Origin: Acidobacteriota bacterium
GTDB taxonomy: Bacteria; Acidobacteriota; UBA6911; RPQK01; JADFOI01
Length of the DNA stretch: 64,000 nt
NCBI GenBank assembly: GCA_963663035.1
Contig: OY760074.1
Location: 1,536,001 to 1,600,000, forward strand
Direction: 5' to 3'
Numbering within the stretch: the stretch's first letter is position 1; the number at the start of each line of letters is the position of its first letter. Below are positions 1 to 64,000 of the stretch, piece after piece. Under the pieces are notes generated by a model. It was not told the DNA's origin, did not search any database, and saw only the letters and a program-made list of their open reading frames with translations. The translations under genes were made by a program, and so were the position numbers.

Positions 1-977
1 ACGGTCATGCCCGGGATTTTGAACCAATCGTCTCCAACACCCGTCAGGTTTCCGACCCGCTTCAGGTAGGCTTCCGCCTGAGGGTTCAGCATAGCGAATT
101 CGATAATCGGCCGTACCCGGACCGTCAGCTCTCCCCTTCGTCGCAGTTCATTCAGAACCGAGACTCCCAGCCCCGTCGTCCGGCCGCCATTCATGGTGAC
201 CCCGTGGGTGTTCAGATTTCGGAGCCGCTCTCTCTGCTCCTCGAGCGTAGGATCCTCCCACCAGCGTTCGGGCCACCGTGAAAACTCATGGTCCAATACC
301 CCGTTCGCCTGGCCGCGGATGTGGCCATTCGCTTCGCCACTTTCAGCATCCTTATAGGCTCCCTCCAGCTCTACCAACCTCTCTTTGACCTGTTCCCAGG
401 CAGCCGTGTTGAGCAAGCTCGTACAACACGCCGTCGCGATCCAGATCGGGTTGTTCGGCGACACCTTGTCAAAATCCCAGCGGTCCATCTGATTGATCAA
501 GACGTCGTTGCGAACACCCCCGAATCGGACCCACTCCCCGGGTTGAGCCTTTGCCACCCCCGCCTGAACTTCTTCCAGGCAGCTATCTACGCTTTCACAG
601 GTCAGGCTGCCGCCGCTGACCAGGCCGGCGCCACGGGGACTCACAAAATGACCATGGCCATGGGTATCGATGAATCCAGGAACCACAGTGCGACCCTGAA
701 GATCGATCACTTGGGTGGCAGGCCCCCTCAAGTTGAGAACCTCCTGATTCGTTCCCACTTTCAGAAAACGGCTGTCGCGAATGGCCACTGCCTGACGGCT
801 GGAAAAGGCATCATCGACAGTTAGAATTTTGCCGTTGTGAAGAATCAGCTCCGGATAGCTTACCAACTCCGCCGGGATAGACTGAGCAGTCGCGCCGGCT
901 GGCGCCAGGAGAACGATCGATGACACTATAATCGACCAGAGAAACACCTGCTGGGCTCTTCCGAATAACACTCTCAT
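1..977 (-). CDS. Amidohydrolase family protein (YtcJ-like), 3' end beyond the window
   Basis: Manual translation from ATG at 977 (GGGAG RBS upstream): signal peptide, then LILHNGKILTVD...AVAIRD...VIDLQGRTVVPGFIDTHGH, the amidohydrolase N-terminus with the HxH metal motif. Missing from the ORF track because it runs off the edge. Confidence 0.85.
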   Translation of the reverse strand, partial: MRVLFGRAQQVFLWSIIVSSIVLLAPAGATAQSIPAELVSYPELILHNGKILTVDDAFSSRQAVAIRDSRFLKVGTNQEVLNLRGPATQVIDLQGRTVVPGFIDTHGHGHFVSPRGAGLVSGGSLTCESVDSCLEEVQAGVAKAQPGEWVRFGGVRNDVLINQMDRWDFDKVSPNNPIWIATACCTSLLNTAAWEQVKERLVELEGAYKDAESGEANGHIRGQANGVLDHEFSRWPERWWEDPTLEEQRERLRNLNTHGVTMNGGRTTGLGVSVLNELRRRGELTVRVRPIIEFAMLNPQAEAYLKRVGNLTGVGDDWFKIPGMT

Positions 978-1146
978 TGGAAATCTCCCTTCTGTTTCGA
1001 GACGGGCATCACAACTCCGCTACCTCGCGGTAGGTAAGTATAGGAAACCTGCATTTGTCAACCAGCCAGAAAGAACTGTCTTTTAAGGCCTTGTCAGGCG
1101 CAATATCTCAAAGAATCTCGCCACAGTCAATCAGAAGGTCTGATTG

Positions 1147-2217
1147 CTAGCGGCCGGCGCCAAAGTTGAAGCGCACACCCGTGGTAATCAAAACATCATT
1201 TTTTTTCACGCCGGGCGTCGGATTACTCAAAAAGCGATCGCTCAAGGTGAGGTGCCAGGCCAGCCAATTGAGAACCTCACTTGTCAGAGAGTTGTCAAAC
1301 TGAAGACGGTATTCTCCAGGGCCGCTGAGGTTTGGATAAAAGACCAGCCGTTCTGATAGAGCGGTCGTCTCAGCAAGTTGGTACCTCAGGTCCTGTCCGA
1401 GCACGATCTCCCCGGATCTTCTCGTCACATCATTTTCGAAGAACTCCTGATTGAAAGAACCTCCCGAGAAGACATCGAGAACTGTGCGCTCAGTATTCTG
1501 AACGTGCCAGCCGAGACCTCCGCCCAAGACGCTTCGAAGATCGAGATTCTGGAACTCATCGAATTCCAAATCAATGAAGCCAAAGGTAAACAGACGGTCG
1601 CTCAAGGTAACGTCATAGCGAGTACCACCCCGGATCGCATTTGCCGTGGTTTCGGAAATACCCGACGTACTGGTCTGTGCGAAAAGGCTCGTGGCGTAGA
1701 CGCTAATTTTGTCTCGCGGTGTGGTCCTTTGAGTCCCCATGGAAGTCGAAAGCGCACTTGTATCCGCGTTACCTCCACTGAAGCTGAAGCCTCCATCGAT
1801 GTGCCCACTCCAGAAATCGAGTAGACCCGGATTGCGTAGGCGCTCGATCTCAGCTTCGAAAGCATCTTGTTCAGCTTGTGACCGCAGGGTTTCAATCACC
1901 GCCTTTTCGACGGGCACAGTTTCGGCTTGTGAAATCCGGACCTGTAAACTACTTCCCCTGGTCGAGACCGTTCCAACGAGCACTTGTCCATTCGCGGCAG
2001 CCACGAAGAGCTCCTGGTCGGATATGATTTCCCCGATGGCATCCCACTGAATCGTCACCTCACCGAGAAACTCGGTCGTCATGGTCATGGTGTGACGATC
2101 GGATTTGACGATGTTGCCCGATAGCCTGTCCCCGTTCTCCAAAGTGACCTGATCCGCCTTTGCATGGATGCAAAACAGGAATGCACAGGCTGTCATCGTG
2201 ATGAAGTGTTTTTGCAT
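1147..2217 (-). CDS. DUF481/YdiY-like outer-membrane beta-barrel protein
   Basis: Signal peptide, 'DQVTLENGDRLSG' N-terminal motif, amphipathic beta strands, aromatic residue near the C-terminus. Confidence 0.8.
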   Translation of the reverse strand: MQKHFITMTACAFLFCIHAKADQVTLENGDRLSGNIVKSDRHTMTMTTEFLGEVTIQWDAIGEIISDQELFVAAANGQVLVGTVSTRGSSLQVRISQAETVPVEKAVIETLRSQAEQDAFEAEIERLRNPGLLDFWSGHIDGGFSFSGGNADTSALSTSMGTQRTTPRDKISVYATSLFAQTSTSGISETTANAIRGGTRYDVTLSDRLFTFGFIDLEFDEFQNLDLRSVLGGGLGWHVQNTERTVLDVFSGGSFNQEFFENDVTRRSGEIVLGQDLRYQLAETTALSERLVFYPNLSGPGEYRLQFDNSLTSEVLNWLAWHLTLSDRFLSNPTPGVKKNDVLITTGVRFNFGAGR

Positions 2218-2416
2218 GTCTGGCTACTCCTTTTCGGATCCTATGCTAACTTTGAATATCCAGTTGAGTCCATTTTGGCGACTATTTGGACACCAGTTTT
2301 AGAACACTTCACTCAGGTTTTCAAAAGGATGCCGGTCTTTGTGAATCTAAAGTAGCTGTTTAAACAAGACTCGCACTTGCGAGCTCCGGCATGGTAGATT
2401 GTGCCGGGGCCGACAA

Positions 2417-3076
2417 ATGTTCATAGGTCACTTTGCGATTGGTTTTGGTGCAAAGAGGGCAGCTTCATCCGTGTCTCTCGGCACTCTCTTCCTGGCTTGC
2501 CAACTGCTGGACCTTGTGTGGCCCCTCTTGGTGCTACTGGGCATCGAAGTCGTCGAAGTAGCGCCAGGCATCACCGCAGTGACCCCTCTGGACTTCACCT
2601 TCTACCCCTACTCGCACAGTCTCGTCGCCTCAGTGCTCTGGGCCTCTCTGTTCGCAGCGGCATACTGGCTGGTGAGTCGTCCAACGCTCCGAGCTCCAGC
2701 CACCCTGGCTGCCGTCGTATTCAGCCATTGGCTGCTTGACGTCGTGAGCCACCGGCCCGACATGCCCATTACACTGAGCGGTGAGTCGAAGGTCGGTCTC
2801 GGTCTGTGGCACTCTGTACCGGCGACGCTGATCGTCGAGGGTGCTCTCTTCCTCGCGGGTGTCTATTTGTACGTGAGATCCACTCAAGCGCGAAATCGCA
2901 CCGGTAGCTACGCGTTCTGGGCCCTGCTTGCATTCCTCCTTATTGTCTACGCCGCCAATTTTTTCAGCGCACCTCCACCCAGCGGCGAAGCCGTGGCAGG
3001 TGCCGCACTGGCAATGTGGCTGCTTGTCGCTTGGGGTTACTGGGTCGATAGCAACAGACAACCTGTAGCCGATTGA
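2417..3076 (+). CDS. Membrane-bound metal-dependent hydrolase (YdjM-like)
   Basis: MFIGH start; LLD, YSHSL and SHWLLD..SH motifs; several TM helices. Confidence 0.75.
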   Translation: MFIGHFAIGFGAKRAASSVSLGTLFLACQLLDLVWPLLVLLGIEVVEVAPGITAVTPLDFTFYPYSHSLVASVLWASLFAAAYWLVSRPTLRAPATLAAVVFSHWLLDVVSHRPDMPITLSGESKVGLGLWHSVPATLIVEGALFLAGVYLYVRSTQARNRTGSYAFWALLAFLLIVYAANFFSAPPPSGEAVAGAALAMWLLVAWGYWVDSNRQPVAD

Positions 3077-3206
3077 CACACGAGACCGCTGACTTTACGG
3101 ATCAGCCTAAGCCTCAGCTGCATAAAGCTAGTTGCTTCATCTACATGCTCGTCTCCCTGCTCGAAGACCCACGTTTCGGCGTTTGGCAGATAGACCTTAG
3201 GTTAGC

Positions 3207-3282
3207 TGGTAGCCCCAACGGGATTTGAACCCGTGTTACCGCCTTGAGAGGGCGGCGTCCTAGGCCACTAGACGATGGGGCC
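3207..3282 (-). tRNA. tRNA-Glu (CTC)
   Basis: Reverse complement GGCCCCATCGTCTAGTGGCCTAGGACGCCGCCCTCTCAAGGCGGTAACACGGGTTCAAATCCCGTTGGGGCTACCA folds as a cloverleaf with CTC anticodon and encoded CCA. Confidence 0.97.
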
Positions 3283-3350
3283 ATCTTCAGTGAAGGATCT
3301 GTACTTCTAGCAAGAGAGCTCCCTTTTTGTCAATTAGCCAACCGCCCGCA

Positions 3351-3596
3351 TCAGCGGCGGTGGGAGGTGATCTCCTCTAACAGGAAACGCTCGAGTTGGG
3401 CTGAATCAGCCAGGAACTCCTGGAGCTGAGGATAGGGGATGCGGAACTGAACCGGATCGATCCGATGATGCTCGAGTAAGACCCACAGGTGATCTGTTTC
3501 CTCTCTCAGCTCCACCTGAACATCCGAACCGAGATGAAAGAGGCAGAACAGATCAAGCTTCTCTTGAAATTCTGCCTTGAGCTGCTCTTTTCCCAA
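3351..3596 (-). CDS. Small hypothetical protein
   Basis: Protein-like composition (GKEQLKAEFQEKLDLF...), fills the gap downstream of the CMD gene; TTG start is uncertain. Confidence 0.5.
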   Translation of the reverse strand: MGKEQLKAEFQEKLDLFCLFHLGSDVQVELREETDHLWVLLEHHRIDPVQFRIPYPQLQEFLADSAQLERFLLEEITSHRR

Positions 3597-3618
3597 GATT
3601 GATTTGAGTGGTTGAGGG

Positions 3619-3984
3619 CTACTCGAAGTGCTCGATTTTGAGCTGTTCCGCCACAATGTCGGTTTGATCGACCACTGAGGCGGCAGCCACCCCCATGGCA
3701 ATGCTGATCGCTTCACTGATCTCTTCTTTGGTGGCTCCGTACTGAATAGCTTTCTCCAGGTGCCCTTTCAGGCATCCCGAGCAGTTAGAACCCAGGGAGG
3801 CTGCGATGGCGATCAGTTCCTTCGTTTTTCGGTCAATGTTTGAGTGCCTATAAGTCTCCTTGTAGAATTTGAAGTAGATCCTCCTCATACGGGCTTCCAC
3901 CATCGTATAGGAAGGCCACTTCTCCTCTTGGGCGTCCGGACTTTCTTCCGGATCTTCTTCGACTGGTGTTGACCGTTCTGCCAT
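3619..3984 (-). CDS. Carboxymuconolactone decarboxylase / AhpD-like protein
   Basis: IDRKTKELIAIAAS..CSGC..GH...A...GAT.EEI.EA motif with CxxC. Confidence 0.85.
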   Translation of the reverse strand: MAERSTPVEEDPEESPDAQEEKWPSYTMVEARMRRIYFKFYKETYRHSNIDRKTKELIAIAASLGSNCSGCLKGHLEKAIQYGATKEEISEAISIAMGVAAASVVDQTDIVAEQLKIEHFE

Positions 3985-4063
3985 GAGTTCAGAAAGATTA
4001 GCATTACTTGATCTTGCTGTCCAGACGGAGTTTGCGATCGTGCCCTTGTGGTATCTTGATCCT

Positions 4064-6328
4064 ATGCGACTGGCTCTCGGCTGCTTCATCTTCACCTGCT
4101 GCCTGCTGGAGGCTTTCCCTCTTCCCCAGGAACGAGCCAGAGCAGAGTTTGATTACGAAGATGGAGAGCTGACTATTGAAGCGGATCGTCTTTCCAGAGA
4201 ATCCGCCACCCGTTGGGTCGCTGAAGGGAATGTCATCATTACCTATAAGGATTCTGTCATACGAGCACCTCGTATCCTTTATGATCCGGTGACCGGGGAA
4301 GTGATTGCCGAAGACAGTATTGAGTTAACCCAAGGTCTGCAGTGGTTAAAAGGGACCCGAGCTGAACTCAATCTCAGAACGAATACAGGAACGATTTTTG
4401 ATGCTGAGGGCTTTACCGACAAGACCCTCTATGTGAAGGCAAAGAGGCTGATTAAAACGGGGCCTGAGAGCTACACCGCTCAAAGCGGAATTTTGACTGC
4501 CTGCGAGGAAGCCATCCCCAAATGGAGCTTCGCTATCCGGGAGGCTCACATTCAACAAGGAGGCAACGCTCGCTTGAACCATACCGTTTTTAAAGTCATG
4601 AACGTTCCCCTTCTCTATCTCCCGGTATGGTGGATACCCACGGGCGACAAAGAACGCTCCAGCGGTTTCATGCTCCCCACCACCGGAAATTCGGACAACA
4701 AAGGGAGACGAGTCAGTCAGTCCTATTACCTGGTGCTGGGTCGCAGTGCTGACCTGATGCTTCATGAGGATTACTTCTCCAAGCGAGGTTTTGGCCACGG
4801 CGTGACCTTCCGAACCCGTCCCAATCCGGTGACCTCACTGACACTGGATTGGTATTGGGTAAAGGACCGTTTGGATCAGGGAGGAACCATGGTCAACGGC
4901 ATCGGAGAAACGCAGCTCCCCCACGGATTTCGCGCAGTGACCAAATTCAACTTTATTTCCAGCTTCCTGTTCCGCCAAATCTTTTCCGACAACTTCGCTA
5001 CTGCCACCCTCTCCAGTGAGACCTCGAAAGCTTTCGTGACCAAGAACACCCAGTCTCAGTCCTTCAATTTCCTGTTTGCTCGTGAGGAAACGAATTTTTC
5101 AGGTCCCAACGTGGTCATCCGCAACACGCCCACCTTGAATTTCAAACTCCTCGGTCACAAACTCCCCAACCTCTCCTTGTATCTGGACCTGGATAGTTCG
5201 GCCGAGGGACGAAGCCGAAGCCGACTCCTGCAAACTCCGGTGGGGGCTCCCAGTGGTGGCTTTTTCGAAACTCCGGGAATCACGCAGCGACTGGACTTTT
5301 TCCCTCGAGTCTATTTTTCAGTCCCTCTCTTTCAAGGCCTGCGGGCCACCCCGGGCCTGGGGTTTCGAGACACGTTGTATAGCGGCAGTCTGAGTCCGTC
5401 GGCAGATCCCGATCAAGATCCTCTCAGCGAAGTGAACATCAACCGCCGCTATCTCGAATTGACGGTGAATCTTGAAGGATGGGGTCTTTCCAAGGTCGCC
5501 AGCAGTTCGTCGGGAGGAGGCTGGAAACATCTGATTGAACCGTCACTACGATATCGCTCTATCATAGGAGTCAAGGACTTCGATCGAATCATTCGCTTTG
5601 ACCAGCACGATGCCATTGCCAACACCAACGAGATCGAGTATGGGCTCTTGAATCGCTTTTTTGTCAAGGGAAGCGACGGACTGGCTCACGAATGGCTCTC
5701 CCTCAAGATCGCACAGAAGTATTTCTTTGACTCGGACTTTGACGGGGCCTTGCAGCCCGATGCCATCAACCAGTTTTTCCCTCTCAACACTCTTACAGGT
5801 TTCCCTTACGCACTGACTCAACGAAACTACTCGCCCGTCACGGCCCTGCTCCGCTTCACTCCGAGGTCGCGATATAACTTCGACGTGAGAGGTGACTATG
5901 ATCCAAAGTTCACCAGCTTCCGAAACTTTTCGGTGACAGGCTCTCTCACAGGCCCGGCCGGACTCTCCCTGGCGACCACCTATTATGTCAAGAAAGAAAC
6001 GCCTGATGAGACACTCATTCTGGAGCAGCTCCAGCTGCCCCCTGGGAGCGCCAGAAGCAACACATGGCAGGGTCAAATGAGCCTTGGGAATCTCCAGCGC
6101 GGCTTTTCCGGTGGCGCCACCCTCAGGTATGATTTCAAGGCAAAGCGCTTTTTGTCCAATGAACCTCATGTCAATTACTTTTGGGACTGTTGTGGTGTGA
6201 CCGTGGCCTTTCGGGGATTCAACATCGGCGTGCGAGAGGAGAAGCAGATTCTCTTCTCCCTGTTTTTCAAAGGGATTGGTGACTTTGGGACCCTCAGACG
6301 ACTGGAGAGTCTGTTTTACCCGAATTGA
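4064..6328 (+). CDS. lptD: LPS-assembly protein LptD
   Basis: Signal peptide, OstA-like N-domain (AEGNV, TACEE..PKW), ERSSGF.LP, large beta-barrel, YFWDCCG near the C-terminus. Confidence 0.9.
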   Translation: MRLALGCFIFTCCLLEAFPLPQERARAEFDYEDGELTIEADRLSRESATRWVAEGNVIITYKDSVIRAPRILYDPVTGEVIAEDSIELTQGLQWLKGTRAELNLRTNTGTIFDAEGFTDKTLYVKAKRLIKTGPESYTAQSGILTACEEAIPKWSFAIREAHIQQGGNARLNHTVFKVMNVPLLYLPVWWIPTGDKERSSGFMLPTTGNSDNKGRRVSQSYYLVLGRSADLMLHEDYFSKRGFGHGVTFRTRPNPVTSLTLDWYWVKDRLDQGGTMVNGIGETQLPHGFRAVTKFNFISSFLFRQIFSDNFATATLSSETSKAFVTKNTQSQSFNFLFAREETNFSGPNVVIRNTPTLNFKLLGHKLPNLSLYLDLDSSAEGRSRSRLLQTPVGAPSGGFFETPGITQRLDFFPRVYFSVPLFQGLRATPGLGFRDTLYSGSLSPSADPDQDPLSEVNINRRYLELTVNLEGWGLSKVASSSSGGGWKHLIEPSLRYRSIIGVKDFDRIIRFDQHDAIANTNEIEYGLLNRFFVKGSDGLAHEWLSLKIAQKYFFDSDFDGALQPDAINQFFPLNTLTGFPYALTQRNYSPVTALLRFTPRSRYNFDVRGDYDPKFTSFRNFSVTGSLTGPAGLSLATTYYVKKETPDETLILEQLQLPPGSARSNTWQGQMSLGNLQRGFSGGATLRYDFKAKRFLSNEPHVNYFWDCCGVTVAFRGFNIGVREEKQILFSLFFKGIGDFGTLRRLESLFYPN

Positions 6329-6349
6329 GGGATTAGGGATTTAATAAAA

Positions 6350-6859
6350 ATGAAAGTTTCCTCCATTTACCTCTCACTCGGTTCCAATCTGGGAGATCGC
6401 AAGACCCATCTCAAGAGCGCTCTCGGAAAACTGCGTGAAAAGGAAATCCTGCTCCTTGACGAATCCTCTATCTACGAAACCGAGCCAGTCGAGGTACCGG
6501 AACAACCCGAGTTTTTGAATCTTGTCTGCCGGGTACAGACCGAACTGAAGCCTGAAGCTCTGTTGAGAGCGTGTCAGGAAATTGAATCGGAATTGGGCCG
6601 CGTTCGGCAGGAGAGCAAAGGAGCTCGCAACATTGATATTGACATTCTCTTCTATGGGCAGCAGATTCTGCAGAGGCCCTCGTTAAAGATCCCACATCCC
6701 GCTTGGTGCAAAAGAAATTTCGTTTTGATCCCCCTGGCAGAAATTGCTCCCAATTTCAGGGATCCAGTCACGGCCAAGACCGTAGCCCAGCTTCGACAGG
6801 AGTCGCCCGATGGGGCCAGGGTCACCCAGCAGAAAGACATACTGTCGCCACAGGAGTAG
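6350..6859 (+). CDS. folK: 2-amino-4-hydroxy-6-hydroxymethyldihydropteridine diphosphokinase
   Basis: YLSLGSNLGDR, SSIYETEP, FLN, RNIDIDIL, IPHP, RNFVLIPL. Confidence 0.95.
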   Translation: MKVSSIYLSLGSNLGDRKTHLKSALGKLREKEILLLDESSIYETEPVEVPEQPEFLNLVCRVQTELKPEALLRACQEIESELGRVRQESKGARNIDIDILFYGQQILQRPSLKIPHPAWCKRNFVLIPLAEIAPNFRDPVTAKTVAQLRQESPDGARVTQQKDILSPQE

Positions 6860-6868
6860 ACGTTCACC

Positions 6869-7591
6869 ATGTCAAGACAACGCAAGTCCCGAGGCCGGAA
6901 GAAAGAAAGACAGCAGGAGGAGCACCAGGGGGGCACCTTGCGAGAGTACTTCCTCACGATCGTAGTCTGCACCGTCATTGCCCTCTTTGTGACCACCTAC
7001 GTTGTGCACCCGATGAGCGTGCCAACTCCCTCGATGGAACCGACCATCCTGGTGGGCGACCGTCTCCTGATTGACAAATTCACCATACGCAACGGATATG
7101 AATCAGGACTGCCAGCGATACCCAGCTACACGGTGCAACGACAGGACATCGTCGTTTGCAAGGCTCTCCTTGAGCCGGAAATTTTTCTGGTGAAACGAGT
7201 CATCGGCATTCCGGGTGACAGACTGGAGATTCGCGACAAAGCCGTTTACATCAACGGCGAAGCGCTGGATGAGCCCTATAAACAGCATTTGGACCCAAAT
7301 GTCATTACAGAGAACGGACAGCGGGACAACTTCAGCACGATCATCATTCCAGAGGACAGCTACTTCGTCATGGGTGATAATCGCGATGACAGCTACGACA
7401 GTCGTGCCTGGGGGGTTCTTCCCAAACGCTACATCGTGGGTCGGCCCCTGTTTATTTTCTGGTCCTACGAAGACCCACCCGACGCCCATCTGAGAACCTC
7501 TCTCACCGAGATCCTTGAGCTCTATGGTGAACGACTCCTTTTCTTTGTGACTCGCACTCGCTGGAGCCGCACGGGAAGACGTTTGCGTTAG
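6869..7591 (+). CDS. lepB: Signal peptidase I (copy 1)
   Basis: PSMEPT (catalytic Ser), VKRVIG (catalytic Lys), YFVMGDNRDDSYDSR. Confidence 0.93.
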   Translation: MSRQRKSRGRKKERQQEEHQGGTLREYFLTIVVCTVIALFVTTYVVHPMSVPTPSMEPTILVGDRLLIDKFTIRNGYESGLPAIPSYTVQRQDIVVCKALLEPEIFLVKRVIGIPGDRLEIRDKAVYINGEALDEPYKQHLDPNVITENGQRDNFSTIIIPEDSYFVMGDNRDDSYDSRAWGVLPKRYIVGRPLFIFWSYEDPPDAHLRTSLTEILELYGERLLFFVTRTRWSRTGRRLR

Positions 7592-7625
7592 TGTCTACAC
7601 TATAAATGGTAAGATCTATTGAACC

Positions 7626-8363
7626 ATGGAGACACCAGAGACACCAGAGCAAGCGGAACTGCAGCCTGAGGAAGAGAGCACTCTGCGTGAGTATTTTATA
7701 ACCATAGTGGTTTGTACAATCTTCGCTCTCTTCGTCACCACATACCTGGTGCATCCCATGACCGTGCCCACCCCCTCGATGGAACCCACTATTCTGGTCG
7801 GAGATCGTCTACTCATCGATAAATTCACCATCCGCAACGGTTTCAGGCTCGGACTCCCCTTCACCCCCCAACACACCGTTGAGCGAGGAGATGTGATCGT
7901 CTTCAAATTCCCAAGGGAACCCAGGGTCCTATACGTGAAACGGGCCATTGGTCTGCCAGGAGAGACCTTAGAGATTCGCGACAAGAATGTCTACATCGAC
8001 GGGAATCTTCTGCATGAGCCTTATAAAGTGCACACTGATCCCTACATCTATCCTGAAAGAGATCCCTACCACCAAGACTCTGGGGACTCTCAGCGCGATC
8101 ACTACGGTCCCAAGACGATTCCCGACGATCTGTACTTCGTCATGGGTGACAATCGAGACGACAGTGCCGACAGTCGCTATTTTGGGTTTCTTCCGCGCAC
8201 TCATATCCTGGGCACTCCCCTCCTTGTTTTCTGGTCCTACGAGGACGACGCGGATGCCTACTTGAGAACCTCCCTTCCCGAGATACTTCAGCTCTATGCT
8301 GAACGCATCCTCTTCTTTTTTAATCGCACCCGCTGGACCCGAATGGGTCATCTGGTCAGATAG
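7626..8363 (+). CDS. lepB: Signal peptidase I (copy 2)
   Basis: PSMEPT, YVKRAIG, YFVMGDNRDDSADSR. Confidence 0.93.
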   Translation: METPETPEQAELQPEEESTLREYFITIVVCTIFALFVTTYLVHPMTVPTPSMEPTILVGDRLLIDKFTIRNGFRLGLPFTPQHTVERGDVIVFKFPREPRVLYVKRAIGLPGETLEIRDKNVYIDGNLLHEPYKVHTDPYIYPERDPYHQDSGDSQRDHYGPKTIPDDLYFVMGDNRDDSADSRYFGFLPRTHILGTPLLVFWSYEDDADAYLRTSLPEILQLYAERILFFFNRTRWTRMGHLVR

Positions 8364-8540
8364 CCCGCATTATGCATAAATTTTCTGCTACAGTGTCGCA
8401 ATCATCCGCGCTGACGGCGTTGTGCTTCCTTACGCCCCTCGGCGTACTGCACGAATACGCCTGCGGGGCGCTTCGTCACACGCCTTGTCATCGCGGCGCT
8501 TGCGCCACCTCGCTACGAAAACCTAGGCATAATGCGGGCT
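8362..8540. mobile_element. MITE-like element, family A copy 1
   Basis: Terminal inverted repeats AGCCCGCATTATGC (8362-8375) and GCATAATGCGGGCT (8527-8540); non-coding; homologous to 12672-12884 in inverted orientation. Confidence 0.75.
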
Positions 8541-8544
8541 CTAG

Positions 8545-10365
8545 GTGACAGGAGTCTCCCCGGTGGATCAAGCGAACATCCGCAACTTCTGCATCATCGC
8601 CCACATTGATCACGGGAAGTCCACACTCGCGGACCGCCTCCTGGAAGCCACCGGCACAGTGGAAGCTCGTCAAATGCGTGCCCAAATCCTGGATCGCATG
8701 GATCTGGAGCGGGAGCGCGGCATTACCATCAAGATGTCTGCCGTTCGCATCTACCACCGCGCCAGTGACGGTGAAGTGTATGAACTCAACTTGATCGACA
8801 CACCTGGTCATGTCGATTTCACTTATGAAGTTTCCCGTAGTTTGACCGCTTGTGAAGGAGCTCTTTTAGTTGTAGATGCTGTCCAGGGTGTGGAGGCACA
8901 AACACTGGCCAATGTCGATTTAGCCCTCACCCACAAACTCACCATCATTCCAGTCATCAACAAGATTGATCTTCCCGCCGCCGATCCCGAGCGGGTAAAG
9001 GAGGAGATCGAAGAGGCGCTGTTGATCGAGGGTTCCGAGAGTCTGCTCGCCAGCGCCAAGGAGGGACTGGGTATCGAGGAGATCCTTCAGACCATTGTGA
9101 CGCGCATTCCTCCTCCCAGTGGAAGTCCGGAAGCGCCCCTGCGAGCACTGATCTTTGACAGCCACTTTGACCCTTATGTCGGCATCATCGCTCACGTGAG
9201 AGTTATGGATGGTGTCCTGAAGCCGGGAATGCAGATTCGAATGATGGCATCGGAGCACGAGGCAGAGGTCAGTGAGGTGGGGGTTTTTGCACCCGATATG
9301 TTCTCGACCAGTGCTCTCCACGCCGGGCAGGTGGGATTCGTGCACGCCGGAATCAAGGAGATCGGGGCCTGCCGGGTGGGCGATACCCTGACCGATGCCA
9401 ACCAGCCGGCCGATCAGGCTCTGCCCGGATACAAAAAGGTCAAACCCATGGTCTTCTACAGTCTCTATCCGGCCGACAGCGAACAGTTCCCGGATCTGAG
9501 AGAAGCCCTGCTGCGGCTGCAGCTCAACGACGGAGCCCTTTCCTTCGAGCCCGAAACTTCGGCCGCTCTGGGTTTTGGCTTTCGATGCGGTTTTCTGGGC
9601 TTGCTGCACAGTGAGATCGTTCACGAACGGTTGGAGCGGGAATTCGATCTGGCACTCATTGCCACTTCTCCTTCGGTGGTCTACCGCATCACCCTCACAG
9701 ATGGATCCACCCTCTCGGTTGACAATCCCGCCAAGTGGCCTCCCCGAGGACAAATCTCGACAATCAGGGAACCTTTCGTTGAGGCCACTATTGTGACACC
9801 CACCGAATACGTGGGTGCTTGTATGGAGCTGTGCACCGAAAGGCGCAGCGTCTTTCGCAGCATGGATCACAGCACAACCAAGCGCATGGTGCTCAAATAC
9901 GAGCTGCCACTGAGCGAAATCCTCTTTGACTTCTTCGATGCTCTGAAAAGTCGTAGTCGAGGCTACGCTTCTTTTGACTATGACTTCCTGGGTTATCGGG
10001 AGGGAAAGCTCGTCAAACTGGACATCGCCGTCAATGGGGACCCAGTGGACGCGCTGAGTTTCATCACCCATCGGGACAAGGCCTTTACGCGAGGCAAGGC
10101 TTTGGTGAAGCGGTTAAAGGAAGTTCTGCCCAGACACCTGTTCGAGATTCGACTTCAAGCCTGTCTCGGCTCCAAGGTCATTGCGGCAGAAAGGATTCCG
10201 CCTCTGCGGAAGAACGTGCTGGCCAAGTGCTACGGAGGCGACATCACTCGTAAACGCAAACTCCTGGAGAAACAGAAAAAAGGTAAGCACCGCATGAAAT
10301 CAGTGGGCCAGGTGGAAATCCCACAGGAAGCTTTTCTGAGCGTCCTGAGAGTGGGAGGAGATTAG
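8545..10365 (+). CDS. lepA: Elongation factor 4 (LepA)
   Basis: [61 protein letters not shown]. Confidence 0.98.
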
Positions 10366-10366
10366 A

Positions 10367-10567
10367 AGCCCGCACTTCTCACACCCGCTCTACTGCATCG
10401 GCGCAATGATCCGACCTGACCGTGTTGCGCGACCCGCAAGCGGGTACCCCTCGCGCGCCAGTCGGAGCCGCAGGCTTTAGCCTGCGGGCCCGTGGGCTAA
10501 AGCCCACGGCTCTGTTTTCCGGCCCTTCCGCCGCTTCGCTACGATCTGGTGTGAGAAATGCGGGCTA
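10367..10567. mobile_element. MITE-like element, family B copy 1
   Basis: 19-bp TIRs AGCCCGCACTTCTCACACC / GGTGTGAGAAATGCGGGCT (1 mismatch); closely similar to 19949-20188; internal REP-like hairpins. Confidence 0.78.
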
Positions 10568-10582
10568 GTGGCGGGCTAGTGG

Positions 10583-11355
10583 CTAGTCGACACGTTTTAG
10601 CCGGACGGGAAAGTCCACTTGATGTTTGACCCAGTCGAAAAAGCGATCCTGTTCCTCCAGGCTCTTTCCGGGAAGCAGAATGCTGGGATCCCGCCATTCC
10701 TTCATCACGGGCGCATCTTGTGTCAGTATTTTGACACGCTTCCTGGGCACCAGACTCGTCCATTGGTCGCCGGTCTCAGCATCGGTGTACAACAGCCGAA
10801 TCACAATATTTCTGGATTAGTTCTCCAGTGGCTTGATAACGATAGACCTGTAGGCTTCGCTGCGCTCCGCCTCAGGCACATCTGGTATCCCGTCGCTTAT
10901 CAGGACAATAGCCAGAGGTCTCAAGATCAGTTTTCGATTGCTCACTGTTTCACTGACATGGTGGAAAAAGGCATTGAAATCCGTAAACGGATTCTCTTGG
11001 GAAAGATCTTCAGCTTTTGATGGATCCCTGGCAGCGTTTCGTATTCAAAGGTCTGAATGGGATAGAGGGTCTTGGCCTCTCCCACAGTGGAACCTCCAAT
11101 GGAGCCAACAAAGACTTCATCGGGCTGCTCCAGACCACCCAACCCCTGGAGGTGGGCGTAAAGGTAATGAGCCAGAAAGTTCAGAGAATCATCAAAGTAC
11201 TTACCCTTGAGAAAGGAACCACTGATATCCACACCCACAAACATAACCAGTCTGGGCACTGGTTCGGAGAGAAAAGCGTCAGGAAGGCAGCTCGTCAATC
11301 CAAAAAACACCACCAAAAGAACAGAACAGGTCAATATTTTTGATCTGGACTTCAC
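10583..11355 (-). pseudogene. VWA-like (MIDAS DxSxS) lipoprotein gene, disrupted
   Basis: Lipobox LTSC and VGVDISGSF. Frameshift near 10995-11000, after which the other frame reads ENPFTDFNAFF...IVLISDGIPD; in-frame TAA at 10817-10819; frame then continues SRNIVIRLLYTD to TAG at 10583. Confidence 0.7.
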
Positions 11356-11357
11356 GA

Positions 11358-12572
11358 TTAGGCCTGTTTCTTTCTTTTACTAGATGGGAATGCGTCTTCA
11401 AGCAAGCCCTTCGAATCCATGATCTGTTCCAACTTCGTCAATGGAATTTGAAATAGTGGGACCGCGGTCAGAAGAAAAGTACAGAAATTCACTGAAGCAG
11501 CCAGGATCTGCAATGGCGGGATTAGAAAGGCATTAAAAACCTCATTCCCCTTTTCCAGAGCCCATTCGAATTCTCCTCTCACCTGTCCGATCAGCTCAAT
11601 CTTCAGTGCGCTCTTCTCCTCACCCGAGGAAGGAGCCTCTAAGTTTCCCGTCACACCCATCCCCTGGATGATCGCCAGAAGCAGGGGGGTCCCATGACTG
11701 GCAAAGAGAACCCAGGACATTCCTCGAATTCCGAACCATGCAAGCCCGGCAATCACTAAAGTTCCAATAATCCCGAGTTCGAATTCACCCGAGGTGTGCT
11801 GATCAAACCAGGGAACCAGTGAATCTACAAATTCTCTATAGAGAAAGACCACCTCAACAAAGAGAGCCACCAACTCGATGATGCCAATTTGAATGATTGT
11901 GCCAATCTTTTTTGTGCTGAGCGCTTCGGCCCAGGTAGAGAGAACAGCGTAACTCCCAAGGACCAGGAACAACAGAAAAAGAAACAAGGGAATCCTGAGG
12001 AGATTCTCCGAGAGAGCTTGACCCGTTAAATTGGATAAAGTGTCCATCACCAGAGGGGTCATCACATAGGTGAACACAACGGCTTCAATCAGGCACCAGG
12101 TGAGGGTCAACAAGAGTGCAATCCATGGGACACGCGTATCGAAAATTCCCGTACCCAGATTTTTGAAGACCCGAAACGGAATAAAGAGTAGATCCTGAAT
12201 TAAAATCCAGATTCCCACAATGAACAATTTCAACAAACCAAAGACCGCAGTAATAAAGACAAAGACAAACTTAAACATTCCAGCCCAAAAGGACAGGATG
12301 GCCTTGCCAAGGTCCCACCAGACCAAAAAGAACTTGATCAGAAACTGGCTGCGATCTACGCGGAAGACGACAGAGACCAGGCAGGGAACGGTCACCCAAC
12401 ATCCCACAATAACGGACAGAACCGGCAACAGAATAAACAACCTCTTGAAGAGAGCCAGCCAGAAAGCGTCCTCTACTCCCAAGGCAAAAAACAAAAAGTC
12501 ATTCTGGAAAAAGAGAGGGAAAAAGAGAAAGCTCAAGATGACTTTCCAGGCACCGGATACTTCACTAAACAT
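11358..12572 (-). CDS. Multi-pass membrane protein of unknown function
   Basis: 404 aa with many hydrophobic helices, GGAGA RBS, ends 2 bp before the VWA-like gene start. Confidence 0.75.
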   Translation of the reverse strand: MFSEVSGAWKVILSFLFFPLFFQNDFLFFALGVEDAFWLALFKRLFILLPVLSVIVGCWVTVPCLVSVVFRVDRSQFLIKFFLVWWDLGKAILSFWAGMFKFVFVFITAVFGLLKLFIVGIWILIQDLLFIPFRVFKNLGTGIFDTRVPWIALLLTLTWCLIEAVVFTYVMTPLVMDTLSNLTGQALSENLLRIPLFLFLLFLVLGSYAVLSTWAEALSTKKIGTIIQIGIIELVALFVEVVFLYREFVDSLVPWFDQHTSGEFELGIIGTLVIAGLAWFGIRGMSWVLFASHGTPLLLAIIQGMGVTGNLEAPSSGEEKSALKIELIGQVRGEFEWALEKGNEVFNAFLIPPLQILAASVNFCTFLLTAVPLFQIPLTKLEQIMDSKGLLEDAFPSSKRKKQA

Positions 12573-12671
12573 GGGCTTCTCCTTGTCCGTCCTTTTCGGC
12601 TTTCATGCCAATTTTCATGTTAACACTTAGAAGAAGGGGTCCGTGGGGAACGCCCAATCTGACTGGTTCTT

Positions 12672-12884
12672 GGCCGGACTTATGCATAGGTTTTCGTGAC
12701 GAAGTGCCGCAGGCGCCACGATGACAAGGCGTGTGAGGGGTACCCGCTTGCGGGTCGGGCCCCGCCGGCGTACTCATGCAGTACGCCGAGGAGCCCAAGG
12801 GGTACCCGCTCTGCGGGTCGCACAACGTAGTCAGCGTGGATGATTGCGGCACTGCAGTAGAAAATTTATGCATAATCCCGGCTA
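12672..12884. mobile_element. MITE-like element, family A copy 2 (inverted)
   Basis: Its reverse complement begins TAGCCGGGATTATGCATAAATTTTCTACTGCAGTGCCGCAATCATCC, matching 8361 onward; carries two extra GGGGTACCCGC..GCGGGTCG modules. Confidence 0.75.
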
Positions 12885-15800
12885 GGCCGTTTCTGCCGTT
12901 CTGGGTTCCGGCCTTTCTTCAGATTCCATGTTGATGGGCTCTATGGGTTCACTCCACCGAATCCGTATGTTGTTGGCCTTTTTTGTCACCCTTTCATAGA
13001 GATCCGGCAAGACTTCCTTGAGCTCGGATGGTTCAGTCTGCCTTGGAGTAATGCCGGCTTTATCCAGACGGCTCAACAGGTGCTTCAAGGCTTTCTCAGG
13101 ATCCGTGTAATACTCACTGGAACGAAGATGAAAAATATCCCAGTCTAATCGGCGAAGGGTCATAAAATACTCCATCTCAAAGCAGAGCTCTTCGTGGGTT
13201 TTGAGACACTCGCCGTCACAGAGAATGGCAAGACGCTGCCTGTCCTCACTATGGGCTACGATATCAATGGCATGCAGTCCCACCTCAAAATTGAGCGATA
13301 CCTGAAATTTCCGGCTCTGCAGCTCTGTGAAAACAGATTTCTGCAGATCTGACTTAAACTCTTCCTCTTTTGTGATGGCTTTTTTTCTCAGCCCAGTCGG
13401 ATCCTGAGCATGCTTGATCAGTCTATATCTCAAATCTCCAGGTTTGAGATCCCAATCCGGCTTCAAGGAATGGACTACCCACAGTTGGTCACAAGCGCGA
13501 CTGGCAGCTACGTTGAAAACTTTTTTCGCTTCATCTCTTTGGCGCATGGGTAAGGGCCGTCCTGCCGGTGCGTCCACCAGGGACAAAAGGATCACATCTC
13601 TTTCATCCCCCTGAAATTGAGAAGCATTTCCACACAGAATTCGACGCTTCTTATATTCGGAAACGGTCAGCCTCTTCCTGAGAATCCTGTCAATGACAGC
13701 GGCTTGCTCGGTACCCACCATTGAAATCACACCAAAGGTGCGATCCTCATACTCGTGCATTCTGCACATGGCCAAAATCAAGGATGCAATTTCCTGGGCT
13801 TCCTGGTGATTGATTTTGTTCTGTGCCGCAGCGTCAGGCACATGGTGAGACACCAAGTGGGGAAAGAGCGAGCTCGCAGAAGGTTCGCGCAGCGGGAGAA
13901 TCTCATTGTTATAGCAGAGATGATTGCTGAATTGAATGATGTCGGGGACGCAGCGGAAATGTTCCAACAGTCGGATGGTGCCGCCAAAAGATTGACGGGC
14001 AAGATCATAGATCGACGTCTTCCCATCATAAAGTTGCTTATTGGGGATGTCTTCCAACATCTCGTCGATCAATTCCTGAATCCTTTCGGATTTCAATCCA
14101 ACCCCATAGGGGCTGACCTGTTCGTGGTCTCCCACGACCACCACATCCCGTGCCAGGGCAAAAATGGAAAGCGCACTGATATCGCTTTGGCTGGCCTCGT
14201 CCACGATGAGCACATCAAAATTGGTTGTGGTCAGATCGAAGCTTTCCAAAACCCTTGAAATCGGCATAATCCAAACGGGTACTGCCTGACGGCATTCCAG
14301 AAGTGTTTTCTTGGCGACTTCCTTGAGTTTGCCCACCTGCTTGCCGGTTCCCTTGCCCATTTTCTTGTGCAGGGCCAGCCACCCGTTTAAGGCCTGCTGT
14401 TGTTTGAGACCGGTTCTCTCCAGTTGCGCTTTCCAGGACTTCTTTTCAAGATATTGAGCCGTAATGTCCTGCAGTTTGTCATTCACGGAGTCCAGTTTGT
14501 CTTGAAGGTCGTCAAAATCAGCAGCTAGAATTTGCTCTAAGACCTGCTGCAGGTATTTGTGGGTCCAGGCACCCTGGATGTCACTCGGCGCTTGCCCCTG
14601 ATCATGAGGGGACTGCCATCCAGCGATGGCAGCTGACCAACTGGGCGCGGCCTCCTCAAGTCGCGAAAGGAGGGCCTGGCGTTTATCGTAATCCGGTTTT
14701 AAATCTATCAGTTCAGTGAGTCTTTGGTAGGCCAGCAGATAATGATCGTAGTTCCCTTTTTTGACGGCTCCCCGGAAGGCCTTTGTGACCACATAGGAGG
14801 CTTCTTTTTTGGGCAAACCATCAAAATAGTCAAACCAGTTCTGTTTCATTTCATTGAGCTCCTTCAGCTCAACAAATCGTATTCGGGTTTCAATGGCTGG
14901 GTGTAACTCCCCGGTGACCACCTCCTTAAGTTGGATGATGTCACTAAAAGCCGAACTGCTGACAGGCGCCTTCTTCAAGAGATGCTTCCAGTTCAGTCCA
15001 ACCTCTTCACTAAGGTTTTCACAGGGATTCCATATTTGATCAAACCAGGTAATCGCCAATTTGATCTTGTCAAAATATTGGCGGGCTGTTTTCTCAGGCC
15101 GGCGGCCCAATTTTGAGCTCTCCGGGCCGTTCAGGGGCTCCATTTGGCGATCCCACCGCCGTTTCAGTTCCTCTCGGAGCGTCTTGATCTCCAACTGATT
15201 AACGATCGCCTGAAAATGGTCTGCCGTGCTGGGCTCCCTATCGTCCACCTGACAAGCTTCAATTACTTCCTTCCATTCAGGCTTCAACATTTTTGTCAGC
15301 TTTTTGAGCCCTTTGCCCTTTTCAAGGTGAGCACAAATCTCTGTGCAGACTCGAATAATCTCTTCAGTCGATTTGTCGGACTTGACCTTGGGTCCTATGG
15401 ATAAAACCAGTTCTTCCCTGACAGGGATTTCCTCGCACAATTTTTCCACCTGACGCCCCAATACCTGCCATGGCTTTTTCTCTTCCGAAGTCCGTCGTCC
15501 GACATCAATGCACTCCATAATCCAAGGAGTTTCAACGTCTACAATGGCCATGGCTTGTGTCACCTGGTCCCTGAGCAGTTTCAGCTGTTTAGCAGAGTGC
15601 TCTTCATGTCGCCATAGTCCCTGTCCTTTTTTTAGATTTTCCTGCTCTAAACTGGCGATCGAGTCAAAAACCTCCCTGAATTTGTCGGGTGTCGGAATCT
15701 GGGAGGAGTCGGCAAAGGTGGATTCAAGAAGCTCGAGATCTTCGGCTGAAAGCCTGGCATTGATTTCGTAAAGAGACTTTATTTCATCTTCAGTCAAAGG

Positions 15801-17438
15801 GAGGTCGGGCTGATGCTTGACGGAGCCGGGCAGCCAGGAATATTTTTCTTGATCACGTCGGATCTGTTGAGCTGCTTGTGCCGGCGAGACTTTCACTCCC
15901 CCACTCAGTTCAAGTTCCTGATATTCATTAGAGAGGACAGTGAAGATTTCCTCCTTGATCTCCTTGAACTGGCTTTTCAATTCCTCCCGTTTGGCCTCTA
16001 ACTTCTCTATCTCAGCGTTAAGCTTCTTTGGGCTGGTACGGGAGAGATAATCAACGATTCCCGTTACCGATTCCTCCAGCTGCTTACTGCTTTCTTCATC
16101 GCTTTCCAACAGACTGACACAGAGCGATTGTAATGGCGGCACAACCAGTTCACGCACCACGCGAAGAGCCTTGGATGCGTGGCTTGAGACCAGGATACTT
16201 TTATTCTGGGCTAAAAGGTGCCCAATGAGATTGGCAATGGTATGGCTCTTTCCCGTACCGGGTGGGCCCTGGACCAGGACTGCTCCACTTTCATCCAGTT
16301 GGCGTATGACACGTTCCTGTTCCGGGTTGGCTGCTTTGGTCAAAAGAACCTCGGAAGCTTCCGAGTCATCATCGCTGGGTTTGCTGGATTTCTCTGTCTC
16401 TATTCCCACAATTCGCGCCAGAGACTCAGGCACGAAGTCGCTTTCGGAAAGATGTTTAATATATCTATCAAGCGCATCAGAGAATCCCAGGTTGGCACGC
16501 CCCAGATACATAGTGGGTTGGCGGTAGATATAAGGCGCTTGCGTTTTCTCTACCTCGTCAGGACTTTCAAAATAAAGACCATCGGACCACAGACTCTGGA
16601 CCAGCTCTTTCAGGAAATCAGTTGTCGCCTGTCCGCCCAAAGGGTGAATATGACCTTGTGAAACCTTTTCCTGAAAACGTGAGATGTCTTTCCCATCAGT
16701 TCCAAGAAATCTCAGAATGGCTGAGTGCAGGGACGGGTGGTCAACGGAATCCTTGATCACAAACTCAGGCACACCTGACTTGAATTCCAGTTGAAGATTT
16801 TGGACCAACAAAGGGTGATGAATCAATCCTTCTGGACTTTCCCAACAGAAGATTCCATCGGCCACATAGAGCTGAAACTTCTCTGATTCTCTATGTAACT
16901 TCGCCCACAGGTGAAAATACTCATTGAAAACGTTCAGGGCGTCATGAACATTGATTTCACTTTCTTCCCATTTCTTACGCTCGTCCAGCCAATCCTCAAA
17001 GGCTTCAACTCTTTCGGGAGAATCATCAAAGGCCTCGGTTACCTCTTGAGCAACGACGTTCTTGTAAGTCTTGGTCAGGTGAATTTGGGGTTCAACGCCC
17101 GGAGTCTCCCAACCCCGCTTGAGCCAGTTTTCCGCCACCACTGAAGGAGGTGGACAGTGGCTCTCCGTTGGTCTTCCAATTTTTAAGATGAAGTTACCCG
17201 CAACAAGGCTGTCATCTTCAAAAATTTGCTCTAAATATTCGAAATGATTTCCTACTTGAATCAAGGAGTAATGGGGAAGTTCGTCAAGATTTATTTTCCA
17301 AGTGTGCTCCTTCAAGTTGACGACGGGAGGAGTCTTGGTTCGGTGAAATTCCTGAAGGAACTTCAAGACCCGATTAATCAGAACGATTGCTTTTTTCCGC
17401 ACTTCAGGAGGAAATTGCTCAGTGTCTTGAGTTGTCAT
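12882..17438 (-). CDS. Large SF1 (DNA2/NAM7/UPF1-like) helicase with C-terminal Vsr/DUF559/MTES_1575-like domain
   Basis: VQGPPGTGKS, IVDEASQ, VVGDHEQ, LLEHFRC, FQGDERD, NVAASRA; long helical insert; C-terminal IDIV...RLAILCDG...LDW. Confidence 0.85.
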   Translation of the reverse strand: MTTQDTEQFPPEVRKKAIVLINRVLKFLQEFHRTKTPPVVNLKEHTWKINLDELPHYSLIQVGNHFEYLEQIFEDDSLVAGNFILKIGRPTESHCPPPSVVAENWLKRGWETPGVEPQIHLTKTYKNVVAQEVTEAFDDSPERVEAFEDWLDERKKWEESEINVHDALNVFNEYFHLWAKLHRESEKFQLYVADGIFCWESPEGLIHHPLLVQNLQLEFKSGVPEFVIKDSVDHPSLHSAILRFLGTDGKDISRFQEKVSQGHIHPLGGQATTDFLKELVQSLWSDGLYFESPDEVEKTQAPYIYRQPTMYLGRANLGFSDALDRYIKHLSESDFVPESLARIVGIETEKSSKPSDDDSEASEVLLTKAANPEQERVIRQLDESGAVLVQGPPGTGKSHTIANLIGHLLAQNKSILVSSHASKALRVVRELVVPPLQSLCVSLLESDEESSKQLEESVTGIVDYLSRTSPKKLNAEIEKLEAKREELKSQFKEIKEEIFTVLSNEYQELELSGGVKVSPAQAAQQIRRDQEKYSWLPGSVKHQPDLPLTEDEIKSLYEINARLSAEDLELLESTFADSSQIPTPDKFREVFDSIASLEQENLKKGQGLWRHEEHSAKQLKLLRDQVTQAMAIVDVETPWIMECIDVGRRTSEEKKPWQVLGRQVEKLCEEIPVREELVLSIGPKVKSDKSTEEIIRVCTEICAHLEKGKGLKKLTKMLKPEWKEVIEACQVDDREPSTADHFQAIVNQLEIKTLREELKRRWDRQMEPLNGPESSKLGRRPEKTARQYFDKIKLAITWFDQIWNPCENLSEEVGLNWKHLLKKAPVSSSAFSDIIQLKEVVTGELHPAIETRIRFVELKELNEMKQNWFDYFDGLPKKEASYVVTKAFRGAVKKGNYDHYLLAYQRLTELIDLKPDYDKRQALLSRLEEAAPSWSAAIAGWQSPHDQGQAPSDIQGAWTHKYLQQVLEQILAADFDDLQDKLDSVNDKLQDITAQYLEKKSWKAQLERTGLKQQQALNGWLALHKKMGKGTGKQVGKLKEVAKKTLLECRQAVPVWIMPISRVLESFDLTTTNFDVLIVDEASQSDISALSIFALARDVVVVGDHEQVSPYGVGLKSERIQELIDEMLEDIPNKQLYDGKTSIYDLARQSFGGTIRLLEHFRCVPDIIQFSNHLCYNNEILPLREPSASSLFPHLVSHHVPDAAAQNKINHQEAQEIASLILAMCRMHEYEDRTFGVISMVGTEQAAVIDRILRKRLTVSEYKKRRILCGNASQFQGDERDVILLSLVDAPAGRPLPMRQRDEAKKVFNVAASRACDQLWVVHSLKPDWDLKPGDLRYRLIKHAQDPTGLRKKAITKEEEFKSDLQKSVFTELQSRKFQVSLNFEVGLHAIDIVAHSEDRQRLAILCDGECLKTHEELCFEMEYFMTLRRLDWDIFHLRSSEYYTDPEKALKHLLSRLDKAGITPRQTEPSELKEVLPDLYERVTKKANNIRIRWSEPIEPINMESEERPEPRTAETA

Positions 17439-17601
17439 GATTCATTATGAGGCTTGACGAGTAATGTAATGACCGAAGAAGTTCAAAAAATCATTCAGGT
17501 TGGGATAGGTTGATTTTTGTATTGGAAAGCAACACTTTTGATATCATTTTCTCCATAAAAAGGCCCTAAAAACACTATACCAAATGTTTGAGCCACCTAA
17601 G

Positions 17602-17660
17602 GCGGAGGGGAGGCAGGAGGTAGGGGAGAGGAGGTAGGAGACAGGAGGCAGGAGAAAGAA
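17602..17660. repeat. Heptamer tandem repeat (AGGAGGC/AGGAGGT/AGGAGAC)
   Basis: Directly visible 7-nt periodicity. Confidence 0.75.
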
Positions 17661-17691
17661 TTCAGAAGCCAGAGGCCGCACGAAAACACGA

Positions 17692-18852
17692 ATGCACGAA
17701 AACACGACCGTACGACCACACGAGATCGGCGTCTATCTCCACATTCCCTTCTGCAACCGCAAGTGCGAGTACTGTGACTTCAACTCCGGCCCATTCGACC
17801 CGAAAGCGCGTCAAGCTTATCTGGCAGCACTCACGCAGGAGATGAACCATTCCCCCTGGAAGGGGCATACGGTCAAAACCGTCTCTTTCGGCGGGGGAAC
17901 GCCTTCCGAGCTGACCAGCGCTGAACTGGGCCGGCTGGTGAACACCCTCCGCCAAACCTTCGTTCTCAAGCAGGAAGCTGAGTGGAGCATCGAATGCAAT
18001 CCGGATGGGGTGAGTCCCGCCTTCTTTGTGGCACTCCTTGAGATAGGATTCAATCGGGTGAGTCTGGGTATACAGTCCTTTCACGATCATCATCTACAGC
18101 GTTTGGGGCGAGTTCATGATTCAGCTGAAGCACGGACAGCCTACCGCTGGCTGCGGGAGGCGGGATGTGACAACGTCAACCTCGATTTGATCTTTGGCCT
18201 GCCGGGACAGACCCTACAAGAATGGAAGGCCGATTTGCATGAGGCGCTGGCCCTCTCGCCCGAACATCTTTCACTCTACAACCTCACCCTCGAACCCGGG
18301 ACCGAGTTCGCTAGCCTTCAGGCCAGAGGAGAGCTGCAGGAAATTGACGAGGATCTTTCAGCCGACATGTACGAACTGGCCATGGAACTCACCCAAGCAG
18401 CAGCCTATAAGCAATATGAGATTTCGCATTACTCTCAGCCCGGACGGCAGTGTGCCCACAATCTCATCTACTGGCACAATGAACCTTCCATCGGTTTCGG
18501 AGTCAGCGCCGCTTCTTTCATGGAAGGTATTCGCTGGACGAACACAGGCAACCTGCTCGAGTACGCACGAACAGCAGCTTCGGGCCATGTCAGCCGGGCC
18601 AGTGAGGAAAAACTAACGGGACGTGAGGCTTTGGGAGAGGAGATCATGCTGCGCCTTCGCACTGATGAGGGGATCTCTCTTTCGGCGCTCTCAAACCGCT
18701 ATCGCTTTGATGTCGCTGCTCTACTCGCCGCCTCTCTGGAGTCCTTAGCTGCCCACGGACTCGTCGCTCAGGAGGGGGACCGGGTCAGACTCACCCGACG
18801 GGGCAAGCTGATGGCCGATGAAGTATGGAAAACACTGACAACTGACAACTGA
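17692..18852 (+). CDS. hemW: Radical SAM heme chaperone HemW
   Basis: YLHIPFCNRKCEYCDF (CxxxCxxC), FGGGTPS, NRVSLGIQSF, NLDLIFGLPGQT, HNLIYW. Confidence 0.92.
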   Translation: MHENTTVRPHEIGVYLHIPFCNRKCEYCDFNSGPFDPKARQAYLAALTQEMNHSPWKGHTVKTVSFGGGTPSELTSAELGRLVNTLRQTFVLKQEAEWSIECNPDGVSPAFFVALLEIGFNRVSLGIQSFHDHHLQRLGRVHDSAEARTAYRWLREAGCDNVNLDLIFGLPGQTLQEWKADLHEALALSPEHLSLYNLTLEPGTEFASLQARGELQEIDEDLSADMYELAMELTQAAAYKQYEISHYSQPGRQCAHNLIYWHNEPSIGFGVSAASFMEGIRWTNTGNLLEYARTAASGHVSRASEEKLTGREALGEEIMLRLRTDEGISLSALSNRYRFDVAALLAASLESLAAHGLVAQEGDRVRLTRRGKLMADEVWKTLTTDN

Positions 18853-18858
18853 CAGGGG

Positions 18859-19869
18859 TCAGCGGTTCAGGGGGTCATCAGGACCCAGGAAGTTCAAAAT
18901 CCTATCCAAATACAGCTCCGGGTTGCTGCGGAAAGCCGCACCGTGGGTGGCATTTTCAAAGAAAACAACCCTCTTCTTTTCATTGGGAATGGCATCAAAG
19001 ATTTCTTTGACAGCTGATGCCGGCACGCGGTCGTCCTCCTCGCCGTACATCAACAAAACCGGGATGGCGTCCAGTCCCTGGAGAACCTTGAGGGTACTCA
19101 GGTCTTCCGCTTGGTAGCCGTTCATTCGTGTGAGGTTCCACACAAAGATGTCGGCAAAGGGGAAGGAGGGCAGACCTATCATTGATTCCGTATGGTGAGA
19201 GATGGTCGCATTCAAACTTCGAAAGGGACTGTCGGCAATGACTGCCTCAAGGTCCTGCTGGAAATCGCCTGCTGCATGGAAGGCCGCCACTGCGCCCATG
19301 GAAATACCCAACAGGACGAACCGCTGTTTCCCCTTCGTCTGTTTCAAGAAATCATAGGCACCCAGAACATCAAACCGCTCCAGAAATCCAAGAGAGACAG
19401 TCTTTCCATCACTTCTCCCATGATTTCGAAAATCGAACAGGAGAACTGAAAAGCCGTTCTGGTTGAGAACAGAGCCTCGTTCCAGGCCTTCCTGCCGGCT
19501 GCGAAAGAGCCCGTGACACAGGATGATGGTCGGCTTCGTTTCCTCGCCCTCCATCAACCAACCCCGCAGCATCACTCCGTCCCGACTGGAGAAGTCGACG
19601 CTGACGAAATCTTGTCCATAGAGGTCCGGAGTATCGGCCAAGTTGCGCTCTTGCGGTCTGGTGCCCGCAGTGCTCAGGAAGTAAGAAGCAGCCAACGGAC
19701 TGATGAAAAAGATAAACACCGGCAGGAACAGCACCAGGGAGAGGAAAGTTCCTGTGAAGACCTTCCAGCCAGCACCACGAACCCTCAAAACTCGTGCTGC
19801 CATCCAAACCAGACTGCCACCCAGGGCAAAGACCAGCGTCATCAGTAAACACACAGCGACAATCAGCAC
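18859..19869 (-). CDS. Membrane-anchored alpha/beta hydrolase
   Basis: N-terminal TM helices, LCHG, DFRNHGRSDG, GISMG nucleophile elbow, D...H triad. Confidence 0.85.
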   Translation of the reverse strand: MLIVAVCLLMTLVFALGGSLVWMAARVLRVRGAGWKVFTGTFLSLVLFLPVFIFFISPLAASYFLSTAGTRPQERNLADTPDLYGQDFVSVDFSSRDGVMLRGWLMEGEETKPTIILCHGLFRSRQEGLERGSVLNQNGFSVLLFDFRNHGRSDGKTVSLGFLERFDVLGAYDFLKQTKGKQRFVLLGISMGAVAAFHAAGDFQQDLEAVIADSPFRSLNATISHHTESMIGLPSFPFADIFVWNLTRMNGYQAEDLSTLKVLQGLDAIPVLLMYGEEDDRVPASAVKEIFDAIPNEKKRVVFFENATHGAAFRSNPELYLDRILNFLGPDDPLNR

Positions 19870-19948
19870 GGTGTTTATTATCTCTAACCGCAGCCCCTCA
19901 GGTAAATGATGTTGGAAAATTGGAGAAGAAAATCCTGAGGCGTCCCCT

Positions 19949-20188
19949 TAACCCGCACTTCTCACACCCGCTCTACTGCATCGGCGCAATGATCCGGCCT
20001 AACAGCGTTCCGCGACCCGCACGCGGGTACCCCTCGGCTCCTCAACGTACTCAAGAGTACGTCTGCGGGGGTCGACCCGCACGCGGGTACCCCTCGCGCG
20101 CCAGTCGGGCCCGTGGGCTAAAGCCCACGGCTCTGTTTTCCGGTCCTTTCGCCGCTTCGCGACGACCTGGTGTGAGAAATGCGGGTTA
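19949..20188. mobile_element. MITE-like element, family B copy 2
   Basis: TIRs TAACCCGCACTTCTCACACC / GGTGTGAGAAATGCGGGTTA; right end contains the TAA of the DUF4340 gene. Confidence 0.78.
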
Positions 20189-21499
20189 GAAGAGATCTTC
20201 GACCTTGAAGTGGAGTTTTTCAAAGTCCGCCTGCGAGATGGTCCCCTGACGCCCTGAATCGACCTTGCGCACCAGGTACCGATCCTCCTGAGAGCCAAAA
20301 TCGAAGGTACGCTGGGAACCATCTGTGAGCATTATGGTCAGCTGCACGTCCGGCTCTGGGAAGCTGAGGTTCGGCGATTCCTCATCCTGGATTGACTCAA
20401 ATCTGATGTCGTTGAGGGGATACCAGAACTTGTAGGCCAGGACTTCTTTATCTTTCTGCGACTCAGGAGCTTCCACGATCCACTGATACTCTTCATATCT
20501 GAGAGCGATTTCCTCACCCTCTTCCCGGCGGATCACAACCCGTTCGATCTGATCCTGAGCCACATCCATCACCTCCTTATCACGATAAGCCCATACGTCC
20601 TTGTTGACTGTTTCAAAGACTTCCGGGTTCACGGTGAACACGAAAGGACGGTCGGAATTGCGAGCCAGATAGAACTCTTCCTTCTGCTGGCCGAACTCTA
20701 ATTTTCGCCACTCGTCTTGATTTTGGTGTCGAACCCGCAGGGTGACCCTGGGCTGATCCAAGCCGTAGGACTTCGACTCTTCTGGATCATCCGAGACAAA
20801 CTCCTGAGCCTGTGCAAACTCCACTGAAGATAGGAGAGTGCTCACAGCATTTTGATCGGCGCGTTCCTGAATGGGAGCTTCCAGGTGCCAGTCTTCCTCC
20901 TGTCTGGCGAGTCGAATGGTGGCAGCCGAGTTGACAATTTCTATGGCCTGAAGCTCATCTCGCTCAAAAACAAGCACGTTCTTGTTGCGCCAGTGCAGAA
21001 GGTCTTTGTCGGCAGTGGTAAAAAGGACTCCGGAGGTCAGGTGAACTTCGGAATCCCCTTGAAACTGGGCATAAATCTGACTTCCCGAAAAATCGTCATT
21101 CCCGATCAAGAGCGTCTTCTCTTCCCCGCCCGCTTGAACTTTCAATGTCATCCGCGGCTCATGGAGTCCATACTGCTCGGCCCGCGCTCCACCCTCAGGG
21201 AAAGTGCGGTCCCTGGTTGCCTGGCTCAGGTCGCGAAGCAGCCCATCCACGCTGCTGACATCGGCGGAAGTTCCCACTGGATGTTTCAGCACCCACTGTT
21301 GGCCTTCTTTGCTCAAGATGATCCCCTCTGCCTCAGGACGGAGGACTTCCAGAGCAGTGATCTCCTCTGGCTTCATGCGAAGGAGGCTTTCTTCCAGACT
21401 CCTCACTTCCTCTCTCTCTTCCTTGCCTGCAATCTCGTAGAAATACACAAAGGCAGCCAGTGCAAGGAAGATGGCGAAAAGGACTCCAACCTTCTTCAT
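20186..21499 (-). CDS. DUF4340 domain protein
   Basis: N-terminal TM, repeated W.L..P...AD / YGL..P modules, WRNKNV and YRDKEV; last gene of the Gld-type ABC operon. Confidence 0.82.
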   Translation of the reverse strand: MKKVGVLFAIFLALAAFVYFYEIAGKEEREEVRSLEESLLRMKPEEITALEVLRPEAEGIILSKEGQQWVLKHPVGTSADVSSVDGLLRDLSQATRDRTFPEGGARAEQYGLHEPRMTLKVQAGGEEKTLLIGNDDFSGSQIYAQFQGDSEVHLTSGVLFTTADKDLLHWRNKNVLVFERDELQAIEIVNSAATIRLARQEEDWHLEAPIQERADQNAVSTLLSSVEFAQAQEFVSDDPEESKSYGLDQPRVTLRVRHQNQDEWRKLEFGQQKEEFYLARNSDRPFVFTVNPEVFETVNKDVWAYRDKEVMDVAQDQIERVVIRREEGEEIALRYEEYQWIVEAPESQKDKEVLAYKFWYPLNDIRFESIQDEESPNLSFPEPDVQLTIMLTDGSQRTFDFGSQEDRYLVRKVDSGRQGTISQADFEKLHFKVEDLF

Positions 21500-22932
21500 T
21501 AGTGTGTGCTCGCTCGGCGCCTGTTCCACACCGTGGTCCCTAAAATCAGTGTGGCCAGAGGAAAAAACACCACCGTGACCCAGAAAACCCAGCGCGACTG
21601 ACTGAAGCTCAAGTTGATTCTTCGATCTTCCACCTCTTTGGTCCGAATGGCCACCAGATCAGCCTCCTCGGCCAGCCAGCCGATGGTCATCAGAAACAGA
21701 TCACCATTGGCTACACTGTTGAAGTAAGCATTGCTGGCGAAGTCAGAATCGCCGAACAAGACCAATCGGGACTCCCCTATGGTTGAATCTCCAGCTTCTC
21801 CCTTGGGGAGGGGATTTTCCTCGCTGTTCTCTTCGACAGACCGCGTCGCCACCGCGGCCAGTTCGAGTGGTCCTTCGATATCCTGGCTCTCGTCAAATGA
21901 GGCTTCTCCTTCCTCCAGATGACTCTCCGCCCAGCTATTAGGGGTGGTCAAAAGGAGTTCGCTTGTCCGGTAATCGGTCCCACTGGAGGAGGTGGTGACA
22001 TTCTGAGCCATGGGGAAAAATGTCATCACACCACTCAGCTCCCGAGTAATGGGATGATCGGCATACTCTGCGACCAGAGGCGCTGCCGCACCCAGACCAA
22101 ACATCTGACCGATTCCGCTGGCATCAATGACCACCTTGCCACCCAGTCCCAGCCCGTATTCCCCCAGAAAGTCCTCCATCTGGAAGTCGGTCTGAGGATC
22201 CACCAACAAGAGCAATTCGCCACCTGCAGCCAGAAAAGCTCTCAGCAGGTCAGCTTCGGTGGGAAAAAAGGGAACCTGGGGGCCAGCTGAGACAATGACC
22301 GCTGCATCTTCCGGCAAGTGGCCTTCTTGAGCGAGGTTATAAGTCTGGACCCGGTAGTTTTGTTTCTCAATCTCTTGACGAGCCACAGCAAAGCCTTCGG
22401 CTTCAGTATCGCCCGTGTCACGTTCCCCGTGACCCTCCAGGAAGTAGATCACTTTCTCCGCTTCACGGGTGATCTTGATGAGGGCGTTGGTGAGTTTCTG
22501 CTCGTCTGGATTGTCCATAATTTCTCTTTTCGCTCCACTCAGGACCACCACCTGAGCATTGCGCTGAATCTCATACTGTGCAGTTTTACCCGGATCTTCA
22601 TCCGGATCCACGATTTCGTACTCGAAACTTGAGGAAACAGCGCTGTATTGCTTGACGAGATCCTCGAATCCAGCACGTCCGGCTTCACCACGGAAGAAGC
22701 CGATGACCTGAATGTCGCCGGTCAGATTCTCCACGACTTTTCGACTCTGCTCAGAAAGTGAGTGGTGTTGATTTTCCGTCAGGTCCAGGCGCTCGTGATA
22801 ACGAAAATTCAGGAAATTCGTCAGGATGAGAATACCCACCACAAGTGAGACTGACAGCCCGGCGGCACCTCCATAGCGAGCTCTCCGTGTCTTCAAAGAT
22901 GCACGGAGCGTGGAAATAAAACCATCAGCCAT
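21499..22932 (-). CDS. GldG-family ABC transporter auxiliary component
   Basis: RLDLTE...SLSEQS, IYFLEGHGE, RLVLFGDSDF, C-terminal TM. Confidence 0.87.
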   Translation of the reverse strand: MADGFISTLRASLKTRRARYGGAAGLSVSLVVGILILTNFLNFRYHERLDLTENQHHSLSEQSRKVVENLTGDIQVIGFFRGEAGRAGFEDLVKQYSAVSSSFEYEIVDPDEDPGKTAQYEIQRNAQVVVLSGAKREIMDNPDEQKLTNALIKITREAEKVIYFLEGHGERDTGDTEAEGFAVARQEIEKQNYRVQTYNLAQEGHLPEDAAVIVSAGPQVPFFPTEADLLRAFLAAGGELLLLVDPQTDFQMEDFLGEYGLGLGGKVVIDASGIGQMFGLGAAAPLVAEYADHPITRELSGVMTFFPMAQNVTTSSSGTDYRTSELLLTTPNSWAESHLEEGEASFDESQDIEGPLELAAVATRSVEENSEENPLPKGEAGDSTIGESRLVLFGDSDFASNAYFNSVANGDLFLMTIGWLAEEADLVAIRTKEVEDRRINLSFSQSRWVFWVTVVFFPLATLILGTTVWNRRRASTH

Positions 22933-22944
22933 TTTTCAAACTCC

Positions 22945-23733
22945 CTACTGTCTCCATTTGCTCGAATCCAAAGATACGGACGTCAAAAACAGCCCCAGAA
23001 AGATCAAGGACAGGTAAAAAACCAAATGCTGCGTGTCCAGAATTCCAATGGTGAAGTCCTGGTAGTGGTTGAGTATAGAGAGGTAACGCAAGGTCTCGCT
23101 GATCAAACTCGTTCCGGTGCCGGCCGAAGCATCGATCAGCCACAACACAAAGAAGACCCCAAAGGTGATGACGGCTGCAATAATCTGATTTTCCGTCAGC
23201 GAAGAGACAAAGATGCCGACTGCCAAAAGGGCTCCTCCCAACAGAAAGGCGCCCAGGTACCCGACCAGCATGGGGACCAGTAGCGGAGCCGGATCGCTCA
23301 GATAGTAAAGGAGTAGGGAGTTGAGAATGGTCGGAACCAGCATCACCAGAAGAAGCAACCCAAGGGCTGTGAATTTTCCAAAAATCAGCTGCAGGTGGGT
23401 CACAGGAGAAGTGAAAAGGAGTTCAATAGTGCCCTGCTTCTTTTCCTCGGCGAACACTCCCATCGTCATCATGGGCACCAGGAACAAGAGGAAGGTGCTG
23501 ATGGCGCCGAAAAAGCTGCGCAGGATCACAGCGGTGGCGTCAAAGGCCGGTGCGACTATACCGAATTCCTGCGACTGAAAGGCCTGTTGCGCCGTAAACT
23601 CAATGACACTTGCCATGATCATGTAGAAGACATACCCGGACAGGGCAAAAAAGACCCCCATGACAACATAGGCGACCGGGCTCACGAAGAGGTTGTGCAG
23701 CTCCTTTTGAATAATCGCCAGGTAATTCCTCAC
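22945..23733 (-). CDS. ABC-2 type permease (GldF-like)
   Basis: KEL..LF.SP.AY, TMGVFAEEKKQGTIELLFTSP, SSLTENQIIAA. Confidence 0.9.
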   Translation of the reverse strand: MRNYLAIIQKELHNLFVSPVAYVVMGVFFALSGYVFYMIMASVIEFTAQQAFQSQEFGIVAPAFDATAVILRSFFGAISTFLLFLVPMMTMGVFAEEKKQGTIELLFTSPVTHLQLIFGKFTALGLLLLVMLVPTILNSLLLYYLSDPAPLLVPMLVGYLGAFLLGGALLAVGIFVSSLTENQIIAAVITFGVFFVLWLIDASAGTGTSLISETLRYLSILNHYQDFTIGILDTQHLVFYLSLIFLGLFLTSVSLDSSKWRQ

Positions 23734-24674
23734 TCCTCTTTCTCCTCATCTGTGGTCAACTGGACGAACACCTCCTCCAGACTCACACTCTGCCTCCTCA
23801 ACTGGTACAACTCCAAACCGGACTCGATCACCTTTTGGGCAATCAGGTGACGTACATCTTCTTCTCCCTGGATCTCCACAAGTACCGTCCGATGGGCATT
23901 TTGAGGCTCACCCAGTGAGACGCTCCTGACCTGGGAAAATTCGCTCAGGAGAGCATCGAGATTTTCCGCCGCACCCCCGACTTCCAACTCCAGTACTGCT
24001 CCCGACGCCGATGCTCCGGTGAGATTCTCAGGCGTGTCCACCGCCACAATTTTTCCCTTGTTGATGATGATCACCCGCTGGCAGGTCACACTCACTTCAG
24101 GCAGGATGTGGGTGGAAAGAATGACGGTGTGGTCCCCAGCCAGACCCTTGATCAACTCTCGAACCTCAATAATCTGTCTGGGATCCAGTCCAATGGTGGG
24201 CTCATCCAGGATGAGGATCTCGGGCTCATGGATGAGCGCCTGGGCCAATCCCACGCGCTGCCTGTATCCCTTGGAAAGATGCTTGATCAGGCGATGGCCC
24301 TCCTCCTCCAATCCGCAGCGCACCTTGACCTCCAGGAGGCGAGAGCCTACCGCAGTTCGATTGACGCCCTTGATTTTGGCCACAAATCGAAGATAGGCAT
24401 CGACCGTCATCTCTCCGTAGAGGGGAGGATTCTCGGGCAGATAGCCCACTCGTTTCTTCACCTCCAGGGGCTGCTCGAAAACATCAAAGCCTGCCACAAC
24501 CGCCCTTCCTCCCGAGGCGGGAAAGAAGCCAGACAGGATACGCATGGTGGTTGTCTTCCCGGCTCCATTGGGACCCAGAAAGCCCAACACCTCGCCTTTC
24601 TCGACCTGGAAGCTCACATCTTCAATGGCCGTGTGCCTTCCATATCGCTTGGTTAGATTCTCAGCTTGAATCAT
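23730..24674 (-). CDS. ABC transporter ATP-binding protein (GldA-like)
   Basis: GPNGAGKTT, LSKGYRQRVGLAQA, ILDEPT, STH. Confidence 0.93.
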   Translation of the reverse strand: MIQAENLTKRYGRHTAIEDVSFQVEKGEVLGFLGPNGAGKTTTMRILSGFFPASGGRAVVAGFDVFEQPLEVKKRVGYLPENPPLYGEMTVDAYLRFVAKIKGVNRTAVGSRLLEVKVRCGLEEEGHRLIKHLSKGYRQRVGLAQALIHEPEILILDEPTIGLDPRQIIEVRELIKGLAGDHTVILSTHILPEVSVTCQRVIIINKGKIVAVDTPENLTGASASGAVLELEVGGAAENLDALLSEFSQVRSVSLGEPQNAHRTVLVEIQGEEDVRHLIAQKVIESGLELYQLRRQSVSLEEVFVQLTTDEEKEE

Positions 24675-24684
24675 GATCGGCAAG

Positions 24685-24780
24685 GAGGTAGGAGGTAGGA
24701 GTCAGGAGGCAGGAGAACTGACAACTATCTCCTACTCTCCTATCTCCTGACTCCTGCCTCCTACCTCCTGCCTCCTCTCC
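24685..24780. repeat. Inverted blocks of heptamer repeats overlapping the ispG 3' end
   Basis: AGGAGGT/AGGAGTC/AGGAGGC units followed by complementary CTCCT.. units. Confidence 0.7.
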
Positions 24781-25973
24781 CTCACATACCTGTCCAATAT
24801 CGCAATAAACTCTTCTACAATATGAGGGCCCTTGAGCGTGGTCAAGTGCTGTCCATCCACATAGACAGGCGCTTTCGGTGACTCTCCCGTACCCGGCAGG
24901 GAGATCCCAATGTCGGCATGTTTGGACTCACCCGGGCCATTGACCACACACCCCATCACAGCCACCGTTAAATCCTCCACCCCGGGATGAAGCTCTCTCC
25001 AAAGCGCCAGACTCTCCTTCACATGCTGCTGGATCTCTTGAGCCAGCTCCTGGAAGAAGGTGCTGGTCGTTCTACCACAACCGGGACAGGCACTCACCTG
25101 AGGAGAAAAACTTCGAATCTTTAAGGATTGGAGGATCTGTTGGCAGATGACGACTTCCTTGGTTCGCTCCTCGCCAGGCTCAGGGGTCAGGCTGACTCGA
25201 ATGGTGTCTCCGATTCCTTCCTGAAGCAAAATGGAGAGAGCGGAAACACTGACCACCACCCCCCGGGTTCCCATGCCAGCTTCCGTCAAGCCCAGGTGAA
25301 GAGGGTAATCACAGCGCGAAGCTAAAAGTCGATACACCTGAATGAGATCTGGAGCGGCTGACACCTTGGCGCTGAGAATGATCCGATCCTGTGCTAATCC
25401 GTACTCTTCCGCCAGTGCCGCTGATTCCAGGGCGCTCTCAATGATTGCATCAATCAGGACTTCATCAGACTCCTTGGGCTCGGGAAGCTGAGCGTTGGTG
25501 TCCATCAATCGCGCCAGCAGCTTTTGATCCAGAGATCCCCAATTCACACCGATTCGAACCGGCTTGTCATTTTCAAGGGCTACCTGGATCATCTGTTTGA
25601 AATTCTCATCGTGGTGCCGGCCCATTCCAACATTGCCGGGATTGATGCGGTACTTGCTCAACTTACGGGCGCACTCGGGATAGCGTGTCAGGAGGATATG
25701 GCCATTGTAGTGAAAGTCTCCGATGATGGGGACTTGCACTCCCTCCCCCTCGAGACGATCCACAATCTCAGGAATGGCCTGGGCGGCTTGCTCCGTGTTC
25801 ACCGTCACCCGAACCAGTTCTGAGCCGGCCTCAAAGAGCTGGCGGGTTTGCTCCACGGTGGCCTCTTTATCCGCAGTGTCTGTATTGGTCATGGACTGGA
25901 CCACGATAGGGTGGTCCGAACCGATGGGAACCCCTCCTACAGGAACTGTGACGGTTTTCCGGCGCTGAATCAT
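24732..25973 (-). CDS. ispG: (E)-4-hydroxy-3-methylbut-2-enyl-diphosphate synthase
   Basis: [69 protein letters not shown]. Confidence 0.97.
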
Positions 25974-26014
25974 CGGCCTTATCTTACACCAGCGGGAAAT
26001 GAGGGGGGAAATGA

Positions 26015-26073
26015 GGGGACAGACTACCCGTTCACCTCATTTCGAAAATGAGGTGAACGGGTAGTCTGTCCCC
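26015..26073. repeat. Perfect 28-bp inverted repeat (REP-like hairpin)
   Basis: GGGGACAGACTACCCGTTCACCTCATTT-cga-AAATGAGGTGAACGGGTAGTCTGTCCCC between divergent genes. Confidence 0.9.
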
Positions 26074-26124
26074 ATATTTTCGTCTATCATGCACCTGACA
26101 GAGATAAGAGGAGGAGTCTGAAGA

Positions 26125-27468
26125 ATGAGTGATTTTCTTGAGCGGCTGTTTTGCGAAACCAAGATCAAAGACTTTGTCACTCTGTTCAAAGAAGCGGAAG
26201 AAAAGTATGGAAGCCAGGAGGAGTTCCTCAAGGAGGTGGTCGCTTATCTGCCTGAGCGTCTATACGAACACCACTACGAGGGCACCGTGCCCCATAGTTT
26301 CTTCGGCCTCATGTCGGCCTCCTTGCTGACCCAGTCTCTTTTCCCGGAGGAGGACCGCTGGCGCCCCCTGGCGCAACAGTGCTGGTTCGCCACCAAAGAG
26401 ACCAAGCGAACTCCTCTGAATCTCGATGACATCAAAGCTAAAAGTGAAGGCAGTGTGGAAGAGCGCTGGCAGCACTTTCAGGAGGCCGCTGATGGCGAGA
26501 GTTTCCAGGAGGCAATGGCCTGGGCCAAGTCCTTCTTTGACAAAGAAGAAGATCGACTGTTCTTTCGGGAGCACTCACTGGCCTACGCCATCAATGACAC
26601 ATTTCAGGGAGGGCAAAAGTTTCTCTATCTTTTTCAGGCCTGGCGTCTGGCCGAGGCTCTGAACTGGACCCACTTGGAGAAGATCATCTGCCCAGCACTG
26701 CACTTTTTGGTCGTGGGACCCAGAGAGCACTCACTCTCCATATTCGTCCTCAAGCACTGGCATCAGGATTCTCTGGCCTCTTTTCTCAAGAACAAGGGTG
26801 GAATCTCAACTCAGCGTTATCAGGAGGTCGAAAAGACGCTTCTCTTTGGCGAGAGCGTGGAGGAACCCCTCGAAATGCTGCAAACCCTTGCTGAATCGGG
26901 AGTCAGTCTGGAGGCCGTGCAGGAGGCGCTGCTCCTGGCAGCTTCCCAGGCACTGTCCAACTCGAAGGTGGGAGAGTGGATCTGGCCCATGCGAGCCTTT
27001 CACTTCATTTTCTGCATTCAGCAGTGGTCCGATCAAAAACCCGAGCAGAAGTCCTATTCCCTGCTGCTGGCAGCGGCACTCCTGCATCAAGCTTCCCGCA
27101 GAAGTCGGGAACTGGAACACAACCGGCAGTTGGATGAGGTGGCTCGCCAGCTGTGCCCCACCGAACCTCTCAATGTGCTAAAAAGCGTCATCAGCCACAC
27201 CGATCCCTATGCCTCAGCTACTGCCATTTACGCCCTTCTGGGGATGGACGACAGCAAGAAAGAGGAGCTCTTCCAGATCCTCGGCAGCCAAGCCGTCAAG
27301 AACGACGGGAACATGTGTTACGGACACGATATTCTGTTCATCCACGAAGTGGTCGATTGCTACAAGCGGCTGCAGCTGGAAGCGAAAGATAAGCTCCTGG
27401 TGTCTGCCGGATTCTTCCTGGGCCGGGTCGCCAAGAAATACGAACTCTTCGGCACCTACAAGGGCTAG
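26125..27468 (+). CDS. Hypothetical all-helical protein
   Basis: 447-aa ORF with AGGAGG RBS; no motif confidently recognised. Confidence 0.75.
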   Translation: MSDFLERLFCETKIKDFVTLFKEAEEKYGSQEEFLKEVVAYLPERLYEHHYEGTVPHSFFGLMSASLLTQSLFPEEDRWRPLAQQCWFATKETKRTPLNLDDIKAKSEGSVEERWQHFQEAADGESFQEAMAWAKSFFDKEEDRLFFREHSLAYAINDTFQGGQKFLYLFQAWRLAEALNWTHLEKIICPALHFLVVGPREHSLSIFVLKHWHQDSLASFLKNKGGISTQRYQEVEKTLLFGESVEEPLEMLQTLAESGVSLEAVQEALLLAASQALSNSKVGEWIWPMRAFHFIFCIQQWSDQKPEQKSYSLLLAAALLHQASRRSRELEHNRQLDEVARQLCPTEPLNVLKSVISHTDPYASATAIYALLGMDDSKKEELFQILGSQAVKNDGNMCYGHDILFIHEVVDCYKRLQLEAKDKLLVSAGFFLGRVAKKYELFGTYKG

Positions 27469-27521
27469 CGCACCGCTTTTGAATTTTCAATTTCAGCCGG
27501 TCTTCCGGCTGTTGTCAGGTG

Positions 27522-29521
27522 TCAGTTGTCAGCGGTCAGCTGTCCGTGGTCAGTTTCAGGAATCTCCTGACTCCTGTCTCCTGCCTCCTCCCCGAGCATC
27601 TCCTGCTCGCCCCAGGCCTGTTCCCAGTCACCGGTCATGAGGGCGCCGGAGCTGCGATGTTCCAGCGGACAGAGAAGGTGAAAAAACACGAAGATGGGGA
27701 TATCCAAACCCAGGCTGAAGACCTTGAGTGTCTTCTTTAACTCTTTATCATTCCAGCCTTCCAATAAAGAGAAAAATCGCTTTGCTCGTCGGTAGGCTGC
27801 TACCACCTGTTGCCTTTCGAATGAACTCCTGCCCCCAATGGGATAACGGGTGGCCAGATGGGTCTGGACTGGATCTGTGTCGATCCTCTCTCTCAACTCT
27901 GGATGATCAATCCAGTCCCGCCAGAAAGTCTTCTTTTCGTATCTTTCCGGCTCTGCAAGCTGCAGGGCGCGCACCAGCGCTTCCCACTTCTGCTGTGAAG
28001 TTGCCCGACGCACTTGCCTGAGTCCCGCCGGGGAAAAGCGAGTAGCCACCAGAAGCTGAAGACTCAATGGAAAGGCGGAACGGGGTGGAAGGTTAAACTC
28101 TGTGAAGACACCCATGTGCAAAGCCATTCTCAGAAGCTGTCCAAGAGCGGCATGTGAGAAATCCCCTTCTTGGCCAAAGCTCCACACAAACTCCCGTGAG
28201 CGTTTGCCGGCTTGCTTGGTTTCCCGCTGCAGCAGCCTCAGAAACTGGACCTCATCCCAGTGATAGCGGGTCTTTTCCAGTGCTTCTGTTTCCTCCAGGA
28301 CAATGTCGCCGGCCGGGCTCACCAGGAGAGCCTGCCGGGACTCGCGCTCTGTGCTCTTGTGAAGTCCGACCCAATGGAACACATTGAAGCGCACGCTGAC
28401 CCGTTGCCCGCGGATGCGCTCAAACCTTCCGCTCACCTCAACTCCAGTTTCAGGGGCAGGCAAGGAACCGGCCAGGAGTTGGGTATAGCTTCTGCGAAAA
28501 TCTCAGGCTGGGGCCGCGGCCAGTTTGCCGCCAGCACCGTGGCAGTTCGCCTCCAGCGCGAGCTTTCCAGTGCCAGCGCGACTTCCAAACGTCTGCCCAG
28601 GGCTTGCTTCAGCAGCTGGTTCATTTTTCTTCTGAGTGGCTCTTGCAGCCCCTGGGAGAGAATCTGCAACGGGCCGCCAGTGGTTGGGCCGAGATGGACG
28701 ACTCGGACCTGACTCCCCAAGTGCACTCCGGCAGAAAGACTGGCTTGCCTTTTTCTTTCACGATGGCGCCGCAAGCGGAACTCTATGGTTCCAGCTCGTC
28801 TTCTGAGTTGGATGTTGAACTCCCCCTCCTCCACCGCCTCTACCTGAGCACCCAGAGCTGCTAGCGATGAGAGTCCTTTTTGAATCTTCACCAGGGGGAC
28901 TGTGCCGGGCAGTGCCCACCCTGCCCCCAGAGCCCACTGGACGCCCATTGCCAGTCGCACCCTTCCACTCCAGCGCCAGCGCACCACCTGCCTGTCCGGC
29001 ATCTCAAAAACTTCATCGGGATCCAGTGGATTTCGATAGCTTTTCCAGCCTTCCTGCAGCGCTCGCACCTGGGAAGTGCCCTCGGGAAAAATCGTGACCC
29101 AGGAGTGGTAGAGTCGGGTCTTTGCACCCACCTCGACCAAAAATGGTGCCAGATCCAAACCGGCCGTGGCTTCTGTGTTGACCTCCAGGTTCCATTGAAT
29201 CGCGAAGTGCTGGGGAGGAACCCGGAAATTGCCCAAAAAAGCATTCCCGGCAAAGAGAATCACGGACCGGACCACGGCCTCAGGATCGACACGCCATCCC
29301 ACACCACCCGGGCCCCTACCCTTCAAGCCCTGTGTGACTCGAAAAATCAGATCAATGGGCTTGGAGCGATGGACCAGACCTGAAGGAGAGACCTCGAGGC
29401 TATGGCGAAAGGGCTTTTTTTCCAGGCGCAGTTCCACCTTTGAGCCACTCACGAACCGTGAGTATCCTCCTTCCAATCGCCAGATGACCTCTGTTCCCAT
29501 GACACCCTTTCCAGAACTCAA
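27522..29521 (-). pseudogene. Hypothetical gene split by a probable frameshift (ORFs 28433-29521 and 27522-28463)
   Basis: The two ORFs overlap; the downstream frame is open upstream of its TTG (..RSYTQLLAGSLPAPETGV) across the junction near 28485-28495. Confidence 0.5.
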
Positions 29522-29672
29522 GCATATCTTTGATCACGGCCGCCGGGGAAGGAAATCTATCCGCTCTCATGGGGACTGGCAGATTTCCCCTCGCGAAGGA
29601 GTTGGAATCGTGTATACTTCGCAGGAAGCAGGGGGCCACCATAAGCACATTACACGGAAATATTGGGAGGCC

Positions 29673-30557
29673 ATGCCGATAAGAACTCACCCGGTTCTTG
29701 GAAAACTTTCCTTCCTGTTTATTCTTTTGACAAGTGTCCATCTTCTTTCCCATCAGCTCGAGGCGAAAGAGTCCCTCGATACGCAGAACTCAGAGCAGGC
29801 CTTGCATCTGATTCTCTTTGAGGACTATCCCTACACGATCGTCTCCCCACAAAAGCTCTCCAGTTACCAAACAGCTGATCTGCCCTCGGCAGACTTTCCG
29901 CGACAGTTCTCCTGCTTGTATGGGCCTTTTCCACGGCTTCAGAAATTCTCGGTGCCCGAGGGCTTTGAGATCCCCAGGAAACACCTCCTGTTGGACATTC
30001 ATACCCTCTCGAAGACCGCCTGGAGCGGGACCACGGTCTCTCATGAAAACGCCTTCATGAAGCTGTCTTACCAGCTGGAAGTGACCGATTGGACCAACGA
30101 CTCCTATGAGCTCAGCTTGAGTGGCGAGTACCTGACCTTCAAATTCGAGGATATTCCGATTCGGGGCAGGCTGGATCGAGCCAAGCTGGTGACCATTCAA
30201 AGAACAACCCGACAAACTCTCTTTGCTGTTCTCACCCCCGTACAAGCCATTCCGCTGTTTTCAATCGATGAAGGCTCGGGTGTGGACAACATTTCACGGC
30301 CACAACTCATCGAGGGCCCAGCACCGCTCTATCCAGAAGAGTTATCTGAAGAGGGCCAGGTGATAATTCGAGGTGTCATCACTGCCGACGGGCGGCTCGA
30401 CCCCGATCGTTTTGTTCTGTTGGAATGTCCCCACCCCCTTCTGGGCCGAAGCGCTCTTCGCACGGTCCTTAACGATTGGAAATTCCTACCAGGCGAAAAA
30501 GATGGAGAGCCTGTGGAGACTTTGGCCACCATCGAGATTCACTTCGCCCCCGATTGA
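29673..30557 (+). CDS. Protein with C-terminal TonB domain
   Basis: GGAGG RBS before ATG 29673, N-terminal TM; C-terminal P.YPEE...EGQV......ITADG...WKFLPGEKDGEPV. Confidence 0.78.
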   Translation: MPIRTHPVLGKLSFLFILLTSVHLLSHQLEAKESLDTQNSEQALHLILFEDYPYTIVSPQKLSSYQTADLPSADFPRQFSCLYGPFPRLQKFSVPEGFEIPRKHLLLDIHTLSKTAWSGTTVSHENAFMKLSYQLEVTDWTNDSYELSLSGEYLTFKFEDIPIRGRLDRAKLVTIQRTTRQTLFAVLTPVQAIPLFSIDEGSGVDNISRPQLIEGPAPLYPEELSEEGQVIIRGVITADGRLDPDRFVLLECPHPLLGRSALRTVLNDWKFLPGEKDGEPVETLATIEIHFAPD

Positions 30558-31204
30558 AGCATTTCTTCGATAACACCGAGTACACTGGAAGGTACCACGT
30601 GACCTCCCTCGAAATCGAACACTTCCGGCCTCAGCCCGGCTGCCCCAAGCTGTTCACGTGCTTGGGTGGCTTCCTCAGGTGAAACGTTCTCATCTCGGCG
30701 GCCATGGACCAGTAAGACTTGGATGGGGCGCAGCGAATCCAGTCGCTCCTGGATATCGGGCGGCAAATCCCCTCCGCAGGCGATAAGCCCCTGAAGCGGA
30801 AGCGAGCTGTGGGCCCAGGTCCGATAGGCCATGGACACTCCCTGAGAGAAGCCCAGGATAAAGACCCTCTGAGAATCCACTTCGAACTTCTCCTGCAGCA
30901 TCTTGTAAAACTGCTCCATGTAGGCGACAAAGTCCGAGACCGATTGATCGCGCTGGTAGCGCGTCAGCCAGGAGAATCCAACTCGGCGATCTTCCATTTG
31001 GGTGTAAAACTGGTGGGCAGCCTGAGGAGCGGCCACCAGAATGCCTTTTTCCGTCAGCGGCTCAAAAACCTTGATGAAGTGATCAGCAACCTGTCCCCAG
31101 CCGTGCAAAACGATCAAGAGCGGATGGGGCCCCTTCCCCTCCGGGACCTGCACACTGTAATAGACACTGTGGGAGATCTGCAGTTTGCCGTTGATCAGGT
31201 TCAT
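30539..31204 (-). CDS. Phospholipase/carboxylesterase (alpha/beta hydrolase)
   Basis: LHGWGQ, GFSQG, VHGRRD, FEGGH. Confidence 0.87.
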   Translation of the reverse strand: MNLINGKLQISHSVYYSVQVPEGKGPHPLLIVLHGWGQVADHFIKVFEPLTEKGILVAAPQAAHQFYTQMEDRRVGFSWLTRYQRDQSVSDFVAYMEQFYKMLQEKFEVDSQRVFILGFSQGVSMAYRTWAHSSLPLQGLIACGGDLPPDIQERLDSLRPIQVLLVHGRRDENVSPEEATQAREQLGAAGLRPEVFDFEGGHVVPSSVLGVIEEMLQSGAK

Positions 31205-31992
31205 TTCAGTGGAGTTCTTTGAGCTACCAGGACAAGATCGTAGGAAGTCCGGGGCTCATAATGCCCTCCTATCAAGTCCCCGTGAAGGGCCTGGATGCTG
31301 AAACCGGCATTCTCCAGGAGCGGGATCAGATCTTCCCGCCTCCAGCCGCGCAGTTCCACGATTCGGGAGCGAACGACCTCTACCGGAGGATCCGCTTGTG
31401 GGTCGTACTTCAAAGTGGTGGGGCAAAAGCGGACCCTGCCATCTTCCAGGGGTTCCATGAGTCGAAGAAAGACGATTTCACCATCCTCGTGCTGGCGGAA
31501 ACTCAGGGGAAGATGGCGAACCTTCCCCTCAAAGATGCGCTCGTAGTTGAGGATCTGAAAGAGGAAGAGACCTCCTGGCTCCATGACCCGGGCCAGCGAT
31601 GCAAAGGCCTCCTCCAGATCCTGGCGTCCCGTGAGATGAACCAGAACGTTGCCCAGGGAAAGGGCCACACCGAATTGGGTTTTCACCGCGTCCCCCACCT
31701 GCTGAATTTCACCCAGGACAAAGCGTAAATTGGGGGGAAGAGGCTGCTTCTGGGCCTTGGCCAGCATGGCCTCAGAGCGATCCAGTCCAACCGCTTCAAA
31801 TCCCTCCCCGGCCAGAAAGCGGCAGTGCTCGCCCGTCCCGCATCCCAGGTCGATCACGGACCGGGTGGGGGCTTTTCCCAGGACCTCCGTGAGAAAGGGC
31901 GCCTCGCGGCGAATTCTTTCCGGCCAGGCCACATAGCGTCGATAGTCTACCCGCGAATAGAGATCATTCTCAGAAGCCGGTTTCTCGCTCAT
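31201..31992 (-). CDS. Class I SAM-dependent methyltransferase
   Basis: VIDLGCGTGEH, GLDRS..ML, SLGN...HL, MEPGG. Confidence 0.88.
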   Translation of the reverse strand: MSEKPASENDLYSRVDYRRYVAWPERIRREAPFLTEVLGKAPTRSVIDLGCGTGEHCRFLAGEGFEAVGLDRSEAMLAKAQKQPLPPNLRFVLGEIQQVGDAVKTQFGVALSLGNVLVHLTGRQDLEEAFASLARVMEPGGLFLFQILNYERIFEGKVRHLPLSFRQHEDGEIVFLRLMEPLEDGRVRFCPTTLKYDPQADPPVEVVRSRIVELRGWRREDLIPLLENAGFSIQALHGDLIGGHYEPRTSYDLVLVAQRTPLK

Positions 31993-33038
31993 CGATTCTT
32001 GAAGATGTCTTTGGGAATCATCCCATGGATTCCCTTGGTCCTGTCCACGTTCTGAGTCACGTGGTAATCCACCGCCAGGCTCGAAATCATGAAAGCCTCG
32101 TTGCGGGTGAGATGGGGAAAGCGTTCCACCAGAAAGTCGATGGTCTCTCGCACAGCGATCTTCATGCCTTCATCCAGGTCTTCATGCAGTCCCATCACTA
32201 TCCAATGGGTGGGCATCTCACCGCGGGGCCATTTCAGGCTCATGTCCTTGCGCACAAAGAACTGAAAGCGCCCCCGCAGCCCCGTTTCCAGGGCGTTGAC
32301 GGAAACTTCCCCATGCCCCTGAACGGCATGGCCGTCCCCGGCTGAAAAGAGGGCTCCTTTGGTGTGCACAGGAATGTACAGGATCGTGCCCCTTCCCAGG
32401 TCTTTGTTGTCCAGATTTCCGGCGTGCACACCGGGGGGACCGGTGCTGATGCGTCCCGCCGCCAGCACCGGCGCCACGCCCATGGAACCGAAAAAGGGAT
32501 TGTCCAGGGGGATAATCACTCCCTCGGCCGCTTCAGTCGTCTTATTCTGAAGATCGACGCGAAGAATCTTCTCCCAGCGCTCAAACTCTCCCGGCAGCGT
32601 CCCCGCTCGAGGGCTGAGTCGACTGTAACCAAAGGTATAGGCCAGTTGCACATCCAGAATCCGCACTTCCAGGACGTCGCCGGGTTCGGCTCCATTGACG
32701 TAAACAGGACCCACCATGATGTGAGAGGCCGGGCCCCGATCGGTCACCTTGAGATAGATGTCACGGTAGTCCTGTGACATCTCCTCAGATGGAATCCCAA
32801 TCTTATCCATATCAGCCGGATCCAGGCGGGGAACATCTTCCATAATCACGATGTCGCCCGGTTCGATCCTCAATACGGGCTCTATGTCGGCACTGAAGTG
32901 CCCCCAGTGTATGGTCTCAGGACTGGCCTTGAGCTCGTAAACTTGCTGAGCCAGCACAACTGCCCCAGACGAACTCAAGCTGAATAATCCGACGGTGGCT
33001 GAAATCACAGTGAGAATGGCCAGATTCTTTCTACCCAT
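31989..33038 (-). CDS. Acetamidase/formamidase family protein (signal peptide)
   Basis: HWGHF, H..VGPVYVNGAEPGD.LEV, PPG.HAGNLDN, GDGHAVQGHGEV...ALE. Confidence 0.9.
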   Translation of the reverse strand: MGRKNLAILTVISATVGLFSLSSSGAVVLAQQVYELKASPETIHWGHFSADIEPVLRIEPGDIVIMEDVPRLDPADMDKIGIPSEEMSQDYRDIYLKVTDRGPASHIMVGPVYVNGAEPGDVLEVRILDVQLAYTFGYSRLSPRAGTLPGEFERWEKILRVDLQNKTTEAAEGVIIPLDNPFFGSMGVAPVLAAGRISTGPPGVHAGNLDNKDLGRGTILYIPVHTKGALFSAGDGHAVQGHGEVSVNALETGLRGRFQFFVRKDMSLKWPRGEMPTHWIVMGLHEDLDEGMKIAVRETIDFLVERFPHLTRNEAFMISSLAVDYHVTQNVDRTKGIHGMIPKDIFKNR

Positions 33039-33105
33039 TGAACCTCCTCCCTCGAGTTGCAGGTACTATTTTTGCCAAATCTTAGACCTTTGAGGGGTTA
33101 AAGGC

Positions 33106-33300
33106 AATGGGAGAAAGGAGGCAGGGAGATAGGAGTCAGGAGGTAGGAGGCAGGAGATAGGAGATAGGAGGCCCGCAGGCTAAAGCCTGCGGCTCTGACA
33201 GAGTTAACGAGGCTCAGACAGAGTTGAGGAGTTTCAGACAGAGCCGTGGGCTCTTGCCCACGGGCCAGGTGTCAGTGGTCAGCGGTTAGTGGTCAGCGTT
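33106..33300. repeat. Mosaic of heptamer repeats and REP-like hairpins
   Basis: AGGAG.. heptamers, CCGCAGGCTAAAGCCTGCGG and CCGTGGGCTCTTGCCCACGG hairpins (same as inside MITE B), GTCAGTG/GTCAGCG heptamers. Confidence 0.75.
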
Positions 33301-33303
33301 TCC

Positions 33304-33391
33304 TGGTGCCGGAGGCGGGATTCGAACCCGCACACCCTTTCGAGCGCCACCCCCTCAAGATGGTGTGTCTGCCAAGTTCCACCACTCCGGC
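33304..33391 (-). tRNA. tRNA-Leu (GAG)
   Basis: Reverse complement GCCGGAGTGGTGGAACTTGGCAGACACACCATCTTGAGGGGGTGG...GGTTCGAATCCCGCCTCCGGCACCA; long variable arm; conserved position after secG. Confidence 0.97.
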
Positions 33392-33399
33392 ATGAAAGT

Positions 33400-33810
33400 C
33401 TATGGGTTTGCCCCCGAACCCTCCTCGGCTGCAGGCTCCGAAGGTAGCGGGTCGGAGGGCTGCTCAGCGGAGGGTAGCTCGTCTGTAGGTGCGGCAGCGG
33501 GAGCTGTTGACGGCTCTGTCGTAGACTCTAGCGGGACCTCCTCCGGTTGAGGAATCCCCTCCAGGACCGTTCCCCTGGTGCCCTGAGTCATCATGATGGC
33601 CAAGCTCAGCGAGGTGATCATGAAGAGAACCGCGCATATCGTGGTGGCCTTGGTGAGCATAGTGGCCGCTCCCCGTGCACCAAAAGCGGTCTGACTTCCT
33701 GTGCTTCCAAAGGTGGAAGCCAGATCTCCCGCCTTACCTGACTGTAGAAGCACCACCAGGATCAAAACCAGTGAAGCCACAATATGAAGAGAGATGACGA
33801 GTACAAGCAT
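33400..33810 (-). CDS. secG: Preprotein translocase subunit SecG
   Basis: LVVLLQSGKAGDLASTFG...TAFGARGAATMLTKAT. Confidence 0.93.
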   Translation of the reverse strand: MLVLVISLHIVASLVLILVVLLQSGKAGDLASTFGSTGSQTAFGARGAATMLTKATTICAVLFMITSLSLAIMMTQGTRGTVLEGIPQPEEVPLESTTEPSTAPAAAPTDELPSAEQPSDPLPSEPAAEEGSGANP

Positions 33811-33887
33811 GTTGGACTAATTAAACACTGACCGCTGACCGCTGACAAGAGGGTCACCTGGCCGGGTGACGTTTTAGTTGCTTCGGC

Positions 33888-34655
33888 TCAGGCGCTCTCC
33901 TGGACAATTCTAGCAAACGATTGTGCATCCAGACTGGCACCACCAACCAGAGTTCCGTCGATATCCTCCTGAGCCATCAACTGAACCACATTCTCCGGCG
34001 TGACGCTCCCTCCATACAGGATGCGCATATGAACCGCAATTTCTTCAGAACAGTGATTGGTGAGCCAATTGCGAATCATCTGGTGGACACTCTCGGCCAT
34101 TTCGGGGGTCGCTGTCCGACCCGTCCCGATGGCCCAGACCGGTTCATAGGCAATGATGATACGGGATGTCTGGGGGTCTGTCAATTGGCGCACGGCCCGT
34201 TCTAACTGGCCCACAACCACATCCTCAACCCGGTCCGCCTCCCGCGCCTCCAGAGATTCACCGATACAAAGGATGGGGATCAGATCGGTGGTGAGAACTT
34301 TCTCAAGCTTGCGTTGAATCATCTCGTCAGATTCATGGAAAGAGTGGCGGCGCTCGGAATGTCCGAGGATGACATACTGGCAGCCGCAATCCAGCAACAG
34401 GGGAATGGAGACTTCTCCGGTAAAGGCCCCCTCATCCTCCCAGTGGACATTCTGGGCGCCCAGTTGCACCGCACTGTCTTTGAGAACCTCGTGAACCGCA
34501 GACAAGGCGGTAAAAGGAGGGCAAACGAGGACTTCCACTGCTGAAGGATCACCGATCAACTTGAGGATCTCTCGAACGGTGGCCTGAGCCTCATCACGAG
34601 TTTTGAACATCTTCCAATTTCCTGCAACAACGGGTTTTCGACTTTCCTGGTCCAT
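33888..34655 (-). CDS. tpiA: Triosephosphate isomerase
   Basis: AGNWKM, GAFTGEVS, GHSERR, AYEPVWAIGTG, LYGGSV, LVGGASL. Confidence 0.98.
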   Translation of the reverse strand: MDQESRKPVVAGNWKMFKTRDEAQATVREILKLIGDPSAVEVLVCPPFTALSAVHEVLKDSAVQLGAQNVHWEDEGAFTGEVSIPLLLDCGCQYVILGHSERRHSFHESDEMIQRKLEKVLTTDLIPILCIGESLEAREADRVEDVVVGQLERAVRQLTDPQTSRIIIAYEPVWAIGTGRTATPEMAESVHQMIRNWLTNHCSEEIAVHMRILYGGSVTPENVVQLMAQEDIDGTLVGGASLDAQSFARIVQESA

Positions 34656-34660
34656 CCTGT

Positions 34661-35869
34661 TTACTCCTTCGTGCCTCGCTTGGTTAAAATCTCCACTCCG
34701 GGAAGTGTTTGACCCGCCAAAAACTGCAGCGAGGCGCCTCCTCCCGTGGAGACATGAGAGATCTGATCCTTCACACCGGCCTTGACCAGAGCTCCGATAG
34801 AGGCTCCGCCACCCACCACGGACAAGGCCGTGCTTTGGGCAACCGCCCTTGCGATCTCAACTGTCCCGCGGGCAAACTCATCGATCTCAGAAACACCCAG
34901 CGGGCCATTCCAGATAATGGTCCGGGCTCGTGCAATCTCCTTTTGAAACTCCTCAATCGTCCCAGGACCGATATCCAGACCCATCCAATCCTTCTCGATG
35001 CCACCGGCTTCCACAATTTCTGTCCTGACATCGGGCTGACACTTCCGGGCTACCACATTATCCACGGGAAGCCTCAGAGCCACTCCACGGGATTCCGCGC
35101 TCCGGATGAGCTCCCTGGCTACTTCAAGCTTCTCAGTCTCGACAAGGGAACTTCCGATGGTCTTTCCCTGAGCCTTAAAAAAAGTAAATGCCATTCCTCC
35201 ACCAATCAGAATCGTGTCGGCAAGACCGAGGAGATTCCTGATCAGTTCTATTTTGTCAGAAACCTTGGCTCCACCCAAAATCGCCACCACCGGATGCTGT
35301 GGGTGTAAGAGAACTCGGGATAGATATTCCAGCTCCTTTCTCATCAGCAAACCTGCCGCCCCTCTTCCCAGAATCTGAGGAATCCCGACCGTGGAGGCAT
35401 GGGCGCGGTGAGCAGCGCCGAAAGCATCGTTGACATATTCCTCGGCCCAGCCTCCCAGCTGACGAGAAAAGTCAGGGTCGTTTTGGGCTTCCCCTTCGTG
35501 AAATCTCAGGTTCTCCAACAGGAGTATGCGGCCCGGCTGGAGCGCCATGACCCTCTCTTTGACCTCGCTTCCGATGCAGTCCTGGACGAATGCCACTTCC
35601 TGATTCAAGAGTGTGGAGAGTGCATCGGCCACAGGCCTCAGGGAAAATTCCTGGCGACGCTCTCCCTTGGGTCTCCCCAGATGGGACGCCAGTACGATGC
35701 AGGCCTTCCTTTCAGCGGCCAGCTCGATGGTAGGCAACACTGCCCTGATGCGAGAGTCGTCGCTGACCCTGCCTTGTTTTATGGGAACATTAAGGTCCAC
35801 CCGGACAAAGAGACGCTTCTGCTCAAGATCGAGGTCCCCAATGGAGAGTCTGGAAAAGGTGTCCGCCAT
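34661..35869 (-). CDS. pgk: Phosphoglycerate kinase
   Basis: RVDLNVP, SHLGRPKG, LLENLRF, NDAFGAAHRAHAS, GGAKVSDK, HVSTGGGASL. Confidence 0.97.
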   Translation of the reverse strand: MADTFSRLSIGDLDLEQKRLFVRVDLNVPIKQGRVSDDSRIRAVLPTIELAAERKACIVLASHLGRPKGERRQEFSLRPVADALSTLLNQEVAFVQDCIGSEVKERVMALQPGRILLLENLRFHEGEAQNDPDFSRQLGGWAEEYVNDAFGAAHRAHASTVGIPQILGRGAAGLLMRKELEYLSRVLLHPQHPVVAILGGAKVSDKIELIRNLLGLADTILIGGGMAFTFFKAQGKTIGSSLVETEKLEVARELIRSAESRGVALRLPVDNVVARKCQPDVRTEIVEAGGIEKDWMGLDIGPGTIEEFQKEIARARTIIWNGPLGVSEIDEFARGTVEIARAVAQSTALSVVGGGASIGALVKAGVKDQISHVSTGGGASLQFLAGQTLPGVEILTKRGTKE

Positions 35870-35905
35870 GCGTGGATTCCGGATGCTGGATTCTGGATTC
35901 TTCTG

Positions 35906-36913
35906 TTAAAGCTTTTTCCCGATGAATTCGGCTAACTCCACGACACGACTCGAATATCCCCACTCGTTATCGTACCAGGCCAGGACCTTGACCATGTTGT
36001 CGCCCAAGGTTTTGATGAAGGGACCATCCACAATGGCCGAATGGGGATCTTTGGTGAAATCGGAAGAAACGAGGGGTTCATCGCTGTATGCCAATATCCC
36101 CTTCAATTGAGCTTGGGCAGCTTCGCGAAAGGCATCTTTGACTTCATCGTCCGAGACATCCTTTTCCAGGGTAGCCGTCAAGTCGACCAGGGATACCTTC
36201 GGTGTGGGGACCCGAATGGAAATTCCATCCAGCTTTCCTTCTAATTCAGGAAGCACCTGGGTCACGGCCAGTGCGGCTCCTGTAGTGGTGGGAATCATGG
36301 AGAGAGCGGCTGCGCGAGCTCTCCTCAGATCTTTGTGGGGGAGATCCAGAATACGCTGATCAGTGGTGTAGCTGTGAATGGTCGTCATGAGACCCTTGCG
36401 GATTCCGAAGTGCTCATGCAAGACCTTTGCAACAGGTGCCAGGCAGTTGGTGGTACAGCTGGCATTGGAAACAATAGAGTGCTGGCCTGGATCGTACTTC
36501 TCCTCATTGACCCCCAGGCAGACCATCAGGTCCTGGTCCTTGCCAGGCGCACTCACAATGACCTTTTTTACCGAATCGCGCAGGTGCTTGGCGGCATCCT
36601 GGCGCTTTCGAAACAGCCCGGTGGACTCTATGACGATCTCCGCTCCGGCTTCACCCCAGGGGATCTGCCCGGGATCCCTTTGGGCAGAGACTTGGATCTT
36701 TCTTCCCTCTACGGAGAGAGAGTTTTCATCGTAAGTTACCTCAGCTGGCAATCGCCCATAGATGGAATCATATTTCAGCAAGTGGGCCAGGGTCTTTGGA
36801 TCCGTGATGTCATTAATAGCCACAATCTCCACTTGAGAATCGGACTCCATTGCAGCCCGAAAGACATTGCGCCCGATCCGTCCAAAACCGTTGATTGCTA
36901 CCTTTGTGGCCAT
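35906..36913 (-). CDS. gap: Type I glyceraldehyde-3-phosphate dehydrogenase
   Basis: VAINGFGRIGR, SNASCTTNCLAP, WYDNEWGYS. Confidence 0.98.
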   Translation of the reverse strand: MATKVAINGFGRIGRNVFRAAMESDSQVEIVAINDITDPKTLAHLLKYDSIYGRLPAEVTYDENSLSVEGRKIQVSAQRDPGQIPWGEAGAEIVIESTGLFRKRQDAAKHLRDSVKKVIVSAPGKDQDLMVCLGVNEEKYDPGQHSIVSNASCTTNCLAPVAKVLHEHFGIRKGLMTTIHSYTTDQRILDLPHKDLRRARAAALSMIPTTTGAALAVTQVLPELEGKLDGISIRVPTPKVSLVDLTATLEKDVSDDEVKDAFREAAQAQLKGILAYSDEPLVSSDFTKDPHSAIVDGPFIKTLGDNMVKVLAWYDNEWGYSSRVVELAEFIGKKL

Positions 36914-36999
36914 TTCTTCTCCATTTTCTCGGCGCCGTTCTCTCCCTGAACTTGGAGAGACCTTTATATCAGCAGGATCAGACTGAAACAAGACATGAG

Positions 37000-37932
37000 T
37001 TAACCGTCCTGCCGGTAGGGATCACTGCCGTCCGGCTGGGTCTGAAAGCGCCGGTGTCCCCACAACCAGCAGTGGGGGTACTCACGGATGACCTCTTCGA
37101 TTTTTCCATTCACCAGGGTCATGGTCTCCCTGATATCCTTCTGGGAATCACCGCTGCTCACCACCTCTATGGGGGGATAAAAACGAATGATGTAGTGGCC
37201 ACGGCGGTGGCCTGGGAAGATAAAACCCACCACAATCGGCATCGAGGTCTTCAGGGACAGAGCGGCCACGCTGGAATTGGTCGAGGCTGGGTGACCGAAG
37301 AGGGGAACGTAAACACCTTCCTTCTCCTGGCTGTTCTGATCCAGAAGAAACCCCACATCGCCACCCTCCCTGAGAAGCTTGAGGATTTGTCGCACAGATC
37401 CCTGTTTGGCGATGACCTGATTGCCGGACTGCGTGCGCAAACGCGTGACCCAGCGCTCCAGAAAAGGATTATCCAGGGGGCGCACCACAAAACTGAGAGG
37501 ATGCCCGTAAAGCGCATGAGCGACAGGTAAAAGCTCCCATGCGCTGATATGAGCAGTGAAAAAAAGCATGGCCGGATGGCGCTGTCGGGCATCGAGATAA
37601 TTTTCCAGTCCACGGTCTGCCTCATAGCGAACCCGCCTCTTGACTTTCTCTGGGGTTAGACGATGCAGGCGGCTCAGCTCGACCACATGGTCTCCCAACT
37701 GTTGAAAGCTTTGCCGAAGAATCCGCTTCTTCCAGTGCTCATCTCTCTCAGGAAAAGCGATGCTCAAATTGATCATCCCAATGCGGCGATGTTTCTTATC
37801 CAGGAGGAACACCAAAGCCGCCAGCCCTTCGCAAACAGGATAGGCCAGAAAGCGCGGCAGCACTCCAATGAGCGCGAAAAACACCCGAACCAGAGCATAG
37901 ATCAAACTGTCGAGTGTTCTGGTCAGGGGCAT
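37000..37932 (-). CDS. lpxL: Lipid A biosynthesis acyltransferase (LpxL/HtrB family)
   Basis: NLSIAFPE, TAHISAWE, RPLDNP, FLLDQN, VPLFG, YP..WLWGHRRF. Confidence 0.88.
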   Translation of the reverse strand: MPLTRTLDSLIYALVRVFFALIGVLPRFLAYPVCEGLAALVFLLDKKHRRIGMINLSIAFPERDEHWKKRILRQSFQQLGDHVVELSRLHRLTPEKVKRRVRYEADRGLENYLDARQRHPAMLFFTAHISAWELLPVAHALYGHPLSFVVRPLDNPFLERWVTRLRTQSGNQVIAKQGSVRQILKLLREGGDVGFLLDQNSQEKEGVYVPLFGHPASTNSSVAALSLKTSMPIVVGFIFPGHRRGHYIIRFYPPIEVVSSGDSQKDIRETMTLVNGKIEEVIREYPHCWLWGHRRFQTQPDGSDPYRQDG

Positions 37933-37940
37933 TTTGACCC

Positions 37941-38906
37941 TTAAGGCGAGTTCTCCGAAGAAATCTTCTCCAGCAGCTTTCCCCACGATTCCTGCTCTCG
38001 CTGGGGATCGACCAACGAGGAAAGTCGAGCACAATGCGATTGAAGGTCCTGGTAGAAGCTTTCGTCCACCTCAGCCTTTCGGAGCTGCCGTGCCAGAGCA
38101 CGGGTGTCTCCCAGGGGAAAATAGCCTGGGTACTTCTCACCCAGCGTGCCCATGAGGCCGGGAATCTGCGAAGCCACTACCGGCACCGAAGAAATCAAGG
38201 CTTCCGAGAGAACATTTGAACTCCCTTCCATTCGGGAGGTCAGAGCCACCAGGTGGCTGCCAGCCACCAGGCGGCGGGTCTTTCCATAGGGAAGAGCCCC
38301 CATCCAACGATAACGTGGGTTGCTCTGAGTTTCTTCGAGTGCTTTGTTCTCCATCCCAGGACTGAGCGCCTCTCCCACCTGCAAAATCTTGATCCGCGAA
38401 GAGGCGGGGAGGCGTCGACTGGCCAGAGCAGCACGAAACGGATCCTTTTCAGGCCTCAGATTTCCCACCACACAGACTCGAAAAGAGCCCTTGGGAGGGG
38501 AGGGTTTGCCCGGAACCGGTTCAGCAGATTGGTAGATGACGAAAGTTTTCTTTCGGACAGCGGCGGAGAGCTCCCTCAGCGCCTGCTCCTGCAACGCGAC
38601 CACATGGGTCGCCAGCTGGAACGACTCTCGGACCTCAGGTCTGTGGTGAAGATCACGATAAAGATCCGTCCCCGTGAGCACCACCACCAGAGGCTTGGTG
38701 GGATGCTCTTCGCGAAATCGGCGAATCGAGTCAAAGCTCTTGACAGCGTGCAGCGCAATCAGGAGATCACAGAAGTCCCCATCAAAGTGGCGTCCGACGG
38801 TGGCCCGATGTCCGAGTCGCCTGAGCATTCGCGCCCATCGGCGAGCCGTCACCCGGTTTCCGTCCAATAAGGCTTTCGGTGTCGGTGTGACCAGTCTGAT
38901 TTTCAT
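37941..38906 (-). CDS. senB: Selenosugar synthase SenB (TIGR04348-type glycosyltransferase)
   Basis: VTP.......GNRVTARRWA, IALHA.KS, VVLTGTDLYRD, R.EKDPF, SRMEG.SNVLSEA; directly downstream of senA. Confidence 0.88.
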   Translation of the reverse strand: MKIRLVTPTPKALLDGNRVTARRWARMLRRLGHRATVGRHFDGDFCDLLIALHAVKSFDSIRRFREEHPTKPLVVVLTGTDLYRDLHHRPEVRESFQLATHVVALQEQALRELSAAVRKKTFVIYQSAEPVPGKPSPPKGSFRVCVVGNLRPEKDPFRAALASRRLPASSRIKILQVGEALSPGMENKALEETQSNPRYRWMGALPYGKTRRLVAGSHLVALTSRMEGSSNVLSEALISSVPVVASQIPGLMGTLGEKYPGYFPLGDTRALARQLRKAEVDESFYQDLQSHCARLSSLVDPQREQESWGKLLEKISSENSP

Positions 38907-40219
38907 TTTATAGTGTCTCGAGCAGCGGTGCGAAATCCAGCCAATATATCGCGCCGGTCAGGAGTCTGGTAATTGCGCCATGTGTTGTGGACAAGCCGCG
39001 ATCGAGTCGTCCAGCAGCCACCACGCATCACCTTGCGTGTGCCAAACCAGGGCTCAGAGTAATCCTTATAGGGATCCACCACGAAACCGGGGTAGGGCAA
39101 AAAGTCGTTGGCGATCCATTCCCACACGTTTCCGATCATCTGGCGGCAGCCCGAGGGGCTGTCACCCTCCTTCAGCGCTCCTACCTCCACACATCCTCCG
39201 GCTTCCCAGTCCAGGTTGGCACGTCCACTGGTGGGCGGCTCATCACCCCAGGGAAAGCGCCTCTTAGCCTCACTGATTGTCCCGTCCGATTGAAAGCTTT
39301 GCGAAGCCGCCATCTCCCACTCGGGCTCACTCAAGAGACGCCGTCCGGACCAGTTGCAGTAGGCCTCCGTTTCATACCAGTTGACATGAATCACGGGAAG
39401 ATTTTCCTCCAGGCGGTGGAACTGGTTGAAGTGACGACGCATCCACTGGTTTGCGGATTCACGCTTCCAGTAGACAGGGTGCTGGGCATCGGCCTGCTCA
39501 CGCCAGCTCCATCCAGGCTCACTCCACCATTCCCGGCGCTGATATCCCCCCTCCTCCACAAAGACTGCAAACTCAGCATTGCTCGTGGCCGCCCGTGCCA
39601 CTCGAAAGGGCTTGACCTGGACAGGATGGCTCCACTTCTCATTGTCGAAAACGAAAGGCATCTCGGGCGTTGACCCTAAGGGAAATGTCCCCCCCGGGAC
39701 TTCCACATCACCGGAGAGAGGTCCCCTCTCCTCTTGAGAGGCGGCTTTCTCCTCCCTATCCTGAGCCCACAGAGGAGGTGGGAAATAGTTGAGGGTCTGT
39801 CTTGTGTGGGTGAACGCCTCATCGTGCATATCTTCGTGAAAGAGTGCCAACCGATAAAAATAGGCCTCCTCTTCCGTCTTGGGTGATTGCAGGGCCTCGA
39901 TGATGCCAGAGAGCACCTGCTCCATGTAGCGAAGGGTCTTCTTCCGTGAGGGAAGAGGCAGGTCCCAGCGCGTATCGTGAGCCACGGCCATGGAATCGTA
40001 GAGCCGATCCCCATCCTCTCGAATCGGTTCCTTTTTTAACAAATGACGGAGTGTCCATTTTTCCTGAAACCAGGCCACATGTCCGATCTCCCAGAGAAGC
40101 GGATTGACAATATCAAGACGGGGTCCCATCAGCTGCTCATCCGACAGATCCTCCACCAGTGCCAGGGTTCGAGAACGAGCTTCCTTCAACTGATCAATCA
40201 AATTCGCTGAAATACTCAT
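38903..40219 (-). CDS. senA: Selenoneine synthase SenA (EgtB homologue, DinB + FGE-sulfatase)
   Basis: VNPLLWEIGHVAWFQEKW (HxxWFQE rather than EgtB HxxHxxWF), LYDSMAVAHDTRWDLPLP, FHEDMHDEAF, FDNEKW, GNVWEW, RGG. Confidence 0.85.
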   Translation of the reverse strand: MSISANLIDQLKEARSRTLALVEDLSDEQLMGPRLDIVNPLLWEIGHVAWFQEKWTLRHLLKKEPIREDGDRLYDSMAVAHDTRWDLPLPSRKKTLRYMEQVLSGIIEALQSPKTEEEAYFYRLALFHEDMHDEAFTHTRQTLNYFPPPLWAQDREEKAASQEERGPLSGDVEVPGGTFPLGSTPEMPFVFDNEKWSHPVQVKPFRVARAATSNAEFAVFVEEGGYQRREWWSEPGWSWREQADAQHPVYWKRESANQWMRRHFNQFHRLEENLPVIHVNWYETEAYCNWSGRRLLSEPEWEMAASQSFQSDGTISEAKRRFPWGDEPPTSGRANLDWEAGGCVEVGALKEGDSPSGCRQMIGNVWEWIANDFLPYPGFVVDPYKDYSEPWFGTRKVMRGGCWTTRSRLVHNTWRNYQTPDRRDILAGFRTAARDTIK

Positions 40220-41265
40220 TGCGATCTCTCCACCTGACGTTTCAACAACAGCAATGAAAACCACTCCTGGGGATCGGTAAAATGTGCGATCGATTCCAGA
40301 CCGATGAGTTGAAAGTGCTGCTGAAGTTCAAGGGGCTCAAACTTACGACTGATTTCGACGAGAATCTCCTCCCCTTCCTTCCACAAGAACTCCGATTTCA
40401 CAGGAGGGAGATCTATCTTCTGATCTGAGGTGGAGACAGCGTACATTTCCATCTGCTGCAACTGGAGATTATAGAAAGAGTGGTAGCGCATTTTCGCCAG
40501 GTCGAAATTGCTACCCATCACCCGATTGATGTTCTCAAAGGCGTTTAAAATGAAATCGGATGTCGTTCCTTCAGAATCGTTGTAGGCCTTTTCCAGAGTC
40601 TCCACTCTTTTGTCACGATCTACACCGAGAAGCAAGAGATCATTCGAGCCCATGCATTCCCTGAGCAGCCGAAAGAAACGCATGAAATCGGACCGATCAA
40701 AGTTGCCCACACTGCTTCCCAGAAAGACGAAAAGTGTGGGAAGGCTTTTCTCGATACTGGAGATCCCCTTCTCGTAACGAGCACACAATCCATGAAAGCC
40801 CAGTTGGGGAAACTGCTCATTGACCGAGTCCCTCGATTCAATCAGAGCCGTCAGACTCACGTCAATGGGAACAAATGTCCCTCCGCCCAGTTGTCTGACT
40901 TGTTCGCTCAGAAGATGGACCGTTTTTTTGGAAAAACCTGCGCCCAACTCCACCAGACATTCCGCTTCAGTCAGGGCAATGATCTGTTTCGCCTCCTTTT
41001 CAAGGATGGCATCCTCCGTACGGGTCAGGTAATACTCGGGAAGAGCGGAGATCTTCTCGAACAAGTGGGAGCCTCGCTCATCGTACAAAAACTGAGGCTC
41101 TATGTGGCGGGGCTGGTCGAGAAGTGCCCTGGCGATGGATCGCGCCACATCTTCCTCAGGGGTCTCGGAAGTCAGTGCCCAGATTGAAGGATCGACAGGA
41201 TACCAACGCTCCAGCTGGGCAGATGAGAAAATCTCAGGTGGACTTTCTATCTTTTGATCTCTCAT
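40216..41265 (-). CDS. egtD: L-histidine N(alpha)-methyltransferase EgtD
   Basis: FLYDERGSHLFEKI..LPEYYLTRTE, ELGAG..KKT, FLGSSVGN, GVD, AYNDSEG, EISRKF; ATG overlaps the symporter stop. Confidence 0.9.
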   Translation of the reverse strand: MRDQKIESPPEIFSSAQLERWYPVDPSIWALTSETPEEDVARSIARALLDQPRHIEPQFLYDERGSHLFEKISALPEYYLTRTEDAILEKEAKQIIALTEAECLVELGAGFSKKTVHLLSEQVRQLGGGTFVPIDVSLTALIESRDSVNEQFPQLGFHGLCARYEKGISSIEKSLPTLFVFLGSSVGNFDRSDFMRFFRLLRECMGSNDLLLLGVDRDKRVETLEKAYNDSEGTTSDFILNAFENINRVMGSNFDLAKMRYHSFYNLQLQQMEMYAVSTSDQKIDLPPVKSEFLWKEGEEILVEISRKFEPLELQQHFQLIGLESIAHFTDPQEWFSLLLLKRQVERSQ

Positions 41266-43025
41266 GTCTTCATGACTTCCTGCCAATCGCGCCTGGAAAG
41301 ATCCCAGTAGATAATGCCACCCGCAAGAAGAGCCAACACAAGAAGCGAGAACCCCAGAAGCAGTTCTCCAAAAATCACTTTCCCGATGCCAAACAAAACC
41401 CCGTAAACCAGAAGCACTCCGCACACCCAGTCGAGGAACAACCATGCAAAAGCCGAATCTCCCGGTACATCCGGAACCAACCTTTCAATCTTCCGCCAAC
41501 CAATTCCGCCGGGATGAACGCGTCGATAGAATTCAATCAAGCGCTCTTCCGCCACAGGTTTGGTGAGAAAGGTCACAAGAATCCAGACTGCCGTTGTGAC
41601 TCCTACGATATAGAAAAGGGTTTCAGGAAAGACGACCGTGGTCTTCAACTTGATGTAAGCGTAGACAAGAAAAGGAGTCACCGTTGCACTGATCTCACTC
41701 CAAGCGTTGATCCGCCACCAGTAAAAGCGGAGCATCAAGACAAGTCCCAATCCGGCACCGGACTCGATGAGGAACTGCCACGCTCCCGAGATCGTCTGGA
41801 TGACCAGTGTGACCAGAATCGAAGCGACCATGACAATAAAAGTGACGACCCTTGCCACCAATACGTAGTGGCTCTCCGAAGCCTCCTTCTCGATGAATCT
41901 TCGATAGAAATCATGGACGACATAGGAAGTGCCCCAATTGAGTTGGGTGGAGATGGTGGACATATAGGCTGCAAAAAATGAGGCCACCAACAGGCCTTTC
42001 AAACCCACCGGAAGAAAGTCCCGCATCGCATAAACGTAGCCAAGCTTTTTATCGGCAGCATCCAGCTCCGGATACAAGACAAGGCTGGCCAATCCCACCA
42101 GAATCCAGGGCCACGGTCGCAAGCAGTAATGGGCAATGGTAAACCACAGCGTCGCCATTAAAGAGTGCTTTTCATCTTTGGCAGACATCATCCTTTGGGC
42201 AACATAGCCACCGCCTCCCGGCTCCGCCCCGGGATACCAGGCGGCCCACCATTGAACAAAAATGTAGGCCACAAAGGCACTGACACTCAGAGCCAGAATC
42301 CCTCCATAGGCAATGCTTTCGACTCCAGAATCGATCACAGGAGTAAATTGAAAGACCCAGGCAGGCAGCTGATTTTTCAGTCCGGTGATTCCGCCTATTT
42401 CAGGCAGATTGATGACCACAATGGCAAGAGTGAGAGTCCCTGCCATGGCGATGGAAAACTGCATGACATCCGTCACCGCAATTCCCCGCAGACCGGAAAG
42501 AGCAGAGTAAATGGCCGCGAATACCATGGCCGCAAAGACATAGTATCGAACCTGTCCTTGAGAGATATCGAACATCCCGATCAAAACGGTAGCCATGGCC
42601 ACGTTCACCCACCCCATGATGACCGTGTTGATGAAAAGTCCGAGATAAAGGGCTCTGAACCCCCGTAAAACGGAGGCCGGCCTGCCCGAATATCGAAGTT
42701 CAATAAAGGCCACGTCGGTCAGGACTCCTGCCCTTCTCCACAATCTGGCGAAGAAGAAACAGGTAAACATGGAACCAAAGAGAAAGTTCCACCACAGCCA
42801 GTTTCCCGCAATGCCTCCAGTGGCCACTAGCTCGGTCACTGCAAGAGGAGTATCCGCCGCGAAAGTGGTGGCAACCATTGAAGTCCCGGCCAACCACCAG
42901 GGAAGGCTCCGACCGGAAAGGAAAAATTCCTGAGTATCTCTTCCCGCTCGCTTAGAATAATAGGCAGCGATAGCGAAGCTCAACAGGAGATACAAGATCA
43001 CGATGACCCAATCGATTACCGACAT
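41262..43025 (-). CDS. Sodium:solute symporter (SSS/SLC5 family)
   Basis: EFFLSGRSLPWWLAGTSMVATTFAADTP, AQRMMSAKDE, AAYMSTISTQLNWG; many TM helices. Confidence 0.92.
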   Translation of the reverse strand: MSVIDWVIVILYLLLSFAIAAYYSKRAGRDTQEFFLSGRSLPWWLAGTSMVATTFAADTPLAVTELVATGGIAGNWLWWNFLFGSMFTCFFFARLWRRAGVLTDVAFIELRYSGRPASVLRGFRALYLGLFINTVIMGWVNVAMATVLIGMFDISQGQVRYYVFAAMVFAAIYSALSGLRGIAVTDVMQFSIAMAGTLTLAIVVINLPEIGGITGLKNQLPAWVFQFTPVIDSGVESIAYGGILALSVSAFVAYIFVQWWAAWYPGAEPGGGGYVAQRMMSAKDEKHSLMATLWFTIAHYCLRPWPWILVGLASLVLYPELDAADKKLGYVYAMRDFLPVGLKGLLVASFFAAYMSTISTQLNWGTSYVVHDFYRRFIEKEASESHYVLVARVVTFIVMVASILVTLVIQTISGAWQFLIESGAGLGLVLMLRFYWWRINAWSEISATVTPFLVYAYIKLKTTVVFPETLFYIVGVTTAVWILVTFLTKPVAEERLIEFYRRVHPGGIGWRKIERLVPDVPGDSAFAWLFLDWVCGVLLVYGVLFGIGKVIFGELLLGFSLLVLALLAGGIIYWDLSRRDWQEVMKT

Positions 43026-43100
43026 TGCTCAATCACTTCGACTTGCTGCGTTCGTTTAAGGAGGCTAACAGGCAAGACCCGACAGCACAAGAGAGGGGAA

Positions 43101-43228
43101 TTGGTTCCCGAGTGGCATTCGCTATCGGTGGCAAGAGAGTGTGGAAATCTCGGCGGACTCCAAACTTCTTAGGGCACCGCTCTCACAGCGGGCACCGTTT
43201 TTACGGCGTCTGTCTCTCGGGAACCAGT
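43101..43228 (-). ncRNA. Putative structured ncRNA or 5' leader of unknown class
   Basis: Perfect 11-bp closing stem (43102-43112 with 43216-43226) and internal hairpins; begins at the predicted TSS of a sigma70 promoter. Confidence 0.6.
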
Positions 43229-43233
43229 TAGTT

Positions 43234-43261
43234 ATTGTACTGAAAGAAAAGCCCAAGTCAA
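43234..43261 (-). promoter_or_regulatory. Sigma70-type promoter
   Basis: TTGACT-N16-TACAAT on the minus strand. Confidence 0.7.
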
Positions 43262-43278
43262 GGGTAAAAAGCATTTAT

Positions 43279-43344
43279 TTTCAATAAGTTACAAAAAACA
43301 TTCATGCACACTATTTTCACACTTTTCTCACAGCTTTTTCCAAA
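43279..43344. promoter_or_regulatory. IHF-like site plus four phased DnaA-box-like 9-mers
   Basis: TTTCAATAAGTTA (WATCAANNNNTTR, 1 mismatch); TCATGCACA, ATTTTCACA, TTTCTCACA, TTTTCCAAA at 43302/43313/43324/43336, each 1 mismatch from TTWTNCACA. Confidence 0.45.
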
Positions 43345-43346
43345 AC

Positions 43347-43613
43347 TCACTTGTCGGCCCCGTACCACTTATAATTGATGTCCACATATTTCACCCACTG
43401 TTCCGGAACTTCATCTTCTGGGAAGATAGCTTCCACGGGACATTCAGGAACACAGGCTCCGCAATCGATACACTCCTCCGGATCAATAAACAACATCTCT
43501 TCGGTTTCGAATTTCGTCTCATCACTGCGGGGATGAATACAATCGACGGGACAGGCATCCACACAAGCTGTGTCTTTGACTCCGATACAGGGTTCGCAAA
43601 TAATAAATGTCAT
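43347..43613 (-). CDS. fdxA: Ferredoxin (7Fe, FdxA-type)
   Basis: CEPC..VKDTACVDACPVDCI and IDPEECIDCGACVPECPVEAI. Confidence 0.92.
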   Translation of the reverse strand: MTFIICEPCIGVKDTACVDACPVDCIHPRSDETKFETEEMLFIDPEECIDCGACVPECPVEAIFPEDEVPEQWVKYVDINYKWYGADK

Positions 43614-43809
43614 CGGTTGTGACCTTTGCCTTTTCGCTCTTTACTCAATTTAACTAAGTCTTTTCGAGGTCAAGAGAGATTGTCATATTGTCGCTTTTTA
43701 TATTTTAAAGTATTAAAGCCCTGTCATCAAAACACAGTCATCGCCTCTTTGACAAGCCGGAAGTTCCTGCAGTTGACCCTTTCAGGTTGGTTCTCCTACA
43801 CTACACTCA

Positions 43810-44784
43810 GTGAACCGGACAGAGCGTCTACTCGACTTGATTACCTACTTGCTGAACGCGCGAGAACCCGTGTCTTGGCAGGAAATCAAAAATCACTTCC
43901 CGGATGACTACTCTCGAGGTGTTGAGGAATCCAATCAGAGAAAGTTTGAACGCGACAAAGCGGAACTCATTTCGTTAGGAATTCCAATCGATTATCACAG
44001 TGGAGCAGGTGTGAAAAAAGAGGGCTATCTCATTGAGAAAGAGAAGCTCTTCCTTCACGAGGTTCAGTTCACTCCACAGGAGTCCTCTCTCTTGATGCTC
44101 TCAGCGGGCGCCGTTTTGAACGACGAAGGTTTCCCCTATCGGGACCAACTGGAATCTGCACTTCACAAGATCACCAGTGTCAATGATCACCTGAGTCCTC
44201 CTCCTCCTGGAATTACCATCACCTACGCTGGCGATAAGGGAACCGTAAACCGCGCAAAGTGGGTGAATGAAATCCAGGATGCTCTGGATCGGCGTAAGAC
44301 GCTCAAGTTTACCTACCACGCTTTTTCCACCCGCGAAACCACGAAACGCACGTTGGATCCCTATGGATTGATTTTCCGCAGGGGGTTTTGGACGCTCATC
44401 GGGTGGGACCACATCCGCCAGGATCTGCGCTCCTTTGTGGTGAGCCGGATCCGGAACTTGAAACCAAACACTCGACGTCCAGGAACTCCGGACTTTGAAG
44501 TTCTCGATGGATTTTCCGTGAAAAACTATCAGAATCAACAGCAGTGGGAACTGGACTTACACGATCCCATCCAAGTGACAATCCAAGTCTCGCAGCACCG
44601 GCTGCTTGAACTCCTGGCCCAATTAAGGAGCGCCAAGAGAACGAGCAAGAATACTTTCGAATTAAGTGTGAAGAACCGCTTCGGTCTGATATCCTGGATT
44701 CTCTCTCAAAAAACTGATGTCCGGGTTTTAGACCCGCCAGAAATACAAAGCGAGCTTTGTGAAGTTCTTCGAAAACTGCAATGA
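43810..44784 (+). CDS. WYL-domain transcriptional regulator, PafB-like
   Basis: RTERLLDL, RKFERDK HTH motif, R.LDPYGL....GFW.LIGWD..R.DLRSF...RI, C-terminal WCX-like region. Confidence 0.87.
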   Translation: MNRTERLLDLITYLLNAREPVSWQEIKNHFPDDYSRGVEESNQRKFERDKAELISLGIPIDYHSGAGVKKEGYLIEKEKLFLHEVQFTPQESSLLMLSAGAVLNDEGFPYRDQLESALHKITSVNDHLSPPPPGITITYAGDKGTVNRAKWVNEIQDALDRRKTLKFTYHAFSTRETTKRTLDPYGLIFRRGFWTLIGWDHIRQDLRSFVVSRIRNLKPNTRRPGTPDFEVLDGFSVKNYQNQQQWELDLHDPIQVTIQVSQHRLLELLAQLRSAKRTSKNTFELSVKNRFGLISWILSQKTDVRVLDPPEIQSELCEVLRKLQ

Positions 44785-45728
44785 ACGTCACTGAGCGGAT
44801 CAACCGCATCCTTTTTATCCTGAGCTACGTATCGAAAAACCAGGGGGTCAATGTCGAGAAGTTGGCCGAAGAGGTAGGGATGCGTCCCAAGCAGCTGATG
44901 AAGGAGTTGGATTTCATGCTCCTGATCGGCAAACCTCCCTTTCGTCCTGACGACTATGTGGACATCTACGTGGAAGAACAGCAGGTCTATATTGAGTTTG
45001 ACCAGATGCTGAACAGGCCGTTGCGATTTACCCGTCCCGAGGCCATGGCCTTACTGATGTCCTTAAAGCTTCTCGACCCGGAAGTGGACCCCAAGACCGT
45101 GCAATCTCTCACCACCACCATCGAGCAAGCCATTTCCGATTCCCTCGATCCTGCGGCCCGTCTGGAAGACCGTATTGTTCTTGAACAGCCTTCAAGACCT
45201 GCCTCTCGTTACTTCAGCCTTTTACGTCAAGCGATTGAAGAGAACCGCAAGGCGGAGATTGAATATTACTCCCTAACGCGGAACACAACGAGCCCTCGAG
45301 TGATTCATCCCTATTTCCTCATGAAGAACCTGGGTTACTGGTATCTCACCGGATATTGCGAGATGCGAGAGGATGTGAGAACTTTCAGATTCGAACGTAT
45401 TCTCTCGGTGAGACTCCACAAAAAACGGTTTTCCTTACCCAAGGATCTGAACATCGACAAATACAAGGACAACTTCCTGAAGTCGATGGGAGGTCGCAAG
45501 ATTGAAATTCAATTTGACGACACGGTGGCCCCCTGGGTAAAGGAACGGTGGGGCTCTTCCGTGACCAAGACCAGCAACGGCGGCGTGGTGTTGAAGCTCA
45601 CCAGTGACACGCTGGAATATCCTTCACGCCTGATTCTCAGTTTCGCTCCCCATGCAAAACCACTGAGTCCACCCGAACTGATTGAGAAGGTGCAAAAGGA
45701 TTCCCGGGAAATCGCGCAGTTGTATTAA
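44781..45728 (+). CDS. WYL-domain transcriptional regulator, PafC-like
   Basis: RPLRFTRPEA..L, IEYYS, R.IHPY, WYLTGYC...EDVRTFRFERI; ATGA overlap with the upstream gene. Confidence 0.87.
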   Translation: MNVTERINRILFILSYVSKNQGVNVEKLAEEVGMRPKQLMKELDFMLLIGKPPFRPDDYVDIYVEEQQVYIEFDQMLNRPLRFTRPEAMALLMSLKLLDPEVDPKTVQSLTTTIEQAISDSLDPAARLEDRIVLEQPSRPASRYFSLLRQAIEENRKAEIEYYSLTRNTTSPRVIHPYFLMKNLGYWYLTGYCEMREDVRTFRFERILSVRLHKKRFSLPKDLNIDKYKDNFLKSMGGRKIEIQFDDTVAPWVKERWGSSVTKTSNGGVVLKLTSDTLEYPSRLILSFAPHAKPLSPPELIEKVQKDSREIAQLY

Positions 45729-45791
45729 GAGCCCTCTTTGCAGTCTTCCCAAATACTTCTATAATGAGATTTTGAACAAGGAGGTTTACAA

Positions 45792-46349
45792 ATGCTCAGG
45801 AATACTTTTTTTGTCGTCAGTCTGCTTTTGACCGTTGTCTTGGGATTCTCTTGTGCATCGGCACCCGAGGAGGCAGCCGAACCCATCGAAACACCACCAC
45901 CACCCGAAGTTATTACCGGGGGTGCCGACCTGTTTCCTACCGAAGGCAACGAAGCCAGCGGGACCGTTACCTTCGAGGAGACAGAAGGAAGAGTCAGGAT
46001 CACTGCTCAGCTCACTGGGCTTGAGCCCGGCCTGCATGGGTTTCATATCCACGCTAACGGAGACTGCAGTGCGCCGGATGGAACCAGCGCCGGAGGTCAC
46101 TTTAACCCAGGCGAGACAGAGCACGGAGCTCCCGATTCTCCCATCCATCATGCGGGTGATTTAGGAAATGTTGAGGCAGATGCGGACGGCAATGCCAACT
46201 TCGAAATGACGGCGGATTTTATAAGCCTTTCGGAAGGACCGAATTCCATCCAAGGCAAGGGAGTGATCCTCCATGCGGCCGAAGATGATTTCGGCCAGCC
46301 GACGGGTAATGCCGGGGCTCGTCTGGCATGCGGTGTCGTCGAGATGTGA
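45792..46349 (+). CDS. sodC: Cu/Zn superoxide dismutase (lipoprotein)
   Basis: Lipobox GFSC, GLHGFHIH, SAGGHFNP, HAGDLGN, ILHA.EDD, GNAGARLACG. Confidence 0.95.
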   Translation: MLRNTFFVVSLLLTVVLGFSCASAPEEAAEPIETPPPPEVITGGADLFPTEGNEASGTVTFEETEGRVRITAQLTGLEPGLHGFHIHANGDCSAPDGTSAGGHFNPGETEHGAPDSPIHHAGDLGNVEADADGNANFEMTADFISLSEGPNSIQGKGVILHAAEDDFGQPTGNAGARLACGVVEM

Positions 46350-46386
46350 GTTTGTGGATTCGTGAGGAGAAAATCTCTTGCTCGAC

Positions 46387-46821
46387 TCAGCCACCCGGCC
46401 CATCGGCGGTAAAGTAAGCCTCCAGAGAATTCAGCTGATCCACCAAATCCTCTGCATGGTGTTTCAGGAGCCTCCGCACGGACAGCAGACCAACCAGGCT
46501 CCCATCCTCATCCACGATGGGCAAATGCCTAATTTTCCGGGACACTAGTAATCCCAGTGCCTCAGAAGAGTCTGCACGGGTGTTGAGGATCTCCAGCTTG
46601 GTCGTCATCACCTCGCGCACGAGGGTCTTGTCAGGATCGAGCCCAGCTGCCACAATGCGCAGCATGAGATCGCGTTCGGAAAAGATTCCGACTAACTGGT
46701 TGTTCTCAAGGACCACACAGGCCCCCATCTTGGCCTCTTTCATCGTGCTGACTGCATCACGCACACTGGCATCTGCCGACACGCCGGGAGCCGGCACCTG
46801 AGCGATCTTAATGACTTTCAT
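46387..46821 (-). CDS. CBS-domain protein
   Basis: LVGIFSERD, VREVMT, IRHLPIVD, LVGLLS. Confidence 0.9.
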   Translation of the reverse strand: MKVIKIAQVPAPGVSADASVRDAVSTMKEAKMGACVVLENNQLVGIFSERDLMLRIVAAGLDPDKTLVREVMTTKLEILNTRADSSEALGLLVSRKIRHLPIVDEDGSLVGLLSVRRLLKHHAEDLVDQLNSLEAYFTADGPGG

Positions 46822-46900
46822 TTGGGCTCAAGTATAGCAGAGTCGGCATAGGAAAAACTTTTTGCCTGTTTTCCCATCTAAAGGAATAGGACAAGCTCCC

Positions 46901-47455
46901 ATGAGAACAATGAGAGGCTTCTTGCTATTCTGCCTTGCCATTGTAGCCTTCTCCACCTCGCTGCAAGGAGGACATTTCTCTGTTCGCGTCCCAGAGAGGC
47001 ACTTTTTCCTCCCCTCGCGTACCCTTTTCTTCTTCCAGCCTGATCTCTACTTCCAGAGCCATGCTTCCTCAAATCTCCATATTTATAACCCTACCATTCC
47101 TCTCTCGCGATACCACAGGACAGTAACTTACGGACGTCCTACACCCACCCGCAGAATTTATCAGCTGGTCGTCAGTGGCTCCATGGAGAGCGAGCTGGTA
47201 CGGGCCAATACGACGGACTTAATTTTCCAAGTCAATCCTCCCCAGGCTCTCCTCTACATAGATGGCATGCTCATTGGAAGTGGGGGCGACTTCGGCACCG
47301 AGAGGGACCGCTATACGATTCTCGAGGGCCAACATGATCTTCGGATTGAATTTGCGGGATATCAGCCCTTTCACGAGAAGATGGCAATCGTAGCCAACCG
47401 CAAGCTGCACCTGGACATCCGGTTAGAACCTCTCGAGGAAGGCTCGGAAAAATAG
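46901..47455 (+). CDS. Exported PEGA-domain protein
   Basis: Signal peptide; VNPPQALLYIDG...G.HDLRIE..GYQPF. Confidence 0.7.
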   Translation: MRTMRGFLLFCLAIVAFSTSLQGGHFSVRVPERHFFLPSRTLFFFQPDLYFQSHASSNLHIYNPTIPLSRYHRTVTYGRPTPTRRIYQLVVSGSMESELVRANTTDLIFQVNPPQALLYIDGMLIGSGGDFGTERDRYTILEGQHDLRIEFAGYQPFHEKMAIVANRKLHLDIRLEPLEEGSEK

Positions 47456-47468
47456 GGCCGGTTTCGTG

Positions 47469-47525
47469 CGTGGGAGGCACCTCAGGTGCCGAACTCATCC
47501 GTGGGAGGCACCTCAGGTGCCGAAT
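47469..47525. repeat. Two direct copies of a REP-like palindrome
   Basis: CGTGGGAGGCACCTCAGGTGCCGAA twice, each containing a GGCACC..GGTGCC hairpin. Confidence 0.8.
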
Positions 47526-47594
47526 TCGTGCTATCCCTCCAGATACCCTACCCTAAATCGATCCCTTTGCTATATTATCGGGTCTGCAGAGTGC

Positions 47595-47668
<74 letters not shown>

Positions 47669-47719
47669 TGAACAAGTCGGTAACACGTACTCACGAAGTC
47701 ACCGATTCACGAAAGTACC

Positions 47720-48631
47720 ATGAAGCTTGTTGTCACAGGGGCCACCGGGCTAGTCGGAGGTGCCCTCTGTCAAAACCTCATCCAAGCCGGTCACCAGGTA
47801 GTGGCCTTGGCGCGAAACCCTGAGAAGGCGCGGGCAAAGCTTCCCACTGTGGAAGTTGCGGCCTGGGATGCCACTTCCGGTCATCCTCCAGTGGAAGCTC
47901 TGGAAGGCTCGGACGCAGTAGTCCATCTGGCCGGGGAAGCCATTGCCGCAGGCCGGTGGACTTCCCAACGGAAACGAATGATTCGTGAGAGTCGGGTCGC
48001 GGGAACCAGAAACCTGGTCGAGGGTCTTTCCCACTGCCAGAATCCTCCAAAGGTTCTGGTGAGTAGTTCGGCCATCGGCTATTACGGAACTCACGGGGAT
48101 GAGTTTCTTGAGGAGACAAGTCAGCCTGGGAACGATTTCCTGGCTGAGTTATGCCAGCAGTGGGAGAGCGAGGCCAAGCGAGCCACCGACTCAGGAGTTC
48201 GTGTGGTGCTGGTGCGAAGTGGTTTGATTTTGGCCAGGGAGGGTGGAGCCCTTCCTCGCATGCTCCCACCCTTTCGAATGGGTGTGGGTGGCCCCTTGGC
48301 CAGTGGAAAGCAGTGGATGTCCTGGATTCACATCAGGGACGAACTCGAGGCAATTAGGTACGCCATTGAAAACGATGAAATGGAAGGCCCTCTGAACCTG
48401 ACCGCCCCCAATCCCGTCACCAATGAAGAATTCTCAAGGACGTTGGCGCGGGTCTTGAGGCGCCCGGCCTTTTTCCGGGTTCCCGGGTTTGTCCTGCGAC
48501 TGTTGTTCGGTGAAATGGCAGAGACTTTGCTTCTCAAGGGACAGCGTGTGCTTCCCAAAAAATTGGAGCAAAGCGGTTATCAGTTTCGTTTTTCCGATCT
48601 GAGGGGAGCCTTCGAAGATCTCCTGGGGTGA
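47720..48631 (+). CDS. TIGR01777-family NAD-dependent epimerase/oxidoreductase
   Basis: VTGATGLVG, HLAGE, SSAIGYYG, GKQWMSWIH, N.TAPNPVTN, GQRVLP. Confidence 0.93.
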   Translation: MKLVVTGATGLVGGALCQNLIQAGHQVVALARNPEKARAKLPTVEVAAWDATSGHPPVEALEGSDAVVHLAGEAIAAGRWTSQRKRMIRESRVAGTRNLVEGLSHCQNPPKVLVSSSAIGYYGTHGDEFLEETSQPGNDFLAELCQQWESEAKRATDSGVRVVLVRSGLILAREGGALPRMLPPFRMGVGGPLASGKQWMSWIHIRDELEAIRYAIENDEMEGPLNLTAPNPVTNEEFSRTLARVLRRPAFFRVPGFVLRLLFGEMAETLLLKGQRVLPKKLEQSGYQFRFSDLRGAFEDLLG

Positions 48632-48660
48632 CAGCACGAGCGCGTGAAGCGCGCAACCTC

Positions 48661-49071
48661 TCACTCTTTCTCTGCCACCTCCAGCCTCACCTCGGCCGCG
48701 CGCAGATCGAGCAAGGCTTGAGCATAGTCGGTATCCTGATCCCTGGAGCTGAGAAGCTGCTCAGCTCGTCTGTGCTGGTCCCTTGCCTGCTCCGCATCGA
48801 TCTGATCGGGAGACTCAGCCACCTCAGCCAACACAGAGACCCGACCTGGGAGCACTTCCACAAAGCCCCAGCTGCAGAAGAGGCGAAACTCCCGAGATTC
48901 CTGACGGTAGGTAAGAATTCCTGTCTGAAGTTCCGATAACAACGGCGCATGGCCCGGTAGAATTCCCAGATAGCCCTCACTACCGGGCACAACGACCTCA
49001 TCGACTTCTCCACTGAAAAAGAGTTGATCAGGAGTCACAATCTCCAGCTCAATTCTCCCTCCCAAGCTCAT
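48661..49071 (-). CDS. atpC: ATP synthase F1 epsilon subunit
   Basis: LEIVTPD, PGSEGYLGILPGHAPL, GFVEV. Confidence 0.95.
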   Translation of the reverse strand: MSLGGRIELEIVTPDQLFFSGEVDEVVVPGSEGYLGILPGHAPLLSELQTGILTYRQESREFRLFCSWGFVEVLPGRVSVLAEVAESPDQIDAEQARDQHRRAEQLLSSRDQDTDYAQALLDLRAAEVRLEVAEKE

Positions 49072-49121
49072 ATTTCTCTCCTTCTCTCCCTGTCAGTTGT
49101 CAGTTGTCAGTTTTTCCGTTG

Positions 49122-51420
<2,299 letters not shown>

Positions 51421-51463
51421 GAGTTATCTGAGCTCCCTGTTTTTTTCTTGATTAAAAGAGAGG

Positions 51464-52984
51464 TTAGGCCGCTCTTTCTTCCTCAAAGCGAGTCTTAAAT
51501 TCTGCGATCGCTTCGTACAGTTTCTTCCGCAGCTCATCATCCAGGGTCTTCTTGTCCATGATTTCCTGCAGGAGATCCGCCTTGCTCACTTCCATAAATC
51601 TTTGCAAACCCAATTCAAACTTTCCTAGCTCTGAGACTTCAATATCGTCCAGAAACCCCTCCGTCGCTGCCAGGATAATGACGATCTGCCGATCAACACC
51701 CAGCGGCTGATACTGGTCCTGTTTGAAAATTTCCGTGAACCTTTCGCCGCGAGCCAGCTGGTTCTGGGTGGCTTGATCGAGATCGGAGCCAAACTGGGCA
51801 AAGGCAGCCAAGGAGCGGTACTGAGCCAGTTCAAGCCGCAGAGTCCCAGCCACCTGCTTCATGGCCTTGATTTGAGCATTTCCACCCACCCGACTGACCG
51901 AGTTGCCCACGTGAATGGCAGGCCGGATCCCCGAGTAGAAGAGATCGGACTCCAAGAAAATCTGGCCATCGGTGATGGAAATGACATTGGTGGGAATGTA
52001 GGCCGCAATGTCTCCTGCCTGGGTCTCGATCACCGGCAAGGCCGTCAGGCTGCCAGCTCCCAGCTCGTCGCTCAATTTGGCCGCCCTCTCCAAGAGCCGG
52101 CTGTGCAGGTAGAAGACATCGCCCGGAAAAGCTTCCCGGCCAGGTGGTCGTCTCATCAGGAGGGATATCTCCCGATAAGAGGCGGCATGCTTGGAAAGGT
52201 CGTCATAGACAATCAGCACATGGCGTTTCCGGTCACGGAAGTATTCTCCCATGGAACAACCGGCATAGGGTGCCAGGTACTGCATCGTGGCTGGATCAGA
52301 GGAAGCCGCCACAACCACGATTGTCTTTTTCATGACGTCGTAGTCCTCGAGAGTCTTCACCACTCGCGCAATGGTAGAGCGCTTCTGACCGATTGCCACA
52401 TAGATACACAGCATGTCGGTGTCTTTCTGATTGATGATCGTATCGATGAGAATGGCACTCTTACCGGTCTGACGATCACCGATAATGAGCTCACGCTGCC
52501 CCCTCCCGATGGGAATCATGGAGTCGATGGCTTTGAGACCCGTTTGGACGGGCTCACGTACCGGCTGCCGCTCGATCACCCCGGGGGCAAGCCTTTCCAC
52601 AGGAGAGTTCTCATCTGTCTTCACCGGGCCCTTGCCATCAAGCGGTCGGCCCAGTGCATCCACAACACGGCCCAGCAGCGCTTCGCCCACTGGCACTTGC
52701 ATGATTCGCTTTGTGCGTTTGACCAAATCTCCTTCTTTGATCTCATGAAAGTCACCAAAGAGAATCACACCCACGTTGTCTTCCTCAAGATTAAAGGCAA
52801 GACCATAGACCTGGTGAGGAAGCTCCAGAAGTTCAAGCGCCATGACTTTCTCCAAACCATGCACCCGAGCAATGCCGTCGCCAGCTGAGAGGACGGTACC
52901 CACCTCGCTGACCACGACTCCGGTGTCGAAATCCTTGATCTGCTCCTTGATGATCTTGCTAATCTGATCTGCTTTTAATGCCAT
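51464..52984 (-). CDS. atpA: ATP synthase F1 alpha subunit
   Basis: [38 protein letters not shown]. Confidence 0.98.
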
Positions 52985-52989
52985 GATAA

Positions 52990-53529
52990 TTACTGATTGG
53001 CTAAACGCCGTTTAATCTCCTCCAGCTGCGTGCGAATCGAACCATCATAGAGGGTGGACCCGATCTGTAATTTCAATCCTCCGATCAGCGACTCATCCTG
53101 CTGATAATTGATTTTGACCTGCTTTCCAGTCAAAGTCGAGACCGCTTTTCGAAGACGCTGATCCATGGCTTCTTCCACCTCCTCACAGGAGGCGACGTCG
53201 GCTCGCAAAATACCGCGAAGCTCGTCCAAAACGCTCTCATAGGCCTCGATCATCTCCTGAAACTGGGGCAGGCGAGCGTGCTCAAGCAGGACCAGAATAA
53301 AATTGGCCACAATCTCAGTGAGGGGAATCTTCTTGGCTAATTCCTGGACGATCTTCCGCTTTGCTGAAAAAGGAATCGCCGGGTGAGTGAGTGCCTCCCT
53401 CAATTCTTGATGGGAGTTCAACAATTCAGCGAAAACCAACAGCTCATCGTGTACTTGATCTTCCTGCTGCACTTCCCCGGCCACATCAGCCAGTGCTTGT
53501 GCATATTTTAGAGCTACTGAGGAAATCAT
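52990..53529 (-). CDS. atpH: ATP synthase delta subunit
   Basis: [20 protein letters not shown]...IGS..YDGS. Confidence 0.93.
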
Positions 53530-53621
53530 CTTCTCACTTCGGGCATCGGTCTAAAAAGGCTTTTCTAGCATGTTGTGAACATCGAGGTCAAGGCCGCAAC
53601 CTTATGCTAAGATGAATCGAT

Positions 53622-54005
53622 ATGTCTCGTCAAAAAGCCACAGAACAAGTCGATCTCAGTCCCGATAAGACCGATGAAATGCCCATTGTCCCCTACCGGG
53701 TTCTCTTCACTGACATTCCCTTCTACTCGGATCCAGAATGTAAAAACGAGGTTCCGGAAGCAAGAATTGCCATTCTGGAGATGCTCGATCCCGACGACAA
53801 AGTGAAGGAACTGGACGTGGTCCCCGTCTTGAAGAAATATGAGCCGGGCCAGCTGTTGCGATGGGATCTCAACAACAAGGCTGAGTGGGAAGAAAGCTGG
53901 TACCGACACCCGGAAACAGGGAAAATTGAGCGGGCCTGGACCTTTCACGTCGAATTTACCGGGGCTGTGATCAGTGATCAGATTGCTTCGCGCTTTGAGC
54001 AGTGA
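53622..54005 (+). CDS. Hypothetical protein
   Basis: 127-aa ORF divergent from atpH, with TGcTAAGAT -10 element 8 nt upstream. Confidence 0.65.
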   Translation: MSRQKATEQVDLSPDKTDEMPIVPYRVLFTDIPFYSDPECKNEVPEARIAILEMLDPDDKVKELDVVPVLKKYEPGQLLRWDLNNKAEWEESWYRHPETGKIERAWTFHVEFTGAVISDQIASRFEQ

Positions 54006-55023
54006 GTCTACTCAGCGCCCAGGAAGCATGGCGGCGGATCATGGGATCTTCATGGTGGAGGAGATTTTCCACTTCAGGAATCATTTCAGGGTCCTGGCTA
54101 TTTCCCATTGCCACCACAACATTGCGTAGGAAACCCCTCCATTTGGTGCGCTTTATGGGACTGCCCCGATAGCGTTTCTGAAAATCCTCGGGCGAGAGAC
54201 GCGCCAACTCTCGTAAATCTGGCGCCTGATTCATCTCTTTGGGTTTGAACTCCTCGACTGACGAAACGGGAGCCTTCGAATTCCAGGGACAGACATCCTG
54301 GCAGATATCGCAGCCAAAGATCAGGTTTCCCATGGGTTCTCGAAATTCTTCGGGAATATCCTCGCGCAGTTCGATGGTCAGATAGGAGATACAACGGCGA
54401 CTGTCGAGCACATAGGGTTCCACAATCGCATCGGTGGGACAGGCGTCGATGCAACGGGTACAGGAACCGCAGAAATCCGTACCCGGCACATCATAGTCCA
54501 GCTCCAGATTCAGGAGAATCTCCCCAAGGAAAAACCAGGAGCCCAAGTTTCGCGACAGCAGGTTGGTATGTTTTCCCAGCCAACCGATGCCCGACTGGGC
54601 GGCCCAGTGCTTATCCATGACAGGACCCGTGTCCACGTACACCCTTCCCTCCACCGCAGGCTCCAGTCCTCGAATAAAAGCGAAAAGCTCCTCCACCCTT
54701 TTCCCCAACACTTCATGATAGTCCTCTCCCGAGGCGTAGCGAGAAATCACCCCGCGCTCAGGCTGTTGGTAGGGAAGATCGTAAGGATGAAAGTAATTCA
54801 GGGAAAGAGAAACCACAGAACGAGCATCGGGTAAAACCTGCCTGACATCCATCCGTTTCTCGGATGTCCGTTCCATATAGGCCAGCTCTCCATGAAATTG
54901 GCGGGCCAGCCAGACCTGGAGGGTCTCTCCCGGGATTGCTGAGACAGGTGCAATACCCACTCCCTCAAAGCCCAGGGCGCGAGCCCGATCCTTGATGTGT
55001 TGGGTTCTCTCCTTCTGGTCCAT
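53971..55023 (-). CDS. queG: tRNA epoxyqueuosine(34) reductase QueG
   Basis: ISRYA.GEDYH, VDTGPV, GIGWLGKH, GSWFFLGE, CGSCTRCIDACPT, RCISYLTIE, GCDICQDVCPWN. Confidence 0.96.
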   Translation of the reverse strand: MDQKERTQHIKDRARALGFEGVGIAPVSAIPGETLQVWLARQFHGELAYMERTSEKRMDVRQVLPDARSVVSLSLNYFHPYDLPYQQPERGVISRYASGEDYHEVLGKRVEELFAFIRGLEPAVEGRVYVDTGPVMDKHWAAQSGIGWLGKHTNLLSRNLGSWFFLGEILLNLELDYDVPGTDFCGSCTRCIDACPTDAIVEPYVLDSRRCISYLTIELREDIPEEFREPMGNLIFGCDICQDVCPWNSKAPVSSVEEFKPKEMNQAPDLRELARLSPEDFQKRYRGSPIKRTKWRGFLRNVVVAMGNSQDPEMIPEVENLLHHEDPMIRRHASWALSRLTAQSAKQSDH

Positions 55024-55029
55024 ATCGGA

Positions 55030-55185
55030 AAGGAGGTAGGAGTCAGAATCCGGAAGTCAGAAGATGGGAGCCAGAAGCTAAGCAGTCTGTGGTCTGTTGT
55101 CTGTGATTAGTCTCCTACCTCCTGCCTCCTGCCTCCTGTCTTCTACCTCCTGCCTCCTACCTCCTACCTCCTACCTCCTATTCTT
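55030..55185. repeat. Heptamer tandem repeats
   Basis: CTCCTAC/CTCCTGC array at about 55112-55180 and AGGAGGT/AGTCAGA units upstream. Confidence 0.78.
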
Positions 55186-55186
55186 C

Positions 55187-55720
55187 CTATTCCGTGATTC
55201 CAAACTGACGCAGCATATATTGGTAGAATGGATCCCTCGTATACTCCCTCACCCAGTTGAGCGAAAGCACGCAACGTTCGTACTTGTCGGCCAGCTTCTT
55301 AAACACCACAGTCGTTTCCACATCCACCTCCAGCTCGCTGGCCGCCATATAGCTGCGACGCCCGGTATCGGCGTAGTGGGAGTGAGACAGCATTCGTTTT
55401 CCGTAGGTCAGGCTCTCGGGGAACATTCCCAGAATGAACAGGGTGTGGTCCCCGATCTGCTGGTAGTGTGCCTTCTTTCTGGCTCGCGGCGCCTGGGGAG
55501 CGACCTCGAACATGTCTACCAGATATTCCAGCCGCTTACCGCTTTCATCCTTCAGTGCATAGAGGTCTTCGATGTACGTGAAATGAAGAAGCAAATCGCT
55601 GAGATAACAGAGAAGATCCTTGTCGGGAATGGCAGACTGTGTCAAGGCCCGGTCGGCCACACGGCGGAAAAGCTTTTTCAGGGGATGGTTTTCAGGAATT
55701 TTACCGTCTTTGCGTATCAT
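55187..55720 (-). CDS. Conserved hypothetical protein
   Basis: 177-aa ORF (Y.SDLL..F, IGD.TLF..GMFPE, Y...G.RSY); function unknown. Confidence 0.75.
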   Translation of the reverse strand: MIRKDGKIPENHPLKKLFRRVADRALTQSAIPDKDLLCYLSDLLLHFTYIEDLYALKDESGKRLEYLVDMFEVAPQAPRARKKAHYQQIGDHTLFILGMFPESLTYGKRMLSHSHYADTGRRSYMAASELEVDVETTVVFKKLADKYERCVLSLNWVREYTRDPFYQYMLRQFGITE

Positions 55721-55839
55721 TTCCCTTGAAGCTCTCTCATCGGAAAACCTACTATAAATTTTACATTATCTTCTGACACTTCTGTGGAAGGGCGGCCTGA
55801 TTAGGGCCAAAAGAAGATAGTGTGATATTTTCTTGGTAT

Positions 55840-56364
55840 ATGAACATTCAGGATCCGCAACTGGTCAACATCCTCGTTGTGGTGATGGCAGCACTGATCA
55901 TTGGCCAAACCCTTTTACTCGTGCTGATCAGCCTCCGCATGGCCAAACAAGTTGAACATCTCGATGAAAGCCTGAGGCTTCTCTCGCGGAGATCAGCTCA
56001 AGGGGTGGCATTTGCCCAGCGGGTCATTGCGGCCGTGAAAAAGATAACTCCCGAACTCTCTGAAGTTGAAAACACGGTCGAGAAGGAGCTCACCACCTTT
56101 TTGAAGGCTTCAGAGAAAGTAGATCAGGTGGCGGGCCGCAGCCTCGACTTAATGCGTTTTGAACTGGGCAAAGCCGACAGTGGATTGGACGACCTTCTGA
56201 ACAAATTTTCGCAGCAAACCTATGCGGTTCATCGAGCCACAGTCCATCCTTCAATGCGAGTTTCGGAACTGATTCGAGCCAGCCTCAAAATCCTGAAGCA
56301 GACTCTCTCCCGAGAGAAGAAATCACCCGCCTCTTATGGGCCCGAGAAAGAAACCTTTATCTAG
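55840..56364 (+). CDS. Hypothetical protein (N-terminal TM plus coiled coil)
   Basis: Single TM followed by a helical region. Confidence 0.65.
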   Translation: MNIQDPQLVNILVVVMAALIIGQTLLLVLISLRMAKQVEHLDESLRLLSRRSAQGVAFAQRVIAAVKKITPELSEVENTVEKELTTFLKASEKVDQVAGRSLDLMRFELGKADSGLDDLLNKFSQQTYAVHRATVHPSMRVSELIRASLKILKQTLSREKKSPASYGPEKETFI

Positions 56365-56759
56365 CGGGTGTCCAGGAAAGCCAAGCTCTTCGTTCTCCGC
56401 CCCCTTCGATCCTCGACGTAGCATAGTACTCACTTTCATAAATACGATAACGTTTGTTGGGAGCGCGACGGAGCCCTGATCAAGGCGAGACGACGAGTCG
56501 ATGTCGAGACATCGGCGAGGAGAATCAACAAAGAGATGGGCCCGTCCCGCCCCAACCCTTCGGGCGGATGGGGGTTGCGGGCGATCTCTTTGGCTCTCGT
56601 CGTCGTCGATGTCCCTGACATCGCCTCCTCCTCCCTTCGCGACCTCGCCTCGCAAGCCCCATTCGCAAACGTTACCGTATTTATCAAAGGGAGTACTTGA
56701 TCTACGCCTGCGGTCGAAGGGCTTGTGCGGCCTCGATCTTGACCTTCCTGAACACCCGC
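56364..56759. mobile_element. Nested MITE-like elements (outer family C with inner element 56425-56697)
   Basis: Outer TIRs GCGGGTGTCCAGGAA / TTCCTGAACACCCGC; inner 32-bp TIRs with 3 mismatches. Confidence 0.75.
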
Positions 56760-56785
56760 AATCAGAGGGGATTAACTGGAACTGT

Positions 56786-58603
56786 TTAGTACCGGGTTGC
56801 CAGGCGGACCGTCGTCCGAATCAGCTCACCTTTCCGAAAGACAGCAATCTCCACCTCATCACCAGGACTCTTCGCTTCCAGAGCAGCGAGAAACTGGCGA
56901 AGATTGTCAATTGTCTGACCATTGAAAAGCACCAACACATCACCATCCTTCAGCCCGGCCTCCGCTGCTGGGGTCTCTGACAGAATCTGTTCAAAACGAA
57001 CACCACCTAAGCTCCAGGAGGTGTCGGGAAGCGATCCGAACCAGGGCCGGGGCCGGCGCTGACGACGACCGCCCCTCCTTTCCCGGCTTGCTGGACGATC
57101 TACCTCCACATAGGGGAGGGGCTGGTTCAGCTCCAGTAGTCGATCGAGTGAACCTCGCACCACATCCAGCACTTGACCGGTCGTTGCCACATTGATCCTC
57201 TCCCAGTCATCGGAAGGTCGGTGGTAATCACCATGCAGGCCCGAGAAGAAAAACAGCACCGGAATCTTTCTGCTGGAAAAGGAAAGATGATCGCTGGAAC
57301 CACGTAAATCGTCTGAGTAAGAGAACTGAAGTGGAGAGAATTCCTGCACCTCATCCAGAATCCTGCTGAACTCTGCCGCCGTCCTCACTCCACCGATCAA
57401 GAGATCTCCCTCACTTCGTCCAATCATGTCCAAATTGAACATGGCCGTCGTCTGCTCCAGTGGAATCGTGGGGTGCTCCGTATAATATCGCGACCCCAGG
57501 AGACCAAGCTCCTCCCCCGCGAAAGCGATGAAAAGCAAGCCCTGTTTGGGTGAAGAACTTCTACCAAGATCCTGAGCAAGCTGCAGCAATCCCGCCGTCC
57601 CCGAGGCATTATCGTCAGCCCCGTTGTGCACCTGACCCCTTGCTTCCGGAGCCAGAGATCCTATGCTTCCCAGACCCAAATGGTCATAGTGTGCACCCAG
57701 GACGATGACACTGTCGGTTTCCCCAGGGACAAGACCCAGTACATTTCTCACCGTGCGTCGAACCTGGACAATGTCCAGCGAAACAACGGCCGTGAAACCC
57801 AGATCAAAAGAGAGAGGACTCACGCTGCTGTTGATCCTGTCAGCAATCTCAACAGGATCGCGACCGCTGTGCTGCAGGAGACGCTCGCTCCATTCTCGAG
57901 TGAGCCTGAGCGAAGGGATTCCCATGTCCTCCACCTCAACTGTTCTTCTTGGCTGCTGCTCCTGACCCTGCGGGTGATTGAAGCTGTCAGACAGGAGAAT
58001 CACACCAGCCGCCCCTCTCTCCTTCGCGTTCATTATCTTATGCAGTACGGTTGCGTAAGGGGTGAGCTCCTTCCCCGCAAACAAACTGTCTTCCACCTGC
58101 TCCTGGGGCTCATGCTCAAAAACCAGCACGATCTTCCCCACAACATTCAGATCTTTGTAGTCGTCATAGTTCAGTTCAGGTGCTGAAATGCCAAATCCGG
58201 CAAACACCAACGGCCCTTGAATCACCGAATCAGGGCCCGAGGTCAGAGGGACATAATCCTTCTGAACCTGCAACCGAATCTGCTCAGTTCCGGTTTCAAC
58301 AGTGAGCTGGTTATCGGGACCAAAAGCTCGTCCCAGGCCCAGCTCGAACTCCTGGAAATAGGTTTGCTCGTCTCCAGCTGGCAAAAGACCAAAGTCGTGG
58401 AAAAGTTCTGCGATGTAGCGAGCGGCCTGCTCAAGCTCTGGACTGCCATTGCCGCGTCCTTTCATCTGATCGGATGCAAGATAGCGCAAAGATTCTAGGA
58501 AAGTGTCTGTGGTTCTGACCTGGGCCAGGCTCGGTGCGACGCTCAGCCAACAGATTGTGCTGCTCAGAAGAGCAATGAGAGAAAGTTTTGAGAGTTTCTT
58601 CAT
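56786..58603 (-). CDS. M28 family peptidase with PA and PDZ domains
   Basis: Signal peptide, LASDQMKGRG, GAHYDHLG, NGADDNASG, GEELGLLGS, SDH, DYHRPSD, C-terminal PDZ (AAEAGLKDGDV). Confidence 0.92.
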   Translation of the reverse strand: MKKLSKLSLIALLSSTICWLSVAPSLAQVRTTDTFLESLRYLASDQMKGRGNGSPELEQAARYIAELFHDFGLLPAGDEQTYFQEFELGLGRAFGPDNQLTVETGTEQIRLQVQKDYVPLTSGPDSVIQGPLVFAGFGISAPELNYDDYKDLNVVGKIVLVFEHEPQEQVEDSLFAGKELTPYATVLHKIMNAKERGAAGVILLSDSFNHPQGQEQQPRRTVEVEDMGIPSLRLTREWSERLLQHSGRDPVEIADRINSSVSPLSFDLGFTAVVSLDIVQVRRTVRNVLGLVPGETDSVIVLGAHYDHLGLGSIGSLAPEARGQVHNGADDNASGTAGLLQLAQDLGRSSSPKQGLLFIAFAGEELGLLGSRYYTEHPTIPLEQTTAMFNLDMIGRSEGDLLIGGVRTAAEFSRILDEVQEFSPLQFSYSDDLRGSSDHLSFSSRKIPVLFFFSGLHGDYHRPSDDWERINVATTGQVLDVVRGSLDRLLELNQPLPYVEVDRPASRERRGGRRQRRPRPWFGSLPDTSWSLGGVRFEQILSETPAAEAGLKDGDVLVLFNGQTIDNLRQFLAALEAKSPGDEVEIAVFRKGELIRTTVRLATRY

Positions 58604-58631
58604 CGACTGATCATTATAATAGGTCGGTCCC

Positions 58632-59150
58632 ATGAAGGAAGTACTCAAAGCCATCCAGTACAAGAATTTAGACGAAGCCCAGCGGATATTAGAGCAGACT
58701 GTGGATGACGCATCACAGGTACTCGACGATGCCGGGGAGGAACCTCAGGGCTTACTGAGCGTCGTGCCGCTGGATCGCATACTCGAAAAACAGTTCTACC
58801 GCCTCCTGGAGAGCAAAAAGGGAGTCCTGGTAGAGGTCGAAAAGATCCCCTATTCCGGTTACGGCCCACCCGCAGACGAGCAGGATTACATGGGATTTGT
58901 GGATGAGAACGTGGCCTATGTTCTCAAAGGGTGCCGCTTGCCTATTGAAATCGAGAACTGTCCCCAGGGCGCCAGGGACATCCATCACCTGGAGGCCATG
59001 ATTATAGATCGCCAACATCCGCTCCACCGTGATCACTTGTCTCAGAAACTGGAACTGCCCTCAGACTGGGACTTCGATGTCCTCTTCGAGCAAATTTCAC
59101 AGGGTCGGTGTACGGGAGAGGAAATAGACCGAATCATCCATGAGGGTTAG
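58632..59150 (+). CDS. Hypothetical protein
   Basis: 172-aa acidic ORF divergent from the M28 gene. Confidence 0.6.
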   Translation: MKEVLKAIQYKNLDEAQRILEQTVDDASQVLDDAGEEPQGLLSVVPLDRILEKQFYRLLESKKGVLVEVEKIPYSGYGPPADEQDYMGFVDENVAYVLKGCRLPIEIENCPQGARDIHHLEAMIIDRQHPLHRDHLSQKLELPSDWDFDVLFEQISQGRCTGEEIDRIIHEG

Positions 59151-60089
59151 TCCCCACATTTCTCCAGGTAAAACTTCATCTGGCCGCTGTAAAAGAGAAG
59201 TTTCACTATGAGCCGGCCCATAAAAAAGAGCTGTTGCCAGATGATCGCCAGCAGGATAGTCCCCCAACCTTGTTGGGGGAAGAGCCCCTCTATACCGGTG
59301 TACAGGATGATCCAGGCCAATCCCAGGGCAGTGATCAACAGATAAAACCCAAAAGCTGCAATGAAATTCGTCACACAGAACCGCACCGCGGAAACGAACG
59401 CCAACACAACACTGGTGCGGTTCTCAATCGCTGTCTTGATCTTTGCATAGTCAAACAGCATATTCAGAAAGAGGAAGATTCCCAGCACAATCAGATAGCG
59501 AGCACTATTCCAATAAAAGGCGCCTCTGTCGGTCACTGCCTGGTTGGTGAGGTACTCTGCCAAATCGCCCAACGGCTCAACCATCCAGCTTGCCACAAAC
59601 CAGAAAGCCAAGACCGCTAATACGGCCAACCGGAAAAACCGGCCGAAAAACACCCCCCCATTGTGAAAGAACTGGCGGATACCGGTGCCTTGTGGATCAC
59701 GGGCAAAGGAGCCAACGGCGGCCGCCAACAGAAAGGAATTGAGCAAGATATAAAGAGCTCCCAAAGAGACGATGGCCCAAGGCAGCTCGGTCAAGTTCTC
59801 CGTCCAACAGAAGTTCCAGGTTGCGGGCAAAAGGACCGGCTCCCAGCACCCATGGCGCCAAAGTGGAAGCGAATCCCGTCACTCGATCCTGGAACAGACC
59901 GTACCAGTCGTAGTCCAGCTCTCCCACCAGTTTCTCGCGGTATAATCCCGGCCCCAGAGAATCCTCAAAGACCTGCATAAATGGAAACAGGAGAAGGGAG
60001 GCAACCACCAGGTTTGCTAGATAGAAATAGATGACCGCTTTCTTGTGGCGTCTCAGCAGCTGCCAGCCATCCTGCAGTCGCCCAAACAT
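59147..60089 (-). pseudogene. Membrane protein gene split by a one-base frameshift
   Basis: Frame A MFGRLQDGW...LLLDGE joins frame B LTELPWAIVSLG... if one base near 59796-59801 is removed; directly downstream of the M1 peptidase. Confidence 0.65.
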
Positions 60090-60091
60090 GA

Positions 60092-62173
60092 TCACGCCAG
60101 GAAGGCGAATGTCTCCAAGAGGTTCTGCAGCCAAAACAGCCACTTGGCAGCCCACTTCCTGGTGGCCAGGGAAAAACCGTCGTCTGTCGCCGCATAGCGG
60201 CTGTTATTGAGGGGATCAATGTCCAACAGGAGTTTCCGATCAGGATCCACCACGGCATACTTCAAACGAACGGGCTTTTCCAACTGATACCGTTGCCATC
60301 GATCCTGTCCATCCCACTCCTGGCGGACCTCTTCGCCATCTTCAAAGACCATTAAAACTTCCACTGGAAACTTCGCTCCCTCCAGCCGCATGACCACGAC
60401 CTCGGTCATGTACTGGTCTGCTGTGTCCTCTGTCTCTTCTTGGGAGCTGGGGGAATCCTCTTCCTGATCGTCAAACAGTCCCTGGGGAGTGGGAATCTTC
60501 ACCGACCTGGCTGTTTCGATCCCATAATCCACCAGTTCAGCGCTGAAAAAAGTCTGCTCAAAGAACCACCCCATATCCTTTTGGGCGACCTCGTTGATTG
60601 TGGCGATGAAATCGCTGGTCGTCGGATGCTTGAATTGATATCGCTGAAAATAGGTACTCATGGCCTGAAGCATCACTTCCTCCCCCAGCCAGCGCTCCAG
60701 CGTCCACAGGATCATCTCAGGCTTGCTGTAGGAGTTGGTGCGATAGCTGGTGCGCCTCAGATATTCCCAGCCTGGACGGGTCATGACATCCAGCTTCCCA
60801 GCTCGTCGCACTGCAGCCAAGCTTGCCGTTTCAAATGGGATTTCAAAGGAGTTAAAGGTCAGTGGAATCCCTCCAAAGAGGCGTCTCATAAAACGGCTGG
60901 GCTCATAAGTGTACTTTTGTACTCGGGCCTCCGACCACGAATTGAGTCCTTCGTCCAACCATGATTCTTCAAACTCATTATTCGCCGACATTCCGTACCA
61001 CCATTGGTGGCCGACTTCGTGAATCGTCACTCCTTCCGGTGACAGGACCTTCTCAGGAGCCCAGAAACTGCCCCCTCCGGTGACAAAGGTGGGATACTCC
61101 ATACCACCTGTGTTACTTCTGTAGGCGGGGTCCACAACCGTCAACGTGTCATAAGGATAGGGGCCGAACCAATTCCCGTAATAGCGAAGAGCGTTTTGGA
61201 TAGCGGTGAAGTACCTCTCTTCCAGATGTGAATGCTCGGGTAAAAGCAAGAGGGTGATTTCCACGTCGGGCAATCGGGGATCGGAAAAGGTTTGCCTTTT
61301 CTCTAAAAACCGAGGGCTGGCGGTCCAGGCAAAATCGTGTACGTCCTCCTGGTAGTAACGGTAAGTGGTGGTTCCATCGGGATGATCCTGCTGCTCGACT
61401 CTTTTTCCAGTCGCACCGACAACAAAGTCTGCAGGGACCGTCAGGGAAACGTCAAACACTCCAAAGTCAGCGAAGTATTCAGTTGAATAGTGATACTGGT
61501 GGCAGTTCCACTGACCATCCTGAAATACGCCGATCTTGGGAAACCATTGGGCCACGAAAAAGTAGTCTTCGCTCCATCCGGTGCGCCTGGCACCTCTGGG
61601 CAGCTTTGATTCGAAATCAATTCGAAACTGAATCTCCTCCCCTGAGGGCAGCGGGTTATCCAGATGGACCATCAAGACGCTCCTGTCTTCCTGATTGTCA
61701 TCATCGGGATGAATGTAATCGAGACTGATAACTTGTTGGCGGGAACCGTTTTCGTTGGCCACCACCTGGATCGATTCAACCTCAGTGTATCCCCAGAAGT
61801 GATCCGGAGCCTGCTCAACCGAGTCCCAAAGTGATCGGAAGCTGTTCTCCCGGACGAAGGTGGAGCGGTTGTTCTTGAAGGCATTCAAGTAAAGGTGAAA
61901 ACAGAAATCTTCAAGTGCCTGCCCGCTTCGATTCTCCCAAGTCAGAATCTCATGCCCCTTGACTATTTTTTCAAGAGGGTCGAGGCCAACCTCCATGCGG
62001 TACCTCACGATCCGATCGCTGAGGACTGGCCGGTCTGCACCGAGCCCAGGGTCCCCCTGACCAGTGTCCTGCGCGGGCGCGGAGACCCCGACCGCCGAGA
62101 AACAGCACAGAAATGCAAGAGAAAAAAACCACCAGCACCAGCGCTTACGGCTATCTTGAAGATTAGTTGGCAC
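60092..62173 (-). CDS. M1 family metallopeptidase
   Basis: Signal peptide, AQWFPK, GGMEYP, HEVGHQWW...E.WLDEG. Confidence 0.93.
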   Translation of the reverse strand: MPTNLQDSRKRWCWWFFSLAFLCCFSAVGVSAPAQDTGQGDPGLGADRPVLSDRIVRYRMEVGLDPLEKIVKGHEILTWENRSGQALEDFCFHLYLNAFKNNRSTFVRENSFRSLWDSVEQAPDHFWGYTEVESIQVVANENGSRQQVISLDYIHPDDDNQEDRSVLMVHLDNPLPSGEEIQFRIDFESKLPRGARRTGWSEDYFFVAQWFPKIGVFQDGQWNCHQYHYSTEYFADFGVFDVSLTVPADFVVGATGKRVEQQDHPDGTTTYRYYQEDVHDFAWTASPRFLEKRQTFSDPRLPDVEITLLLLPEHSHLEERYFTAIQNALRYYGNWFGPYPYDTLTVVDPAYRSNTGGMEYPTFVTGGGSFWAPEKVLSPEGVTIHEVGHQWWYGMSANNEFEESWLDEGLNSWSEARVQKYTYEPSRFMRRLFGGIPLTFNSFEIPFETASLAAVRRAGKLDVMTRPGWEYLRRTSYRTNSYSKPEMILWTLERWLGEEVMLQAMSTYFQRYQFKHPTTSDFIATINEVAQKDMGWFFEQTFFSAELVDYGIETARSVKIPTPQGLFDDQEEDSPSSQEETEDTADQYMTEVVVMRLEGAKFPVEVLMVFEDGEEVRQEWDGQDRWQRYQLEKPVRLKYAVVDPDRKLLLDIDPLNNSRYAATDDGFSLATRKWAAKWLFWLQNLLETFAFLA

Positions 62174-62825
62174 TCGGATCCTTGGGCTGCAAATGACGGA
62201 ATTGAGACACCACTCGCTTGCGGGCCAGAAGTCTGCGCAGGATGCCTAAAATGGTTGTGGATCTCAGCTTTAAACTATCCATCTCCAACAGCTGTTGCTT
62301 GTCATAGACAGAAAGATTCAATGAGGAACAGATGGAGTTGAGCAAGGTCGGGAAATCGAGTTCTTCCAAGACATCTATTCCCAGGTCCGGATAGGTGCCC
62401 TCCTCGTTCAGCTCGCGGAAACTCAGAGCCAATTCGGTGGACATGTCTGTCGTCTCCAGGCGGTTTGGCATCACCTCGCTCAAGAGCTTGACACGAGCAA
62501 TCCGATAGGGAGTCTCCTGAATGAACTCAACAATCTTATAGCGGCAGCGACCACTTAAGAACAGGTCGTACTTGCCCTCTTCCAAGTTTTTGTATTCACT
62601 GATCACCCCCAAGCCGCCTGTGCTGAAGACTTTGGCGTCTTGGGAAGATTGACTCTCCCAGCCCGGGTGCAACAGCGCCATCCCGATTTGCCTGTCGCCC
62701 TGAAGGGCATCCGCAATCATCTGTTTGTATCTTGGCTCAAAAATGTGAAGCGGCAGGAGAGTGTGAGGGAAAAAGACCACATTGGGAAGAGGGAAGATGG
62801 GAATGTTTTCAGTCTCTCCCGTCAT
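62163..62825 (-). CDS. LON peptidase substrate-binding (Lon N-terminal) domain protein
   Basis: IPIFPLPNVVFFP...LPLHIFEPRYKQM, KQQLLE. Confidence 0.9.
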   Translation of the reverse strand: MTGETENIPIFPLPNVVFFPHTLLPLHIFEPRYKQMIADALQGDRQIGMALLHPGWESQSSQDAKVFSTGGLGVISEYKNLEEGKYDLFLSGRCRYKIVEFIQETPYRIARVKLLSEVMPNRLETTDMSTELALSFRELNEEGTYPDLGIDVLEELDFPTLLNSICSSLNLSVYDKQQLLEMDSLKLRSTTILGILRRLLARKRVVSQFRHLQPKDPSAN

Positions 62826-62828
62826 GGC

Positions 62829-64000
62829 CTACCTCCTGCCTCCTATCTTCCGCAGGACGTACTGTAAAATTCCTCCGTGCCGGTAGTAGGCCAGCTCATT
62901 CGGTGTGTCTATACGCGTGATCACAGGGAAGATTTTTTCAGCTCCGTTATCAGCAACCGCTCGCAGGGTGAGCTTCCCAGCCGGTTGCAGGCCATCCTCC
63001 AGGCCCAGCAGATCATAGGTTTCCATACCGGTCAGACCCAGCGTCTCACGATTCTGGCCTTTTTCGAATTGCAAGGGCAAGACACCCATTCCGATGAGAT
63101 TACTGCGATGGATGCGCTCGAAACTCTCCACCAGAACCGCCTTGACTCCAAGCAACACCGTGCCCTTGGCGGCCCAGTCCCGGGATGACCCGGAGCCGTA
63201 CTCCTTTCCGGCAATAACCAGCAGCGGTACTCCTTCCTCTCGATATTTCATGGCCGCATCGTAGATGGACAGAGGCTCAGGCGAAGAAGGATGGAGGGTG
63301 TATCCCCCTTCGGTTCCCGGCACCAACAAGTTGCGCAGCCGGAGATTTCCGAAGGTCCCCCGCATCATGACCTCGTGATTTCCCCGACGAGATCCAAAAG
63401 AGTTGAAATCTTCGGGGCTAACACCGCAAGAGATCAGATAACTTCCGGCTGGGCCCTCTTTGGGGATGGAACCGGCGGGAGAGATGTGATCAGTGGTCAC
63501 CGAATCTCCCAGCATCGCCAGTACCCGCATTCCCTGGATGTCCTTCAGAGGTGGGGGATCAGGAGGCATGTTCTCAAAAAAGGAAGGCTGTTTAATGTAG
63601 GTGGAACTGTCATTCCAGGCGTACCGATCCCCTTCGGGAACGGGCAAAGCCCGCCATCTTTCATCCCCGCTATAGACATCAGCATACTTGCGGGAAAACA
63701 TCTCACTCTTTACGGCACGGCGCAGGGTGGCGCGGATTTCTTCCTGAGAAGGCCAGAGCTCATGCAGATAAACATCGTTTCCATCCCGATCCTGCCCCAG
63801 AGGCTGGTTGTAAAGGTCGATATCCATCCGTCCAGCCAGTGCGTAGGCCACAACCAAAGGCGGGGAGGCCAAGTAGCTGGCACGAACATGGCGATGGATG
63901 CGTCCTTCAAAATTGCGGTTGCCCGAGAGCACGGAACAAACCACCAGGTTGTGCTCCTGGATAGCATCAAGAATGGGCTCCGCTAGCGGACCGCTGTTCC
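62829..64000 (-). CDS. acnA: Aconitate hydratase AcnA (3' part; 5' end beyond the window)
   Basis: VLSGNRNFEGR, YLASPPLVVAYAL, DSVTTDHISPAG, GSRRGNHEVMMRGTF, EYGSGSSRDWAAKG, SFERIHRSNL. Confidence 0.97.
   Translation of the reverse strand, partial: NSGPLAEPILDAIQEHNLVVCSVLSGNRNFEGRIHRHVRASYLASPPLVVAYALAGRMDIDLYNQPLGQDRDGNDVYLHELWPSQEEIRATLRRAVKSEMFSRKYADVYSGDERWRALPVPEGDRYAWNDSSTYIKQPSFFENMPPDPPPLKDIQGMRVLAMLGDSVTTDHISPAGSIPKEGPAGSYLISCGVSPEDFNSFGSRRGNHEVMMRGTFGNLRLRNLLVPGTEGGYTLHPSSPEPLSIYDAAMKYREEGVPLLVIAGKEYGSGSSRDWAAKGTVLLGVKAVLVESFERIHRSNLIGMGVLPLQFEKGQNRETLGLTGMETYDLLGLEDGLQPAGKLTLRAVADNGAEKIFPVITRIDTPNELAYYRHGGILQYVLRKIGGRR

Follow-up and report, generated by a model that had tools for sequence, protein, structure and literature searches.

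What is the compact, apparently structured RNA encoded between a sigma-70-type promoter and the genes for a sodium:solute symporter and the EgtD, SenA and SenB proteins, and does it serve those genes or merely lie next to them? The question arises at one locus of the window, the whole 64,000-nt stretch of DNA that was analysed. The sequence-only reading left two main possibilities: a riboswitch-like leader, sensing hercynine, ergothioneine/selenoneine, SAM or Na+, or a free-standing, lineage-specific sRNA, such as a divergent 6S-like RNA, with read-through into the operon. Comparison with related genomes fits the free-standing sRNA. The probable, though by no means certain, explanation is an undescribed family of rod-shaped sRNAs, transcribed independently and acting in trans, probably by binding a protein, with read-through into the operon in the window's own genome. 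This genome is indicated as G000; other G and L labels indicate related genomes and loci.

The elements of the locus are listed below in the direction of transcription of the RNA, starting from its upstream neighbours.

43810-44784, plus strand: WYL/WCX-domain regulator gene, divergent from the ferredoxin gene (Pfam/NCBIfam).
43347-43613, minus strand: 4Fe-4S ferredoxin gene, 88 aa, upstream of the RNA (Pfam/NCBIfam).
43299-43334, minus strand: three phased TGTGnAAAT-type repeats with a period of about 11 nt, upstream of the promoter (read from the sequence).
43272-43290, minus strand: conserved A/T-rich element AACTTATTGAAAATAAATG, just 5' of the -35 hexamer (26 upstream sequences, by eye).
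43234-43261, minus strand: sigma-70-type promoter TTGACT-16-TACAAT (motif scan and conservation in homologues).
43216-43226, minus strand: 5' strand of the closing helix P1, UGGUUCCCGAG (MFE fold, alignment).
43209-43215, minus strand: AGACAGA, the conserved purine-rich strand of the basal internal loops (26-sequence alignment).
43191-43208, minus strand: lineage-specific 18-nt tandem duplication, forming the extra hairpin CGCCGU-AAAA-ACGGUG (alignment A4).
43120-43190, minus strand: variable mid-rod, with P2 (CGCUGU/AUAGCG, CGGUG/CACCG), then P3, and the apical hairpin (MFE fold, alignment).
43113-43119, minus strand: AAUGCCA, the conserved 3' strand of the basal internal loops (UGCC invariant or nearly so in 26 sequences).
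43102-43112, minus strand: 3' strand of P1, CUCGGGAACCA (MFE fold, alignment).
43026-43101, minus strand: pyrimidine-rich tail (AUUCCCCUCUCUUGUG...) and the remainder of the 76-nt spacer to the symporter start (sequence).
41262-43025, minus strand: gene of the sodium:solute symporter family (SSF, 1.5e-29; Pfam/NCBIfam).
40216-41445, minus strand: EgtD-type histidine methyltransferase gene (egtD_ergothio, 291.8 bits, cut-off 290.9).
38903-40264, minus strand: SenA gene (487 bits, cut-off 420).
37941-38906, minus strand: SenB gene (371 bits, cut-off 300).

The SenB gene is followed by genes for an LpxL-type acyltransferase and then for GAPDH.

The RNA is 125 nt long (43226-43102, minus strand) and is predicted to fold into a very stable hairpin: the minimum free energy (MFE) is -51.4 kcal/mol, against -34.9 +/- 3.6 in 200 dinucleotide shuffles (z -4.55), none of which is as stable. 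The perfect 11-bp stem that had first drawn attention to the locus, UGGUUCCCGAG (43226-43216) with CUCGGGAACCA (43112-43102), is recovered both in the MFE fold and by an inverted-repeat scan. Above it AGACAGA faces AAUGCCA, in a series of G-C, C-G and A-U pairs broken by A.A, A.C and a tandem GA/AA, while the conserved hairpin at the far end of the rod contains UGGAGUCCGCC (43162-43152). Two inner hairpins had been proposed from the sequence. GCCGU-AAAA-ACGGU is part of the MFE structure; CCGCU-GUGAG-AGCGG can be drawn as an alternative to the long-range pairing CGCUGU/AUAGCG plus CGGUG/CACCG, but it is the latter that the MFE favours. The ambiguity between hairpins stems from the 18-nt tandem duplication, which is confined to G000, G002 and the metagenome locus L039; the 24 remaining rows of alignment A4 are gapped at this place.

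From the last base of the RNA, 43102, to the symporter start codon at 43025 the spacing is 76 nt, as originally counted. The end of the RNA carries a weak terminator-like hairpin, GGGAACCAAUUCCC (43109-43096), with a 5-bp stem; no stronger one is present, and no 8-nt window of the tail in G000 contains more than 3 U (at least 5 U are found in 12 of 26 homologues). Part of the 3' strand of P1 could also pair within a small 5-bp hairpin, GGGAA/UUCCC, to be set against a rod of about -50 kcal/mol. When 85 nt of downstream sequence are added to the fold, no extra stability signal is obtained (z -1.41). A leader peptide was also considered and rejected: G003 and G006 have ACG in place of the conserved AUG within AAUGCC, and the frame that follows is not conserved.

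The proposed minus-strand promoter is present, with TTGACT at 43261-43256, a 16-nt spacer and TACAAT at 43239-43234, and it matches the consensus at 10 of 12 positions. Over both strands of 42800-43700 two promoter-like sites are found, against 1.0 +/- 1.0 in shuffles, and this is the sole one on the minus strand. Transcription would start near 43229-43227 in the window; across homologues, the same reasoning places the probable start of the RNA 1-10 nt ahead of the base of P1. In all 26 homologues a TTGA(C/T)(A/T) -35 hexamer stands 31-38 nt ahead of the RNA, along with a plausible -10 hexamer, and the 26 upstream sequences, read by eye, also keep an A/T-rich element, ATAA(C/G)TT(A/G)TTGAAA, upstream of the promoter. 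Its counterpart in the window, AACTTATTGAAAATAAATG, may be either an UP-like element or an operator. According to a genome-wide pattern scan, the combination of A/T-rich element, TTGAC(A/T) and -10 hexamer is unique to the RNA locus in G000; the idea of a stable-RNA promoter signature shared with other loci of that genome was thus rejected. The TGTGnAAAT-type repeats further upstream could be curved DNA or regulator binding sites: TGTG(C)AAA(T)-like elements precede the RNA promoter in relatives, and are also seen in relatives from family f7, in which the RNA is not found. A search with 4 motifs for an operator common to the RNA promoter and the WYL-ferredoxin intergenic region was negative in all 9 regions. 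The promoter moves together with the RNA when the cassette is inverted (see below), so that the RNA has a promoter of its own, kept with it independently of the neighbouring genes, as befits a free-standing bacterial sRNA gene. Among the sequencing runs listed as containing the locus, none is recorded as RNA, and two metatranscriptome runs gave no coverage of it; these negative outcomes are uninformative either way.

Homologues were sought at several levels. At the DNA level, the element was detected in 12 of 61 related genomes, and G000 itself has one copy. A covariance model built from 14 sequences was used to search 76 genomes of the order: 25 of them, from 7 families, contain the RNA, with exactly one match per genome. 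Leaving G000 aside, carriers are 9 of 14 genomes in family f1, 8 of 10 in f14, 3 of 3 in f6, and the single genome of each of f5, f8, f11 and f16. By the same model the RNA was not found in f3 (0 of 15), f7 (0 of 16), f9 (0 of 5) and f12 (0 of 3). The genomes are metagenome-assembled and incomplete, so that absence is to be read as "not found"; the order-wide tallies, for the RNA as for the WYL gene, take in one unpublished genome (G017). A sample of 150 other genomes from across the phylum gave no matches to a second model, run with strict filters and few candidates scored per genome, and exact-pattern scans of public collections returned 10 genome and 3 metagenome stretches, all of the same lineage. 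Diverged copies at the WYL-ferredoxin pair of RNA-negative genomes were also looked for, with model R2 and filters off. In one set of 10 loci the best score was 14.4 bits (E 0.6); in another set, of 8, L095 gave the highest score, 17.5 bits (E 0.1) on each of its strands, while G012 and G014 gave no match at all. Nothing credible was found.

The homologues are 84-125 nt long. Most of them (21 of 26) are predicted to form a single unbranched hairpin, and 21 of 26 have a folding z score below -3 (median -4.6). In alignment A4, comprising 26 sequences, 90.5% of the cells are paired, versus 79.8% in shuffles, none of 500 reaching the observed value, a control which overstates significance, because the aligned sequences are related. 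For this reason the case for covariation is made to rest on slid controls and on the many pair types observed. When the partners are slid along the alignment, only 30-47% of the cells are paired. Changes on both sides are found in 12 of 23 pairs over the 26 sequences. In the 14-pair basal helix (columns 2-17 with 115-130), 97% of the cells are paired and 7 of the 14 pairs show compensatory changes, as do all 4 of the P2 pairs tested, one P2 position being occupied by C-G, G-C, A-U and G-U pairs. The alignment of the mid-rod is unreliable, and the statements on covariation accordingly cover P1, the basal pairs, the first four P2 pairs and the apical stem.

Sequence conservation is concentrated at the two ends of the rod. 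At the base, columns 14-17 do not vary in any of the 26 sequences, and the pairs 14-118 and 16-116 are likewise invariant; the pair 17-115 is A-U in 24 of 26. An almost invariant stretch is formed by 5' AGAGACAGA opposite 3' (G/A)AUGCCAC, with a tandem G.A/A.A or G.A/A.G. P1, GUUCCCGAG/CUCGGGAAC, is near-invariant in f1 and co-varies elsewhere (for example GGCCCCCGAG/CUUGGGGGCU and GGCUUCCGAG/CUUGGAAGCC). At the other end, the apical hairpin GG-AGUCCG-CC is conserved, with GAGCCCG in f14: of the 26 sequences, 25 retain the G-C pair 71-80 and 23 the G-C pair 72-79, and compensatory changes are found in the apical stem of G009.

These data bear directly on the possibility that no functional RNA is present at all, and that the conserved object is either a DNA palindrome, used for recombination or bound by a protein, or a terminator acting in both directions where two genes converge. 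The element does have such a convergent setting in at least 4 loci; its reverse strand also folds, scoring 21-38 bits, and flanking inverted repeats and inversion of the cassette, described below, are signs of DNA rearrangement at the site. Conservation, however, is strongly asymmetric between strands, with sense scores far above antisense ones (120.4 versus 34.5 bits in L037, 98.2 versus 28.2 bits in G000), and G.U pairs are present in P1. Compensatory changes preserve pairing rather than sequence, each of the 26 homologues has its promoter at a fixed distance, and a U-rich tail is present in only 12 of 26. A pure DNA element is, on this evidence, highly improbable.

The RNA family is real, and neither an Rfam model nor any paper found describes it. 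A search of the window with the 4227 models of Rfam 15, at gathering thresholds, yielded only 3 tRNAs, all away from the RNA. With E <= 10, the region 42950-43400 gave STnc300 (20.9 bits against a gathering threshold of 80, E 2.2) and snoU2-30 (E 9.8), both at chance level. A permissive Rfam search of 13 loci of relatives produced no match on the RNA; Acido-Lenti-1 (RF01687) has matches 260-450 nt away from it in L062 and L053, and none on it. The initial impression that tRNA, 5S, SRP, tmRNA, RNase P and the SAM-I, cobalamin, TPP and c-di-AMP consensus do not fit thus extends to every Rfam 15 family. As for the literature, listings and abstract openings contained nothing relevant linking selenoneine and riboswitches, no bacterial-context paper for the conserved 12-13-mers and, on the subject of ncRNA motifs and covariation in Acidobacteria, nothing on this RNA.

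The closest parallels are perhaps the orphan, lineage-specific motifs reportedly obtained by comparative genomics, such as Acido-1, Acido-Lenti-1 (RF01687), Chlorobi-1 and Bacteroidales-1: like them, the RNA is small, structured, backed by covariation, confined to one lineage and devoid of a fixed downstream gene family. Unlike them, it has no match, in sequence or structure, to any Rfam 15 model. A well-supported structured RNA family without an Rfam model is in this way added to a phylum whose RNA biology is almost unexplored, the carriers found here belonging to uncultured marine and sediment lineages of Acidobacteriota.

A known housekeeping RNA in disguise, be it a divergent 6S RNA, SRP RNA, Y RNA or a CsrB-type RNA, is extremely unlikely. 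With 6S RNA (RF00013) the new RNA shares an end-closed rod fold, a promoter of its own and a single copy per genome, and in G000 no 6S RNA is found, either by RF00013 or by nhmmer with the 6S sequences of relatives. RF00013, however, locates a genuine 6S RNA, scoring above the cut-off, at another site in 4 of the 5 carriers tested, and has no match at the RNA locus; moreover, at 84-125 nt the new RNA is about half as long, and it lacks the large central bubble. The suggestion of a divergent 6S-like identity had to be dropped. The bacterial small SRP RNA (RF00169) is likewise a single hairpin of about 100 nt, but its conserved loops differ, G000 contains its own copy elsewhere (68.4 bits), and the new RNA is limited to part of one order. 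Y RNA/YrlA was rejected because the TROVE/Ro gene (PF05731) is not found in G000, which is 96.6% complete, and a CsrB/RsmZ-type sponge because the CsrA gene (PF02599) is not found there and the GGA motifs of the 5' arm are mostly paired. For Hfq, G000 features only a weak match (28.6 bits).

The genes surrounding the RNA were tabulated over 28 loci. In 8 of them (G000, G002, L039, G005, G001, L038, G003, G006) the symporter gene lies downstream on the same strand; in these co-oriented loci, which belong to the window's genus, the distance is 35-130 nt. In L037 and G009 (2 of 28), promoter and RNA lie between the same ferredoxin and symporter genes, on the opposite strand: the cassette is divergent from the symporter gene and convergent with the ferredoxin gene. 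In G011 and G021 (2 of 28) there is no symporter gene; the RNA comes after a gene for a LysA-like decarboxylase and is directed towards the 3' end of the ferredoxin gene. A gene for a PQQ_2 (BamB-like) beta-propeller protein is found downstream, co-oriented, in 7 of 28 loci according to Pfam (families f14, f16 and f6), and 2 more loci are assigned to the same group by a shared N-terminal peptide. Single loci feature a YicC-like gene (G018), a transposase gene (G062), or an ORF followed by the WYL gene (G024). The remaining 4 loci lack a downstream gene call, because of a contig end (G008, G010, G031) or a short locus (G041). The RNA, then, does not occupy a constant 5'-UTR position before one coherent gene set; its downstream genes vary, which points to an RNA acting in trans.

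More constant is the wider neighbourhood. Nearly every genome of the order (73 of 76) encodes a WYL orthologue, and in carriers from six families the RNA is located about 0.6-4.5 kb from it. The common block consists of a LysA-like or NtrC-like gene, the RNA, in some cases the PQQ_2 gene, and the ferredoxin gene on the opposite strand, beside the WYL gene. RNA-negative families retain the block (NtrC-like, PQQ_2, ferredoxin/WYL) without the cassette, and the ferredoxin gene is divergent beside WYL in 16 of the 18 RNA-negative loci examined, just as it is in RNA-positive ones. The RNA is convergent with the ferredoxin gene in f8, f14, f16, f6 and parts of f1, and co-oriented with it only within f1, in genera g1 and g2. 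In f11, where the ferredoxin gene is missing, the RNA is upstream of the WYL gene, on the same strand.

On this background a metabolite or ion riboswitch, leading the symporter-egtD-senA-senB operon and binding hercynine, selenoneine/ergothioneine, a selenosugar, SAM or Na+, has little room. The local picture is inviting: the RNA lies directly behind the only promoter-like site found, its structure is conserved and stable, in the window, as in 7 related loci, it precedes the symporter gene by 35-130 nt on the same strand, and the GGGAA/UUCCC hairpin over the 3' strand of P1 could in principle be an expression platform. Riboswitches ahead of cation or solute transporter genes are known, examples being the Na+ class (DUF1646 motif) and the Li+ class (nhaA-I), and the RNA of G000 resembles them in lying, as a structured element, between its promoter and the gene of a sodium:solute symporter. 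It differs from them in its variable context, in being inverted or missing in close relatives, in that no convincing expression platform was found and in having no Rfam match of this kind with E <= 10.

The comparison among relatives is the decisive evidence. The cassette is inverted relative to the symporter gene in L037 and G009. In G012 and G014, from the same family as the window, the symporter gene directly follows the ferredoxin gene with no RNA between them; the RNA was found neither at that site, with filters off, nor genome-wide by the covariance model. In at least 17 of 28 loci other genes, or nothing, are downstream. In f14 the PQQ_2 start codon is some 170-175 nt past the RNA, behind a conserved TATTAA/TATAAG-like element, which is kept at the same place in RNA-negative f7 genomes. 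Nor does the RNA look like a sensor: it forms a rod without branches, junction or pocket, in which the internal loops are symmetric and the P1 sequence is invariant; it matches no Rfam 15 family, riboswitch classes included, and the competing hairpin has 5 bp to set against a rod of about -50 kcal/mol. Since symporter, inverted, PQQ_2, ferredoxin-facing and RNA-less contexts all occur, a single-ligand sen riboswitch does not fit. As judged from these comparisons, the RNA is very probably not a selenoneine/symporter riboswitch, and would not sense a metabolite of the selenoneine pathway. An attractive but unsupported idea of a selenoneine/hercynine riboswitch is thereby removed, and the case shows how local context can mislead.

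A different kind of cis function has to be weighed, in which the cassette is a portable promoter with a 5' leader, acting as a stabilising hairpin, an RNase III site or a polymerase-modifying element similar to put or EAR, without any function in trans. Several features agree with it: the predicted start is 1-10 nt ahead of a helix of great stability; at least 18 of 28 loci have a gene of the same orientation behind the cassette (symporter in 8, PQQ_2 in 7-9, YicC-like in 1, transposase in 1); 14 of 26 homologues have a tail poorly suited to termination; and the cassette is found in both orientations, with inverted-repeat flanks. Yet in G011, G021, G009 and L037 the cassette meets a convergent ferredoxin gene from its 3' side and has no gene to express, and the sequence still scores 68-120 bits. 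A plain stabiliser, moreover, needs no internal and apical loops kept invariant across 7 families, and the PQQ_2 gene appears to retain a promoter-like element of its own. As a full account of the family, a function restricted to cis is therefore unlikely, though a cis leader role may hold in the lineages where the RNA precedes the symporter gene (8 loci) or the PQQ_2 gene (7-9 loci, three families).

The free-standing sRNA is the reading preferred here. The gene would be transcribed from its own conserved sigma-70-type promoter, starting a few bases ahead of the closing helix, and the transcript is predicted to fold as an unbranched rod of 84-125 nt, with a near-invariant base containing A.A, A.C and tandem G.A/A.A, a co-varying middle, a conserved apical loop and, after the rod, a pyrimidine-rich tail. 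The rod would then act in trans, most likely as a ligand or scaffold for a protein recognising the invariant basal helix together with the apical loop; alternatively, the RNA would act by base-pairing, using the loop or the CU-rich tail. A protein partner is preferred because conserved non-canonical pairs in a regular helix, together with a conserved loop, typify protein-recognised RNAs. SRP RNA, whose conserved internal loops and apical loop are recognised by protein, is the textbook case of non-canonical pairs and loop used in this way.

In the window's genome and genus the promoter-plus-RNA cassette seems to have been turned round, and now faces symporter-egtD-senA-senB. The RNA promoter probably also drives these genes, so that the RNA would form the 5' end of a read-through transcript: read-through is likely in G000 because the tail is weak and U-poor, and no other promoter-like site precedes the symporter gene.

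The family is most unusual in that the cassette is inverted between close relatives. Both orientations occur between the same two genes, in different genomes. In G006 the cassette is enclosed by a 33-nt inverted repeat, 97% complementary, with 302 nt between the arms; in L037, where the orientation is opposite, by a 24-nt inverted repeat (88%). No flanking inverted repeats were detected around the G000 cassette by the inverted-repeat scan, and CACGAA-type repeats form 8 short arrays genome-wide in G000, none of them at the RNA locus. The orientation seen in the window is most simply explained as a derived inversion, because co-orientation with the ferredoxin gene is confined to genera g1 and g2 of f1; the adjacency to the sen operon accordingly appears, from the distribution of orientations, to be due to the recent inversion of a small cassette.

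A bolder version, quite unlikely as a whole, would see the cassette as a mobile, invertible promoter-plus-RNA switch. The rod would represent a new class of protein-binding regulator tied to the ferredoxin/WYL pair, possibly a ligand of the WYL domain, and inversion between the flanking repeats would select whether its strong promoter serves the selenoneine-uptake/synthesis operon, as in G000, or directs antisense transcription into the ferredoxin gene. Invertible promoter segments ("invertons") are known, the fim switch being an example. The resemblance lies in a promoter-bearing cassette which, in relatives, is placed between inverted repeats and found in both orientations; by contrast, no repeats flank the G000 cassette, and the two orientations come from different genomes rather than from one population. 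Opposite cassette orientations in close relatives, with inverted-repeat flanks, provide a testable case of promoter inversion on a secondary-metabolite operon. Two other sequencing runs contain the same DNA arrangement as the window, with a few substitutions and no joints.

The divergent gene pair upstream of the RNA, kept throughout the order, comprises a 4Fe-4S ferredoxin gene and a gene for an HTH-WYL-WCX regulator. An orthologue of the WYL regulator is found in 73 of 76 genomes of the order, at 51–94% identity, and the ferredoxin gene adjoins it in 16 of 18 examined loci that do not carry the RNA. In two relatives of the same family, the ferredoxin gene is directly followed by the symporter gene, with no RNA between them (G012, locus L108, 7006-11829; G014, locus L109, 158-2219). 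The symporter of G012 is followed by LpxL and GAPDH genes, while egtD, senA and senB are absent there: the symporter is therefore not always coupled to the selenoneine genes. Among the ORFs scanned at window 35906-44784, none was seen to encode a selenophosphate synthetase (SenC/SelD type). As annotated, the EgtD ORF shares 184 nt with the 3' end of the symporter ORF; the true EgtD start therefore probably lies further downstream.

Gene pair and cluster, window coordinates:
43347-44784, divergent ferredoxin and HTH-WYL-WCX regulator genes; also in loci L083-L107
37941-41445, symporter-EgtD-SenA-SenB cluster

In the window, the RNA promoter is preceded by short repeats. In f7, a family without the RNA, the syntenic position holds similar repeats of the form TGTGCAAAA, adjoining an NtrC-like activator gene (loci L090, L099). 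Inverted repeats bracket the promoter-plus-RNA cassette in G006 and at locus L037, close relatives in which the cassette has opposite orientations; in both, the bracketed cassette looks like an inverton. The building blocks of these inverted repeats are CACGAA-type units. The bracketing repeats are absent from G000, the genome of the window. Only 8 short arrays of CACGAA-type repeats are found in that genome.

Repeats:
window 43299-43334, three TGTGnAAAT repeats, 11-nt period
L020 (G006) 5665-5697 / 6000-6032, inverted repeat, 33 nt, 97% complementarity
L037 4614-4637 / 4935-4958, inverted repeat, 24 nt, 88% complementarity
window ~17679 (genome 1553679), 8-nt CACGAA-type repeats in a short array, CACGAAAACACGAATGCACGAAAACACGA, one of the 8 in G000

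At Rfam gathering thresholds, nothing beyond three tRNA genes is matched in the window. 6S RNA was not detected in the whole G000 genome, either with RF00013 (E<=1) or by nhmmer with the 6S sequences of four relatives as queries, unlike in relatives from three other families, where it is present. Paired, oppositely oriented matches to Acido-Lenti-1 (RF01687) lie 260–450 nt upstream of the RNA in relatives G055 and G018; one of these matches, at 37.5 bits, exceeds the gathering score.

Other structured RNAs:
window 3210-3282, minus strand, tRNA gene
window 33307-33391, minus strand, tRNA gene
window 47595-47665, plus strand, tRNA gene
L062 1851-1897 and 2005-2052, Acido-Lenti-1 pair
L053 1926-1972 and 2001-2047, Acido-Lenti-1 pair
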